Origin: a virus
Length of the DNA stretch: 37,676 nt
Strand: one strand, 5' to 3'
IMG/VR virus record: IMGVR_UViG_3300038701_003025
Location: 1 to 37,676 of that record
In this document: positions 1 through 37,676 of the stretch, piece after piece
Layout: the number at the start of each line of letters is the position of its first letter
Numbering within the stretch: the first letter of the stretch is position 1
Position numbers and translations under genes: made by a program
The notes under the pieces: model-generated
Databases searched by the model: none
What the model saw: only the letters and a program-made list of their open reading frames with translations
What the model was told of the DNA's origin: nothing

Positions 1-349
1 TAAATTCTTCATTAATATAGTGTAAAGCATACTCACTTTTCTTAACAGCTTCTAAACATATTTCAGGAGTTTGCTTTTCAACATACTTTAAAGCATGTCC
101 ATATTTTTTAACAGCTGCTAAGCATATCTTAGGAGTTTGTTCTTTAACATAACGTAAAGCATGTCCATTTCGCTTAACAGCCGCTAGACATATTTCAGGA
201 GTTTGCTTTTTAACATGTTGTAAAGCATTTCCAAATTCTTTAACAGCTTCTAGGCATATTTCGGGAGTTTGCTTTTCAACATGTTGTAAAGCATAGCCGT
301 TTTTTTTAACAGCTTCTAAACAATAGTCGTAATCATTCCATTTACTCAT
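1..349 (-). CDS. DUF4116-type 22-aa tandem-repeat protein, paralog 2, N-terminal part (ORF continues across the window junction into 37553..37623; about 139 aa in total)
   Basis: ATG at 349..347 overlaps the upstream stop (ATGAGTAA). Manual translation MSKWNDYDYCLEAVKKNGYALQHVEKQTPEICLEAVK... parallels ORF 751..1434. Absent from the track because it runs off the window edge. Confidence 0.75.
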   Translation of the reverse strand, partial: MSKWNDYDYCLEAVKKNGYALQHVEKQTPEICLEAVKEFGNALQHVKKQTPEICLAAVKRNGHALRYVKEQTPKICLAAVKKYGHALKYVEKQTPEICLEAVKKSEYALHYINEEF

Positions 350-554
350 TTCTACCTACTTTTAATTTTTTTAAAACGGTTTTGCGCTTAAAATCAACCA
401 TGTAAGTAGTGTGTTTAACCCCCGGATGAGAGTCTGCCTCCCATCGGAATATTTTATAACCGTTTTCTAAATAGAAAAACTTATCGTCCGAATAAATGAC
501 ATTATATGGCTCATTTTTAAAAAATACGGTTATTTGATTTTTTTTAGATTGCAT
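342..554 (-). CDS. hypothetical protein (70 aa)
   Basis: Track ORF 342..575 trimmed to the ATG at 554, which is preceded by GGGAGG. Overlaps the upstream stop. No domain recognised. Confidence 0.6.
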   Translation of the reverse strand: MQSKKNQITVFFKNEPYNVIYSDDKFFYLENGYKIFRWEADSHPGVKHTTYMVDFKRKTVLKKLKVGRNE

Positions 555-741
555 TGTTTTTCCTCCCATTTTCAATTTTTAAAAATGCCAAGTACAATTC
601 TGCATGGGCTTCGCTATCATTTTTATGTTTTTCTATTAATTCTTTATCCTGGTCAGCTTTAGCCCATTTAGAAAAATCGTCTGAAAACATGTAGAAATGG
701 TCAAAACCAGAAATTAATTTATCATAAGTATCTAATGGCAT
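544..741 (-). CDS. hypothetical protein (65 aa)
   Basis: AAGGAG lies just upstream of the ATG at 741, directly after the stop of 751..1434. No domain recognised. Confidence 0.6.
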   Translation of the reverse strand: MPLDTYDKLISGFDHFYMFSDDFSKWAKADQDKELIEKHKNDSEAHAELYLAFLKIENGRKNNAI

Positions 742-750
742 ATTTACTCC

Positions 751-1434
751 TTAGTTATCTTTAATATAGTTTAACATTTCTAAGTTATATTTGCAAGCTT
801 TAAGTAAAAACTTTTTAGTTTTAAATTCTTTTTTAACATACTTTAGAGCACCTTCCTCTTCTTTAACAGCCTTTAAGCATATTTCAGGGGTTTGCTCTTT
901 AACATATTCTAAAGCATTTCCATTTCGCTTAACAGCCGCTAAACAGATTTCAGGTGTTTGCTTTTTAACATATTGTAAAGCAAACCCATCTTGCTTAACA
1001 GCTTCTAAACATAATTCAGGGGTTTGATTTTCAACATATTGTAAAGCATAACCATTTCGTTTAACAGCCGCTAAGCGTATTTCAGGAGTTTGCTTTTTAA
1101 CGTATTGTAAAGCATACCCATTTTCCTTAACAGCCGCTAAACAGATTTCAGGAGTTTGCTTTTTAACATGCCTTAAAGCATAGCCGTTTTCTTTAACAGC
1201 TTCTAGGCATATTTCAGGAGTTTGCTTTTTAACATATTCTAAAGCATAACCATTTCGTTTAACAGCCGCTAAACAGATTTCAGGAGTTTGCTTTTTAACA
1301 TGCCTTAAAGCATAGCCGTTTTCTTTAACAGCTTCTAGGCATATTTCAGGAGTTTGCTTTATAACATATTCTAAAGCATGTCCACATTGCTTAACAGCTT
1401 CTAAACAATATTTATAATCATCCCACTTACTCAT
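751..1434 (-). CDS. DUF4116-type tandem-repeat protein, paralog 1 (227 aa)
   Basis: Consists of a 26-aa head (MSKWDDYKYC...), 8 units of 22 aa (QTPEICLxAVKxNGYALxYVKK) and a 25-aa tail. The unit matches my recollection of the Pfam DUF4116 repeat. Confidence 0.85.
   Translation of the reverse strand: MSKWDDYKYCLEAVKQCGHALEYVIKQTPEICLEAVKENGYALRHVKKQTPEICLAAVKRNGYALEYVKKQTPEICLEAVKENGYALRHVKKQTPEICLAAVKENGYALQYVKKQTPEIRLAAVKRNGYALQYVENQTPELCLEAVKQDGFALQYVKKQTPEICLAAVKRNGNALEYVKEQTPEICLKAVKEEEGALKYVKKEFKTKKFLLKACKYNLEMLNYIKDN
829..1356. repeat. 66-bp (22-codon) coding tandem repeat array, 8 units, with a 132-bp higher-order duplication
   Basis: 1127..1228 is identical to 1259..1360 (about 100 bp perfect; 121 bp with one mismatch). 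The remaining units are diverged copies. Confidence 0.9.
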
Positions 1435-1460
1435 GGTCTTTCCTTATTTTTTAAAGCGGT

Positions 1461-1709
1461 TTAGAACGGCTGACCTGCAATAGCAATATCTCTTACAACC
1501 CGGTCAAGAGCGTCCATGTCCAGATAAGCATCGGCATAGTATACGTCGTCAGGAGTTTGCGCGATACCTTTTTTATGCAGCTTTAAAACTAGTTCACGAT
1601 AGTCTTTACAATAAAAACACAGGTCGTGCATGCTCTCATCGTTTTGTAGCCATAAAGCTACGTTCCAAGTCTCATAGTTTTTCCAGCCGTTGTACTTTTT
1701 AGATTCCAT
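1461..1709 (-). CDS. hypothetical protein (82 aa) with WKNYETWNVALWL motif
   Basis: Track ORF 1461..1751 trimmed to the in-frame ATG at 1709, preceded by GGAGGA. The Trp-rich motif recurs in phage proteins of unknown function. Confidence 0.6.
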   Translation of the reverse strand: MESKKYNGWKNYETWNVALWLQNDESMHDLCFYCKDYRELVLKLHKKGIAQTPDDVYYADAYLDMDALDRVVRDIAIAGQPF

Positions 1710-1923
1710 GTGATTCCTCCTCGAACATTCCAGTAAAGTGCATAATGCCATAAAAAACAGCGCTTATCAATAATAAAACAAGTCCCGTAGGAATATTTAT
1801 TAAGAGCGAAAACGCTCCCAAGGTGCCTGAAAGTAGGCAAGTTCCAGCTAGAACCAGCCCTCTAAAAAAGGGGCTTTCGTACAAGTAAAAACAAAATAAT
1901 AATAGCAAAGCCAGCCAAAACAT
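1699..1923 (-). CDS. small membrane protein (74 aa, 2-3 predicted TM helices)
   Basis: Hydrophobic throughout. Its ATG is coupled to the upstream stop (TAATG at 1921..1925). Preferred over the overlapping track ORF 1658..1840. Confidence 0.5.
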   Translation of the reverse strand: MFWLALLLLFCFYLYESPFFRGLVLAGTCLLSGTLGAFSLLINIPTGLVLLLISAVFYGIMHFTGMFEEESHGI

Positions 1924-2075
1924 TATTTACTTTCCTTAATAAGTTTTTGAAATTGTTTCTTAGTATTGAGAAGCTTAAAATAGTAGGCGGTTTCAATATT
2001 TGGACCGCGTTTTTCAATTTCTCTGTCAATTGCATTTAATATTTGAGTAATTTTCTCATTGGTTATGTTATTCAT
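1923..2075 (-). CDS. small hypothetical protein (50 aa), below track threshold
   Basis: AAGGAGAT RBS, then ATG at 2075. Manual translation MNNITNEKITQILNAIDREIEKRGPNIETAYYFKLLNTKKQFQKLIKESK. Its stop overlaps the next ATG. Confidence 0.55.
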   Translation of the reverse strand: MNNITNEKITQILNAIDREIEKRGPNIETAYYFKLLNTKKQFQKLIKESK

Positions 2076-2104
2076 GTTATCTCCTTAGTTGTTTTTAGTA
2101 TACA

Positions 2105-2287
2105 CTATTTATTATTTTTTGCAAGCGGTTTAGCTTTTTTATTTAATTTTTTATTTTTATTGTAATTGTGCCTTGCTGCATACTTAATGTAATAGCTCTC
2201 ACCTTCTTCTTTTCCCATACTATCTTTAAAATAGTTCATCAAGTGGATAGGTGCTTCTTCTTCGTTTACAATTTCGTTCCAGTCCAT
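2105..2287 (-). CDS. hypothetical protein (60 aa; acidic N-terminus, Lys-rich C-terminus)
   Basis: Track ORF 2105..2311 trimmed to the ATG at 2287 (MDWNE...), preceded by AAGGAGAAAAA. Confidence 0.55.
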   Translation of the reverse strand: MDWNEIVNEEEAPIHLMNYFKDSMGKEEGESYYIKYAARHNYNKNKKLNKKAKPLAKNNK

Positions 2288-2297
2288 TTTTTCTCCT

Positions 2298-2450
2298 TTA
2301 TTGGTTATCAATTGCGTTCATACGCTGTTCTAAGTGCTTTTTAATCCCTAAATGGGCGTCTGGTCCCTTGTCTACAAACGCTCCAAATAAAGCCATTGCA
2401 GCGCTAAATAGTAGGACAATTAGTAGTGAATCAAAGTTTTTCTTATGCAT
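2298..2450 (-). CDS. small membrane or secreted protein (50 aa), first gene of the leftward arm, below track threshold
   Basis: AAGGAG RBS, then ATG at 2450. Manual translation MHKKNFDSLLIVLLFSAAMALFGAFVDKGPDAHLGIKKHLEQRMNAIDNQ, with a basic N-terminus followed by a hydrophobic helix. Confidence 0.55.
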   Translation of the reverse strand: MHKKNFDSLLIVLLFSAAMALFGAFVDKGPDAHLGIKKHLEQRMNAIDNQ

Positions 2451-2480
2451 GGTAGCTCCTTAGTGTTAATCTCTGTATCC

Positions 2481-2508
2481 AGTTTAACAGATATCGGAAT
2501 TATTGCAA
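2481..2508 (-). promoter_or_regulatory. candidate sigma70-type early promoter for the leftward arm
   Basis: On the minus strand: TTGCAA (2508..2503), 16-nt spacer, TAAACT (2486..2481). It lies about 30 nt upstream of the first leftward RBS. Confidence 0.4.
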
Positions 2509-2599
2509 GCTTTATAACCAGGAAAATGTCTAATTGCGCTATTAAAATTTAAAATTCGCCTTATTCCCATTACTTAGAGATAGTATTAATATAGAACTA

Positions 2600-2608
2600 T
2601 GGTATATA
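2600..2608 (+). promoter_or_regulatory. candidate extended -10 element (TGgTATATA)
   Basis: Shares the 10-mer CTATGGTATA with the element at 2829..2838. No good -35. Confidence 0.3.
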
Positions 2609-2831
2609 TTAAACTCTAAACCGATCATTCAACCAGGTAATTGTCACCTTAACCTTAACTTATAGAGGCTTTTCTGGAGACCTCTAACCAGGAATGAGTC
2701 TGTAATATTATAGCGCGGGTTAAAATTAAAAAGCGGCTTAGCTTTTCAAGCTCTAAATTATTGAAATTACTATCATAATTAAACTTTTTTCCTGGTTTCT
2801 TAATTTTTTAATATTCCTGAATTTATATCTA

Positions 2832-2840
2832 TGGTATAAT
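2832..2840 (+). promoter_or_regulatory. candidate extended -10 promoter (TGgTATAAT) reading rightward into the C-rich tract
   Basis: Perfect TGnTATAAT with AT-rich upstream DNA. The predicted TSS is near 2847, about 770 nt before the first + strand gene. Confidence 0.4.
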
Positions 2841-3584
2841 ATTTAGTATATTCCAATACATACAGAATTATATATTGAATAGCATTCGTTAGAATGCACA
2901 GGTGAAAGGGTCTTACGACCCGTCACTTACTTGAAAGCACTGGCGAATACTAGAATATTCTATAATACTTACCCCCCGGAGAATGCGCTGGATTGTTCTT
3001 AATGTGCCAGAGGATTCTAATGGCACTCTCCAACGCTCTCCAGACCACTCTAAAACTCTCCAAAACACTCCAAACTCCTGGGGAATACTCTGCCCAGAAA
3101 GAACTCTCCTAAAGCTCTCTAAAACACGCCCCCCGGTAGAATGTAAGGGGGGTACGAAAAGAGAGAGGGGAGAGTGTTCTGGGGAGAGGGCATACTACCC
3201 TAAGCACTCTCTAAGTCCTCTAAGCACCCTAAACCCCCCTCCCCCATAATTCTAGCCCTAGAACACTTTCTAGCAGCCTCCCCCCCGGTAACTCTCCTAG
3301 CACCCCTTAGCACATAACCGCTTTTAAAATTTGCCCCTGCGCCATTTAAAATTAAAAAGCGCCACAAACCCTGCACCGCATCCAAAACCTGGCTCAGATC
3401 GAATATATGAGCGTTAGAGCCTTACCTGGACAGAAAGCACTGCTCTAGCACAAAAAACGCCTTGCCTAGCAACACGGTAGGCAAATTACCTTAAACCAAA
3501 ATAGGCGATATTAGAGACTGTCAAAAAATCAGACACTTTATTAACTCCGACTATTAATTGCTAGAAAAAAAGGCTTGACAGCGT

Positions 3585-3613
3585 TTGACCGCTGCTAATA
3601 TTTCTGCTAGTAT
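3585..3613 (+). promoter_or_regulatory. candidate late/rightward promoter giving a leaderless mRNA
   Basis: TTGACC (3585..3590), 17-nt spacer, TGcTAGTAT (-10 at 3608..3613), 6 nt, then ATG at 3620. No Shine-Dalgarno sequence. Confidence 0.5.
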
Positions 3614-3619
3614 GTACAA

Positions 3620-4198
3620 ATGTCTGAAAAATCAAAAAACGCATTAGATTTTGAAAAAGAAAAGCTCAGATTAGAATATCTATTTGAGTCAAATATAGAC
3701 CTGGCTGGGAGAATTATCCGAATTACCGGTCCAATAGGCGATCAGACCTATGAGGAATTCGACTCCCAGCTATCCGAACTAGAACGAATGAATACGAGAA
3801 AAACCATTTTCGTAAGGATTAACTCTCCCGGCGGCTCCGTTTATGATGCACTGGCTATAGTAGGTAGAATGAAAGCCTCCTCGTGCCCAATTGTGACTGA
3901 AGCCTATGGTCATGTAATGAGTGCCGCCACTTTAATCCTTGCTTCTGGAAAACGCCGTAAAATGAGCCGCTTTGCGATGTTCATGCACCACAAATCCCAA
4001 TACATGGTTGGAGGGTCGCACGACGAGGTCGTAGATGAAGTTAGGCAGCAAGAAAGGGAAGAAAAACTCTGGAGTGAATGGATGAGCGAATTTTCCAAGA
4101 AAAGCCCCCAATTCTGGAGTACGGCAGCCAAAAAGAAAAACTACTATGCAACAGCCCAGGAATGTTTAGACCTAGGCGTTATTGACGAGATAATATGA
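3620..4198 (+). CDS. ClpP-like (S14 family) serine peptidase, probable prohead protease
   Basis: Motifs INSPGGSV, GHVMSAATLILASG (Ser) and MFMHH (His). First gene of the structural arm. Confidence 0.7.
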   Translation: MSEKSKNALDFEKEKLRLEYLFESNIDLAGRIIRITGPIGDQTYEEFDSQLSELERMNTRKTIFVRINSPGGSVYDALAIVGRMKASSCPIVTEAYGHVMSAATLILASGKRRKMSRFAMFMHHKSQYMVGGSHDEVVDEVRQQEREEKLWSEWMSEFSKKSPQFWSTAAKKKNYYATAQECLDLGVIDEII

Positions 4199-4371
4199 AG
4201 CATAAAATCAAGAATATTAAGGATTATCAAGCGCTTTTAAAATTTGTAGCCGTAAATGCGCACAATCTCCTCCTGGACTCCCATATACCAGGTGAGCAGG
4301 CGCACACGGCTAGTGAGTTTATGAAAAAGTGTAAGGAAATCGTAGAACAATTGGATAAATTAGATGAGTGA
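4195..4371 (+). CDS. small hypothetical protein (58 aa), below track threshold
   Basis: ATGA overlap with the ClpP-like stop and an 8-nt overlap with the next start. Manual translation MKHKIKNIKDYQALLKFVAVNAHNLLLDSHIPGEQAHTASEFMKKCKEIVEQLDKLDE. Confidence 0.5.
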   Translation: MKHKIKNIKDYQALLKFVAVNAHNLLLDSHIPGEQAHTASEFMKKCKEIVEQLDKLDE

Positions 4372-4819
4372 TAGCAATATCGACCCAGAAAAGCTTAACC
4401 GGGCTAAAGAACTGTATTTTCAGTACACGCCCGTAACCCAAATTGCCAAGGAAACGGGAATCAAGCGATCTTCCGTCCAGTATCACGTTATGAGGCGCTG
4501 GAAACAAGAGCGATTAATGGCTAAGCAAGACCTTATGAGCGCCCTTATTGAGGGGAAAGAGGAGCAATTAAGCCGTATTACAGATTATAGCGTAAAAGCG
4601 TTAGAAAAAGCGCTTAAGGCTATTGCCGTTCGCCCAGAGCCACCCTCCGTTGTAGAGGCTAGAAACATTGTCACTATCCTGGACAAAGTAGATCAAATTG
4701 TAACCAAAGATAGGGAAATAGACCGCCAAGAAAAAGAGGGTAGAGAAGAAGAAGCGCCTACCTCTTTAGAAGAAATTAAAAAGAGCCTTGCTTCAGACCC
4801 TTTTTCTAATCTTTCATGA
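4364..4819 (+). CDS. terminase small subunit (putative)
   Basis: 151 aa, coupled to TerL by an ATGA overlap. HTH-like segment TPVTQIAKETGIKRSSVQYHV. Confidence 0.6.
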   Translation: MSDSNIDPEKLNRAKELYFQYTPVTQIAKETGIKRSSVQYHVMRRWKQERLMAKQDLMSALIEGKEEQLSRITDYSVKALEKALKAIAVRPEPPSVVEARNIVTILDKVDQIVTKDREIDRQEKEGREEEAPTSLEEIKKSLASDPFSNLS

Positions 4820-6237
4820 CAGTAAATTACAAAGCCGTTCAAATTCTTGAGGAAATGCACCAAAACTGGAAGCCCCACGGCGGGCAGGTTGAGGCTCTTA
4901 AGCCCGTTATTGCAGACGGCTTTGATACCGCCTTTATTTCTTCTGGTCGTAAGTGGGGAAAGACTGAAACTGCCTTATATGCCTTATGGAGACATGCGCT
5001 TTTAAATCCTGGCTCAGCTTGTTACTATATTACGCCTGAAATGACCCACGGTAGGGAAATTATTTGGAATAACGGACGTTTAAAGCGTTTTGGACCCGAT
5101 AAATATGTGCTAAAGGTCTTAAATAATGAATCGCGGATGGTTTTTAAAAACGGCTCTTTCATTAAAATTGTTGGTTCGGAAAACTGGGGAGCAGCTAACG
5201 GACTTACTCCAGATTTCGTCGTATATGATGAATTTAAAGAGTTTCACCCTCAGTTCCATACTGAAATGAATCCTAACCGACTGGTACGGAAAGCGCCGCT
5301 TGTTATTATCGGGACGCCCCCGACTTCCATGAGCCGTAATATTGACCAGTATATGGACTATAAAGAAGAGTGCGAATCGGACGAAGATAAGGTATTTATC
5401 CGCCAACCCTCCTGGTCTAACCCGCACGTTGATCGAAAGTGGTTGGAAAAAGAAAAAGAGCGCCTTTTTAAATTAGGTGATGAAAATATTTGGTATAGGG
5501 AATATGAGGCTAAGATCGTACCTGGTGGACGTTCCGCAATCTTTCCAATGTTTAACCGCGAGCGTCATTTAATATCAGATAACGATTTACGGCGCTTTGT
5601 TAAGCGAGAAGGGCGCAAACTCGACTGGTATTGTGGAACAGACCCCGCTACAGTCTCAGTATTCGGCGGACTTATCGTAGGTATTCATCCGTTTACAAAA
5701 CATATATACGTTTTTTCTGAATTGTATGAAAAAGACCGGGCTAAAACCAGTATCCGCCTAATTTACCCTAAGCTAGAAAGCCTAATGTACAAATGGCAGC
5801 CCTATAGCTCTATCCATGACGACTGGTATAAGGTTTATGACGAGCACGAGGCATGGTTTTCTAACGAAGTTATGAGCCAGTATGGCGTTTATTTTTCCCC
5901 CAGTCATAAAAACCTAAATAAGAGGGATGATGGAATTAACTTGCTACGAGATATCTTTACCCACGACCTTATACACATAAGCGATGAATGTATTTCCCTG
6001 GTTACTGAAATTGAGGCGTATCATAGAGACGGCGAGAAAATAAAAAAGGGAAAAGATCACTTAATTGACACCTTACGCTATATCCTAGCTCACAATAGTT
6101 ATAATATGGTAGAAGCTTTAGAGCGTAAAGAAGTTCAAGAAAGACCCGACCGGGGAATGAGAAAACTTAAGGACGATTTAGATGAACTATACGAAAACAA
6201 TGTTGACTGGATGTCAAACTGGGAGCAAAAAATATGA
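4816..6237 (+). CDS. terminase large subunit
   Basis: Walker A SGRKWGKT and Walker B VVYDEF, plus C-terminal nuclease-type motifs (GTDPA, DHLIDTLRY). Confidence 0.85.
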   Translation: MTVNYKAVQILEEMHQNWKPHGGQVEALKPVIADGFDTAFISSGRKWGKTETALYALWRHALLNPGSACYYITPEMTHGREIIWNNGRLKRFGPDKYVLKVLNNESRMVFKNGSFIKIVGSENWGAANGLTPDFVVYDEFKEFHPQFHTEMNPNRLVRKAPLVIIGTPPTSMSRNIDQYMDYKEECESDEDKVFIRQPSWSNPHVDRKWLEKEKERLFKLGDENIWYREYEAKIVPGGRSAIFPMFNRERHLISDNDLRRFVKREGRKLDWYCGTDPATVSVFGGLIVGIHPFTKHIYVFSELYEKDRAKTSIRLIYPKLESLMYKWQPYSSIHDDWYKVYDEHEAWFSNEVMSQYGVYFSPSHKNLNKRDDGINLLRDIFTHDLIHISDECISLVTEIEAYHRDGEKIKKGKDHLIDTLRYILAHNSYNMVEALERKEVQERPDRGMRKLKDDLDELYENNVDWMSNWEQKI

Positions 6238-6482
6238 ATGACATTATAACCTATTCTCTTTTAGGCGTTTTTATTATTTTAAGCGTTATTAATCTTGTTT
6301 GCAGCCTTTTTTGCATGATTAAATTAATGGCGTTTGAAAAATCTACTCACCAAGTACAGTATGTGCCGATAGACCCCGAGTTTGAAAAAGAATCGGAGAA
6401 ACAATTAGAAGAAGTTAACAAGCGGTTTAAAGAATATGTAGAAGAAGACTTTTCAGATATATTACAGGAACAATCAATATAA
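6234..6482 (+). CDS. hypothetical protein with N-terminal TM helix (82 aa)
   Basis: ATGA coupling to TerL. Hydrophobic segment YSLLGVFIILSVINLVCSLFCMI followed by an acidic tail. Confidence 0.55.
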   Translation: MNDIITYSLLGVFIILSVINLVCSLFCMIKLMAFEKSTHQVQYVPIDPEFEKESEKQLEEVNKRFKEYVEEDFSDILQEQSI

Positions 6483-6491
6483 GGATAAATT

Positions 6492-8594
6492 ATGTCAATA
6501 GACCTTTTCGATGATTTAGAATCGGCTCCAGTAAACGGCGAATCTCAAAAGCCCTTTTTTACTATGCTGGAAAAGAGCGAGGAAGATAAGCTAAAGTGGT
6601 TTAATGATGCTATAGAGTATCTTAGAAAGCAGGGGCAGCGTAGAACTTATGCCCAGAGGGCTAATATTGCTGCTTATAGAGGATTAAACTGGGGAGGGAT
6701 TTCAGACCGAAACTCTGTTACCAGAGATAGGCAGGGGCTTCCTCTAAACAAGACTGAGCGGTTTAAAGTTAACTTTTTATATAACTTAACAGAAACCCGT
6801 GTTTCCCAATTATCGGCTTTAAAACCGGCTATTCAAGTCTTGCCAAACTCAAATGAGCTTCAGGATAAGCATGCGGCTAAGTCAGTTAAAACGTTGGTAG
6901 ATCATCTTTTCTATGAAAACGATGTAGACTACCTGGCACAAAAAACGCACCGCCTTAAAAAAATTACCGGCGAAGCTTACGTTTTTGTTAACTGGGATAA
7001 GTCTAAGGGACCGATAGTAGATGAAGAAGTGGTAGGAACCCCTCTTTTGGATGAAAACGGTAACCCGGAATTAAATGAAGACGGCGAGCAAATAATTATT
7101 ACTAGACCGCCTAGGCTAGGAGACGTTTCTTTTGAGTTAGAATGTCCGTGGAGAGTTTTTCTTCAGCGCCGAAACAATTTTGAAGATTGCGAGTACGCTT
7201 TCAGAATTAAAATCATGCCCGTAGATGAAGCTAGGGCTAAGTATCCAGAAAAAGCAAAAGATATTAAGTCAGATAACGGCTCTTATATTTTTGACATGGA
7301 AGATTTAGGAAATAAGCGCTTAGAAGATGAAACGATTGTTTACGAGTTCTACCATAAAGATACGGAGCTAGTGCCCGGCGGATTTTTTGCCTGCTTTACT
7401 CAAAAGGCGCTTTTACATATGGGACCGCTCCCGTATTCTCATGGTGGCTTTCCTTTTGAGCGAATTACAGATATTGACTTGCCCGATACTCTAAATGGTA
7501 TTTCGACTTATGACATTGTAATGCCTATTCAAAATATGCACGATAATATTACTACTTTAATTAGTAAAAATATTTGGTTAACTGCCCATGCTAAATGGAT
7601 GATGCCTAGAGGCGCAGCTAAGATTGAGTCATTAGGTAACGATAACACTATTGTCCAATATCAGGGACCTGTACCTCCACAAATGGTTCAAGCAAGACCC
7701 AATAGTAATGAGGTATATCAGTACCGTAGTATTTTGCGGGAAGAACTTTCCGAAGTATTTGGAGTCCATTCAATTTCTACAGGTAATCCTCCTCAAGGAG
7801 TAACTGCAGCCGTCGCAATGCAATTTTTAAATGAGCAGGAAGCGCAGCGTTCTTCTACAGAAATAGCTAAGCACAATATGTTGGTTCAAAACATTGCTAG
7901 AAAAACTATAGCTATTGCAGGTGATAATTACGAGTATGAGGACCCGCGCTTGGTAAAAATTCTAGGTAAGGATAACAAATATAGTATTAAATATTTTGAT
8001 TCCGCTGACCTAAATAAAAGTTATGACGTTCGCGTAGATATTTCAACTTCTTTACCGGACTCAAAGGCAGGTAGAACTGAGCGAATTTTTCAAGCGATGC
8101 AATACAATAGGGAAATGCTCCCGCCTGAGCGTTGGGCAGAATTATTAGAATTGGGCGCGGTTGATAAAATGAACTCGCTTATAACAGAGTCAATAAAAAC
8201 TGCCGAATCTGAAAATGAGGACATGGCACAGGGGATTGATGTTGCGGACCCCGAATCCTGGGAAGAGCATATTCAACACTGGCATGCGCACGTTAAACGT
8301 ATGCAATCCCGCTCGTTTAAGGAAGAAATGGACCCCGCATTTAGAAAAGATTTCATAGAGCACGTTATGGCGCACGAATACCTTATGGTAGAGCAGGCTA
8401 AGGTTAACGCTAAATTTAGCGCCGAATTAGCTCAACTATCAGCATTTCCCCTATTCTATAAAGACCCCAGTTTCTCGGCTACAAGTGCTCAGCAAGCGGA
8501 GGCAGAAGTACAGGGCGCAGCTAATAGAGGAGAGCCTACTAATCAACAAATACCAGATATGAACACACCGCCAACAGGAGCCGGAAATGAATAA
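6492..8594 (+). CDS. portal protein (putative)
   Basis: 700 aa with an AAGGAT RBS. It lies between terminase and scaffold/capsid. The call is based on size and gene order only. Confidence 0.65.
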   Translation: MSIDLFDDLESAPVNGESQKPFFTMLEKSEEDKLKWFNDAIEYLRKQGQRRTYAQRANIAAYRGLNWGGISDRNSVTRDRQGLPLNKTERFKVNFLYNLTETRVSQLSALKPAIQVLPNSNELQDKHAAKSVKTLVDHLFYENDVDYLAQKTHRLKKITGEAYVFVNWDKSKGPIVDEEVVGTPLLDENGNPELNEDGEQIIITRPPRLGDVSFELECPWRVFLQRRNNFEDCEYAFRIKIMPVDEARAKYPEKAKDIKSDNGSYIFDMEDLGNKRLEDETIVYEFYHKDTELVPGGFFACFTQKALLHMGPLPYSHGGFPFERITDIDLPDTLNGISTYDIVMPIQNMHDNITTLISKNIWLTAHAKWMMPRGAAKIESLGNDNTIVQYQGPVPPQMVQARPNSNEVYQYRSILREELSEVFGVHSISTGNPPQGVTAAVAMQFLNEQEAQRSSTEIAKHNMLVQNIARKTIAIAGDNYEYEDPRLVKILGKDNKYSIKYFDSADLNKSYDVRVDISTSLPDSKAGRTERIFQAMQYNREMLPPERWAELLELGAVDKMNSLITESIKTAESENEDMAQGIDVADPESWEEHIQHWHAHVKRMQSRSFKEEMDPAFRKDFIEHVMAHEYLMVEQAKVNAKFSAELAQLSAFPLFYKDPSFSATSAQQAEAEVQGAANRGEPTNQQIPDMNTPPTGAGNE

Positions 8595-8793
8595 TCATTT
8601 AGAAAGATTAAATGCCGTTATAAAATTACAACTTGGCAGCGAGCACACTATTACTGAAGAAACAGCTAAAATTCTTGCCCAGGAAGTAATTAATGACCGC
8701 TACCGAAAGATTTTTAAAGACAATATGCGATTTTTAGACGCAATAGAACTATTATCAGATTTAAAACCAACTTCAAAACGAGGTAAAAAATGA
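8587..8793 (+). CDS. hypothetical protein (68 aa)
   Basis: Translationally coupled at both ends, within the head module. Confidence 0.5.
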   Translation: MNNHLERLNAVIKLQLGSEHTITEETAKILAQEVINDRYRKIFKDNMRFLDAIELLSDLKPTSKRGKK

Positions 8794-9974
8794 GTAAGGA
8801 CATCTTTGAGACTTTAGCACAGGATTCGCTAGAAACTACGGACGGCGAAATTATTTCTGGAAACCAGACTGAATATAACTTTGACGAGGTAGAAAAACTT
8901 ACGGACGATACCGACGAGGTCAAAGAGCTTGAAAAACAGTCTAAAAAAGAAGAGCCAAAAACTGCCAATGATTCCCAAAAAACTTTAGACGATGCCGTAA
9001 AGCAAAAAACCGCTGAAAAAAAGATGGAAAAAGACGACGAGGGCATTGAGGAAAAGGTAGAAAATAAGGAGCGGGAAGAAACCGAGCAAAAATCCGAAGT
9101 AAAAAAGATTACTGCTAAAAATGGTGAGGATAACCTAGAGATACCTGCCAATATTACTATACCCCATAAGGTAGATGGCGAAGAGGTAGAAATACCTTTA
9201 CAAGAGCTACTTAACAACTATTCTGGCAAGCAGGCATGGGATAAGCGTTTTTCCGAACTGGACGTAGAAAGAAAAGAATATCAAAAAGAGCGAGATATAG
9301 TAGAACGCTATGTTGAAGATTTTGCCAAGCTGGCACAGGGCGAAGATAAGCTAGCCGCAATGGAATATTTAGCCCAATTTGCTGGAGTTAACCCGGTAGA
9401 ATTTCGCCAACAATTGCGTCAACAGGTGCTAGATAAGTACGGAAACTACCAAGAAATGACCGAATTTGAACGGAAAGCCCTTGACCAGGAAGAAGAACTA
9501 TCTTACCATAAGCGGCTCAGAGAGTCTGAACTTCAACGAACCGAAGAGCAGAAAGTCCAAACGGAACTGCAAACTCGCTTAAGTGAAATCCAGGAAACTC
9601 ATAATATTTCCGAGGACGATTTAACCGCCGCTTACCAGGAATTGGTAAAAGACTATGAAGGCGAAATTACTATAGATACTCTCGAAAAGTATGTTGTTAA
9701 CAAGCAAGCTTGGTTTAACGCAAAAGAGGCTGTCTCAGAAGTTTCTCCCGATTTAGCGCAGCAAGAAGGTTTCGTAGAAGATATAGCCGATTTGATTCTG
9801 TCAAACCCCGAACTGGACGCAGAAGATATTCAGGAAATTATATCAGAAGTTTCAGGCACCGCTAAAAAACGTCAAAAGCAACAAAAAGCATCCGACCTAG
9901 TTCGCGAAAACCAAATCCCCTCAAAAAAAGAACAGTTAACCCAAGAAGAATATTTTAGTTTCGACGATTTATAG
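8790..9974 (+). CDS. scaffolding protein (putative)
   Basis: 394 aa, very rich in E/D/K/Q and coiled-coil-like. It sits between the portal and capsid genes. Confidence 0.6.
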   Translation: MSKDIFETLAQDSLETTDGEIISGNQTEYNFDEVEKLTDDTDEVKELEKQSKKEEPKTANDSQKTLDDAVKQKTAEKKMEKDDEGIEEKVENKEREETEQKSEVKKITAKNGEDNLEIPANITIPHKVDGEEVEIPLQELLNNYSGKQAWDKRFSELDVERKEYQKERDIVERYVEDFAKLAQGEDKLAAMEYLAQFAGVNPVEFRQQLRQQVLDKYGNYQEMTEFERKALDQEEELSYHKRLRESELQRTEEQKVQTELQTRLSEIQETHNISEDDLTAAYQELVKDYEGEITIDTLEKYVVNKQAWFNAKEAVSEVSPDLAQQEGFVEDIADLILSNPELDAEDIQEIISEVSGTAKKRQKQQKASDLVRENQIPSKKEQLTQEEYFSFDDL

Positions 9975-9986
9975 GAGATTTAAAAA

Positions 9987-11189
9987 ATGGCAGCGAATAG
10001 AACTTTTAGCCTTTCAGAAGCAAATGCTCTCTTTAAGATTAAATACGACAAATTATCAGAAAATGTTTACAACAGTGCAAACGTCCTTTTAGGGCGGGTT
10101 AAAAAGTCTTACGATTTCGTAGGTAAGCAAATGCAAGTATCAATCCCTCAGTCCTTTGCTGGTGGTGTTGGTTCTGGCTCACTTCCTACGGCAAACACGG
10201 CGCTTTACGATGAGGCAGTAATCTCTGCTAAAAAAGTTTACGCTGTAGTTGAGATTGATCGAGAGACAATTAAAGCGGCTCTAAAAGACGAAGGCTCTTA
10301 TGTCCGAGCTACTAAAGAAGTAGTTAAAAAGGGTGTTGAGTCTTACATGAGAAACATGAGCCGAATCCTTTTCAATGACGGAACAGGCGCATTAGGAACT
10401 CTTAACGCAAACGCGACTGGAACTGCAGCCGCTCCTGTATGTGTTATTAGTGACGCTACTTGGAAAGAGGCTAACTTTGAAGAAAGAGACCTTTTAAATG
10501 TTGATTCAGGTACGGACCTTTTTGAAATTACTTCAGTAGACCCAGATAACCAAACTGTTACTTTAAGCCGACTTGCTGGTTCTGTTGACCTTACTTCTAC
10601 TGGTTCTGGCTCAGTCCTTTACATGCAAGGTTCTAAGGACAATGACCCTGAAGGTCTTAAAGGTATTTTGGATGCTACCTCTGGCTCTAAATATACTATT
10701 CCTGTAGGACGTAGATGGCAATCTTACCAATTAGATGCTTCTTCAGCGGCAATCAGCGCTGACCTAATGAATAAGGTTATGCTTAATGTTGAAAAGCGAT
10801 GTGGAAAAGCGCCTAACCTTATCGTTTGTTCTTACAAGCAATATGAAAAACTTCTTAATACTTTAGAAGATCATAAGCGATATAGCTTAAGCCCAAGGGA
10901 AGCTTCTCTTAAAGGAAAGATTTCTTTTAACGGTATTGAGTTTATGTCTACTTCTGGACCTATCGGAGTTTTCCCTGAAAGATTTTGTGAAGACGATAGA
11001 ATGTATTTCTTGAATGATAACCACATTCATATTCACCACAGACCAGACTTTGGTTGGTTTGATGATGACGGAACCGTTTTCTTGCGTAAAGCTAGTGCTG
11101 ACCAGTACGAAGCTCGTTACGGAGGATACTTCCAGATTTACATTAACCCATGTTTCCATGGCGTTCTTGACGGACTTTCTACAACTTAA
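9987..11189 (+). CDS. major capsid protein (putative)
   Basis: 400 aa with a strong AGGAGA RBS. It follows the scaffold gene and is followed by a GC hairpin. The call is based on position. Confidence 0.6.
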   Translation: MAANRTFSLSEANALFKIKYDKLSENVYNSANVLLGRVKKSYDFVGKQMQVSIPQSFAGGVGSGSLPTANTALYDEAVISAKKVYAVVEIDRETIKAALKDEGSYVRATKEVVKKGVESYMRNMSRILFNDGTGALGTLNANATGTAAAPVCVISDATWKEANFEERDLLNVDSGTDLFEITSVDPDNQTVTLSRLAGSVDLTSTGSGSVLYMQGSKDNDPEGLKGILDATSGSKYTIPVGRRWQSYQLDASSAAISADLMNKVMLNVEKRCGKAPNLIVCSYKQYEKLLNTLEDHKRYSLSPREASLKGKISFNGIEFMSTSGPIGVFPERFCEDDRMYFLNDNHIHIHHRPDFGWFDDDGTVFLRKASADQYEARYGGYFQIYINPCFHGVLDGLSTT

Positions 11190-11207
11190 TAATTACTAAC
11201 CGGTTTG

Positions 11208-11226
11208 GCGGGCACCTTAAGCCCGC
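11208..11226 (+). other. GC-rich hairpin after the capsid gene (no U-tract)
   Basis: GCGGGC, loop accttaa, GCCCGC. It is followed by tccctccc rather than a T-run. Confidence 0.5.
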
Positions 11227-11253
11227 TCCCTCCCAAGGGTGATAGGAGATATC

Positions 11254-11586
11254 ATGAGAAGATCAATCGAATCTGCACAAAGAAAAGTTAGACAAATTGC
11301 AATTACAATTTCAGCCGATGGAACTACGGTTACCGGCTTAGATGCTTTACAAGTTTCTGTTACTGATACTGGAACAGGTGATAAACTTATTACATTTAAT
11401 GAGGCTTTCGCAGCCGCCCCACACGTTATGGTTACCGTAGGTACGGATGAATCTATAGCGCGAATCGGAACTGTAAGTGCTTCTTCAGCACAAATTCTTA
11501 CTGATGATGCTACTGACGGGACGACCGCTAAAGATGCAATTACTCACGTTCTTATTATTGGCTCAGACATTACTGACCGATACTAA
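11254..11586 (+). CDS. minor head or decoration protein candidate (110 aa)
   Basis: Track ORF (GTG at 11239) trimmed to the ATG at 11254, with GGAG upstream. T/A/V-rich. It lies between the capsid gene and a strong terminator. Confidence 0.45.
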   Translation: MRRSIESAQRKVRQIAITISADGTTVTGLDALQVSVTDTGTGDKLITFNEAFAAAPHVMVTVGTDESIARIGTVSASSAQILTDDATDGTTAKDAITHVLIIGSDITDRY

Positions 11587-11593
11587 AATTAGC

Positions 11594-11616
11594 GCCAGGA
11601 GTTTTCCTGGCTTTTT
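11594..11616 (+). terminator. rho-independent terminator
   Basis: GCCAGGA, loop gttt, TCCTGGC, followed by TTTTT. Confidence 0.8.
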
Positions 11617-11634
11617 ACTTTAACGGGAAAAATT

Positions 11635-12429
11635 ATGTCAGACGACGCAAATATATTTAAACATTATTTTGGTTTTTCAAGCACGCCTACCACAGATATA
11701 AACGCGCCTGTAAAATCCATTATTATAACAGGCACTAATACGGACGTTGATACTGGGGCTGCAGAAGATATTATAAAACAGGGGGGAACATATACTCCAT
11801 ACACTGCAGCGGACCAACTATCTGTAGTAAGTTCTAGTGCGAACGACACTATTGCAGGTACGGGCGCACGGGTACTGTTAATAGAAGGCTTGGACGAAAA
11901 CTACGACCAGATTTTAGAAACGGTTAATTTAAACGGAACTAGCGCCGTAACTACTACAAATTCTTACTTGCGAGTAAATTATGCGCGAGTAGTGCTTTCA
12001 GGAAGCGGTCAAACAAACGCCGGAAATATAACGATAACTGACGCTACTGCCACGACTGACGTTATTTCTTATTTAGCCGCTGGAGACTCTTTTTCTAAGC
12101 AGCTTTTTTATACGACGCCTAGAAACTTTGAACTTTTTCTTACAAACACCTCTTTTTCAGTCACAAGAAACGCATCAAATATTATCGCTACTATATCTAG
12201 TAGGGTATTTGTACCTTCTACTAATACTATAGTTAAAGGGGTAGAATTTGACGTATCAAACGTAGGTAGAGATAGAAACGCAGTAGATGGTTCTTTTGCC
12301 CGGATTCCTGAAAAATCCGACCTCTGGTATAGGGTAGATACTGTTTCAGCAAGTAACGCAGTAGTTACTGGGGCGGTCAGAGGATTTTTAGCTCATAACT
12401 CATGGGTATGGAAAAAAACAATTATTTAA
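11635..12429 (+). CDS. structural protein, function unknown (264 aa)
   Basis: S/T/N-rich and located in the structural arm. No motif recognised. Confidence 0.5.
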   Translation: MSDDANIFKHYFGFSSTPTTDINAPVKSIIITGTNTDVDTGAAEDIIKQGGTYTPYTAADQLSVVSSSANDTIAGTGARVLLIEGLDENYDQILETVNLNGTSAVTTTNSYLRVNYARVVLSGSGQTNAGNITITDATATTDVISYLAAGDSFSKQLFYTTPRNFELFLTNTSFSVTRNASNIIATISSRVFVPSTNTIVKGVEFDVSNVGRDRNAVDGSFARIPEKSDLWYRVDTVSASNAVVTGAVRGFLAHNSWVWKKTII

Positions 12430-12447
12430 GCAGCCAAAGGAGCATGC

Positions 12448-13614
12448 ATGTCGATTCAAAAAGGATTCCCCAGTAAAGAGCGCGAAGTTAGCCGCGACCT
12501 ACCATACAAATCAGACCATATAACGGCTCAGCCGGTAAGAGAAAAGCAGATAGCTAATGACGTTATCTCACACCAATTCGTATATGCGGCTGGCACAGAT
12601 ACGTGTGAAGCCGATTGTACTACAACCGTTTTAAATTTAACTGCCCATTCTATCCTGGTAGGTGACATCGTTAGATTTACTTCTGGTAATTTAAGCGGTC
12701 AGGAAGTTAAGGTAATTGGTACTACTACAAATACGGTAGAACTAGGCGAAATCCTAAGCGAAGCCCCAAGTACAGACGATATTCAAATATTAAGACATAA
12801 ATACCCGCTTGTAACATCTTCTGGAGCGCTTTCAATTTCTACTACTTCTGCAACGGAAGATTCTCCAGCCAGTAGTGGAGACGACGTTACGGCAATTGCT
12901 TCAGTTAGACAAGATTCTTTAAGCGGCGATACTAGTACCGATGGCGATTACGCCTTTGTTAAATCAAATTCTAAAGGCGAAGTCTATATACATGATGTTG
13001 ATGCAAATGCAGCGCTAAGTGCGATTCAAACCGCTGTTGAAATTTTAGACAATATTGTATCAGGTAACGAAGCCCAAGTAGACGTTGTAAGTTCAACACT
13101 TCCTACTGGGGCAGCTACGGCAGCTAACCAATCTACGGCAAACTCATCTCTATCTACAATTGAGGGTGACACAACTTCTTTAGATAGTAAAGTAACCGCG
13201 TGTGATACCGACGACGTAACGATTTCTGCAAGCGCCTTACCTACGGGAGCAGCTACCGACGCAACGCTTTCTTCAATTATTACGGAAGTAAGTAAATTAG
13301 ATATTGTAGATCAAATTGATACTACGCCTCTATTAGACACTAGCTCTACTAATATTACAGCAAGTTCTGGAAACCCTGTAGAAATTGTATCTAGTTTAGC
13401 AGCCGATGTTAAAAAAATAACAATCGTAGAAGACATTGGCTCTTTTATAGGAATTTACACGGGCGCAGCCTTATCTGAAACTTTAAAAGCAGTACTTCCA
13501 CTTGGCGGGGGAGAATTAGATCTTCAAATCGCTAGTGGAACTCGCATTTCGCTAAGGGCAATGGAAAATACTGCCATTTCTTCTGGTAAAATAGCGATTA
13601 ACTTTCAAGGATAA
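12448..13614 (+). CDS. fibre or appendage-like structural protein (388 aa)
   Basis: AAGGAG RBS. S/T/A-rich, with two LPTGAAT repeats. Confidence 0.5.
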   Translation: MSIQKGFPSKEREVSRDLPYKSDHITAQPVREKQIANDVISHQFVYAAGTDTCEADCTTTVLNLTAHSILVGDIVRFTSGNLSGQEVKVIGTTTNTVELGEILSEAPSTDDIQILRHKYPLVTSSGALSISTTSATEDSPASSGDDVTAIASVRQDSLSGDTSTDGDYAFVKSNSKGEVYIHDVDANAALSAIQTAVEILDNIVSGNEAQVDVVSSTLPTGAATAANQSTANSSLSTIEGDTTSLDSKVTACDTDDVTISASALPTGAATDATLSSIITEVSKLDIVDQIDTTPLLDTSSTNITASSGNPVEIVSSLAADVKKITIVEDIGSFIGIYTGAALSETLKAVLPLGGGELDLQIASGTRISLRAMENTAISSGKIAINFQG

Positions 13615-13616
13615 TT

Positions 13617-14018
13617 ATGCCGGCAACAATATTTAACGGCGATGCCGTAAAACCATTAAAGAATAAAATCCGCTTTAAAGATGAGGCTTCCGAAATTCAT
13701 AGCGGCAGTTTTGATGCGGCTAATAACCAATCTTCATCGACAAATGTTACCGGACTATCTTTAGCTAACGCTGATTTTAGATCGGCAAAGATTTTAATAT
13801 CAGTATATATTGATGCTACTGCCGACTTACATGAAGTCTTTACCCTGGACCTAATTCAAACAGCTTCGGGCTGGGATTACAGTCAAAGTAGTTTAGGCGA
13901 CGAGTCTAACGTAGATTTTAGCGTAAATTCTAGCGGACAAGTACAATATACAAGTGGAAACGAATCTGGCTATAGTAGCTCCGTTTTTAAATGGAACTTA
14001 CAAGCCACTGCTATATAG
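13617..14018 (+). CDS. structural protein, paralogous to the C-terminal half of ORF 14964..15593 (133 aa)
   Basis: SGWDYSQSSLGDESNVDFSVNSSGQVQYTS aligns with SSWDWVQSSLGDVSGFEFSITSGGQFQYTS in the larger ORF. Confidence 0.55.
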   Translation: MPATIFNGDAVKPLKNKIRFKDEASEIHSGSFDAANNQSSSTNVTGLSLANADFRSAKILISVYIDATADLHEVFTLDLIQTASGWDYSQSSLGDESNVDFSVNSSGQVQYTSGNESGYSSSVFKWNLQATAI

Positions 14019-14026
14019 GAGAAATT

Positions 14027-14959
14027 ATGGCACTTAAACCAAGAAAAGAAAAGGGCGGTCTTCAGTTAGAAAATAATTCTACTTTAGACCTTTTTGAATC
14101 AAGCGCTTCAGGAACTAGTAAAATTACGCTTAAAGGTCCGGCAAGTTTAGCAAGTGATACTGATTATATTTTACCAGAAGATGGTTCTAACGGAGAATTT
14201 CTTAGTACGGACGGCTCTGGAAACCTTTCCTGGGCGGCTCCCTCAAACCTGGAAACGATAACCACACAGTCGGCTAATTATACAGCCCTTACTTCTGACC
14301 AAATTATTGCAATGGACGCTACATCAAGCGCCCTTACGTTAACCCTCTATGCCGCGTCGGGTAACTCGGGCAGAATACTTAAGGTTAAACACATAGGTAC
14401 AGCTTATAACGCGGTTACAATTGACGCAAACGCCTCGGAAGAAATTGATGGTGAGACTACCCAACTCCTCCTGGCTCCAAACGATGAAATGACTATTATA
14501 TGCGACGGCACTGGCTGGCTCATTTTAAATGAAAAGTTAGAACCAATTAAAGCCCGCGCATTTAGATCAGGTTCGGGACAAACTATTGCAAATGGTACAG
14601 AAACGCGGATTGATTTTAACGGCGAAACTTATGACGACTTTTCTGTATGGGACGCAGCTACTAATTACAGATTTCAACCTACAAGAGCCGGTAAATTTTT
14701 AGTTCAAACCAGCGTTGCTTATCCTAGTCCTAATGATGGGACCAGACTTACTACAGTAATTAGGAAAAATGGGACTATTGTAAATAGGGTAAATACGGTA
14801 TCCGCAGGAGCTATTGACACAGGCACTATTTGCTTTGGACTTATTGAACTCTCTACTTCAGATTATATAGACGTAGCCGTTTCGCAAAACTCTGGAGGAA
14901 GCGAAGATATTTCAGACGGCACTAACGATACTTTTATTGAAGTTACAGAAATAAGGTAA
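14027..14959 (+). CDS. tail fibre / receptor-binding protein candidate with C1q/TNF-like C-terminal domain (310 aa)
   Basis: Track ORF trimmed to the ATG at 14027, with GGAG upstream. The N-terminal motif DYILPEDGSNGEFLSTDGSGNLSWA is common in podovirus fibres. The C-terminus has a jelly-roll-like pattern. Confidence 0.55.
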   Translation: MALKPRKEKGGLQLENNSTLDLFESSASGTSKITLKGPASLASDTDYILPEDGSNGEFLSTDGSGNLSWAAPSNLETITTQSANYTALTSDQIIAMDATSSALTLTLYAASGNSGRILKVKHIGTAYNAVTIDANASEEIDGETTQLLLAPNDEMTIICDGTGWLILNEKLEPIKARAFRSGSGQTIANGTETRIDFNGETYDDFSVWDAATNYRFQPTRAGKFLVQTSVAYPSPNDGTRLTTVIRKNGTIVNRVNTVSAGAIDTGTICFGLIELSTSDYIDVAVSQNSGGSEDISDGTNDTFIEVTEIR

Positions 14960-14963
14960 TAAA

Positions 14964-15593
14964 ATGGCGATAACTTTAAGCAGCGGTTTAACAATAACTA
15001 TTCCCAGCAAAGGCGATACTAACTGGGAAAATAGTATCCGTACCCAATGTTTTCAAAAAATAAGTGAGCATGATCACACTGGCGGCGGTAAGGGTTTGCA
15101 AATCGGCACTAACGCTTTTGCCAATGACTCTATTAATGACGCTAAAATTCGGCTAAGAAATAATAACTTTATAAGGTCCAGAAATGCGGCAAATAGTGCT
15201 GATATTAACATTTTAAAAGTAAATGCAAACGACCTTATTGAGTTTGACGATGTAGAGATAATTTTATCAAACCTTAAAGCCAACAAAAGCTTTACTTTTA
15301 CAAATAATACTTCTTCAGCTACCAATATCACTTCCCTTTCCCTGGATTCTAGCTCTGAAAGATCAGCCGTGTTACACTACGAAATATTTAGGGATGGTAC
15401 GGCAGATTTATACGAGGCAGGAACTATTCAGGCTAATTATAATGGAAGCTCCTGGGACTGGGTACAAAGTAGTTTAGGAGACGTGTCCGGGTTTGAATTT
15501 AGTATTACTTCAGGCGGACAATTCCAGTACACTAGTACGGATAACAGTGGCTCAAGTGCTGAAACTTTAAAATATCAATTAATAAAGGTGTAA
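14964..15593 (+). CDS. fibre-associated structural protein (209 aa)
   Basis: N-terminal motifs KGDTNWENSI and HDHTGGGKG. The C-terminal half is homologous to ORF 13617..14018. Confidence 0.5.
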   Translation: MAITLSSGLTITIPSKGDTNWENSIRTQCFQKISEHDHTGGGKGLQIGTNAFANDSINDAKIRLRNNNFIRSRNAANSADINILKVNANDLIEFDDVEIILSNLKANKSFTFTNNTSSATNITSLSLDSSSERSAVLHYEIFRDGTADLYEAGTIQANYNGSSWDWVQSSLGDVSGFEFSITSGGQFQYTSTDNSGSSAETLKYQLIKV

Positions 15594-15595
15594 GA

Positions 15596-16021
15596 ATGGC
15601 TCAAAATTACATGGATTTAAGACAGGCTTTAGCAGAAAATTTAAGAAAGAAAAAAGGGCAAGAAGGAGCCCCGCCTCCACAGCCTACGCTGGATTTAAGC
15701 GACGGTCAAAAAATGGCAGCCGCTAACCAAGGGTTACAATTGCTTTCCCAAGCGCAAGGAGGAGAAGGAGCAAGCCCTATGTCAGGTGCCGCCTCCGGTG
15801 CAGCTACGGGATTTAGTTTAGGTGGACCTAAGGGCGCTTTAATCGGCGCTGGAGCAGGTGCTTTAGCAGGCGTTATGGGCGCAAGGGCAAATAGAAAAGC
15901 GCGGGAGCGCGAAGCAAAAGCCCAAATGTTAAGAAATATTGGAACAATTGAACAAAATAAAGGCATTAGCCAGTCTCAAGTTTTAGGACAATTAATGGCA
16001 GGATTAGGGAGTAGAAGATGA
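15596..16021 (+). CDS. Gly/Ala-rich glycine-zipper protein (141 aa)
   Basis: Segment GAASGAATGFSLGGPKGALIGAGAGALAGVMGA, with an AAGGTG RBS. Confidence 0.5.
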   Translation: MAQNYMDLRQALAENLRKKKGQEGAPPPQPTLDLSDGQKMAAANQGLQLLSQAQGGEGASPMSGAASGAATGFSLGGPKGALIGAGAGALAGVMGARANRKAREREAKAQMLRNIGTIEQNKGISQSQVLGQLMAGLGSRR

Positions 16022-16167
16022 TGGATAAAAAGAAAATGAAGAAAATGGGACTTATTAAAGCGCTTAAGAAGAAATACGGAGCTAGCAAAGAAGGCACAAT
16101 TCCCGATATTCTTAAGAAAAAGGGCTCCAAAGGATTAAGCAAGCGTAAAATGAAAAAGAGTTATTAA
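16021..16167 (+). CDS. Lys-rich micro-protein (48 aa, 18 Lys), below track threshold
   Basis: ATG overlaps the upstream TGA, and its stop overlaps the next ATG (TAATG). Manual translation MDKKKMKKMGLIKALKKKYGASKEGTIPDILKKKGSKGLSKRKMKKSY. Confidence 0.45.
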   Translation: MDKKKMKKMGLIKALKKKYGASKEGTIPDILKKKGSKGLSKRKMKKSY

Positions 16168-17087
16168 TGAAATTAATCGATAAGCTAATTTCCCAAATCC
16201 GTAAACAAACGGAAAATGAGAATGAAGCGGCTATAGATAATTCAGAAATACTACAATATTTAAATGACGGTCAAGAGCGTCTTCATGCCGTAGTAAGTGC
16301 TAAGCACCCGAAGGCGTTTATAGAAACTAAAGAGTACGATATTGTTCCTGGACAAGCGGATTACGAATTACCCGTTAACGTATTCCTGGACAATAAAGTT
16401 CTAAACGTAGAATATAGTTATAGTGGGCAAACGGATGACTATTATCCCCTGGACCCCATTACGCTTAAAGAACGTACTAACTATAGCGGCTACCCTACAA
16501 ATTATATTAGGCGCTCTGGAAAAGTAACCTTAGACCCGATACCAGATACGACCTCGGGTAAAATTCGGGTTGAATATGTAAAGCGCATTAACCATTTAGA
16601 TTTAAGACGCGGCGTAGTTGATGTTATTACCACAGATAGTAGCACTATCACTTCCCTGGTTTTAGATACCAGTAACTTAATTGCTATTGATGGCGACGCT
16701 TTTAACGATGTGGAATACGTTTGCCTAGTGGATAAGTATGGAAATATTGGATATGCAAATATTCCCGTAGATTCTGTAGACACTAGTACGGGCGTTGTTA
16801 CCATAACAAGCGGTTACGAGTTTAGTGCAGGCGAGTCTGCCAGCGCTGGAGATTATATCGTAGTAGGGGAAAACACTAGTACCCATTCAGAATTCCCTAG
16901 AAATTGCGAGCGGTACTTAATTGCTTATGCCTCATGGAAACTTTTAAAGCGTGATTCTAGTGTAGATTTTGCCGAGCAACAGCAAGAACTACTAGCCATG
17001 GAAGATGATATCGTAGCCTCTTATGCCGATGTTGATGACGATTACCAGCGGATTCCCGTTTATTCTAGCTTTGATTACTGGGAGTAA
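16167..17087 (+). CDS. head-tail adaptor or tail tubular A-like protein (putative, 306 aa)
   Basis: Lies immediately before the largest structural ORF. The call is based on order and size only. Confidence 0.35.
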   Translation: MKLIDKLISQIRKQTENENEAAIDNSEILQYLNDGQERLHAVVSAKHPKAFIETKEYDIVPGQADYELPVNVFLDNKVLNVEYSYSGQTDDYYPLDPITLKERTNYSGYPTNYIRRSGKVTLDPIPDTTSGKIRVEYVKRINHLDLRRGVVDVITTDSSTITSLVLDTSNLIAIDGDAFNDVEYVCLVDKYGNIGYANIPVDSVDTSTGVVTITSGYEFSAGESASAGDYIVVGENTSTHSEFPRNCERYLIAYASWKLLKRDSSVDFAEQQQELLAMEDDIVASYADVDDDYQRIPVYSSFDYWE

Positions 17088-17089
17088 GA

Positions 17090-19570
17090 ATGGCAGCTAA
17101 TTATACCTTAGTAAAATCTTTTGCAGCGTTTAAAGGACTTGATTTAAGATCGGGCGATTTATTGCGTTTAAAAGAATTTAGCTCAGGCACTTCAAATTGC
17201 GACTTCCGATCGACCTCGGCGCTTTCAAAACGTAAGGGCGTTCAAACAAAAGCTTCGGGAATAGGTCAAGGTGGAATCTCTACATGGAGCGATTTAAATA
17301 CTTCTACTGGAGAAATAACCAATAAAATAGTAGCAGTAGATTCTACATTACACGTTTTAGAATCGGGTACGATGTCAATTTCTTATGCCGGCTCTGGAAT
17401 TGCCTACTATACTATGGAATCGGATGGTACTGAATTTATTTTTACCTTAATTGAAGACGATACCATTATTACTCAGCAACAATTAGGGACGGGTTTAGAA
17501 TCTTCACCCACAACTATTGCCGATTTATCCAGTGCAATCGATTCCCAAACCGACTTTACCTCCTCTGTTACTGGTACGGATACGGTCCCAGCCGCTTTTT
17601 TAGACGTTTCTGAAAGGGCGGACATTGGGGCGAGTATTGACGCGCCTTTTAAATATTACTCGACCGCAAATTCTCCTAGCGCTTCTGCCTTTACCACTCA
17701 CTGGGACGCTAGAAATGATGACGATTTTGAACCTGCGTCTTTTGTTAGTAATAATGGCGTTATTTATATTGCTAATGGTAAGGATGAATTACACAAATAT
17801 GATGGGCAAAATTTATATCGCGCCGGTATGCCTGAAGGAGCAAAACCTTCTGCGGTTACAAATGGCGCTGGCTCAGTAACGAACGCAAGCCTAGATTACT
17901 GGACGGTCTATTACCAGGTAGATAATAAGGGCAATATTGTAGAGGGAAAGATAAGTAATGAATCTACTTCTCTATCCGCTTCTTCAAATACGGTTGATGT
18001 AACTGTTAATAACTTAGAAGCTTCTTCAGGTTTTAATACTAACTGCGCTATCGTGGCAGGTACCCAATCTAGCGTTACTACAATTACGGTAGACGACGGG
18101 AGCGCGGGAGCACATACAATGTTAGCGGGTGATACGGCGTATTTTTACGACGCGGTTAGCGCTTCATATGTTACCCGCACTGTAAATTCAGTAACCGCTA
18201 GCTCCATTACAATTTCAGGTGCGGCGGTAACTGTTAACGATAACGAAGTAATTTCTAATAATTTAAGGATAGATTTATATAGGAACCAAAGTTCGGGCAC
18301 AACTCCCTATCTGGTCGAATCTATTCCAAATAACTCTTTTGCCAGTACACAGGTATATACCGATAATAAAGCTGACGCGGCATTAGGGGAAGAATATGTA
18401 GCGCCTATAAAAGAGCGCGGCTTACCTCCAAAAGGTAGATATATTACGCTTTTTAGAAACCAGCTAATAATTGGCGGATTTGATAATGACGTAGATGCAA
18501 TCGCCTATAGTGATTCCGACTCTCCTGAATATTTCCCTAGTGGGACGAACCGCTTTAATGTTGATACTGCAGTAGGTGATAAAGTTACGGGCGTAAAAGC
18601 GCTTAACTCAGTTTTATACGTTTTTAAAGGTCAGACCATCCATACGGTTACAGGTGACTTGATAAATGATAACTTTCAGGTAGATATTTTAACCACGGGA
18701 GGAGTAGGGTGTCAAGCAAACGCTACTATTTCAGAAGTAAATGGGCAGCTTTTTTTCCTGGATAAAGAAGGCGTTTTTGCCGTGTCTCAGGGTGCGGACG
18801 GCGTTGTCGAAGTAAGTGAGCTTATTTCTCCCGAATTTGATTCCCTTAGAAATAGTTTTAATTTTAAAAGAGCTACTGCAGCCCACTGGTTATTGCGTGA
18901 GAAATACGTACTTTATATGCCAATCATGGAGACTAATGGGGGAGAAGATACGGCAGCTTCAACTTCAGTCATATTTGCTTATGACATTTTTAGAGGCGGC
19001 TGGCTAAAATGGAATTCTTTAAATGCTCTTGGCGGCATGACCATTTTGGACGAAGACCTATTTATAAGCCGGGTAAAATACGATACCTCTACTTCTGCGG
19101 TAAGCAGGACTATTGACATGTTCCTAAATACGGGTACTTCTGTAGATTATGCCGACCATGAACAGCCCATTTCTGCAGAATATAAGACGCATTGGGAAAG
19201 TTTAGGTGAGCCTTCCGTATTTAAGAAGTTTAACCGCTTAAAATTACATAGTCTGGATGCCAGTGTTAACGACTTTGAAACCCAATTATTTAAAGTTACC
19301 GTGGTTACTGAGCACGATTTTAACGACGTCCCCGTTTATACGCACGTTTTTGATTTTGGTAACGGCTCTACAGCAGGCTGGGGCGAAAACCCATGGGGAG
19401 AATTTCCCTGGGGAGATGCTCGCCTGCCGTCTATAAAAACCAAGTTAAAATCAACAAAAGCGCGGACAATCCGCCTTACTTTTAGTAATGATACGCTAAA
19501 CCAAAACTTTTTGCTAAGTGGTTATGAGTTCGAGGTAGCGGCTCCTTACAGGATGGCTATTAAAGAATGA
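17090..19570 (+). CDS. tail tubular B / nozzle-like protein (putative, 826 aa)
   Basis: The largest structural ORF. No tape measure or sheath gene is present, which fits a podovirus tail. The call is based on order and size. Confidence 0.4.
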   Translation: MAANYTLVKSFAAFKGLDLRSGDLLRLKEFSSGTSNCDFRSTSALSKRKGVQTKASGIGQGGISTWSDLNTSTGEITNKIVAVDSTLHVLESGTMSISYAGSGIAYYTMESDGTEFIFTLIEDDTIITQQQLGTGLESSPTTIADLSSAIDSQTDFTSSVTGTDTVPAAFLDVSERADIGASIDAPFKYYSTANSPSASAFTTHWDARNDDDFEPASFVSNNGVIYIANGKDELHKYDGQNLYRAGMPEGAKPSAVTNGAGSVTNASLDYWTVYYQVDNKGNIVEGKISNESTSLSASSNTVDVTVNNLEASSGFNTNCAIVAGTQSSVTTITVDDGSAGAHTMLAGDTAYFYDAVSASYVTRTVNSVTASSITISGAAVTVNDNEVISNNLRIDLYRNQSSGTTPYLVESIPNNSFASTQVYTDNKADAALGEEYVAPIKERGLPPKGRYITLFRNQLIIGGFDNDVDAIAYSDSDSPEYFPSGTNRFNVDTAVGDKVTGVKALNSVLYVFKGQTIHTVTGDLINDNFQVDILTTGGVGCQANATISEVNGQLFFLDKEGVFAVSQGADGVVEVSELISPEFDSLRNSFNFKRATAAHWLLREKYVLYMPIMETNGGEDTAASTSVIFAYDIFRGGWLKWNSLNALGGMTILDEDLFISRVKYDTSTSAVSRTIDMFLNTGTSVDYADHEQPISAEYKTHWESLGEPSVFKKFNRLKLHSLDASVNDFETQLFKVTVVTEHDFNDVPVYTHVFDFGNGSTAGWGENPWGEFPWGDARLPSIKTKLKSTKARTIRLTFSNDTLNQNFLLSGYEFEVAAPYRMAIKE

Positions 19571-19869
19571 GATTTAACATTGAGAATCTTAAAGAAATTC
19601 GTAAATTAGTCAAAGAATTGGCGGTTGGACTTAGGCGCTTGGCATTTAAGGACAATTTTGAAGGCTTTGAAGTAGATATAACTATTCCAGCATCTAGTAC
19701 GATTTCCGTACGAAATCAATTGCCCTTTATTCCAAGCCGCTATATAATTTTAAGTCAAATGGGTAACGGTCTAGTTACTAAATCAACGATCGCCTGGACA
19801 TTAGATTTCTTATATTTTCATAATAACGGGGCAGCTGAAGTTACCGTTAAAATATTTGTAATGAGGTAA
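19567..19869 (+). CDS. hypothetical virion protein (100 aa)
   Basis: ATGA coupling to the upstream gene. Confidence 0.5.
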   Translation: MRFNIENLKEIRKLVKELAVGLRRLAFKDNFEGFEVDITIPASSTISVRNQLPFIPSRYIILSQMGNGLVTKSTIAWTLDFLYFHNNGAAEVTVKIFVMR

Positions 19870-19871
19870 AA

Positions 19872-20978
19872 ATGGCAAATAAACAACACTGGGGAAAAAA
19901 TTCTTTTGAATTACCTCCAAAAACCCATGAGCAGATACTCTTAGAGAGAGAACGAATTAACCGCATGCGTGAAATGGAGCGTATACAAGGGCAAAAAGAT
20001 GCTGACGCAGCTAAAGCCCAGGCTACTAGAGACCTTATTTCAGGTGACGCTACCGCAGGTATAGATTTCGCTAAATCTAAACTAGGTCTAGGCGAAGGCT
20101 CGCTAGGACGCGCTAGCACTGTTAGTCAAATTGACGAAACCAAGTTTAGGGAAATGGCGGACGGGATGGATGCTGGCTTTCTTCAGGCTAGTAGGGATAA
20201 GGCAAAAGAAGAGATTAACCGATCAACTCAACTTCAAAACCGCAGGCTTCAGGCGCTTCAATCCCAGCAAGGGATAAGGGGAGCTACGGCAGGTTCTCAG
20301 CAAATGTCAATTTTACAAGCAGGTGAAAAGCAAAAGGCAGACTTTGAGCGCGACCTGTTTTTAAAAGATAGAGAAGCCAGGATAGAGGGACTTCAAAACT
20401 TAGCCGAAGTACAAAAATATAACCAGCAACAAATGGTTGAACAAGAGCGTTTTAATTTGGCGCAAGCGGCGCAAGAAAAGTACGATCTCGCTCAATCTGG
20501 TCTAGCGTTTTCTCAATTAGGGCTGCAAGAGCGAGGGAGTGAGCGAGCTAAAGAAGCTCAACAGGCAGCCGCAGCCGCTTCTTCTGGGTGTTTTGCTGAA
20601 GATACTGAAGTGTATATGGCAGACGGTACTACCAAGCCGATCGCCGAATTAAAATTGGGTGACCGCGTTATGGGAGGGGATGTAGTATATAACTACTTTG
20701 TTGGTGTAAATAGTGGAGAAGCCTACCTTTATGATGGTATTTGCGTTACCGGAACCCACGCTGTAAATCATGAAGGCGAATTTAAGCGCATAGAAGATAT
20801 TGATGAGCTAGATACAACTACTAAGGTAGACGTGGTTTTTAGCGTATCTACTAAAAATCATAAACTTATTATAAAAGGCGATTCTGGAAATCGGGTTGAA
20901 TTTGCTGACTATGACGAATGTTACGATGTAGACCTATCTGGGGAAGACCGCCTTAAAATTTTAAATAAGGGCATTTAG
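19872..20978 (+). CDS. internal virion protein candidate with C-terminal Hint (Hedgehog/intein-like) domain
   Basis: The N-terminal ~235 aa are Q/E/A-rich and coiled-coil-like. This is followed by CFAEDTEVYMADGTTKPIAELKLGDRVMGG and VTGTHAV (a TxxH block). Confidence 0.6.
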   Translation: MANKQHWGKNSFELPPKTHEQILLERERINRMREMERIQGQKDADAAKAQATRDLISGDATAGIDFAKSKLGLGEGSLGRASTVSQIDETKFREMADGMDAGFLQASRDKAKEEINRSTQLQNRRLQALQSQQGIRGATAGSQQMSILQAGEKQKADFERDLFLKDREARIEGLQNLAEVQKYNQQQMVEQERFNLAQAAQEKYDLAQSGLAFSQLGLQERGSERAKEAQQAAAAASSGCFAEDTEVYMADGTTKPIAELKLGDRVMGGDVVYNYFVGVNSGEAYLYDGICVTGTHAVNHEGEFKRIEDIDELDTTTKVDVVFSVSTKNHKLIIKGDSGNRVEFADYDECYDVDLSGEDRLKILNKGI

Positions 20979-21310
20979 TGTTAGATTCTTTATTTAAAGA
21001 CTATTTCCTGGAATTAGAAGGCGCTTTAACTTTTAGCAATAAAAACGCCTTTATAGTTTATAAGGTAGTGGATAAAGAATGTTATATTAGCCATATGTAC
21101 GTAGAGCCAACACATAGAAACGCCGGCTTTGGTAAGAAACTATTTTCCCATTTGGTAAATACGTTAAAAAAGCAGGATGTAGAAGAAGTTAGCTGTAATA
21201 TTTTTAAAGCGGATAAAGGCTGGCAAAAGAATAAGCAGATATATTTAAGTCAAGGATTTCAAATAGTATCAGAAAACGATAACGTAATAACAATGTCTAA
21301 AGGTTTATAA
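20978..21310 (+). CDS. GNAT-family N-acetyltransferase (110 aa)
   Basis: HRNAGFGKKLFSHL fits the acetyl-CoA motif R/QxxGxG/A. The GTG start overlaps the upstream TAG (TAGTG). Confidence 0.55.
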   Translation: MLDSLFKDYFLELEGALTFSNKNAFIVYKVVDKECYISHMYVEPTHRNAGFGKKLFSHLVNTLKKQDVEEVSCNIFKADKGWQKNKQIYLSQGFQIVSENDNVITMSKGL

Positions 21311-22318
21311 ATGGAACAAAACAAAGACAAAAACAAAGTCACTAAACGCATTATGAAAAACTTAAAGCCTCAAGACCAGGAAAAAATGGTAGCGCAGGAA
21401 AAACCTGTAGCTGAGGAAGAATCTAAGAAGGGTTTAAGCGAAACCTTTACTAGCGCCTTAACCAATTTTATTCCCCTGGCTGTAGGAGGACTATTTGAGG
21501 GCAGCGAAGGTGCGGTAGCGGCTTATAAAGGTGCCCAGGAAGGTATGAACCAATTACAAACTAGAGATATTAAAGAGCGTCAAATGAGTTTGGCGGAGAG
21601 GCAGCAAGGAATTAATAAAGGGTTAGCTACGGAAAGAATGGATTTACAAAGAGAGCAGTTAAATGACCCATTAAGATTAAGGCGAATTGAAAACGAAGAA
21701 GAGAGAATAAAAATAGCTAAAGAAGCTCAAGCGTTACGGGATAAACAATTAGGTTTAAATAAGCAAGGCGAAGAGAGGAGAGGGGAGCAGTTCGAGTTTT
21801 CTAAACAAGAAAAAGCTCAATTATCTGGTAAACAACAGGAGACAGTAGCCTCTTTAAATACGGTTATGAACCAGACTGAAAGAATAAATGATTTAGTTAA
21901 AAATGTAGACATAGGACCTTTAACAGGTAGAAAACAAAGTGTAGAGCAATATTTTGGCTCCGCTTCTCCAGAATTTACAAAGCTAAAATCTAATTTAAAA
22001 TCTCTATTGGCTAACTACACTAAAGCGCTTTCAGGTGCGCAAGTATCTGAGCAGGAAGCCCAAAGACTTATGCAAATCATACCAAGCGAAAATGACCCTA
22101 TAGAAACATTCATCCCAAAATTACAAGCTTTCCAGGAAATGATAAGTACGCAACAAACAGATTTTATGGATTCTATACGTTCTGGGCAGCCGCTTAAAAG
22201 GTCCGTTATAGATAAAATGTTAGGAAAAGCCCCTAAGCAGCCTAAAAAAGAAATTACAGAGACTCAGGCAAAATTACAAAGATTGGAAGAACTTAGAGCA
22301 AAAAAGGCGGGACGATAA
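21311..22318 (+). CDS. internal virion / ejection protein candidate (335 aa, coiled coil)
   Basis: Q/E/K-rich. Lies between the nozzle-like gene and the lysis genes. Confidence 0.4.
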   Translation: MEQNKDKNKVTKRIMKNLKPQDQEKMVAQEKPVAEEESKKGLSETFTSALTNFIPLAVGGLFEGSEGAVAAYKGAQEGMNQLQTRDIKERQMSLAERQQGINKGLATERMDLQREQLNDPLRLRRIENEEERIKIAKEAQALRDKQLGLNKQGEERRGEQFEFSKQEKAQLSGKQQETVASLNTVMNQTERINDLVKNVDIGPLTGRKQSVEQYFGSASPEFTKLKSNLKSLLANYTKALSGAQVSEQEAQRLMQIIPSENDPIETFIPKLQAFQEMISTQQTDFMDSIRSGQPLKRSVIDKMLGKAPKQPKKEITETQAKLQRLEELRAKKAGR

Positions 22319-24330
22319 TGCTTAGTCCAGAAGAACAAAAAGAATTAGAAGAATTAGAGGCTATGGAAGCCGCTGGAGCTTTTTCAGACGCTCCTTCACA
22401 GCCGGCATTAACTCCTGAAGAAGAGGCAGAATTAGCCGAGCTAGAAGCTATGGAGTTAGAACTACAGGGGCAAAACGCTGTAGAGGATTCTTACTCTAAT
22501 TTAGAATCAGGTGCTATGGGGCTAGCTCAAGGGACTTCTTTAGGGTTTGCCGACGAACTTGGCGGTGCTGCTAAAACCGCTATAGATGTAGTGGCAGGTA
22601 ACGCTTCTTTTTCTCAGATTTCGGACCAATATAAAAAAAATAGAGACCTTTTAAGAAAAGAATTTAAAGAAGCTGAAAAAGACAACCCGAAATCCTTTAT
22701 GGCAGGAGATATAACAGGCGGAGTTGCTACTACTCTTATTCCTGGTTTAAATGTTGCCAAAGGGTTAGGGGCAGCCGTAAAAGTAGGTGCTTTAGCTGGA
22801 GGGGCTTCTGCCCTAGGACGTACTGAAGAAGAAGATATCCAAGACCAATTAGTAGATACTTTAATGGGTGCTGGCTTTGGAGCCGCTGCAGGAGGGGTTG
22901 GTTATGGTATCGGAAAGGGGTTTGATAAAGCAGGTAAATTTGTAGGAGAAAAGATTAAATCGGGAGGTGAGAGCGAACTTATGCGCGCTTTAGGATTTAC
23001 TTCTATGACGGCTAAGAAAAATTTAGATCGCGTAGCCAAGTCTAAAGGGATAAGTAATATAGAAATGTTAGGAGAAGTAATAGAAGAAACCGCCCCAGAT
23101 GGCAAGGCAATCTTTTCCCCCCTTAGAGGTGAGAATGGTCAGTTTACAGCTTTAAGGGAAACTGTAGATGCCTACGGTAAAGGTATTGCAGAAATTGTGG
23201 GAAAGGTTGATGACTCTTTAGAAATTCCTCCAGTAAATCCTAAAAATTTACTAAATCGATTAAAAGGCGATTTAACCAAAGTTTTTAATATGGATTCAGG
23301 CGTAGAATCTAAAGCGGTTACTAAGTTTGTAGATGATTTAATAAACCCCGACAGTTTAACTGAGGCGTGGTCTTTAAAAAGACTATGGGGCTTTAGAAAA
23401 TCTGTAGATAGTATTACAGACTTTGGTGGAAGTGATGCCTTACAGAATAATATTAAACGTCAAGCTAGGAAATCTATAGAAAACTTACTTAGAGAAAATT
23501 TAGAATCCGCCCCCAATATGGCTGTAAACCAAGCGGATGAGTTAGGTGAAACCGTTTTACAAAAATACTTAAACGCTTCAGATAAATATGGAAAATTAAG
23601 AACCGTTCAAGACGCTTTTTATGATAATATTATTTTAAAAAAAGAAGGTGTTATAGGAGCCCTTAGGAAAAGTATTCATTTCGGCGGATTAGGTATAGGA
23701 GCCGCTGCAGGAGCTTCAGTAGGAGGAGTTCCTGGCATGATTGTAGGGGGAGTTTTAGGAAGGGCTGTCCAGCAAGGGCTTGGGGGAAAGGTTATAGGAA
23801 AAGCCTTAACGAAAGCCGGTACTGTAGCCGCCAAAAATAACCGCTATGCTGAAAGACTTATCATGGCTGCCGGGCGAAGCGGAGAAGCTTTTGAAATGGC
23901 TCTTTCTTATGGCGAGGCAATTCATGACTTTACTATAGAACCTTTACAGCGAAGCACTCAGGCAGTTATTGATAATTTTCCTAAAATCAACGCGCTTTTA
24001 AGCGAAGAAAATCCCGAATTAGCTAAAAATTTACAGGACGCGGTTGAATCTAAAGATGAAAATTTAATAGGCGGTTTAATGTCCGGCGTTTCCCTGGACG
24101 CAAAGGCTTCTAAGTATATTCAGCCCGGAATTGGCTGGGATGGTAAGGCTATTTCAGAAGGGGATATAAAAACGGTTGAAAGCCAGATAAAAGGAGCGCC
24201 TATTTCAAGTAGACAAAAAGCAATGCTTATGCAACAATTTAGCTCTGATAGAGTTATTCCTCAAATAGAGGAAGAAAAGCCTTTTTATAAGGTATATGAC
24301 CCATCCTTAAAAACGAGTGTTATGAAATAA
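22318..24330 (+). CDS. internal virion / ejection protein candidate (670 aa)
   Basis: N-terminal PEExxELxELEAME duplication and several Gly-rich hydrophobic segments. No lysozyme or SLT motif seen. Confidence 0.4.
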   Translation: MLSPEEQKELEELEAMEAAGAFSDAPSQPALTPEEEAELAELEAMELELQGQNAVEDSYSNLESGAMGLAQGTSLGFADELGGAAKTAIDVVAGNASFSQISDQYKKNRDLLRKEFKEAEKDNPKSFMAGDITGGVATTLIPGLNVAKGLGAAVKVGALAGGASALGRTEEEDIQDQLVDTLMGAGFGAAAGGVGYGIGKGFDKAGKFVGEKIKSGGESELMRALGFTSMTAKKNLDRVAKSKGISNIEMLGEVIEETAPDGKAIFSPLRGENGQFTALRETVDAYGKGIAEIVGKVDDSLEIPPVNPKNLLNRLKGDLTKVFNMDSGVESKAVTKFVDDLINPDSLTEAWSLKRLWGFRKSVDSITDFGGSDALQNNIKRQARKSIENLLRENLESAPNMAVNQADELGETVLQKYLNASDKYGKLRTVQDAFYDNIILKKEGVIGALRKSIHFGGLGIGAAAGASVGGVPGMIVGGVLGRAVQQGLGGKVIGKALTKAGTVAAKNNRYAERLIMAAGRSGEAFEMALSYGEAIHDFTIEPLQRSTQAVIDNFPKINALLSEENPELAKNLQDAVESKDENLIGGLMSGVSLDAKASKYIQPGIGWDGKAISEGDIKTVESQIKGAPISSRQKAMLMQQFSSDRVIPQIEEEKPFYKVYDPSLKTSVMK

Positions 24331-24339
24331 AGGTTAACC

Positions 24340-24558
24340 ATGGAAAACGAGTTGAAAGAGATTAAAAACGATTTAAAAGAGATTAGAAAGGATTTAAACA
24401 GTATTAATGTGGTTCTAGGAAAACAGTCTGTAGACCTAAACCACCACATAAAAAGGACTGACCTAGCCGAGCGTCGGATAGAATTGCTCCAAAAGGCTAT
24501 GTGGATTTCCATTGGTGCTTTAATTGTAATTGAGGTATTATTAAAATATGGAAAATAA
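24340..24558 (+). CDS. XhlA-like lysis-associated membrane protein (72 aa)
   Basis: N-terminal coiled coil plus a C-terminal TM helix (WISIGALIVIEVLL), first gene of the lysis cassette. It resembles the haemolysin XhlA family layout. Confidence 0.4.
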   Translation: MENELKEIKNDLKEIRKDLNSINVVLGKQSVDLNHHIKRTDLAERRIELLQKAMWISIGALIVIEVLLKYGK

Positions 24559-24739
24559 ATTAGAATGTCCCTTTTGTGAAGATAAGCCCTGTAATCAACC
24601 ACATTGCCCCTATACCCGCGCTAAAAATTTAGTTCGGTCACATATCTGGAGCGAAAACCACGCCTTTTATTCAGACCGTATAAGGATTATAGATCATATA
24701 CAGGAGATGCAAGATGCATATATTAATTCAAAACAATAA
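24548..24739 (+). CDS. Cys-rich small protein (63 aa)
   Basis: Motif CPFCEDKPCNQPHC. Overlaps both neighbouring genes. Confidence 0.45.
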   Translation: MENKLECPFCEDKPCNQPHCPYTRAKNLVRSHIWSENHAFYSDRIRIIDHIQEMQDAYINSKQ

Positions 24740-25100
24740 AAATGAGCGCCTATCACCTAATTTTGTAAGCGACGAGTTTAAATGTAAGTGCGGTAAGTGC
24801 CCTTCCTCATTTATCTCCGAAGAGCTTATAGAAGAATTAGAATATATTAGGACTTACTTTAATGCGCCGGTTAAAATTAATTCCGGCTATCGCTGCCCAC
24901 AACATAATAGCGCTATAGGAGGAGCTAGCAAATCTCAGCACATGTTTGGCAGGGCGGCTGACATAGACATCTTAGGCGTCTCTCCTGATAAGGTGCAGGA
25001 ATATTTATTAAACCGCCACCCAGATAAATTTGGAATCGGCTCATACAAAACCTTTACCCATATTGACGTAAGGGATAATAAAGCAAGGTGGAGAGGATAA
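24714..25100 (+). CDS. peptidase M15 family endolysin (D-Ala-D-Ala carboxypeptidase-like)
   Basis: Motifs SGYRCPQHNSAIGGASKSQHMFGRAADI and FTHIDVR, with GGAG upstream. Confidence 0.85.
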   Translation: MHILIQNNKNERLSPNFVSDEFKCKCGKCPSSFISEELIEELEYIRTYFNAPVKINSGYRCPQHNSAIGGASKSQHMFGRAADIDILGVSPDKVQEYLLNRHPDKFGIGSYKTFTHIDVRDNKARWRG

Positions 25101-25510
25101 TGGGAATATTTAGTTTTATATCATCGATTTTTGTCCCAGCTACTAAACTCATTGACGACCTGGTTACTACTGACGAGGAGCGTCTTAAGATTAAGAATGA
25201 GTTAGCCAAGCTCCAGTTCGAGTTTCAAACAAAAGCGCTGGATTACGAAACTAAGCTAATGGAGTCTAAAGCCAGCGTAATTGAGGCAGAGGCTAAGAGT
25301 GGGCATGCAATTACTTCTATGTGGCGACCCTTAGTAAACTTAACTTTTGCAGGACTTATAGTAGCTCGTTGGTTAGGCTGGACTGCCCCAGGAATAAGTC
25401 CTGAGTTAGAATTAGAATTGTTTTCTATTTTAAAAATAAGCTTAGGAGGATATATTATTGGGCGTAGTGGAGAAAAAATTGTAAAAGAATATAAAAATAA
25501 CGTCAAATAA
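25100..25510 (+). CDS. holin, GTA-type 3-TM family (putative, 136 aa)
   Basis: Track ORF (GTG at 25088) trimmed to the ATG at 25100 (TAATG coupling). Layout: LIDDLVTTDEER, then a coiled coil, EAEAKSGH, SMWRP and TM segments. Confidence 0.5.
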   Translation: MGIFSFISSIFVPATKLIDDLVTTDEERLKIKNELAKLQFEFQTKALDYETKLMESKASVIEAEAKSGHAITSMWRPLVNLTFAGLIVARWLGWTAPGISPELELELFSILKISLGGYIIGRSGEKIVKEYKNNVK

Positions 25511-25514
25511 AAAA

Positions 25515-25532
25515 GCCGGGAATTAACCCGGC
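25515..25532. terminator. terminator hairpin between the convergent arms (U-tract only in the leftward direction)
   Basis: GCCGGG, loop aattaa, CCCGGC. An A-run lies on the + strand 5' side, which reads as TTTTTATTT after the hairpin on the - strand. Confidence 0.7.
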
Positions 25533-25565
25533 AAATAACTAAGGAGAATAAGCTTTCACTTATCC

Positions 25566-25772
25566 TTATTCTACAGAAAATCCCAAAAGTTTGCAAGCAT
25601 TTTCATAAGTTTCTGATACCGGGATAGATAATCCGCTAATATAGACTAAAGTAGTATATTCAACCGTACCCTGCTCATCAATAATGTGAGTACGATTCCT
25701 AACTACTTCTACTTTGTCTGGATTTACTACCAAATCATTCCCCTCAATGTCTTTAAATTTTACAGTGTTCAT
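25566..25772 (-). CDS. hypothetical protein (68 aa)
   Basis: GAGGAGG RBS and ATGA coupling to the GT9 stop. Last gene of the leftward arm. Confidence 0.55.
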   Translation of the reverse strand: MNTVKFKDIEGNDLVVNPDKVEVVRNRTHIIDEQGTVEYTTLVYISGLSIPVSETYENACKLLGFSVE

Positions 25773-26728
25773 ATTACCTCCTCAAGGTATGTTAAGAATT
25801 TATCGGCGGTCATTTCTTTAACGCACTGCCGATCTTTAAAAAAGCATTTATCAAATTCGTGTTGCCCATTATAAACCATGCACCAGTTTGTTTGGCAAAA
25901 GCGACAATCTACTTCAGGCGCTACAATTTTTATACTGGGGTCTAATTTACCAGAGCGGTATGGGATACGGGTCTTAGGGTCGACGCTAGTAAAGCCGGCT
26001 ATTATAGGCGTTTTAGTAAGCGCTGCCAAATGGAATAATCCTCCATCCATAGTTACCATTGCTTTAGCGCCCCATATAATTTGGAGAGCGGCTAGTATAT
26101 GGGTTTTATTAGTAAGGTCAATTACATGATCTCCAGTAAGCCCGTGCTCCCCGAAACCGGTAGTTTTTAAGCCGGTCTTAGCATTATAAACATTTCCCTT
26201 AGACCCTAATAAAACGAGTTTAAGACCACGGTTTTTAGCAAATTCGCTAATTTTGCCCATGGTAGGTACAGGCATTTCTCGCAAATTATTACGAAAAAAG
26301 GGCGATAAACAGATATAAGGCTCTTTAAGTTTAAAATCTTTTATGTTGGTATTGAAATTAAAATAAGGCATTTCTCTAGGTTCATCGTCCATAGGCATCA
26401 TATCAGTTAAAATATAATTAGCGTAGTCAGTTAAATGGGTGTGAATAGAACTATGCCTACTGATATTGAAAGCTAAGATACCGGTTCTTTTACCGTCTGC
26501 TCCACTAGGCGCTTTTGAAAACGGTCCTACGGATTTATCTGGATAAGCTTTTTGGAAAAAGGGGACCAGATAATCGGGGACCCATATCTTATATTTTTGG
26601 TATGGATAATTTTTAAAGATATTATTTAAAGCGGGGATGCAGTGTAAAATATCTCCTAAACCTCCTGAATTAAGCATTAGGTTTAATACCATTTGCTTTT
26701 CTTTTGGAACGGTAAACTTCCTAGACAT
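25769..26728 (-). CDS. glycosyltransferase family 9 (heptosyltransferase-like)
   Basis: Track ORF 25769..26923 trimmed to the ATG at 26728 (MSRKFTV..., GGAGC upstream). Motifs SGGLGDILHCIPAL and MDGGLFHLAALTKTPIIAGF. Confidence 0.7.
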   Translation of the reverse strand: MSRKFTVPKEKQMVLNLMLNSGGLGDILHCIPALNNIFKNYPYQKYKIWVPDYLVPFFQKAYPDKSVGPFSKAPSGADGKRTGILAFNISRHSSIHTHLTDYANYILTDMMPMDDEPREMPYFNFNTNIKDFKLKEPYICLSPFFRNNLREMPVPTMGKISEFAKNRGLKLVLLGSKGNVYNAKTGLKTTGFGEHGLTGDHVIDLTNKTHILAALQIIWGAKAMVTMDGGLFHLAALTKTPIIAGFTSVDPKTRIPYRSGKLDPSIKIVAPEVDCRFCQTNWCMVYNGQHEFDKCFFKDRQCVKEMTADKFLTYLEEVI

Positions 26729-26729
26729 T

Positions 26730-27239
26730 TTAAGCTCCTGTTTGGTTAAAAAAACGGTTATGCTCTCTTTTAGCCGCCCGATTATATAATTTAGCAGCGC
26801 CTTTTTCAGTGGTTGCTGAGCCAAGGTAAATGGTTTTACCGTTAATTCTAATGTTAGCTCCCCACTTATTTCCACTAGAAAGCTTATAAACCCCCTTGTA
26901 CTTAGAAGATGTTTTTCTAGCACTAGACTTATTATGCTGGTTTTGAGAGAGCGTTGCGCCCCTTAAATTTTTAACATTATTATTATAGGGGTTATTATCT
27001 ATATGATCGATGCACTCGTACTTATCCCAGTCTTTAATAAACGCGCTGGCTACTAACCGATGAACTTTATAGCATTTAGATACGCCGTTATGAGATATTT
27101 TAATCTCTGTTCTATGGCGCTTTACGTTTTTAAAGGTTTTTAAAATTCGGTCACTCTTAATGGAGTAAATTTCCCCTCGGTTTGATGCCATATATTTTCC
27201 GTCAAATCCAGGTATTTCTTTCCATAATTTAATTCGCAT
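26730..27239 (-). mobile_element. free-standing HNH homing endonuclease (NUMOD4-like + HNH + AP2 domains)
   Basis: Motifs WKEIPGFDGKYMASNRGEIYS, HRLVASAF...IDHIDNNPYNNNVKNLR...QNQHN and YKGVY...WGANIRINGKTIYLG...AAKLYN. Confidence 0.8.
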
Positions 27240-27828
27240 AGTTCTCCTTTATAAGTCTATCAAATTTACCCCAATAGTTCTCACCATAATGGGCGTCAAG
27301 GTCTTGTTTATATATACAGCGCTTTGATTTTTTAAGATATTCTAAACGCGGCATACCGATTAAGCCGTTTTCCAAAATATCCCAAACGCTATAGATTCCT
27401 ACTATTATAACATATCTCTGGTCAACAAATCCAGGAATAAGATAATCATTTTTAGTACAATCTTTAAAAAGGCGGTCAGTACCGTGTACTCCATAAGATA
27501 ATACCCAGGATTCGCCGTAGCAATCAGCCGATTCTTTTGTCTGGCTTTTAATATGAAAGTTTTCCTTACCTGCTACAATATCGGCATCCCAACTCTTACC
27601 TTTGGCGTCGTAGATTTGGAAATCGGGAAAAATTGCCGGTAAACCTATCTTCTTTAGAAGCCTATAAGCTCCTATTTCCAATAACTTACCAGATAGAATG
27701 TCGTTAATAATCTTTTCCCGATTCCCTTGTCCACGTTTCTTATAATTAGAAAGGCAAGAATCTGCACATTTTTCTGCAAAATTATGGCACTGTAAAAAGC
27801 GCTCGTCTGAAATTCTTATTTGTATCAT
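27229..27828 (-). CDS. putative PD-(D/E)XK-fold nuclease (199 aa)
   Basis: FPDF ... DADIVAGKENFHIKSQ resembles a D...(D/E)xK core. AAGGAGA RBS. Weak call. Confidence 0.3.
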   Translation of the reverse strand: MIQIRISDERFLQCHNFAEKCADSCLSNYKKRGQGNREKIINDILSGKLLEIGAYRLLKKIGLPAIFPDFQIYDAKGKSWDADIVAGKENFHIKSQTKESADCYGESWVLSYGVHGTDRLFKDCTKNDYLIPGFVDQRYVIIVGIYSVWDILENGLIGMPRLEYLKKSKRCIYKQDLDAHYGENYWGKFDRLIKENYAN

Positions 27829-27837
27829 GCGTTCTCC

Positions 27838-29586
27838 TTATTTCTTATAGTGTTTTGAAACTTCTGATTCAACCCTTACTTCTACGTCAGGAATTACTTG
27901 GCGCATTGCTTTAATCATAATCTCCTCTTGCTGGTTTAATAGTTCGTCTATTTGATTATCTGGAACCTCGCTTACTACTTCATCATGTACAAAAGCTACC
28001 GTATTAATGCCGGCTTTTTCTAAATAAAATAAGGCTAGTTTAGCGCCGTCTGCAGCTAATCCCTGGAAACCAGTATTAAGGTAGGCGGTATATGTGCAGC
28101 TAGCTCTAACCCTACCAGTTAAGGTAGCGTGGTCGATGTTACCGCCAAAAGGGATTTTAACATCCCAATAGCGCTTCATTTCTGGGAAAATATTAGCCCA
28201 TTGCGTTTTTAAATTTAAAGCCTCTTCCTCTGAAAGAAATACGCCGAATTGTTTAGCGTAATCTACAAATGTTTTATGGCTCATATTAGCGCCTAGACCG
28301 AAGTTTAGGATTTTAGCCAGTAAACGCTGCTCTTTAGTTACGTCTTTTTCTTCAATATTATAAATTTGAGAGGCAGCATATTTATGTAAATCCCTACCCT
28401 GGTTAATTAGCTCCCGCATTTTTGATTGACCAAACATAGAATATGTTACTTGAGCCAGCGCTGAAAGTTCAATCGCCGTATAATCAGTAATAATAAAAGA
28501 ATGGTCTTTTTTAGGTACAAACATAGAGCGGATTTCCCCGTCTCTAGGCAATTGTTGAATATTGCAAGCCCCTTCTTTAGAGCCGGTACATGAAGTTCTA
28601 CCTGTATTCATTAATACATTATATCTAGGGTGAACCCTTTCCGTTTTAATATTTGATATAAAAGAGCGCGTTTTTTCAAGCGCGTGATAATCTAAGTAAC
28701 CTTTTATAAACTCGTGTTCTTCTTTAAAAGGCAGTAAGTCCTCTTCCTTGGACGATACTGCTCCTGAATCTGTTTTAGGTAGATCAATACCTAACCATTT
28801 AATGATTCTCTCATATGCTTCGTTTGAGCCAGGGATTCCCCTCGCCCATCCGAATACCCTTAATTTATCCCCTATTTTGCCTAGGCGTTTTTCAGTCCTG
28901 GACAACATTTCCTCTGCCTTATGCAAGTCAAAACCGATACCTCGTTTATAAATCCTATTTAAAGCAAGGCTTCCAGCTACTTGAATAGGTAAAGACAATT
29001 CCTGACTATTACCTATAGTGCCGATTTCAATTTTTAGCCGTTTAAAAAGTTTCCAGGTAGCCAGGACATCTTTTATAGCGTATTCTGCAAATTCCATTGG
29101 AATATCCTCTAATGGCTTACCTAGAAACTGTTCAAAATTGCACCTAACGTCACCCTCTTTTTCTAATTCAATATTAAATATGTGCTGCATTAAAAATTTA
29201 AGCGCACTTCGCCTAGGAACATATCCTTCTACGGCTAAATGGATTAGTTTCCACATAATTTGCGTGTCTTTAATTTGTGAAACATCTATCCAGGGTAAGA
29301 GGTAATTATGCCTTCCTATGGCTTTTTCTATGACATCAATGTCAAAAGGTGCGTTGTGAAAAACTAGCGTTCGGTTTTTAACCGCATCTAAAAATTGCTG
29401 GATATCTTCTTTTCTTACGAAATAAGCCGTATCGCCCCCAGCGTAAGCCTGTAAAGTTACAAGCTCAGGGGTTTCTGTAAATGGGACCATTGTGGTTTCC
29501 GTATCTACAACTATTTCTTCAACTCCTGGGAAACATTTAGATGCTTCCCATATTTCTATTTTAAAAGATTCTCCAGCAAATTCCAT
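27838..29586 (-). CDS. family A DNA polymerase with 3'-5' exonuclease domain
   Basis: Exonuclease motifs VVDTETT, FHNAPFDIDV and YAIKDV. Polymerase motif A ITDYTAIEL, motif B RLLAKILNFGLGANMS and motif C FVHDEVV. Confidence 0.9.
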   Translation of the reverse strand: MEFAGESFKIEIWEASKCFPGVEEIVVDTETTMVPFTETPELVTLQAYAGGDTAYFVRKEDIQQFLDAVKNRTLVFHNAPFDIDVIEKAIGRHNYLLPWIDVSQIKDTQIMWKLIHLAVEGYVPRRSALKFLMQHIFNIELEKEGDVRCNFEQFLGKPLEDIPMEFAEYAIKDVLATWKLFKRLKIEIGTIGNSQELSLPIQVAGSLALNRIYKRGIGFDLHKAEEMLSRTEKRLGKIGDKLRVFGWARGIPGSNEAYERIIKWLGIDLPKTDSGAVSSKEEDLLPFKEEHEFIKGYLDYHALEKTRSFISNIKTERVHPRYNVLMNTGRTSCTGSKEGACNIQQLPRDGEIRSMFVPKKDHSFIITDYTAIELSALAQVTYSMFGQSKMRELINQGRDLHKYAASQIYNIEEKDVTKEQRLLAKILNFGLGANMSHKTFVDYAKQFGVFLSEEEALNLKTQWANIFPEMKRYWDVKIPFGGNIDHATLTGRVRASCTYTAYLNTGFQGLAADGAKLALFYLEKAGINTVAFVHDEVVSEVPDNQIDELLNQQEEIMIKAMRQVIPDVEVRVESEVSKHYKK

Positions 29587-29588
29587 AA

Positions 29589-29996
29589 TTATACCGTCTG
29601 AAATTTCTTAGCGTTAGTAAACTTTCCCTTAGTTACTAAGTCTAAAGTAACTGGTCTACCGTTAAGAACGGACAAGTCTTTCTGACCTTCCAAAACTTCG
29701 TTGACAGTATCCGGACCACATGCCGCTGCTAAAAGCTTTTTCATGCGTTCTCGACCTACTTCTAAAGCCTTGTCACTGGTATTCGATTCAGGAAATCGCT
29801 CCCAGATTCGCCGTTTGTGAAAATCATCTCCAGTAAGTTCAAAAACTACCTCGGTATAAACCATGTCACTAGTTTTTGCCTTTTTACTAAGATTGATCTC
29901 AAGTACACGAGCTTCGTAAAGTCCATTTGGAATTGGCTTAAACTCTTTCTTGTCTCCGCCTAAACCGTTTTCTTTACTAATTCCGCCTAAATTCAT
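29589..29996 (-). CDS. DUF669-like protein (putative ssDNA-binding, 135 aa)
   Basis: The pattern FKPIPNGLYEARVLEI...VVFELTGDDFHKRRIWERF resembles phage DUF669 proteins. AAGGAGG RBS. Confidence 0.4.
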   Translation of the reverse strand: MNLGGISKENGLGGDKKEFKPIPNGLYEARVLEINLSKKAKTSDMVYTEVVFELTGDDFHKRRIWERFPESNTSDKALEVGRERMKKLLAAACGPDTVNEVLEGQKDLSVLNGRPVTLDLVTKGKFTNAKKFQTV

Positions 29997-30319
29997 AATG
30001 CCTCCTTTGGCGTTGTATGGTTGAGATATTCTGTTATAAACTCAACCAGGATTAATTCCGTTGTCATTTCGTCAAAACTTCCTTGTAAGAAGTTTAGTTT
30101 ACTACTATTAAAAAGGTTTTGCAAGGCTTTATTGTAAGCCCATGGGTCTAGTGTGTAATTTTCACTAGTACAGCTTAAATAGTGGCTTAAAAATAAGCCC
30201 AAAACGCCGGTAATAGTGGCAATTTCTTCTTCTTTAACCAGACCTAGGTTTTGCCTTACTGTTTTGTCTAGCGCCTTTTCAGCCGCATCTAAATTAGTCT
30301 CTCTCGGAACGTATTTCAT
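29993..30319 (-). CDS. hypothetical protein (108 aa)
   Basis: Track ORF (TTG at 30322) trimmed to the ATG at 30319. Confidence 0.5.
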   Translation of the reverse strand: MKYVPRETNLDAAEKALDKTVRQNLGLVKEEEIATITGVLGLFLSHYLSCTSENYTLDPWAYNKALQNLFNSSKLNFLQGSFDEMTTELILVEFITEYLNHTTPKEAL

Positions 30320-30485
30320 CAAGTAATTCCGGTTTTAGCATTATAGTGTATGCCAAATGCTTAGCTTTAACGCTGCTTCCTGCATGAGCCTTTTTTAAAT
30401 TCCTATATATTTTCCTTTGTTCTACAGGGTCGTCTGAAAATTGCTTAGCGGCTTCCCTTAGAAACCTGCATACTTTATTTCTCAT
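30294..30485 (-). CDS. hypothetical basic protein (63 aa)
   Basis: AAAGGAT RBS. Overlaps both neighbouring genes. Confidence 0.5.
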   Translation of the reverse strand: MRNKVCRFLREAAKQFSDDPVEQRKIYRNLKKAHAGSSVKAKHLAYTIMLKPELLDEIRSERD

Positions 30486-30822
30486 TATTAAATCCTTTGA
30501 AACGGTTATCTAAATCTACCTCAGGGTCAGCATTTCTTAAAATAGAGCTATAAAGAATCATAGCATTAGCCCCAATATGCAGGGCATGGTGAAAACCTGA
30601 CTCTTTGTCTACGTCTTCCCCTTGCATAAAAAGCATTAAATGCCTTAAAAGAGAATCACAGGGGGTTAGGTAATCCTGTCCTAGGGCGTAGTTAAACTTT
30701 TCGTACTTTACAGCACTTACTGTAATTAGGTGCGCTAAATGGGTAATAAACCGCGGGTCTAATTGTGTTATTTCTGGTTTTCCTGTATTGGCTCTTAACG
30801 AACCGGTTTCACTTCTATGCAT
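30475..30822 (-). CDS. DUF5664-like domain protein (N-terminal domain of dATP/dGTP diphosphohydrolases)
   Basis: The pattern GKPEITQLDPRF...AVKYEKFNY...LLRHLMLFMQGEDVDKESGFHHALH fits my recollection of that family. AAGGAGG RBS. Confidence 0.4.
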   Translation of the reverse strand: MHRSETGSLRANTGKPEITQLDPRFITHLAHLITVSAVKYEKFNYALGQDYLTPCDSLLRHLMLFMQGEDVDKESGFHHALHIGANAMILYSSILRNADPEVDLDNRFKGFNNEK

Positions 30823-30831
30823 TTTTCCTCC

Positions 30832-31608
30832 TTAATATAGTGGATAGATTTTAGGAATATCGTCTTCCCAGTTACCTGTTTTCTTAGCCTCTTTAAATAT
30901 TTCTGCGGCTTCTTTACATTGTTTTCTACCATACTCTAAAAATTCATCACTGGCTTCAACCAGTACCGAGTTTCCACTCTGCTTATTTATGAACCAAAAT
31001 AAAAAGCGCTTTAGTTCCGGCATTTTCTTTTTAAACATGTCCAAATAAAGGGCGGCACTTAAAGCGTATCCATAATTGGCGCAAGCCCGCTGTAAATTAT
31101 AAGTATCACTAATATCCATTGATGTGGTTTTAATATCCAGGATGTAGTCATCTTTAATATAGTCAGCCCGAACCTTAATTGGCATGCCGTTTAGTTTACC
31201 ACAGTAAGTTTTTTCGGCTTCACCGCCCTCCACATATTTAAAAAAGGGCGAGGCTTTTGCCTGTTGTAGGATAAATTGACCATTTGACCATGCGGTAGGG
31301 GTTACAATATCCTTACCCTTGTTTTCTTCTAAAAAAGCTTTATGTTCTACAGTTCCTTTTGACTTAGACCATACGGCAAATTCTTCTTCAACTAAATGTG
31401 GCTCTAAAATTAGAGCGTGTACTAAAGAGCCAAATACAAAATTATGGTTAACCTTTACTTCTTCTTTTTCATTTAAAATATACTTACGGTAAAAGGCAAA
31501 CTTGTCTTTAAGAAGCATTTTTAAAGCGGACGAACTGTAATAAGTCCTATCCGAATGGTATTGTGCGTTTGAGCAATCATTAAAACCGGTTTTTAATATT
31601 TTAGTCAT
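30832..31608 (-). CDS. PD-(D/E)XK exonuclease, RecE/DUF3799-like
   Basis: Motifs YHSDRTYYSSSALK, GSLVHALILEP and IKVRADYIKDDYILDIKTT...YGYALSAALY. Confidence 0.65.
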   Translation of the reverse strand: MTKILKTGFNDCSNAQYHSDRTYYSSSALKMLLKDKFAFYRKYILNEKEEVKVNHNFVFGSLVHALILEPHLVEEEFAVWSKSKGTVEHKAFLEENKGKDIVTPTAWSNGQFILQQAKASPFFKYVEGGEAEKTYCGKLNGMPIKVRADYIKDDYILDIKTTSMDISDTYNLQRACANYGYALSAALYLDMFKKKMPELKRFLFWFINKQSGNSVLVEASDEFLEYGRKQCKEAAEIFKEAKKTGNWEDDIPKIYPLY

Positions 31609-31915
31609 CTAATAGTCCTTTTCTTTTCTTATTAACCCACATTTCAATTCCTCCGTGTTCAATATAATTATATAAATCGTCTTCTGTAAAAATATGGGCT
31701 AAACATTCCTTAAATACTTCATGAGTACAAAGGCGGCTGCTTAGATATTGCCCAAAAACTAAGTCTACTAAAAATTCCTGCGTGTAATCATAACCTTCTT
31801 TTGTAACCGAAATCATATCTCCTTCTCTAATCCAAGCGGTTACTTGTCCTGGTAAAATTTCTTTTTTTTCACTAGTTACTCTATTTCTTTTACTTACTTC
31901 TATTTTCCTAAGCAT
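31601..31915 (-). CDS. hypothetical protein (104 aa)
   Basis: GGAG RBS. Tightly packed between the primase and exonuclease genes. Confidence 0.5.
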   Translation of the reverse strand: MLRKIEVSKRNRVTSEKKEILPGQVTAWIREGDMISVTKEGYDYTQEFLVDLVFGQYLSSRLCTHEVFKECLAHIFTEDDLYNYIEHGGIEMWVNKKRKGLLDD

Positions 31916-31917
31916 CC

Positions 31918-34053
31918 TTACTCCGTTGTAGTATATGTTATTATGCTACTATCTCCCTCACCATTGTGAAAGGCTATTATCTTTTTATCATTAATAAGCT
32001 CTCTAATAATTGTTTCCCTTTCCCTTGGTTTAAGCCAGCGGGTAGCGTCATTAAAATTCGGCTGAGAAATGCCTTCTCCCGATTTTTTAATCAGATTATA
32101 AACCTTTACATATTTTGCCTCCGTTTCATTAGAGAAAATATGGTTTTCTACAACGTCTTCCATAATCCCTCTAAAGTACATTACTACCTGGAAAGCAAAT
32201 TCCACGTCCTCTTTTTCTACAATAGGGACGTTTTTGTGAGTACGGCTACAAGCCGAGATCATGGCGATTTTTAAAGTTTGCTGATAAAGCCTTGAAATAA
32301 TGGGTAAGAGGTTACTGTCCTCGGGAGTATTTTGTCTTTCCTCGTCAAGTTTCCTAAATACTTGATCTAGTAACCGGCTTCCTGGCAAACTTGCTTGAAT
32401 ATCGTAAACTCTTTGAGAAACATCTCCTAATTTAAAGCCAGAATCTTGCGGCGCTTCAAAGTTTTTCCAGAAAAGAAGCGTTTCTTTAACCGAATCTGGT
32501 AATGTAGCCCTACGGGTAATTCTATTGGCGGGCTGCTTACTCTCGCCTTTAAAAATTAGAAAGCGCCCTAGGAGACCTTTTTCAATAGCTTTTCGGTTAA
32601 CGCTTTCGGAAAAACCCGTAGGGGTCGTTGCACATAGCAAACTAACGTTCGGTCTATCGCACATCCCTTTCCTACCTTCAGCGGTCATCCTACCTAGAAA
32701 CCGTGATGATGAACTGGTATATAGTTCGCATAAAATATCTGCCATTTTACCATTATAGGCTTGATTTCCTCCAGTAACTCCTTTTAGAAGTCCTGAAGCC
32801 TCATCTATAATATCTACCCTGCATGGGTTAGTGGCAAGTTCATCCATTAAAGAGGCGTCTGAAACGTAATCTCCAGCGCCAAGTAAATAAAAAGCGTTTA
32901 TTTCTGATAAAACATTTTTTACCTCTTGCATTGGCTGGTCTTTTCCTGAGCCTGAGCCGGCAATATTTAATAAATAAAGGTTGGAGGCTACCCCTTGGAA
33001 TCTAGTTTTGCGTCCAATAAGGGTAGCCATTATGGAGAGAGAGGCGCTAAGGGCAAATGCTGGTTGCTTAACGTATGAGTTTTGGAGGATATAATTTACT
33101 AATCCGCCCAAAGCGCCTGGAGGGTTAAGGAATAATTCTTTTTCCCTTATGTTTTTTTGGTCGTCCTTGTTTTGTTCTTTTTTTTTTAAAATTTCTTCTA
33201 TGTAAGTTTCGTTTACAGCTGAAGCAGTTACCGGGACCTCATATTCCTGGTGTTTTTGAAAACGCTTGGCGTTTACCGACCTTAAATGGTTACTATAAAA
33301 AGTAAGGGCATTGGTAAAAGGTTCGTTATGTCCCCATTGTTGAATGTCTTCAAAAAGTGGTGCTTCGTGGTTTTCCTTATCAAACTTAATTAATTCTGTT
33401 AAAGCGTCGCTTACTGATTTTCCTTCCTGAATTATTTTACCACAAATAGAGCTTAGCGCGTCATTTCTGCCGTTTATTAATTTTACAGAACCGTCCGCTA
33501 CTGTTCCTGGCATCAATACCTGCAGCTTGTTTTGAAGCTCGGGAATTAAGCCGATTGGTAAACGGGGTAAGGTGTCTTTGTCGATGTCTAATAACCCCTT
33601 GTCTTCCCATGTATATTGGATTCCAGAAGGGTGCATGGAAGGAGGAATAGTTACCTTTTTCTTATTACTAAGGATTTCTACTACCACTTCGCCGTTATAT
33701 TTTAAAGAAAAGGATTCTTCCCCACTGTATTTAAAAAATCGCACCCAACCCTTTTTACCGTTTCTTTGGACAGGGGATGAGGGCATCATGTGCTCGATTA
33801 AATCAATAATTTCTGGGTCGGTTGAGTCGAAATCTAGGGCAATTACACCACTTGCCGAACCAAGACAGATATCTATATTGCTTTTGTCGAAAGCGTTTGA
33901 CCATGTAAGATATTCGGTATCTGTTGGCAGTTCATTACAATATTTTGTCCATTCCTTAATAGCAGGTAGTTTTGATTCATATTTTGCAGGAGTGGCGCTA
34001 TATCCTTGTTTAATATAGTCCCTACCATGGTCTTTATAAGCGTTATTACTCAT
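31918..34053 (-). CDS. bifunctional primase-polymerase (Prim-Pol) / helicase-like NTPase
   Basis: N-terminal motifs IALDFDS, GWVRFF and IPPSMHPSGIQYTW. C-terminal Walker A GSGSGKD and Walker B DIIDEASG (DUF3987-like). Confidence 0.75.
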   Translation of the reverse strand: MSNNAYKDHGRDYIKQGYSATPAKYESKLPAIKEWTKYCNELPTDTEYLTWSNAFDKSNIDICLGSASGVIALDFDSTDPEIIDLIEHMMPSSPVQRNGKKGWVRFFKYSGEESFSLKYNGEVVVEILSNKKKVTIPPSMHPSGIQYTWEDKGLLDIDKDTLPRLPIGLIPELQNKLQVLMPGTVADGSVKLINGRNDALSSICGKIIQEGKSVSDALTELIKFDKENHEAPLFEDIQQWGHNEPFTNALTFYSNHLRSVNAKRFQKHQEYEVPVTASAVNETYIEEILKKKEQNKDDQKNIREKELFLNPPGALGGLVNYILQNSYVKQPAFALSASLSIMATLIGRKTRFQGVASNLYLLNIAGSGSGKDQPMQEVKNVLSEINAFYLLGAGDYVSDASLMDELATNPCRVDIIDEASGLLKGVTGGNQAYNGKMADILCELYTSSSSRFLGRMTAEGRKGMCDRPNVSLLCATTPTGFSESVNRKAIEKGLLGRFLIFKGESKQPANRITRRATLPDSVKETLLFWKNFEAPQDSGFKLGDVSQRVYDIQASLPGSRLLDQVFRKLDEERQNTPEDSNLLPIISRLYQQTLKIAMISACSRTHKNVPIVEKEDVEFAFQVVMYFRGIMEDVVENHIFSNETEAKYVKVYNLIKKSGEGISQPNFNDATRWLKPRERETIIRELINDKKIIAFHNGEGDSSIITYTTTE

Positions 34054-34453
34054 GAGAATATTCCCCTTTAATTGTAGCTAATTTTTCCTCTACACATTTA
34101 GTAATAAATTTTATATGTTTTATATTGGCGTTGTAATAATACTCTCGCATTGATATGTATTCTTTTGGTTTGTTTATTGCTAATTTATTGCTGGTCCTAA
34201 CCATTCTAAGTAAACTTTCTAAAGCGTCTTCCGAGCCGTCGAAAGATATAATTTCATCTTTAATTTTACTTTGTTTAATTATAATTTCGGGTTTAGTCGC
34301 GAAATCGTACGCCTTTTTTATAGCAAACCTAAGAAGTGAGAAAATGCCGCCCATTACAAAAGTTTTATATACTAATACCCCTATTAAAATATACATAGCT
34401 AGGTCAGGTAATTCTTTAATTAAACCCGATAACTCTCTTAAAAAATCAATCAT
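34046..34453 (-). CDS. membrane protein (135 aa)
   Basis: Track ORF (TTG at 34465) trimmed to the ATG at 34453 after GGAGGGG. TM segment LAMYILIGVLVYKTFVMGGIFSLL. Confidence 0.5.
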   Translation of the reverse strand: MIDFLRELSGLIKELPDLAMYILIGVLVYKTFVMGGIFSLLRFAIKKAYDFATKPEIIIKQSKIKDEIISFDGSEDALESLLRMVRTSNKLAINKPKEYISMREYYYNANIKHIKFITKCVEEKLATIKGEYSHE

Positions 34454-34959
34454 TTTCCCCTCCAAAAGTGCTTAGTAACCCGTTTTCTATAAATTCTTCT
34501 TAGTTTTGGATTACTTGAATTGTATCTAGTCCACCAATAGCGTTCTTTTTTTGCATAGCGGTTTTTAAAATCGGCTAAAACTTTTGCAGCGCACCCAATA
34601 CTGTAGCTGTAATTAGTTAAAAGAAGCTCTTTATTAGGACAAAAATGGGCTGCGGTGCGCTTATTAATTTGCCCTATGCCATAATCGTCCGAGCTTAAAT
34701 TTAAAGCGCCTAGGCTTAAACTTGACTCCTGGATTAGGATTGCGGTTAAAAGATGCGGGTCTAAATTATTTTCTAAACTATACTTATGCACATATTTAAC
34801 AATCAAGCTGGTTTTATACTCACAAAAATCTGGATTAAATTTTTTTATTTGTTTTTCAATAGGCTTAGCACCGATAGTTTTGATTAAAAAAATCATAACC
34901 GCTAATAAAATTATATTATTAAAATGCACTATAAAAAAACTATCTTTATTGAAGTTCAT
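34450..34959 (-). CDS. membrane-anchored SLT-domain lytic transglycosylase
   Basis: N-terminal TM segment IILLAVMIFLIKTIGA. SLT motifs LIQESS and YGIGQIN. Confidence 0.65.
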   Translation of the reverse strand: MNFNKDSFFIVHFNNIILLAVMIFLIKTIGAKPIEKQIKKFNPDFCEYKTSLIVKYVHKYSLENNLDPHLLTAILIQESSLSLGALNLSSDDYGIGQINKRTAAHFCPNKELLLTNYSYSIGCAAKVLADFKNRYAKKERYWWTRYNSSNPKLRRIYRKRVTKHFWRGK

Positions 34960-35167
34960 TTTTACCCCCGTTAACTAGTTCAAAAACATTATCCATTTCT
35001 AAAATATAGATATTTGCTTGTAAACCGTCGGCAATTTTTTTATCAGAAAACCCTACTTTTTGCATAAATTGTACAAAATCTTCTATAATTTCAGAAGCGG
35101 TTAACTCCTCTGATATTGTTTCGCAGGAAATGTTTTTTAACTGGTCAGTAAAATTAAACTTTTTCAT
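34946..35167 (-). CDS. hypothetical acidic protein (73 aa)
   Basis: GGAGAAAAAG RBS, coupled to its neighbours. Confidence 0.5.
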   Translation of the reverse strand: MKKFNFTDQLKNISCETISEELTASEIIEDFVQFMQKVGFSDKKIADGLQANIYILEMDNVFELVNGGKNELQ

Positions 35168-35739
35168 TACTTTTTCTCCATTAGGTATTTATTTACATAT
35201 TTATTAGCTATACCATTATTATACACATTTTTACCAGAAATTGTCAAGTACCTTTTTGATTTTAAGCTAGGTAACATTTCCCTATATTTAACTGGGTTTA
35301 GTTTAAAGATTTTAGCTTCCGCCTCTAATCTAAACAGGTCATATATCATACAAGTGGTTAAACAGTGCCCTGTTTTGGCGTTGCCGGCTTGATGTTGCTC
35401 CCACCTACTATTTATATAGGCTATTCTTTTGTCGCAATTAGCATATATTGAAGCAGCCCCAGAAGCCCCGAGAACTAAGTGACAAGTAAAGGTAAAGCCG
35501 TGCTTTTCTTTCATTATTTTCATGAAGGTAATGATATTATTAGTTACGTCAAGATATCCTCCTGGAGAATTGATAAGTAATACTATCTCTTTCCCCTTTA
35601 TATTGGCTTTATCTAGGTCTACGGCAAGCGTTTCTAGGGACCGGTCTAAAATAGGACCATATATCTGGGCATCTATTTTGAGTTTGCCTTGGGCGCACCC
35701 TGAAATCGCCATAATTAACATTAATAATACTATTTTCAT
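35167..35739 (-). CDS. ClpP/S14-like serine peptidase with lipoprotein signal peptide
   Basis: MKIVLLMLIMAISGC carries a lipobox (ISGC). Motifs LINSPGGY, LGASGAASIY and WEQHQ. AAGGAG RBS. Confidence 0.6.
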   Translation of the reverse strand: MKIVLLMLIMAISGCAQGKLKIDAQIYGPILDRSLETLAVDLDKANIKGKEIVLLINSPGGYLDVTNNIITFMKIMKEKHGFTFTCHLVLGASGAASIYANCDKRIAYINSRWEQHQAGNAKTGHCLTTCMIYDLFRLEAEAKIFKLNPVKYREMLPSLKSKRYLTISGKNVYNNGIANKYVNKYLMEKK

Positions 35740-35749
35740 ACTAACTCCT

Positions 35750-35778
35750 TTGCCCTCGATTCTATATCAGGGTAGTAT
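35750..35778 (+). promoter_or_regulatory. candidate promoter giving a leaderless RusA-like mRNA
   Basis: TTGCCC (35750..35755), 17-nt spacer, TAGTAT (35773..35778), 6 nt, then ATG at 35785. The geometry is the same as at 3585..3620. Confidence 0.45.
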
Positions 35779-35779
35779 T

Positions 35780-35808
35780 AGTCTATGATATATCGAATAA
35801 CTTTGCAA
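35780..35808 (-). promoter_or_regulatory. candidate promoter for the middle (replication/envelope) leftward operon
   Basis: On the minus strand: TTGCAA (35808..35803), 17-nt spacer, TAGACT (35785..35780). It sits back-to-back with the + strand promoter. Confidence 0.4.
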
Positions 35809-36225
35809 GACATTAAACCCTTTTCTATAAATAAAGCCCACTATCGCCGTGGTCAGCGTACCAAAGAGTGTCGTAGCTGGAGCTTTTTAGTCCATGAACA
35901 GATAGCTAAAGACCCGGCGTTTATTCAATTTAAGAAGCGGGCTAAAAAAGCCAGTTTTTTCCACGTCCATTTAAGGTTTAATATACCAGAAAAAAAGTTT
36001 TATACTAAGACTGGGAAAATTAGCCGGCTGACCAGCGATCTAACAAACGTGGAGAAAATGCTAGTCGATGTTATTTTTGACCCGCGTTTTCACGGTCGGG
36101 TTGAGAATGATCTTAAAATTGTTACTTTAGAGTGCGATGATACTTTGATTACTAAATTGGTAAGTGAAAAAGGAGCCACGAATAGCGACTCCTATAGTAT
36201 TGACGTTTCTATTCAGGTTTTTTAA
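35785..36225 (+). CDS. RusA-like Holliday junction resolvase (146 aa)
   Basis: ITLQDIKPFSINKAHY, DLTNVEKMLVDVIF and DDTLI parallel the RusA motifs ITLPWPPSNN, DLDNLQKAAFDAL and DD. It is the only + strand gene in the leftward arm. Confidence 0.5.
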   Translation: MIYRITLQDIKPFSINKAHYRRGQRTKECRSWSFLVHEQIAKDPAFIQFKKRAKKASFFHVHLRFNIPEKKFYTKTGKISRLTSDLTNVEKMLVDVIFDPRFHGRVENDLKIVTLECDDTLITKLVSEKGATNSDSYSIDVSIQVF

Positions 36226-36433
36226 GATTTTCTTCCTCAGTTTCTTCCTCGTCAAGCCATTCCATTGCCTCCTCCATTAATTGATGTCGCCTGTAATGGC
36301 TAAAATACTCGTGCGCTATTTTTAAGCCCACGGCTGCAGCAATGTATAAATTATATTGCGCCAATAGGTACACAATAGTAATTTCTACGAGTAAATTTAG
36401 CCCAATTTCAAGTGATACGTCAAACCGATTCAT
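36209..36433 (-). CDS. membrane protein with acidic C-terminus (74 aa)
   Basis: AGGAGA RBS and two hydrophobic helices. Its 3' end overlaps the RusA-like 3' end by 17 nt. Confidence 0.5.
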   Translation of the reverse strand: MNRFDVSLEIGLNLLVEITIVYLLAQYNLYIAAAVGLKIAHEYFSHYRRHQLMEEAMEWLDEEETEEENLKKPE

Positions 36434-36606
36434 TTTCTTTCTCCTGGTTTATAGATTTTTAAACAAGTTTCCGAAGCTTTTAGAGATTCTACCCCATGTT
36501 TCCCTACTAAAGTATAGACGCAGCCCCGCATTTTATCGCTAACTGGTAATTGACTTTCTAAAATTGAACAAGAAACTATAAAAGGTAAAAATAGTATATA
36601 TTTCAT
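36430..36606 (-). CDS. small lipoprotein candidate (58 aa), below track threshold
   Basis: AAGGAA RBS. Manual translation MKYILFLPFIVSCSILESQLPVSDKMRGCVYTLVGKHGVESLKASETCLKIYKPGERK. ATGA coupling to the next gene. Confidence 0.45.
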   Translation of the reverse strand: MKYILFLPFIVSCSILESQLPVSDKMRGCVYTLVGKHGVESLKASETCLKIYKPGERK

Positions 36607-36608
36607 TT

Positions 36609-36776
36609 TTAATTTCCTTTATTTAGTCTTTGTTCTTTATTATCTAGTATGGCACCGAATATTAAAGAAAGTGATATAATTAAAGAAGCATACGCATACA
36701 TTGGGTCACCTTCCGTAAAATGTTTATACACGCTATATGCTAAGTTTCCAATTAGTAAAAAATACACGTTACTCAT
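36609..36776 (-). CDS. small 2-TM membrane protein (55 aa), below track threshold
   Basis: AAGGAGAT RBS. Manual translation MSNVYFLLIGNLAYSVYKHFTEGDPMYAYASLIISLSLIFGAILDNKEQRLNKGN. Confidence 0.45.
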   Translation of the reverse strand: MSNVYFLLIGNLAYSVYKHFTEGDPMYAYASLIISLSLIFGAILDNKEQRLNKGN

Positions 36777-36785
36777 GCTATCTCC

Positions 36786-37013
36786 TTAAATACTTTTGTT
36801 TACGATTTTAAATAAACTATTGTTTTTTATTATATTATTAACAAACTCAAACGTATATTTATAAGAGTTTTGATTAAGTAAGCATTCTAAAAAGAGCATC
36901 ATTTTTTCATTTCTCCCATCAATACACATTACTTTAATCGGGTAACAGCCTTTAGCGATTAAAATATCTCCTTCTTTTATATTTTTAACACTATTAATTT
37001 TTTCTAATTCCAT
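36786..37013 (-). CDS. hypothetical protein (75 aa)
   Basis: GAGGTAG RBS. No domain recognised. Confidence 0.5.
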   Translation of the reverse strand: MELEKINSVKNIKEGDILIAKGCYPIKVMCIDGRNEKMMLFLECLLNQNSYKYTFEFVNNIIKNNSLFKIVNKSI

Positions 37014-37069
37014 AACTACCTCTTACACATTTTTTAAAAAATACTCGTAATCATCCCACTCAGATTTCA

Positions 37070-37321
37070 TCATAACCAGCCCTCTTTATAACCAAGCGCA
37101 TTTAAACGCTTAGTAAGGTAAGTTTTATCCCGGTCAAAAAGCGCCTTTACAGTTTCTTCTTCTAAGTTTTTATTTAAAGCCAGGTTAAGTAGGACTAGGC
37201 GGTTTTCAGAATTTTCTGCAATGCGCTTTTGAATTTCAGGGTCTTGAGTAAAGCGGGCAATTACCGCCTCCTCCTGGTAATAATTGCCCCCATATGATCT
37301 TAATGCATTTATTCTGTTCAT
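37070..37321 (-). CDS. hypothetical protein (83 aa)
   Basis: Track ORF with GGGGAAT upstream. Helical-repeat-like segment NRLVLLNLALNKNLEEETVKAL. Confidence 0.5.
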   Translation of the reverse strand: MNRINALRSYGGNYYQEEAVIARFTQDPEIQKRIAENSENRLVLLNLALNKNLEEETVKALFDRDKTYLTKRLNALGYKEGWL

Positions 37322-37543
37322 TTATTCCCCAATATCTATGTTATTTTCTATAATATAATCTACCATTTCAAGGAATTGCTCCTCGTTAAAATAATCTACG
37401 TTATCGTAGTGAAAGTATTCGCCGCATAAGTGGTCGAATTTATACACATCCCAGTAATCCATTAAAGCGTTTTCATTGGCTTCTATGAATTTTTCTACGT
37501 TCACTTCTTCATTCTTTGGTTCGTTTAAATAAATGTAATCCAT
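37322..37543 (-). CDS. highly acidic small protein (73 aa)
   Basis: AAGGAGAT RBS directly after the stop of repeat-gene paralog 2. About 30% D/E and many aromatic residues. Confidence 0.55.
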   Translation of the reverse strand: MDYIYLNEPKNEEVNVEKFIEANENALMDYWDVYKFDHLCGEYFHYDNVDYFNEEQFLEMVDYIIENNIDIGE

Positions 37544-37552
37544 GTTATCTCC

Positions 37553-37676
37553 TTAGTTATCTTTAATATAGTTTAACATTTCTAAGTTATATTTGCAAGC
37601 TTTAAGTAAAAACTCTTTAGTTTTAAATTCTTCATTAATATAGTGTAAAGCATACTCACTTTTCTTAACAGCTTCT
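37553..37676 (-). CDS. C-terminal part of DUF4116-type repeat protein paralog 2 (continues from 1..349 across the junction)
   Basis: Stop at 37553..37555. The tail ...EEFKTKEFLLKACKYNLEMLNYIKDN is nearly identical to the tail of paralog 1. Confidence 0.75.
   Translation of the reverse strand, partial: EAVKKSEYALHYINEEFKTKEFLLKACKYNLEMLNYIKDN
37624..37676. repeat. 53-bp terminal overlap identical to nt 1..53 (circular assembly closure)
   Basis: Direct comparison of the window suffix and prefix. Confidence 0.9.

Follow-up and report, generated by a model that had tools for sequence, protein, structure and literature searches.

In phage N4, the early promoters consist of DNA hairpins (5-bp stem, 3-nt loop) that are read by a virion RNA polymerase. 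In phages T7 and T3, the terminal repeats and their flanks contain a C5-ATA-G5 element followed by TACC, on a C-rich top strand, together with arrays of the motif CCTAAAG, whose copies are 10-23 nt apart, in most cases 10-15 nt. Phage SU10 has a read-verified terminal repeat of 193 bp with blunt ends, and run-length heterogeneity occurs within this repeat (PMC4281155). Motifs of the GCGAAGC type are found at phage and plasmid priming sites, for example in G4 and in ssiA of RSF1010 (PMC13037366).

The window analyzed here is the whole 37,676-nt stretch of IMG/VR virus record IMGVR_UViG_3300038701_003025, a 37.6-kb circular assembly with an end overlap of 53 bp. Its largest gene-free gap spans positions 2451-3619 (1169 nt), followed by the convergent junction at 25511-25768 (258 nt) and a gap of 110 nt, the median gap being 0. 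The two gene arms diverge around the gap, the minus arm starting from 2450 and the plus arm from 3620, which bears out the preliminary description of a gene-free region of about 1.17 kb at the divergence point; it is the sole large gap. It lies directly upstream of the genes for protease, TerS, TerL, and portal, and separates the small genes of the minus arm from protease-TerS-TerL. Open reading frames of 88, 61, 51, and 35 aa within the gap showed no protein-level conservation in the relatives examined, and a protein-coding role for them was dropped for this reason; in contrast, a neighboring 58-aa gene is kept in all relatives examined. A tRNA/tmRNA search gave no match, nor did DNA similarity searches against 50,697 phage records in near and distant modes, and a metagenome scan with the core sequence (listed below) found nothing.

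Our results indicate that the region is a conserved control hub between two predicted outward-facing promoters. The function we favor, with about even confidence and by analogy, is that of a T7/SU10-type concatemer junction of a non-permuted genome, with a short direct terminal repeat and terminase signals. Three candidate roles had been put forward beforehand: replication origin, packaging/terminal-repeat junction, and long structured ncRNA. The second is the best supported because of its position, its T7/T3/SU10-like anatomy, its paired C-runs, and the pile-up of assembly breaks; the third found no support. The elements of the region are, from left to right:

2481..2508, minus strand: candidate promoter of the minus (early) arm, predicted; TTGCAA, 16-nt spacer, TG-extended TAAACT
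2515, 2630, and 2685 (direct) and 2787-2797 (inverted), no strand assigned: AACCAGG-N6-GTC motif from the repeat search, families D3 and I18
2536-2558 and 2713-2735, plus strand: GCGC..TTAAAATTAAAAAGCG motif, two direct copies from the repeat search, families D2, I6, and I17
2747..2880, no strand assigned: AT-rich block of ~24.5% GC, with the cumulative AT-skew minimum at 2852
2882-2897, no strand assigned: hairpin GCATTC-gtta-GAATGC
2908-2921, no strand assigned: hairpin GGGTC-ttac-GACCC, member of a family that is arrayed in relatives
2972..2986, plus strand: copy 1 of the C-run motif, CCCCCCGGAGAATG, lying 157 nt before the core; repeat families D9 and D16
3023..3128, plus strand: iterated CTCTCC / CACTCT motifs with partly exact 10-nt spacing; repeat families D1, D4, and D15
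3129..3152, plus strand: core, CCCCCC-GGTAGAATGTAA-GGGGGG followed by TAC, at the apex of a longer, imperfect hairpin that spans 3088-3188
3153..3190, plus strand: purine-rich block AAAAGAGAGAGGGGAGAGTGTTCTGGGGAGAGG, the sole G-rich spot, complementary to the flanking CTCTCC repeats; families I2, I7, and I12-I14
3197..3245, plus strand: 9-10-nt repeats (ACCCTAAGC / CTCTAAG), ending in C6-T-C5
3280..3290, plus strand: copy 3 of the C-run motif, CCCCCCCGGTA, lying 151 nt after the core; family D20
3315..3361, no strand assigned: box AACCGCTTTTAAAATT in an AT-rich inverted repeat with arms 3319-3332 and 3348-3361; family I17
3462..3484, no strand assigned: hairpin TTGCCTA-gcaacacgg-TAGGCAA, whose 9-nt loop is semi-conserved (R-C-A-R-N-A-N-G-G)
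3585..3613, plus strand: promoter of the plus (structural) arm, predicted; TTGACC, 17-nt spacer, TG-extended TAGTAT

When circularized, SU10 shows the same map, with minus-strand small genes, ~0.8 kb of non-coding DNA including the repeat, small genes, and then TerL. Its TerL gene lies 2.1 kb from the end and is followed by portal, scaffold, and capsid genes; in the window, TerL lies ~2 kb from the junction. The portal, adaptor, and capsid proteins of the window match the SU10 Pfam families above cut-offs, and the 826-aa protein after the adaptor is presumably the tail nozzle protein, given the expected gene order. Pairwise similarity of TerL and portal to SU10 is marginal, with kinship visible at the profile level only. 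The SU10 and phiEco32 (Kuravirus) repeat carries iterated ACGGGGA motifs, to which the iterated G/C-run motifs of the window correspond. SU10 differs in its 77-kb genome, which is twice the size, in carrying its run motif on the opposite strand relative to TerL, and in having no C-run/spacer/G-run core.

T7 and T3, in which arrays of short repeats (SRL and SRR) lie on either side of the terminal repeat, resemble the window in having 0.7-1 kb of non-coding DNA with a C-rich, G-poor top strand beside terminase genes and early promoters. A comparison of short-motif arrays with those of T7, T3, SP6, and SU10 found such arrays in the window, where CTCTAAG, CCCTAAG, and CTCTCC take the place of CCTAAAG; the repeats at 3197..3245 in particular resemble the arrays that flank the terminal repeats of T7 and T3. 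The switch from C-run/G-run in T7 to C-run/C-run in T3 is mirrored by two relatives of the window phage (L026 versus L050; relative loci carry L numbers), and the similar sequences at both repeat boundaries of T7 and SU10 have a possible counterpart in the paired CCCCCCGGTA of the window. The likeness to T7/T3 is one of style and position, with no sequence homology. Unlike T7/T3, the window phage has no phage RNA polymerase and phi-type promoters, and its genes run outward both ways, whereas those of T7/T3 all run one way. To our knowledge, T7 has not been described as carrying GC-hairpin arrays with 3-nt loops. A T7/SU10-type function would be fairly ordinary, with some unusual structural details; if the ends are indeed located here, the region serves an ordinary purpose in an unusual form, and if not, it poses a harder puzzle.

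The base composition of the gap stands out within the genome. The C fraction reaches 0.39 at 3201-3400 versus 0.192 on average for the genome (sd 0.034), the top six 200-nt windows by C content all fall within 3051-3500, and the C-rich part has a GC skew of -0.56. Four of the five runs of at least six C in the genome sit in the gap, which makes up 3% of it, confirming the earlier report of a C-rich segment with C runs; it is the most C-rich DNA of the genome. The AT-rich segment described alongside it is real, with 24.5% GC at 2701-2900, but is only the third lowest in GC content in the genome. The statement that the motifs are exclusive to this region went too far, as they are enriched rather than unique: five of eight plus-strand copies of CTCTCC and three of four copies of CCCCGG lie inside the gap.

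Strong predicted promoters were found in our sigma-70 weight-matrix scan only at the two edges, both facing outward, and no strong inward-pointing promoter was detected (inward scores of at most 8.4 versus 12-14 at the edges). The candidate early promoter, the top minus-strand match with a score of 12.4, lies ~24 nt upstream of an AAGGAG ribosome-binding site and the ATG at 2450; at the same edge, marine relatives show the consensus TTGACA-N17-TATTAT plus an A-tract. The plus-arm promoter has the best score in the gap (13.6). Its -10 element and the ATG at 3620 are 6 nt apart, and the plus-arm mRNA is therefore probably leaderless; relatives share this geometry, with the -10 element 6-7 nt ahead of the plus-arm ATG. 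On the left side, the copies of AACCAGG-N6-GTC are candidate regulator or promoter-associated sites. Three of four plus-strand copies of AACCAGG are inside the gap, and motifs of the AACCAG/ACCTGG type also recur in relatives. The motif GCGC..TTAAAATTAAAAAGCG occurs twice more at 3319-3361, once direct and once inverted.

Relatives were gathered by an IMG/VR TerL scan with alignment; an IMG/VR scan for close TerL relatives with a single protein yielded nothing. The phage is a member of a widespread uncultured lineage: TerL relatives number in the hundreds across marine and other metagenomes, and no isolated phage exceeds ~26% identity. Sequencing runs SRR15330771 and SRR15330762 contain this phage; for the relatives, the data sets are ERZ27315841 and SRR3139690/91 (L003/L004) and SRR21285602 (L007). 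The nearest characterized TerL matches are T5-like terminally redundant phages at 24%, next to uncharacterized pelagiphages at 26%, values too remote to indicate a packaging type. A genome-collection scan for the host returned only five metagenome-bin contigs from unrelated phyla and gave no assignment.

The preliminary description had raised the case of relatives lacking the region. Instead, relatives at 41-86% TerL identity have a non-coding region of 0.5-1.7 kb in the same place and with the same layout, consisting of edge promoters, covarying GC hairpins, 9-10-nt iterated motifs, and a core of C-run, ~11 nt, and G-run. The label 'compositionally foreign' is therefore misleading, and wrong in the sense of a recent acquisition, because relatives keep the region in position and layout. 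Across the family, runs of at least five C reach a density of 2.20 per kb here, versus 0.23 per kb elsewhere, and the TerL-sense strand of 33 loci carries 116 C-runs versus 25 G-runs in the region. At the sequence level the region is unalignable between phages whose genes are 71-76% identical, and near-identical strains show 95.2% identity with 7 gaps in the region, including indels of repeat units, versus 99.6% in genes; run lengths in the SU10 terminal repeat are likewise heterogeneous. Close relatives carry different iterated motifs, and no variable DNA-binding protein matching this variation was identified.

Metagenome contigs of relatives break at the region far above chance. Upstream contig ends lie 1.5-3.5 kb before TerL in 40 of 69 cases, and the downstream ends show an even spread. 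Of 12 contigs from close relatives, 8 begin within the region; among these, five Logan contigs begin 3-118 nt upstream of C-run copy 3 (3280..3290). The ends are scattered over the region, not stacked at one coordinate, and strain hypervariability or low coverage also explains this scatter. Three near-full-length relative contigs ending here have no terminal duplication, the first 37-39 nt occurring once in each. The circular assembly with its 53-bp overlap fits a collapsed terminal repeat and every other packaging mode alike. The portal has its better score against the P22-type family, and P22 packages by a headful mechanism.

Scattered contig ends and a P22-type portal would also agree with the region being a fast-evolving regulatory spacer of divergent promoters and operator-like repeats read by phage regulators, in a phage whose packaging is headful or starts elsewhere and whose contig breaks reflect strain hypervariability. 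The predicted promoters at both edges, the repeated AACCAGG-N6-GTC and TTAAAATT...GCG motifs, the failure to align, and the strain indels agree with such a spacer, which we nevertheless judge unlikely. The distance of ~1 kb between the core promoters is far beyond operator needs, the persistence of C-runs, core, and structure-conserved hairpins over the whole range of TerL identity is a misfit for operators, and the freely covarying stems point to nucleic-acid structure rather than to palindromic protein sites.

The core was compared over 18 fetched loci of relatives, where it takes the form C5-9, ~10-13 nt, G4-6, and usually TA(C/G), located 1.65-2.4 kb upstream of TerL. The sequence of its spacer is not conserved, some relatives have a C-run in place of the G-run, and about one third of the distant relative loci spanning the region have no C-run/G-run core. 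A purine-rich block comparable to that at 3153..3190 also follows the core in L003, L007, and L110. The extended core fold (3088-3188) reaches -24.7 kcal/mol as DNA (z = -4.4); this long extended hairpin around the core was set aside as a candidate element, being significant in the window and not in L003 or L007.

The dyad-symmetric C6-N12-G6 form of the core, its conserved spacer length, and its proximity to the terminase genes would suit a lambda-type cos site with symmetric nicks at the C-run and the G-run, as would the full-length relative contigs that end here without a terminal repeat. A cos site was rejected, since the dyad symmetry is not conserved among relatives, being lost in L043, L050, and L053, where a C-run is followed by a C-run. 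Contig ends also do not coincide at the core, and no affinity of TerL to terminases of the lambda or HK97 type was detectable; we regard this explanation as highly improbable.

The paired C-runs are suggestive of a direct terminal repeat. The repeat search found CCCCCCGGTA as an exact 10-mer at 3129 and 3281, a spacing of 152 nt. In L003, L092, and L110, the sequence flanking the C-run of the core is found again 138-188 nt downstream, the two varying in step between genomes, and in L007 the downstream C-run copies have a different flank from the core. From this motif pairing we propose that copy 3 (3280..3290) is the right boundary of a terminal repeat of ~150 bp; the corresponding predictions for relatives are ~154 bp in L003/L004 and 115-147 bp in L007. 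Between copy 1 and the core, Tandem Repeats Finder reported periods of 10 and 20 in the CTCTCC / CACTCT stretch, and relatives carry arrays of analogous motifs with other sequences. To the right of the core, the block TAACCGCTTTTTAAATTT of the box at 3315..3361 is kept in an alignment of 7 relatives, and the box is a candidate binding site for TerS or another protein. The helix-turn-helix of TerS is highly conserved, nearly invariant, across the same 7 relatives. Binding of TerS to the variable iterated motifs was rejected; TerS more likely reads conserved boxes, because its helix-turn-helix is almost invariant while the iterated motifs differ.

At a packaging junction of this kind, PolA, PrimPol-helicase, and exonuclease would produce head-to-tail concatemers, TerS would bind the conserved boxes right of the core, and TerL would nick at the two C-run copies ~150 bp apart (~3129 and ~3281). 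These nicks would delimit a short direct terminal repeat that is subsequently duplicated, and the short hairpins on the left may serve as snap-back or priming aids in this duplication. Packaging would proceed rightward into the structural arm, in which case the last-packaged end, with the early promoter at 2481-2508, would enter the next host first. The location of the ends would set the true linear map, predict the genes that enter the host first, and explain the frequent assembly breaks at one spot in the lineage. The covarying hairpins and the paired C-runs are specific cis-elements that may serve in packaging or priming.

Short hairpins are enriched in the gap. The family of GGGTC-ttac-GACCC has 3 copies in L003 and 6 in L007, with GTTAC before each; over 8 copies, 95.8% of cells are paired and 13 cells are changed on both sides, with no G-U pair, and none of 500 shuffles reached the observed level of covariation. 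This GTTAC hairpin is present as a single copy in the window, and the array is absent from distant relatives. For the hairpin at 3462..3484, compared in 7 genomes, six of seven pairs are changed on both sides and 93.9% of cells are paired, again with no G-U pairs and with none of 500 shuffles matching. Two spots in the gap are locally structured, with z-scores of -3.8 (the hairpin pair at 2882..2921) and -6.0, and the C-rich stretch 3201-3400 is essentially unstructured (z ~0). Marine relatives carry an invariant GAGCGAAGCGA cap holding a very stable GCGAAGC DNA mini-hairpin. Read as the plus strand, the capped hairpin that precedes their plus promoter is paired in 100% of cells, 7 G-U pairs included; read as the minus strand, it reaches 95.8%, and this hints that the plus strand is the folding strand.

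This strand difference, the two structured spots, and a TG-extended TATAAT at 2832-2840 that points into the region would agree with transcription of the region into one or more ncRNAs or a long leader, such as an unstructured, C-rich Rho-loading sequence with nut-like hairpins or a G-rich antisense RNA. We consider this quite improbable. There was no Rfam match at the gathering threshold, the lone microRNA match being at chance level (E = 0.21), and inward promoter scores and folding at 3201-3400 are as low as given above. Both hairpin families of the window are without any G-U pair, and in the core a C-run can take the place of the G-run, so that no hairpin is left there. No terminator was predicted in the central region, and the lone terminator-like hit, at 3579-3594, overlaps the plus-arm promoter. 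A sponge RNA for CsrA or Shine-Dalgarno binding, suggested by the GGAG-rich minus strand, was rejected, as the motif is clade-specific and no inward promoter was found. A G-quadruplex was also rejected, the loops between runs being too long.

The window resembles N4 in that short GC hairpins with 3-nt loops occur in tandem close to a probable end of the genome, and one relative (L104) carries a GCGGAGC cap. It differs in that the hairpin loops are pyrimidine-rich, not GAA or GGA. PHROG, Pfam, and PDB searches found no RNA polymerase domain in the large proteins of the 37.6-kb genome, and PDB sequence searches with the 826-aa and 670-aa proteins gave no match. N4-like hairpin promoters were rejected, since no RNA polymerase gene was found.

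The hairpins and the AT-rich block bear on a replication origin, which can coexist with packaging. Here an initiator, perhaps the PrimPol-helicase, would bind the phased repeats and the AT-rich block would melt, bracketed by the GC tracts; the GC hairpins would act as single-strand initiation signals, and forks would move co-directionally with transcription on both arms. The AT-rich block (2701-2900) adjoins the 10-nt-phased repeats (3023-3128), the stems of 5-6 bp with 3-nt loops covary by Watson-Crick changes only, as DNA would, and the GCGAAGC mini-hairpin of marine relatives is of a type known at priming sites. In addition, one protein of the phage joins an AEP-type PrimPol to a helicase-like domain. 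As in the RSF1010 oriV (ssiA/ssiB) and the G4 origin, direct repeats and GC-rich and AT-rich tracts occur together, along with short stable 3-nt-loop hairpins, the GCGAAGC type in relatives, and an AEP-type primase encoded by the phage. Unlike in those origins, however, the window repeats are only 9-10 nt long and variable between close relatives, and the initiator gene is not adjacent; a role in initiation is putative.

The AT-skew and GC-skew minima fall at 2852 and 4003, respectively, with maxima at the convergent junction, but this pattern is wholly confounded with gene orientation. As expected of an iteron origin, at least three direct repeats lie beside an AT-rich element, though they are shorter than typical iterons, and neither an adjacent initiator gene nor a DnaA box (at no more than one mismatch in the region) was found. 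The PrimPol-helicase is encoded at 31918-34053, ~6 kb away, and terminase genes are adjacent instead. The GTTAC array missing in distant relatives and the iterated motifs varying with no matching DNA-binding protein also count against an origin, which has no need of strand-biased C-runs. We hold an origin, the chief competitor of the packaging explanation, to be possible but rather doubtful.

Packaging and priming could also be linked. It is conceivable, although unlikely, that the AEP-type PrimPol-helicase or the terminase reads extruded single-stranded DNA hairpins and thereby primes duplication of the terminal repeat or starts replication. Just as tentatively, such a system of end processing or initiation, combining hairpins with strand-biased C-runs, may be previously undescribed and distinct from T7, N4, and RSF1010. 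The hairpin set in question comprises those with GC stems of 5-6 bp and 3-nt loops, arrayed 1-6 times, the hairpin with the conserved loop, and the GCGAAGC-capped one in relatives.

The divergence point of the two gene arms had been described as free of genes, and this holds: the gap at 2451-3619 measures 1169 nt and is the largest in the window, the other real gaps being one of 110 nt and the 258-nt junction where the arms converge and a likely terminator lies, with the rest below 70 nt. ORFs within the gap show no protein-level conservation among relatives, and the 58-aa gene neighbouring it is conserved in all relatives compared. The C-rich segment is a true extreme: its C fraction is 0.39, where the genome averages 0.192 +/- 0.034, its GC skew is -0.56, and four of the genome's five C runs of 6 nt or more sit in the region. 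The AT-rich segment of the preliminary description is real (24.5% GC) but not unique in the genome, and the iterated motifs said to occur nowhere else turned out to be enriched in the region, not exclusive to it.

Comparison of the ends revealed 53 identical bases at 1-53 and 37624-37676, so the window is a circular assembly of ~37,623 bp (~37.62 kb; GC 38.7%). The minus arm runs from 2450 through coordinate 1 down to 25769 and, besides numerous small genes, encodes an SLT lysozyme, a PrimPol-helicase, an exonuclease, and a PolA-type DNA polymerase. The plus arm (3620-25510) begins with a ClpP-type protease, TerS with a helix-turn-helix, and TerL, and further encodes a P22/SU10-type portal, an SU10-type capsid protein, an SU10-type adaptor, and tail and internal proteins. 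TerL shares no more than 26% identity with that of any cultured phage and the portal ~22%, and the window has no DNA match; by these comparisons, the phage has no close cultured relative.

Relatives were collected through TerL homologues as a close set (61-86% TerL identity; loci L003/L004, L007, L008, L009, L090-L092, L110, and L111) and a distant set of 80 IMG/VR loci (41-54% identity). A non-coding region at the divergence point is present in all relatives of both sets, measuring 1.3 kb in L003, 1.67 kb in L007, and ~0.5-0.8 kb in distant marine relatives. BLAST alignment of the region fails between phages with 71-76% identical genes, and repeat-unit indels distinguish the regions of two strains whose genes are 99.6% identical. 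The sequence of the region evolves fast, whereas the following layout persists.

Layout of the region, left to right in the TerL sense (window coordinates where given)
2508-2481, minus strand: predicted promoter at the minus-arm edge, score 12.4
AT-rich DNA with AACCAG-type motifs
Short GC hairpins
Arrays of 9-10-nt motifs
3129-3152: core, consisting of a C-run, an ~11-nt spacer, and a G-run, then TAC/TAG
Purine-rich block
Additional C-rich repeats and C-run motifs
Conserved AACCGCTTTTAAAATT box
3462-3484: hairpin with a semi-conserved loop
3585-3613, plus strand: predicted plus-arm promoter, score 13.6

Counted on the TerL-sense strand of 33 loci, C runs of 5 nt or more reach 2.20 per kb inside the region and 0.23 per kb outside it, and C-runs outnumber G-runs on that strand by 116 to 25.

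The promoters are the two strong predictions of our own sigma-70-type weight-matrix scan, in which no inward-pointing promoter in the region scored above 8.4. At the sites compared (window 3608-3622, L003, L008, L016, and L026-L053), the plus-arm -10 element ends 6-7 nt ahead of the first gene's start codon, and no Shine-Dalgarno sequence precedes this gene. With only 6 nt between the -10 element and the ATG in the window, the plus-arm mRNA is probably leaderless, and the comparison suggests that this is conserved for the first structural-arm gene across the window and its relatives. That the region serves purely as a regulatory spacer between such promoters is unlikely. Folding in sliding windows detected structure at two places only, 2841-2960 (z = -3.8) and 3081-3200 (z = -6.0); the stretch at 3201-3400, rich in C, did not fold, and an Rfam search returned nothing. 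Given these results and the promoter scan, the long structured RNA proposed earlier is unsupported; we consider a non-coding RNA very unlikely, and it is most likely as DNA that the central kilobase acts.

Short GC stems preceded by GTTAC are concentrated in the region, with one copy in the window (2908-2921), three in L003, and six in L007. Pairing holds in 95.8% of cells across 8 copies, a value reached by 0/500 shuffles, with 13 cells changed on both sides and zero G-U pairs. Both sides of the hairpin at 3462-3484 change at 6/7 pairs across 7 genomes, again with no G-U pair, and its 9-nt loop is semi-conserved. Marine relatives (L013-L053) carry an AT-rich hairpin with covarying stems and an invariant GAGCGAAGCGA cap ~25-45 nt upstream of the plus-arm -35 element (e.g., L026 562-605). 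In this hairpin every cell (100%) pairs on the plus strand, 7 of the pairs being G-U, a type found on that strand only; on the minus strand, 95.8% of cells pair. The cap, which the window itself does not have and which is GCGGAGC in L104, contains GCGAAGC, a DNA mini-hairpin of high stability that is known at priming sites of phages and plasmids and in N4 promoters (PMC13037366).

This mini-hairpin in relatives, the DNA-type hairpins, the AT-rich block, the phased repeats, and the PrimPol gene would all suit a replication origin, the main rival to a packaging junction and compatible with it; however, DnaA boxes are absent from the region, the initiator gene is distant, and the skew pattern is confounded with gene orientation, which leaves an origin rather doubtful.

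Our leading explanation, which we give roughly an even chance, places the concatemer junction of a terminally redundant genome in the central part of the region. Anatomy, conservation, and covariation are observed; physical ends, nicking sites, and hairpin roles are what we infer. A terminal repeat of ~150 bp would span roughly 3129-3281, with terminase recognition elements to its right and the promoters of both arms at the region edges, and the last-packaged end, where the early genes lie, would be the first to enter the host. CCCCCCGGTA is found at both 3129 and 3281, and in the relatives L003, L092, and L110 the flank of the core C-run differs between genomes yet matches a copy 138-188 nt downstream. 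T7 and SU10 have similar sequences at both terminal-repeat boundaries. In T7 and T3, the terminal repeats and flanks are C-rich on the top strand and carry CCTAAAG arrays spaced 10-23 nt (mostly 10-15) apart. Near the left end of its terminal repeat, T7 has C5-ATA-G5 then TACC (24-42), and T3 has C8-ATAG-C4 at the equivalent site (24-44), the second run being inverted in place. The same switch from inverted to direct runs separates L026 from L050 in the window's lineage; in L043, L050, and L053 a C-run replaces the core G-run and the TACC after it is unchanged, so the core need not form a hairpin. SU10 has a blunt-ended, 193-bp terminal repeat shown by reads (PMC4281155). When circularised, its map is the same as the window's, TerL lying 2.1 kb from the end, and its repeat contains iterated ACGGGGA motifs and homopolymer runs of varying length. 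The likeness to T7, T3, and SU10 is one of position and style, not detectable homology.

Contigs of the lineage also break in this region. Among IMG/VR loci, 40/69 upstream contig ends fall 1.5-3.5 kb before TerL, and downstream ends are evenly spread. Of 12 contigs from close relatives, eight begin within the region, and the starts of five contigs, each from a different phage or sample, lie 3-118 nt upstream of the second copy of the C-run motif. Ends within the region are scattered, not stacked, and three near-full-length contigs ending there have no terminal duplication. This pattern is consistent with a short terminal repeat of low or heterogeneous coverage and also with strain hypervariability alone; it is at odds with the precise cut of a cos site, which we regard as the least probable reading, highly improbable in itself.

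Several further features were recorded in the arms. At their convergent junction, a GC-rich stem with a T-run after it (GCCGGG-ttaatt-CCCGGC; 25515-25532, minus) is likely a terminator. The first structural-arm gene encodes the ClpP-type protease in the window (3620-4198) and its closest relatives, and is replaced by an ~110-aa HExxH-motif protein in L003 (4393-4722), L110 (910-1248; weak Peptidase_M78 match), and L028 (1387-1722). A second, weak ClpP/serine-protease-like protein of 190 aa with a lipoprotein-like N-terminus lies in the early arm (35167-35739, minus). A 115-aa protein (30475-30822, minus) matches PF18909, the dATP/dGTP diphosphohydrolase N-terminal domain (E = 2.5e-17), a family associated with phages whose DNA contains non-canonical bases; a PurZ-like gene was not seen, and the match could hint at modified DNA.

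Traces of mobile elements comprise a NUMOD4 + HNH + AP2 homing endonuclease (26730-27239, minus) and a Hint (intein-like) domain in a 368-aa protein of the structural arm (19872-20978, plus); the 803-aa TerL of L092 (1963-4374) carries a LAGLIDADG intein. Tandem DNA repeats of 66 bp (198 bp) occur within at least one coding sequence (17-322 and 751-1434, minus), and the 227-aa product of the tract contains five DUF4116 repeats (E = 3e-55). The assembly cut of the window falls within a tandemly repeated gene, with the join in a tract resembling the 66-bp repeats.

Follow-up and report, generated by a model that had tools for sequence, protein, structure and literature searches.

The window, the whole 37,676-nucleotide stretch analysed here, is a complete 37.6-kb podovirus-like genome of an uncultured tailed phage, and a GT9 heptosyltransferase-like gene identified in its sequence suggests that the host is an LPS-bearing diderm. 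Genes for putative membrane or exported proteins are grouped at 34046..36776, where the original prediction had counted six among nine consecutive genes. Six such ORFs were recovered at the same coordinates by an ORF check, each with a GGAG/AGGAG-type (Shine-Dalgarno-like) ribosome-binding site upstream, and the JGI gene calls for a second contig with the region were identical, but the interval holds eight genes. The genes described below are on the minus strand unless otherwise indicated. The block adjoins the DNA-replication genes, and its overlapping, co-oriented genes run into a Prim-Pol/DUF3987 primase-helicase-type replication gene (31918..34053; Pfam Prim-Pol 2.2e-13, DUF3987 8.2e-17), so that it would form the upstream end of the phage replication (early/middle) operon, with an early timing that gene order alone suggests. 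At 36193..36171 there is a terminator-like hairpin, which may divide the block between two transcripts. Inside the block, on the plus strand, is a RusA-like gene (35785..36225; weak Pfam RusA match, 0.018), which encodes no envelope protein and is better conserved than any of its neighbours, with homologues in 28 related loci. The lysis genes (M15 endolysin and 3-TM holin) are located outside the block, ~9 kb away on the opposite strand.

Hydrophobic segments were called by a Kyte-Doolittle scan with a threshold of 1.6. The 135-aa protein (34046..34453), whose coding sequence extends into the start of prim-pol, had a single segment (residues 15-33) scoring 1.61, which makes the transmembrane segment that had been predicted a borderline one; the protein had no family match and was not found in relatives. 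The 74-aa protein (36209..36433) has an N-terminal hydrophobic segment, in agreement with the prediction, and a highly acidic C-terminal tail, and had no homologues in family searches or related loci. The 55-aa membrane protein (36609..36776) had been expected to span the membrane twice, and has one strong, clear TM segment (residues 26-44) but a second, N-terminal hydrophobic stretch that is weaker. The 58-aa protein (MKYILFLPFIVSC; 36430..36606) has a Kyte-Doolittle segment and fits the lipobox pattern, as predicted, making it a candidate small lipoprotein with two further cysteines in its predicted mature part, but its signal is unusually short, and since the lipobox Cys is at position 13, outside the 15-35 range of the rule described below, lipidation is less secure. 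For the small membrane proteins no homologue could be detected, not even among the closest relatives. A spanin pair made up of the 58-aa and 74-aa proteins was considered, for which one expects an i-spanin that has a long periplasmic coiled coil and is followed by, or encloses, an o-spanin lipoprotein, beside the lysis genes. It was rejected, since the two genes are in the reverse order, the TM protein would have about 35 aa in the periplasm, and the holin/endolysin genes are about 11 kb away. Between the ClpP-like and lytic transglycosylase genes, a translationally coupled gene (34946..35167) encodes an acidic 73-aa protein with no hydrophobic segment; one related locus (L010) has a 60-aa gene at this position, with undetectable similarity.

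The 190-aa protein encoded at 35167..35739 is, on profile and model evidence, a ClpP-fold protein. Pfam CLP_protease (PF00574) matched it at 27.9 bits (cutoff 20.2, 2.6e-6) over profile positions 42-118 only, and NCBIfam ClpP equivalog models scored it far below their cutoffs. A Foldseek search with its AF2 model (pLDDT 92.4, pTM 0.86) returned ClpP for all of the best 50 PDB matches (E 1e-11 to 1e-10, TM about 0.67), the top matches in viral libraries were likewise exclusively ClpP, and the best PDB match to the family profile was L. monocytogenes ClpP1 (5.5e-8). Pfam, Foldseek, the NCBIfam scores and the family profile thus agree on a ClpP (S14)-like protein, as had been proposed, and not an SppA/NfeD-like one.

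Alignment by hhalign placed S93 and H116 opposite Ser111 and His136 of E. coli ClpP (precursor numbering; E. coli sequence entered by hand), and both residues were invariant in family alignments; the Ser and His of ClpP, on which the predicted protease had depended, are thus kept. The ClpP Asp column was not conserved in the family alignment, and by manual alignment of the C-terminus (KRYLT versus DRFLS), short of which hhalign had stopped, the Asp position is Lys162; a full triad therefore appears to be lacking, and the catalytic apparatus may be a dyad or impaired. The N-terminal axial-loop/helix-A region, which in canonical ClpP serves in pore gating and in docking of the AAA+ unfoldases (ClpX/ClpA), is missing: only about 9 residues separate Cys15 from strand 1, DSSP assigned no helix to residues 13 to 23 of the AF2 model, and chain residues 1-13 of LmClpP1 had no counterpart in the alignment. 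The model retains the handle helix (128-144), and four cysteines (C86, C102, C126, C130) are conserved family-wide. Loss of the N-terminal region and of a conserved third triad residue would suit a non-catalytic periplasmic or outer-membrane lipoprotein, a pseudo-protease scaffold masking a receptor or envelope component like T5 Llp or Cor-type lipoproteins, and phage early lipoproteins commonly work by receptor binding. We consider such a role improbable, since S93, H116 and the flanking motifs SxAAS and NSxxxQH are invariant among family members only 28-39% identical, which argues for selection on catalysis, and Asp-less ClpP variants are found among solved structures (wild-type L. monocytogenes ClpP1 has Asn at the position mutated in 4jcr, 'ClpP1 N165D mutant from Listeria monocytogenes').

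The same protein had been described as an exported lipoprotein. Its gene is preceded by an AAGGAG ribosome-binding site, and its N-terminus, MKIVLLMLIMAISGC, conforms in full to a PROSITE PS51257-type lipoprotein rule, coded in this analysis as a lipobox Cys at 15-35, an uncharged h-region and a basic n-region, with the Cys at position 15 and a Lys at position 2. Genome-wide, the lipobox pattern matched only this protein and the 58-aa protein. Signal-peptide-like N-termini were found in 10/10 of the closest relatives and, among the nearest 50 proteins of a 1.84-billion-protein library, in about 40-46, and hydrophobic N-termini with basic n-regions are kept across the family, so that export appears to be a conserved family property and no one-sequence accident. 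The four conserved cysteines fit an oxidising compartment. The lipobox is restricted to the present phage, its relatives having ordinary signal peptides; predicted export thus extends to the family, but the lipidation signal to one member. From its N-terminal sequence, we infer that the protein is exported and lipidated. That ClpP-family proteases normally work in the cytoplasm, the premise of the prediction, is true of S14, but the fold clan of ClpP also contains the periplasm-facing SppA and SohB.

A second ClpP-like gene (3620..4198, plus strand; Pfam CLP_protease 7.8e-27) has no signal peptide and is nearer canonical ClpP, with 81 bits against the NCBIfam model for ClpP-related head maturation protease (cutoff 120), and the exported copy is therefore an additional paralogue. 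The head-maturation proteases (NCBIfam NF045542) are likewise phage-encoded and ClpP-fold, and the gene at 3620..4198 resembles them. Weak matches of the exported copy (PHROG head-maturation proteases about 5e-4, NCBIfam Clp_rel_HeadMat 17.3 bits) would allow it to be a cytoplasmic ClpP-type prohead protease whose N-terminal hydrophobicity is incidental, but this is highly improbable: the score is far below the 120-bit cutoff, the gene belongs to the replication operon and not to the head module, a better candidate exists in the 81-bit paralogue, the family as a whole keeps a hydrophobic N-terminus with a basic n-region, and the conserved cysteines and lipobox indicate export, a signal for which is incompatible with action in proheads.

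About ten relatives of the exported protein were found among 1.8 billion representative proteins, and all those with identifiable neighbours come from related uncultured phages, where their genes belong to the replication module, those of L008, L010, L011, L060 and L061 in a DNA pol/prim-pol/PDDEXK module, with the prim-pol neighbourhood of the present phage shared by L010, L011 and L061. The family is restricted to phages, and an exported ClpP relative with a lipoprotein signal appears to be rare and undescribed. Gene order in L010 is also RusA-like, ClpP-like, small gene, SLT, prim-pol, in L061 and L011 the ClpP-like gene is next to one for another exported protein, which is Cys-rich, and in marine relatives a 2-3-TM protein takes the cassette position. 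Of about 8 loci, only 2 have an SLT gene together with the ClpP-like gene, and the linkage of protease and murein-cleaving enzyme that had been emphasised is not supported. Since the SLT is found in few loci and the small membrane proteins are free of homologues, a dedicated six-gene system is unsupported and functional coupling unproven.

The 169-aa putatively exported lytic transglycosylase (34450..34959) has an SLT domain (PF01464, 40.1 bits, cutoff 21.3, 3.1e-10), with the predicted catalytic Glu within ILIQES, and two conserved cysteines; its single-sequence AF2 model was poor (pLDDT 50). The L010 homologue, at the same gene position, is 50% identical, shares ILIQES and GIGQIN, and has a signal peptide. 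The SLT domain and hydrophobic N-terminus of the TM-anchored transglycosylase that had been predicted are present, but the supposed anchor (Kyte-Doolittle segment 8-26) could be a cleaved signal peptide instead, with possible cleavage between ..TIGA and KP, and between ..VRA and Q in the 50%-identical homologue. Similarity to IagB is weak (9e-4, 18.8 bits versus a 208-bit cutoff) and no secretion-system genes were found in the window; an IagB/VirB1-type specialised transglycosylase was rejected on these grounds. The protein resembles IagB, IpgF, VirB1, P19 and Kayvirus Tgl in its size of about 170 aa, predicted Sec targeting and E-S catalytic motif, and also in being encoded apart from the holin/endolysin pair.

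Kayvirus Tgl is a Sec-secreted, early-transcribed phage lytic transglycosylase, an additional endolysin that requires membrane depolarisation (PMC7150955). It comes from a Gram-positive myovirus, in which its gene is near the lysis module. With Tgl as precedent, the block could assist lysis, the exported SLT being a secreted auxiliary endolysin that is inactive until the holin fires, and the lipoprotein protease cutting outer-membrane-murein tethers or weakening the outer membrane, replacing spanins; no spanin-like gene is found beside the M15 endolysin and 3-TM holin, and the only two lipobox-pattern proteins of the genome are both in the block. We regard a lysis role as rather unlikely, since the ClpP-like gene has the orientation of the replication genes and overlaps with them, the block is inside their operon, distant from the endolysin/holin pair on the other strand, relatives without the SLT still keep the ClpP-like gene, the 58-aa and 74-aa proteins have neither the length nor the gene order of canonical spanins, and the strongly hydrophobic N-terminus of the SLT (KD 2.47) is not SAR-like.

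Hydrophobic or lipobox N-termini were found in 6/8 genes of the block versus 3-4 of the 46 genes elsewhere in the genome (Fisher p 8e-5 to 2e-4), and a scan statistic over any 8-gene window gave p about 0.003-0.007, values that are inflated in that small early genes are hydrophobic more often in general. The grouping of envelope-type genes exceeds chance. It is possible, though doubtful, that there is no system here, and that six unrelated accessory genes have accumulated between the RusA-like and prim-pol genes, at a site that tolerates insertions, with a membrane bias reflecting the usual early-gene excess of small hydrophobic proteins: 5/6 of the genes have no homologue outside the present phage or outside one relative, and the content of the position varies between relatives (SLT, Cys-rich protein or 2-3-TM protein). 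Against this, the clustering is statistically unusual, the occupants of the position in relatives are again exported or membrane-bound, and the ClpP-like gene is conserved. Such an account concerns the grouping only and does not conflict with what is proposed for the ClpP-like protein at the molecular level.

Compared with ClpP (MEROPS S14, PF00574), the phage protein has the same fold, Ser/His positions, INSPGG and NSR..QH-type motifs and handle helix, but has a Sec/lipoprotein signal replacing the axial loops and helix A, no conserved catalytic Asp, and four conserved cysteines, with a CxxxC shortly after the His; in the periplasm it could have no AAA+ partner, and its genes, at loci with identifiable neighbours, are in phage replication modules only. 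SppA and SohB (S49) have a ClpP-like fold, face the periplasm and act without ATP, and offer the closest functional parallel to a self-compartmentalising peptidase outside the cytoplasm. Enzymes of S49 rely on a Ser-Lys dyad and are larger, TM-anchored proteins, whereas the phage protein has its His at the S14 position; membership in S49 was rejected, with no Peptidase_S49 Pfam match and 17.3 bits versus a 155-bit cutoff for SppA_dom. NfeD/STOPP proteases (e.g. Pyrococcus 1510-N) have a ClpP-class domain behind a hydrophobic N-terminus, as does the phage protein, but use a Ser-Lys dyad and have a C-terminal TM/OB NfeD domain that the phage protein lacks; with no NfeD Pfam match, 190 aa and no C-terminal extension, and no stomatin-like gene in the window, this assignment was also rejected. 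T5 Llp lipoprotein, T4 Imm/Sp and P22 SieA are early exported, lipidated or membrane proteins with which lytic phages act on the envelope for superinfection exclusion, but none is a protease or ClpP-fold, and they have no sequence similarity to the phage proteins; no PADLOC or PHROG link was found.

Among the points that run counter to the reading we prefer, an active murein hydrolase and protease made early might harm the host prematurely, and the lipobox occurs in one family member only. That reading, to which we assign a probability of roughly one half, is of a lineage-specific, Sec-exported, ATP-independent ClpP-fold peptidase in a cassette of early exported proteins whose make-up varies. 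The cassette of exported and membrane-protein genes would be at the upstream end of the replication operon, with the ClpP-fold peptidase as its constant member, and the Sec pathway would move the peptidase over the inner membrane, after which it would be lipid-anchored at Cys15 in the present phage. With the nucleophile Ser and general-base His kept, the axial-loop/helix-A region lost and the four conserved cysteines gained, the peptidase would most likely be periplasmic and ATP-free. It would cut peptides, or envelope proteins where they are unfolded or exposed, while the co-expressed small exported SLT would open murein locally and several small membrane proteins would be co-expressed. Catalytic activity, early timing and biological purpose, whether the periplasm remodelling or superinfection exclusion that had been suggested or help with lysis, are what we infer from this arrangement; the purpose we favour is that the envelope of the infected cell would be modified, so that superinfecting phage may be excluded or receptors destroyed.

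The first and last 53 nt of the window are identical (1–53 and 37624–37676), and the window corresponds to the whole of a JGI metagenome contig, indicating a complete, circularly closed phage genome with 37,623 bases once the repeat is counted a single time. Late genes are grouped on the plus strand: the two terminase subunits (small and large), portal (P22/SU10-type), SU10-type capsid and adaptor, M15 peptidase and 3-TM holin. Read from ~37.5 kb towards 25.6 kb, the minus strand begins with small genes and continues into a replication module (Prim-Pol/DUF3987, PDDEXK nuclease, dATP/dGTP diphosphohydrolase domain, family-A DNA polymerase, and a GT9 heptosyltransferase-like gene). No DNA similarity to cultured phages was found; by tblastn against these phages, the DNA polymerase and large terminase (TerL) reached 24–27% identity at most, and the 190-aa ClpP-like protein (P0001, gene 35167–35739, minus strand) had no match. 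Shine-Dalgarno sites together with the heptosyltransferase-like gene suggest an LPS-bearing diderm host with SD-dependent initiation. The predicted GT9 glycosyltransferase gene (25769–26923, minus strand) hints at a Gram-negative host, and its product may modify host LPS. The window contained no Rfam match and no tRNA genes, and promoter scanning gave no excess over the shuffled expectation.

Several features lie outside the replication module. About 1.5 kb at 2076–3619 has no convincing long ORF and no Rfam match, contains three copies of a 23-nt motif (GCGCnnnTTAAAATTAAAAAGCG-like) as well as further short repeats, and could be an origin or regulatory region; G+C content is higher (0.45) across 3001–4000. 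The protein encoded at 751–1434 (minus strand) consists of five DUF4116 repeats (Pfam 3.2e-55), and a 12-nt string from the contig end is repeated several times in the DNA in and near this gene. Of two late-region proteins, one carries a Hint (intein/hedgehog-type) domain in its C-terminal part (19872–20978, plus strand, Pfam 1.2e-9) and the other a glycine-zipper (Gly-zipper_Omp) motif (15596–16021, plus strand, 141 aa). An 82-aa protein with a strong TM segment is encoded between the large terminase and portal genes (6234–6482, plus strand), and its position is kept in marine relatives, at 33–40% identity.

The original prediction described nine consecutive genes at 34046–36776, six of them encoding membrane or exported proteins. 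All of the named ORFs were present at the predicted coordinates, with identical JGI gene calls on a second contig of the same sequence, and a GGAG-type site precedes each ORF of the block; the interval holds eight genes, rather than nine. Of 54 candidate genes in the window, Kyte-Doolittle scanning picked out five in the block for hydrophobic segments, in addition to the lipobox-bearing ClpP-like protein there, and outside the block only the holin, the short protein encoded between TerL and portal, and a 3-TM ORF that is doubtful. The PROSITE-type lipobox pattern occurred in two proteins genome-wide, both within the block; of these two candidate lipoproteins the ClpP-like protein (Cys15) fits the pattern in full, whereas the 58-aa protein (36430–36606, minus strand) has its cysteine, Cys13, outside the 15–35 range. 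Hydrophobic or lipobox genes made up 6 of 8 in the block versus 3–4 of 46 elsewhere (Fisher p 8e-5 to 2e-4), and a scan statistic across all 8-gene windows gave p 0.003–0.007, an enrichment tempered by the fact that small early genes are often hydrophobic regardless. Apart from the ClpP-like protein and the lytic transglycosylase, the other four of these six proteins had no family, PHROG, NCBIfam or PADLOC assignment, PADLOC showed no link of the block to a defence system, and homologues of the small membrane proteins were not detectable, close relatives included. Conservation in the neighbourhood is highest for the RusA-like gene (35785–36225), which has homologues in 28 related loci, does not encode an envelope protein, and lies on the plus strand amid the minus-strand block; a terminator-like hairpin inside it (minus strand, 36193–36171) may split two transcription units. 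The six genes are at most a putative system, and may instead be independent accessory genes at a permissive site.

The ClpP-like protein adopts the ClpP fold with conserved Ser and His, and its family has conserved export signals and cysteines. Pfam CLP_protease matched above its curated cutoff, with part of the profile covered; sequence matches in the PDB were weak and, a few similarly scoring FMDV capsid VP2 chains aside, were all to ClpP. An AlphaFold model built from an alignment of family members was confident (pLDDT 92.4, pTM 0.86), its top Foldseek matches in the PDB were all ClpP (E about 1e-11, TM about 0.67), and matches among viral models were to phage and giant-virus ClpP-like proteins. 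SppA and NfeD, raised in the original prediction as folds to be distinguished from ClpP, were absent among the listed top 50 Foldseek matches, and NCBIfam SppA_dom scored only 17 bits, which favours ClpP. A prohead-protease reading was also rejected. In a profile-profile alignment to a manually entered E. coli ClpP sequence, S93 and H116 fall on the catalytic Ser and His, and both are invariant across the family; the catalytic Asp was not recovered, Lys162 occupying that place by manual alignment in a column that is variable in the family. Four cysteines are conserved (C86, C102, C126, C130). About 9 residues of the mature protein come before strand 1; it therefore lacks the ClpP axial loops and helix A, and with them the unfoldase-docking N-terminus.

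Searched exhaustively with HMMER, 1.84 billion representative proteins yielded only 50 matches at E ≤ 1e-3, with 11 at E ≤ 1e-10, and close relatives were represented by one or two sequences each in word-indexed searches, indicating that the family is rare. Word-indexed search with the ClpP-like protein found itself plus one distant match only, its alignments gave no related loci in IMG/VR or JGI metagenomes, and GTDB genomes yielded only distant ClpP-domain matches, in Planctomycetota and Clostridia. An N-terminal basic residue followed by a hydrophobic run was present in all ten close relatives (28–39% identity), in 40 of the 50 matches by a simple hydrophobicity criterion, with several more barely under the threshold, and in three additional matches (P0053–P0055). 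The lipobox is not conserved; among fetched matches, the distant P0019 and P0042 also fit the pattern. Predicted export is thus a family trait, and predicted lipidation a local variation. One metagenomic protein of 4,851 aa (P0010) has ten separate stretches matching residues ~25–72 of the ClpP-like protein; it could be a repeat protein of giant size, or else an artefact of assembly.

Judged from the loci of close relatives, the gene belongs to the replication operon in a group of uncultured phages. The locus L010 has the gene order of the window, namely RusA-like (opposite strand), ClpP-like, small gene, lytic transglycosylase (SLT) and prim-pol, and its SLT has a signal peptide and is 50% identical to that of the window. 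The ClpP-like gene immediately precedes prim-pol in L011, and in L061 is followed by a gene for a 134-aa Cys-rich protein with a lipoprotein-like signal and then by prim-pol; the motif of this protein was also found upstream of the ClpP-like gene in L011. This acidic protein (L061 768–1172, L011 1–201; motif SEDCFLDYR..Y..V.IGFS, with the lipoprotein-like signal) has no family assignment. In L008, the ClpP-like gene has a homologue of the window's 83-aa gene (37070–37321) on its upstream side and, on the other, several small genes in a row that lead to the DNA polymerase. In L060 the ClpP-like gene directly precedes the DNA polymerase, and a second ClpP-like gene, lacking a signal, follows; in L058 a signal-less copy occurs together with one that is a candidate for bearing a lipobox (P0042). 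The window shares this pairing of signal-less and exported-type genes, its own signal-less copy lying just upstream of the terminase genes (3620–4198, plus strand, Pfam 7.8e-27) and scoring 81 bits, under the cutoff, as a ClpP-related head-maturation protease. These shared loci indicate that the exported ClpP-like gene recurs in the replication-module neighbourhood of this phage group; its neighbours often encode other predicted exported proteins, and the SLT is linked to it in two loci only.

A further 40 metagenomic and 4 IMG/VR loci, from marine relatives, have a prim-pol 38–52% identical (mostly 44–49%) to that of the window, and also share replication, terminase, portal and holin genes; in the IMG/VR relative L056, the prim-pol is only 47% identical. 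At the corresponding position, where these loci encode a 2–3-TM protein, the P0001 family, the SLT and the small membrane proteins are all missing. A different ClpP-like gene lies between their two terminase genes (small and large) and encodes a protein of 237–251 aa with a signal peptide and many cysteines (L026 2421–3176, L043 3185–3925, L052 2851–3579, L056 2253–2966, L024 4290–5036, L054 3538–4263), an odd location for an exported protease. Profile scores of 28–35 bits, versus 26–46 bits for canonical ClpP, gave no separation, and this gene may belong to the same exported lineage or may have acquired its signal peptide independently.

The SLT of the window (169 aa, 34450–34959, minus strand) passes Pfam, keeps the E-S and GxGQIN motifs, and weakly resembles the small specialised transglycosylase IagB. 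Word-indexed search found itself alone, and a single-sequence structure model was too poor for use (pLDDT 50). Its strongly hydrophobic N-terminus may be cleaved or may be an anchor.

The ClpP-like protein would cross the inner membrane, would probably be lipidated in this phage, and could then act as an ATP-independent periplasmic peptidase on peptides or on exposed or unfolded segments. Its function would be analogous to that of SppA, although by type it belongs to S14. Modifying the envelope is what early exported proteins usually do in lytic phages, and on this analogy the favoured purpose is early envelope modification, for example superinfection exclusion or receptor destruction. An accessory role in lysis is a serious rival, as no spanins were found in the window and Kayvirus Tgl, a secreted, early phage transglycosylase, provides a precedent (PMC7150955). 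The pair of 58-aa and 74-aa proteins (the latter at 36209–36433, minus strand) was considered as spanins, but their order, length and position spoke against this. The fullest version of the envelope-modification reading, to which we assign a probability of roughly 15% with its targets included, is that the ClpP-derived peptidase of this lineage is an ATP-independent, periplasmic early weapon, tethered to a membrane by its lipid, with the SLT giving access through murein, and that it either degrades unfolded proteins crossing the periplasm, such as the ejection proteins of superinfecting phages, or clips an envelope tether or a receptor.

Textbooks describe ClpP as a chamber protease that works in the cytoplasm and depends on ATP. 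Full-text search of a library that is incomplete, and so does not prove absence, returned nothing relevant on a ClpP that is periplasmic, secreted or a lipoprotein, whether phage or bacterial. The finding is real and is best classed as a branch of the ClpP fold that is carried by phages and exported: the conserved family, so far phage-only, has kept the Ser and His of ClpP, gained conserved cysteines, and replaced the unfoldase-docking N-terminus with an export or lipoprotein signal, which would place S14-type chemistry in the ATP-free periplasm. Since about 40 of the 50 nearest metagenomic relatives look exported, a larger unstudied clade, now annotated 'ATP-dependent Clp protease proteolytic subunit', is suggested. 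If the enzyme is active, it raises the questions of how a ClpP-fold enzyme chooses its substrates without an unfoldase, and of what a lytic phage gains from early envelope proteolysis, be it competitor exclusion, receptor destruction or preparation for lysis. Were the tethered-weapon reading true, it would establish both a new class of extracytoplasmic S14-type proteases and a proteolytic mechanism of superinfection exclusion.
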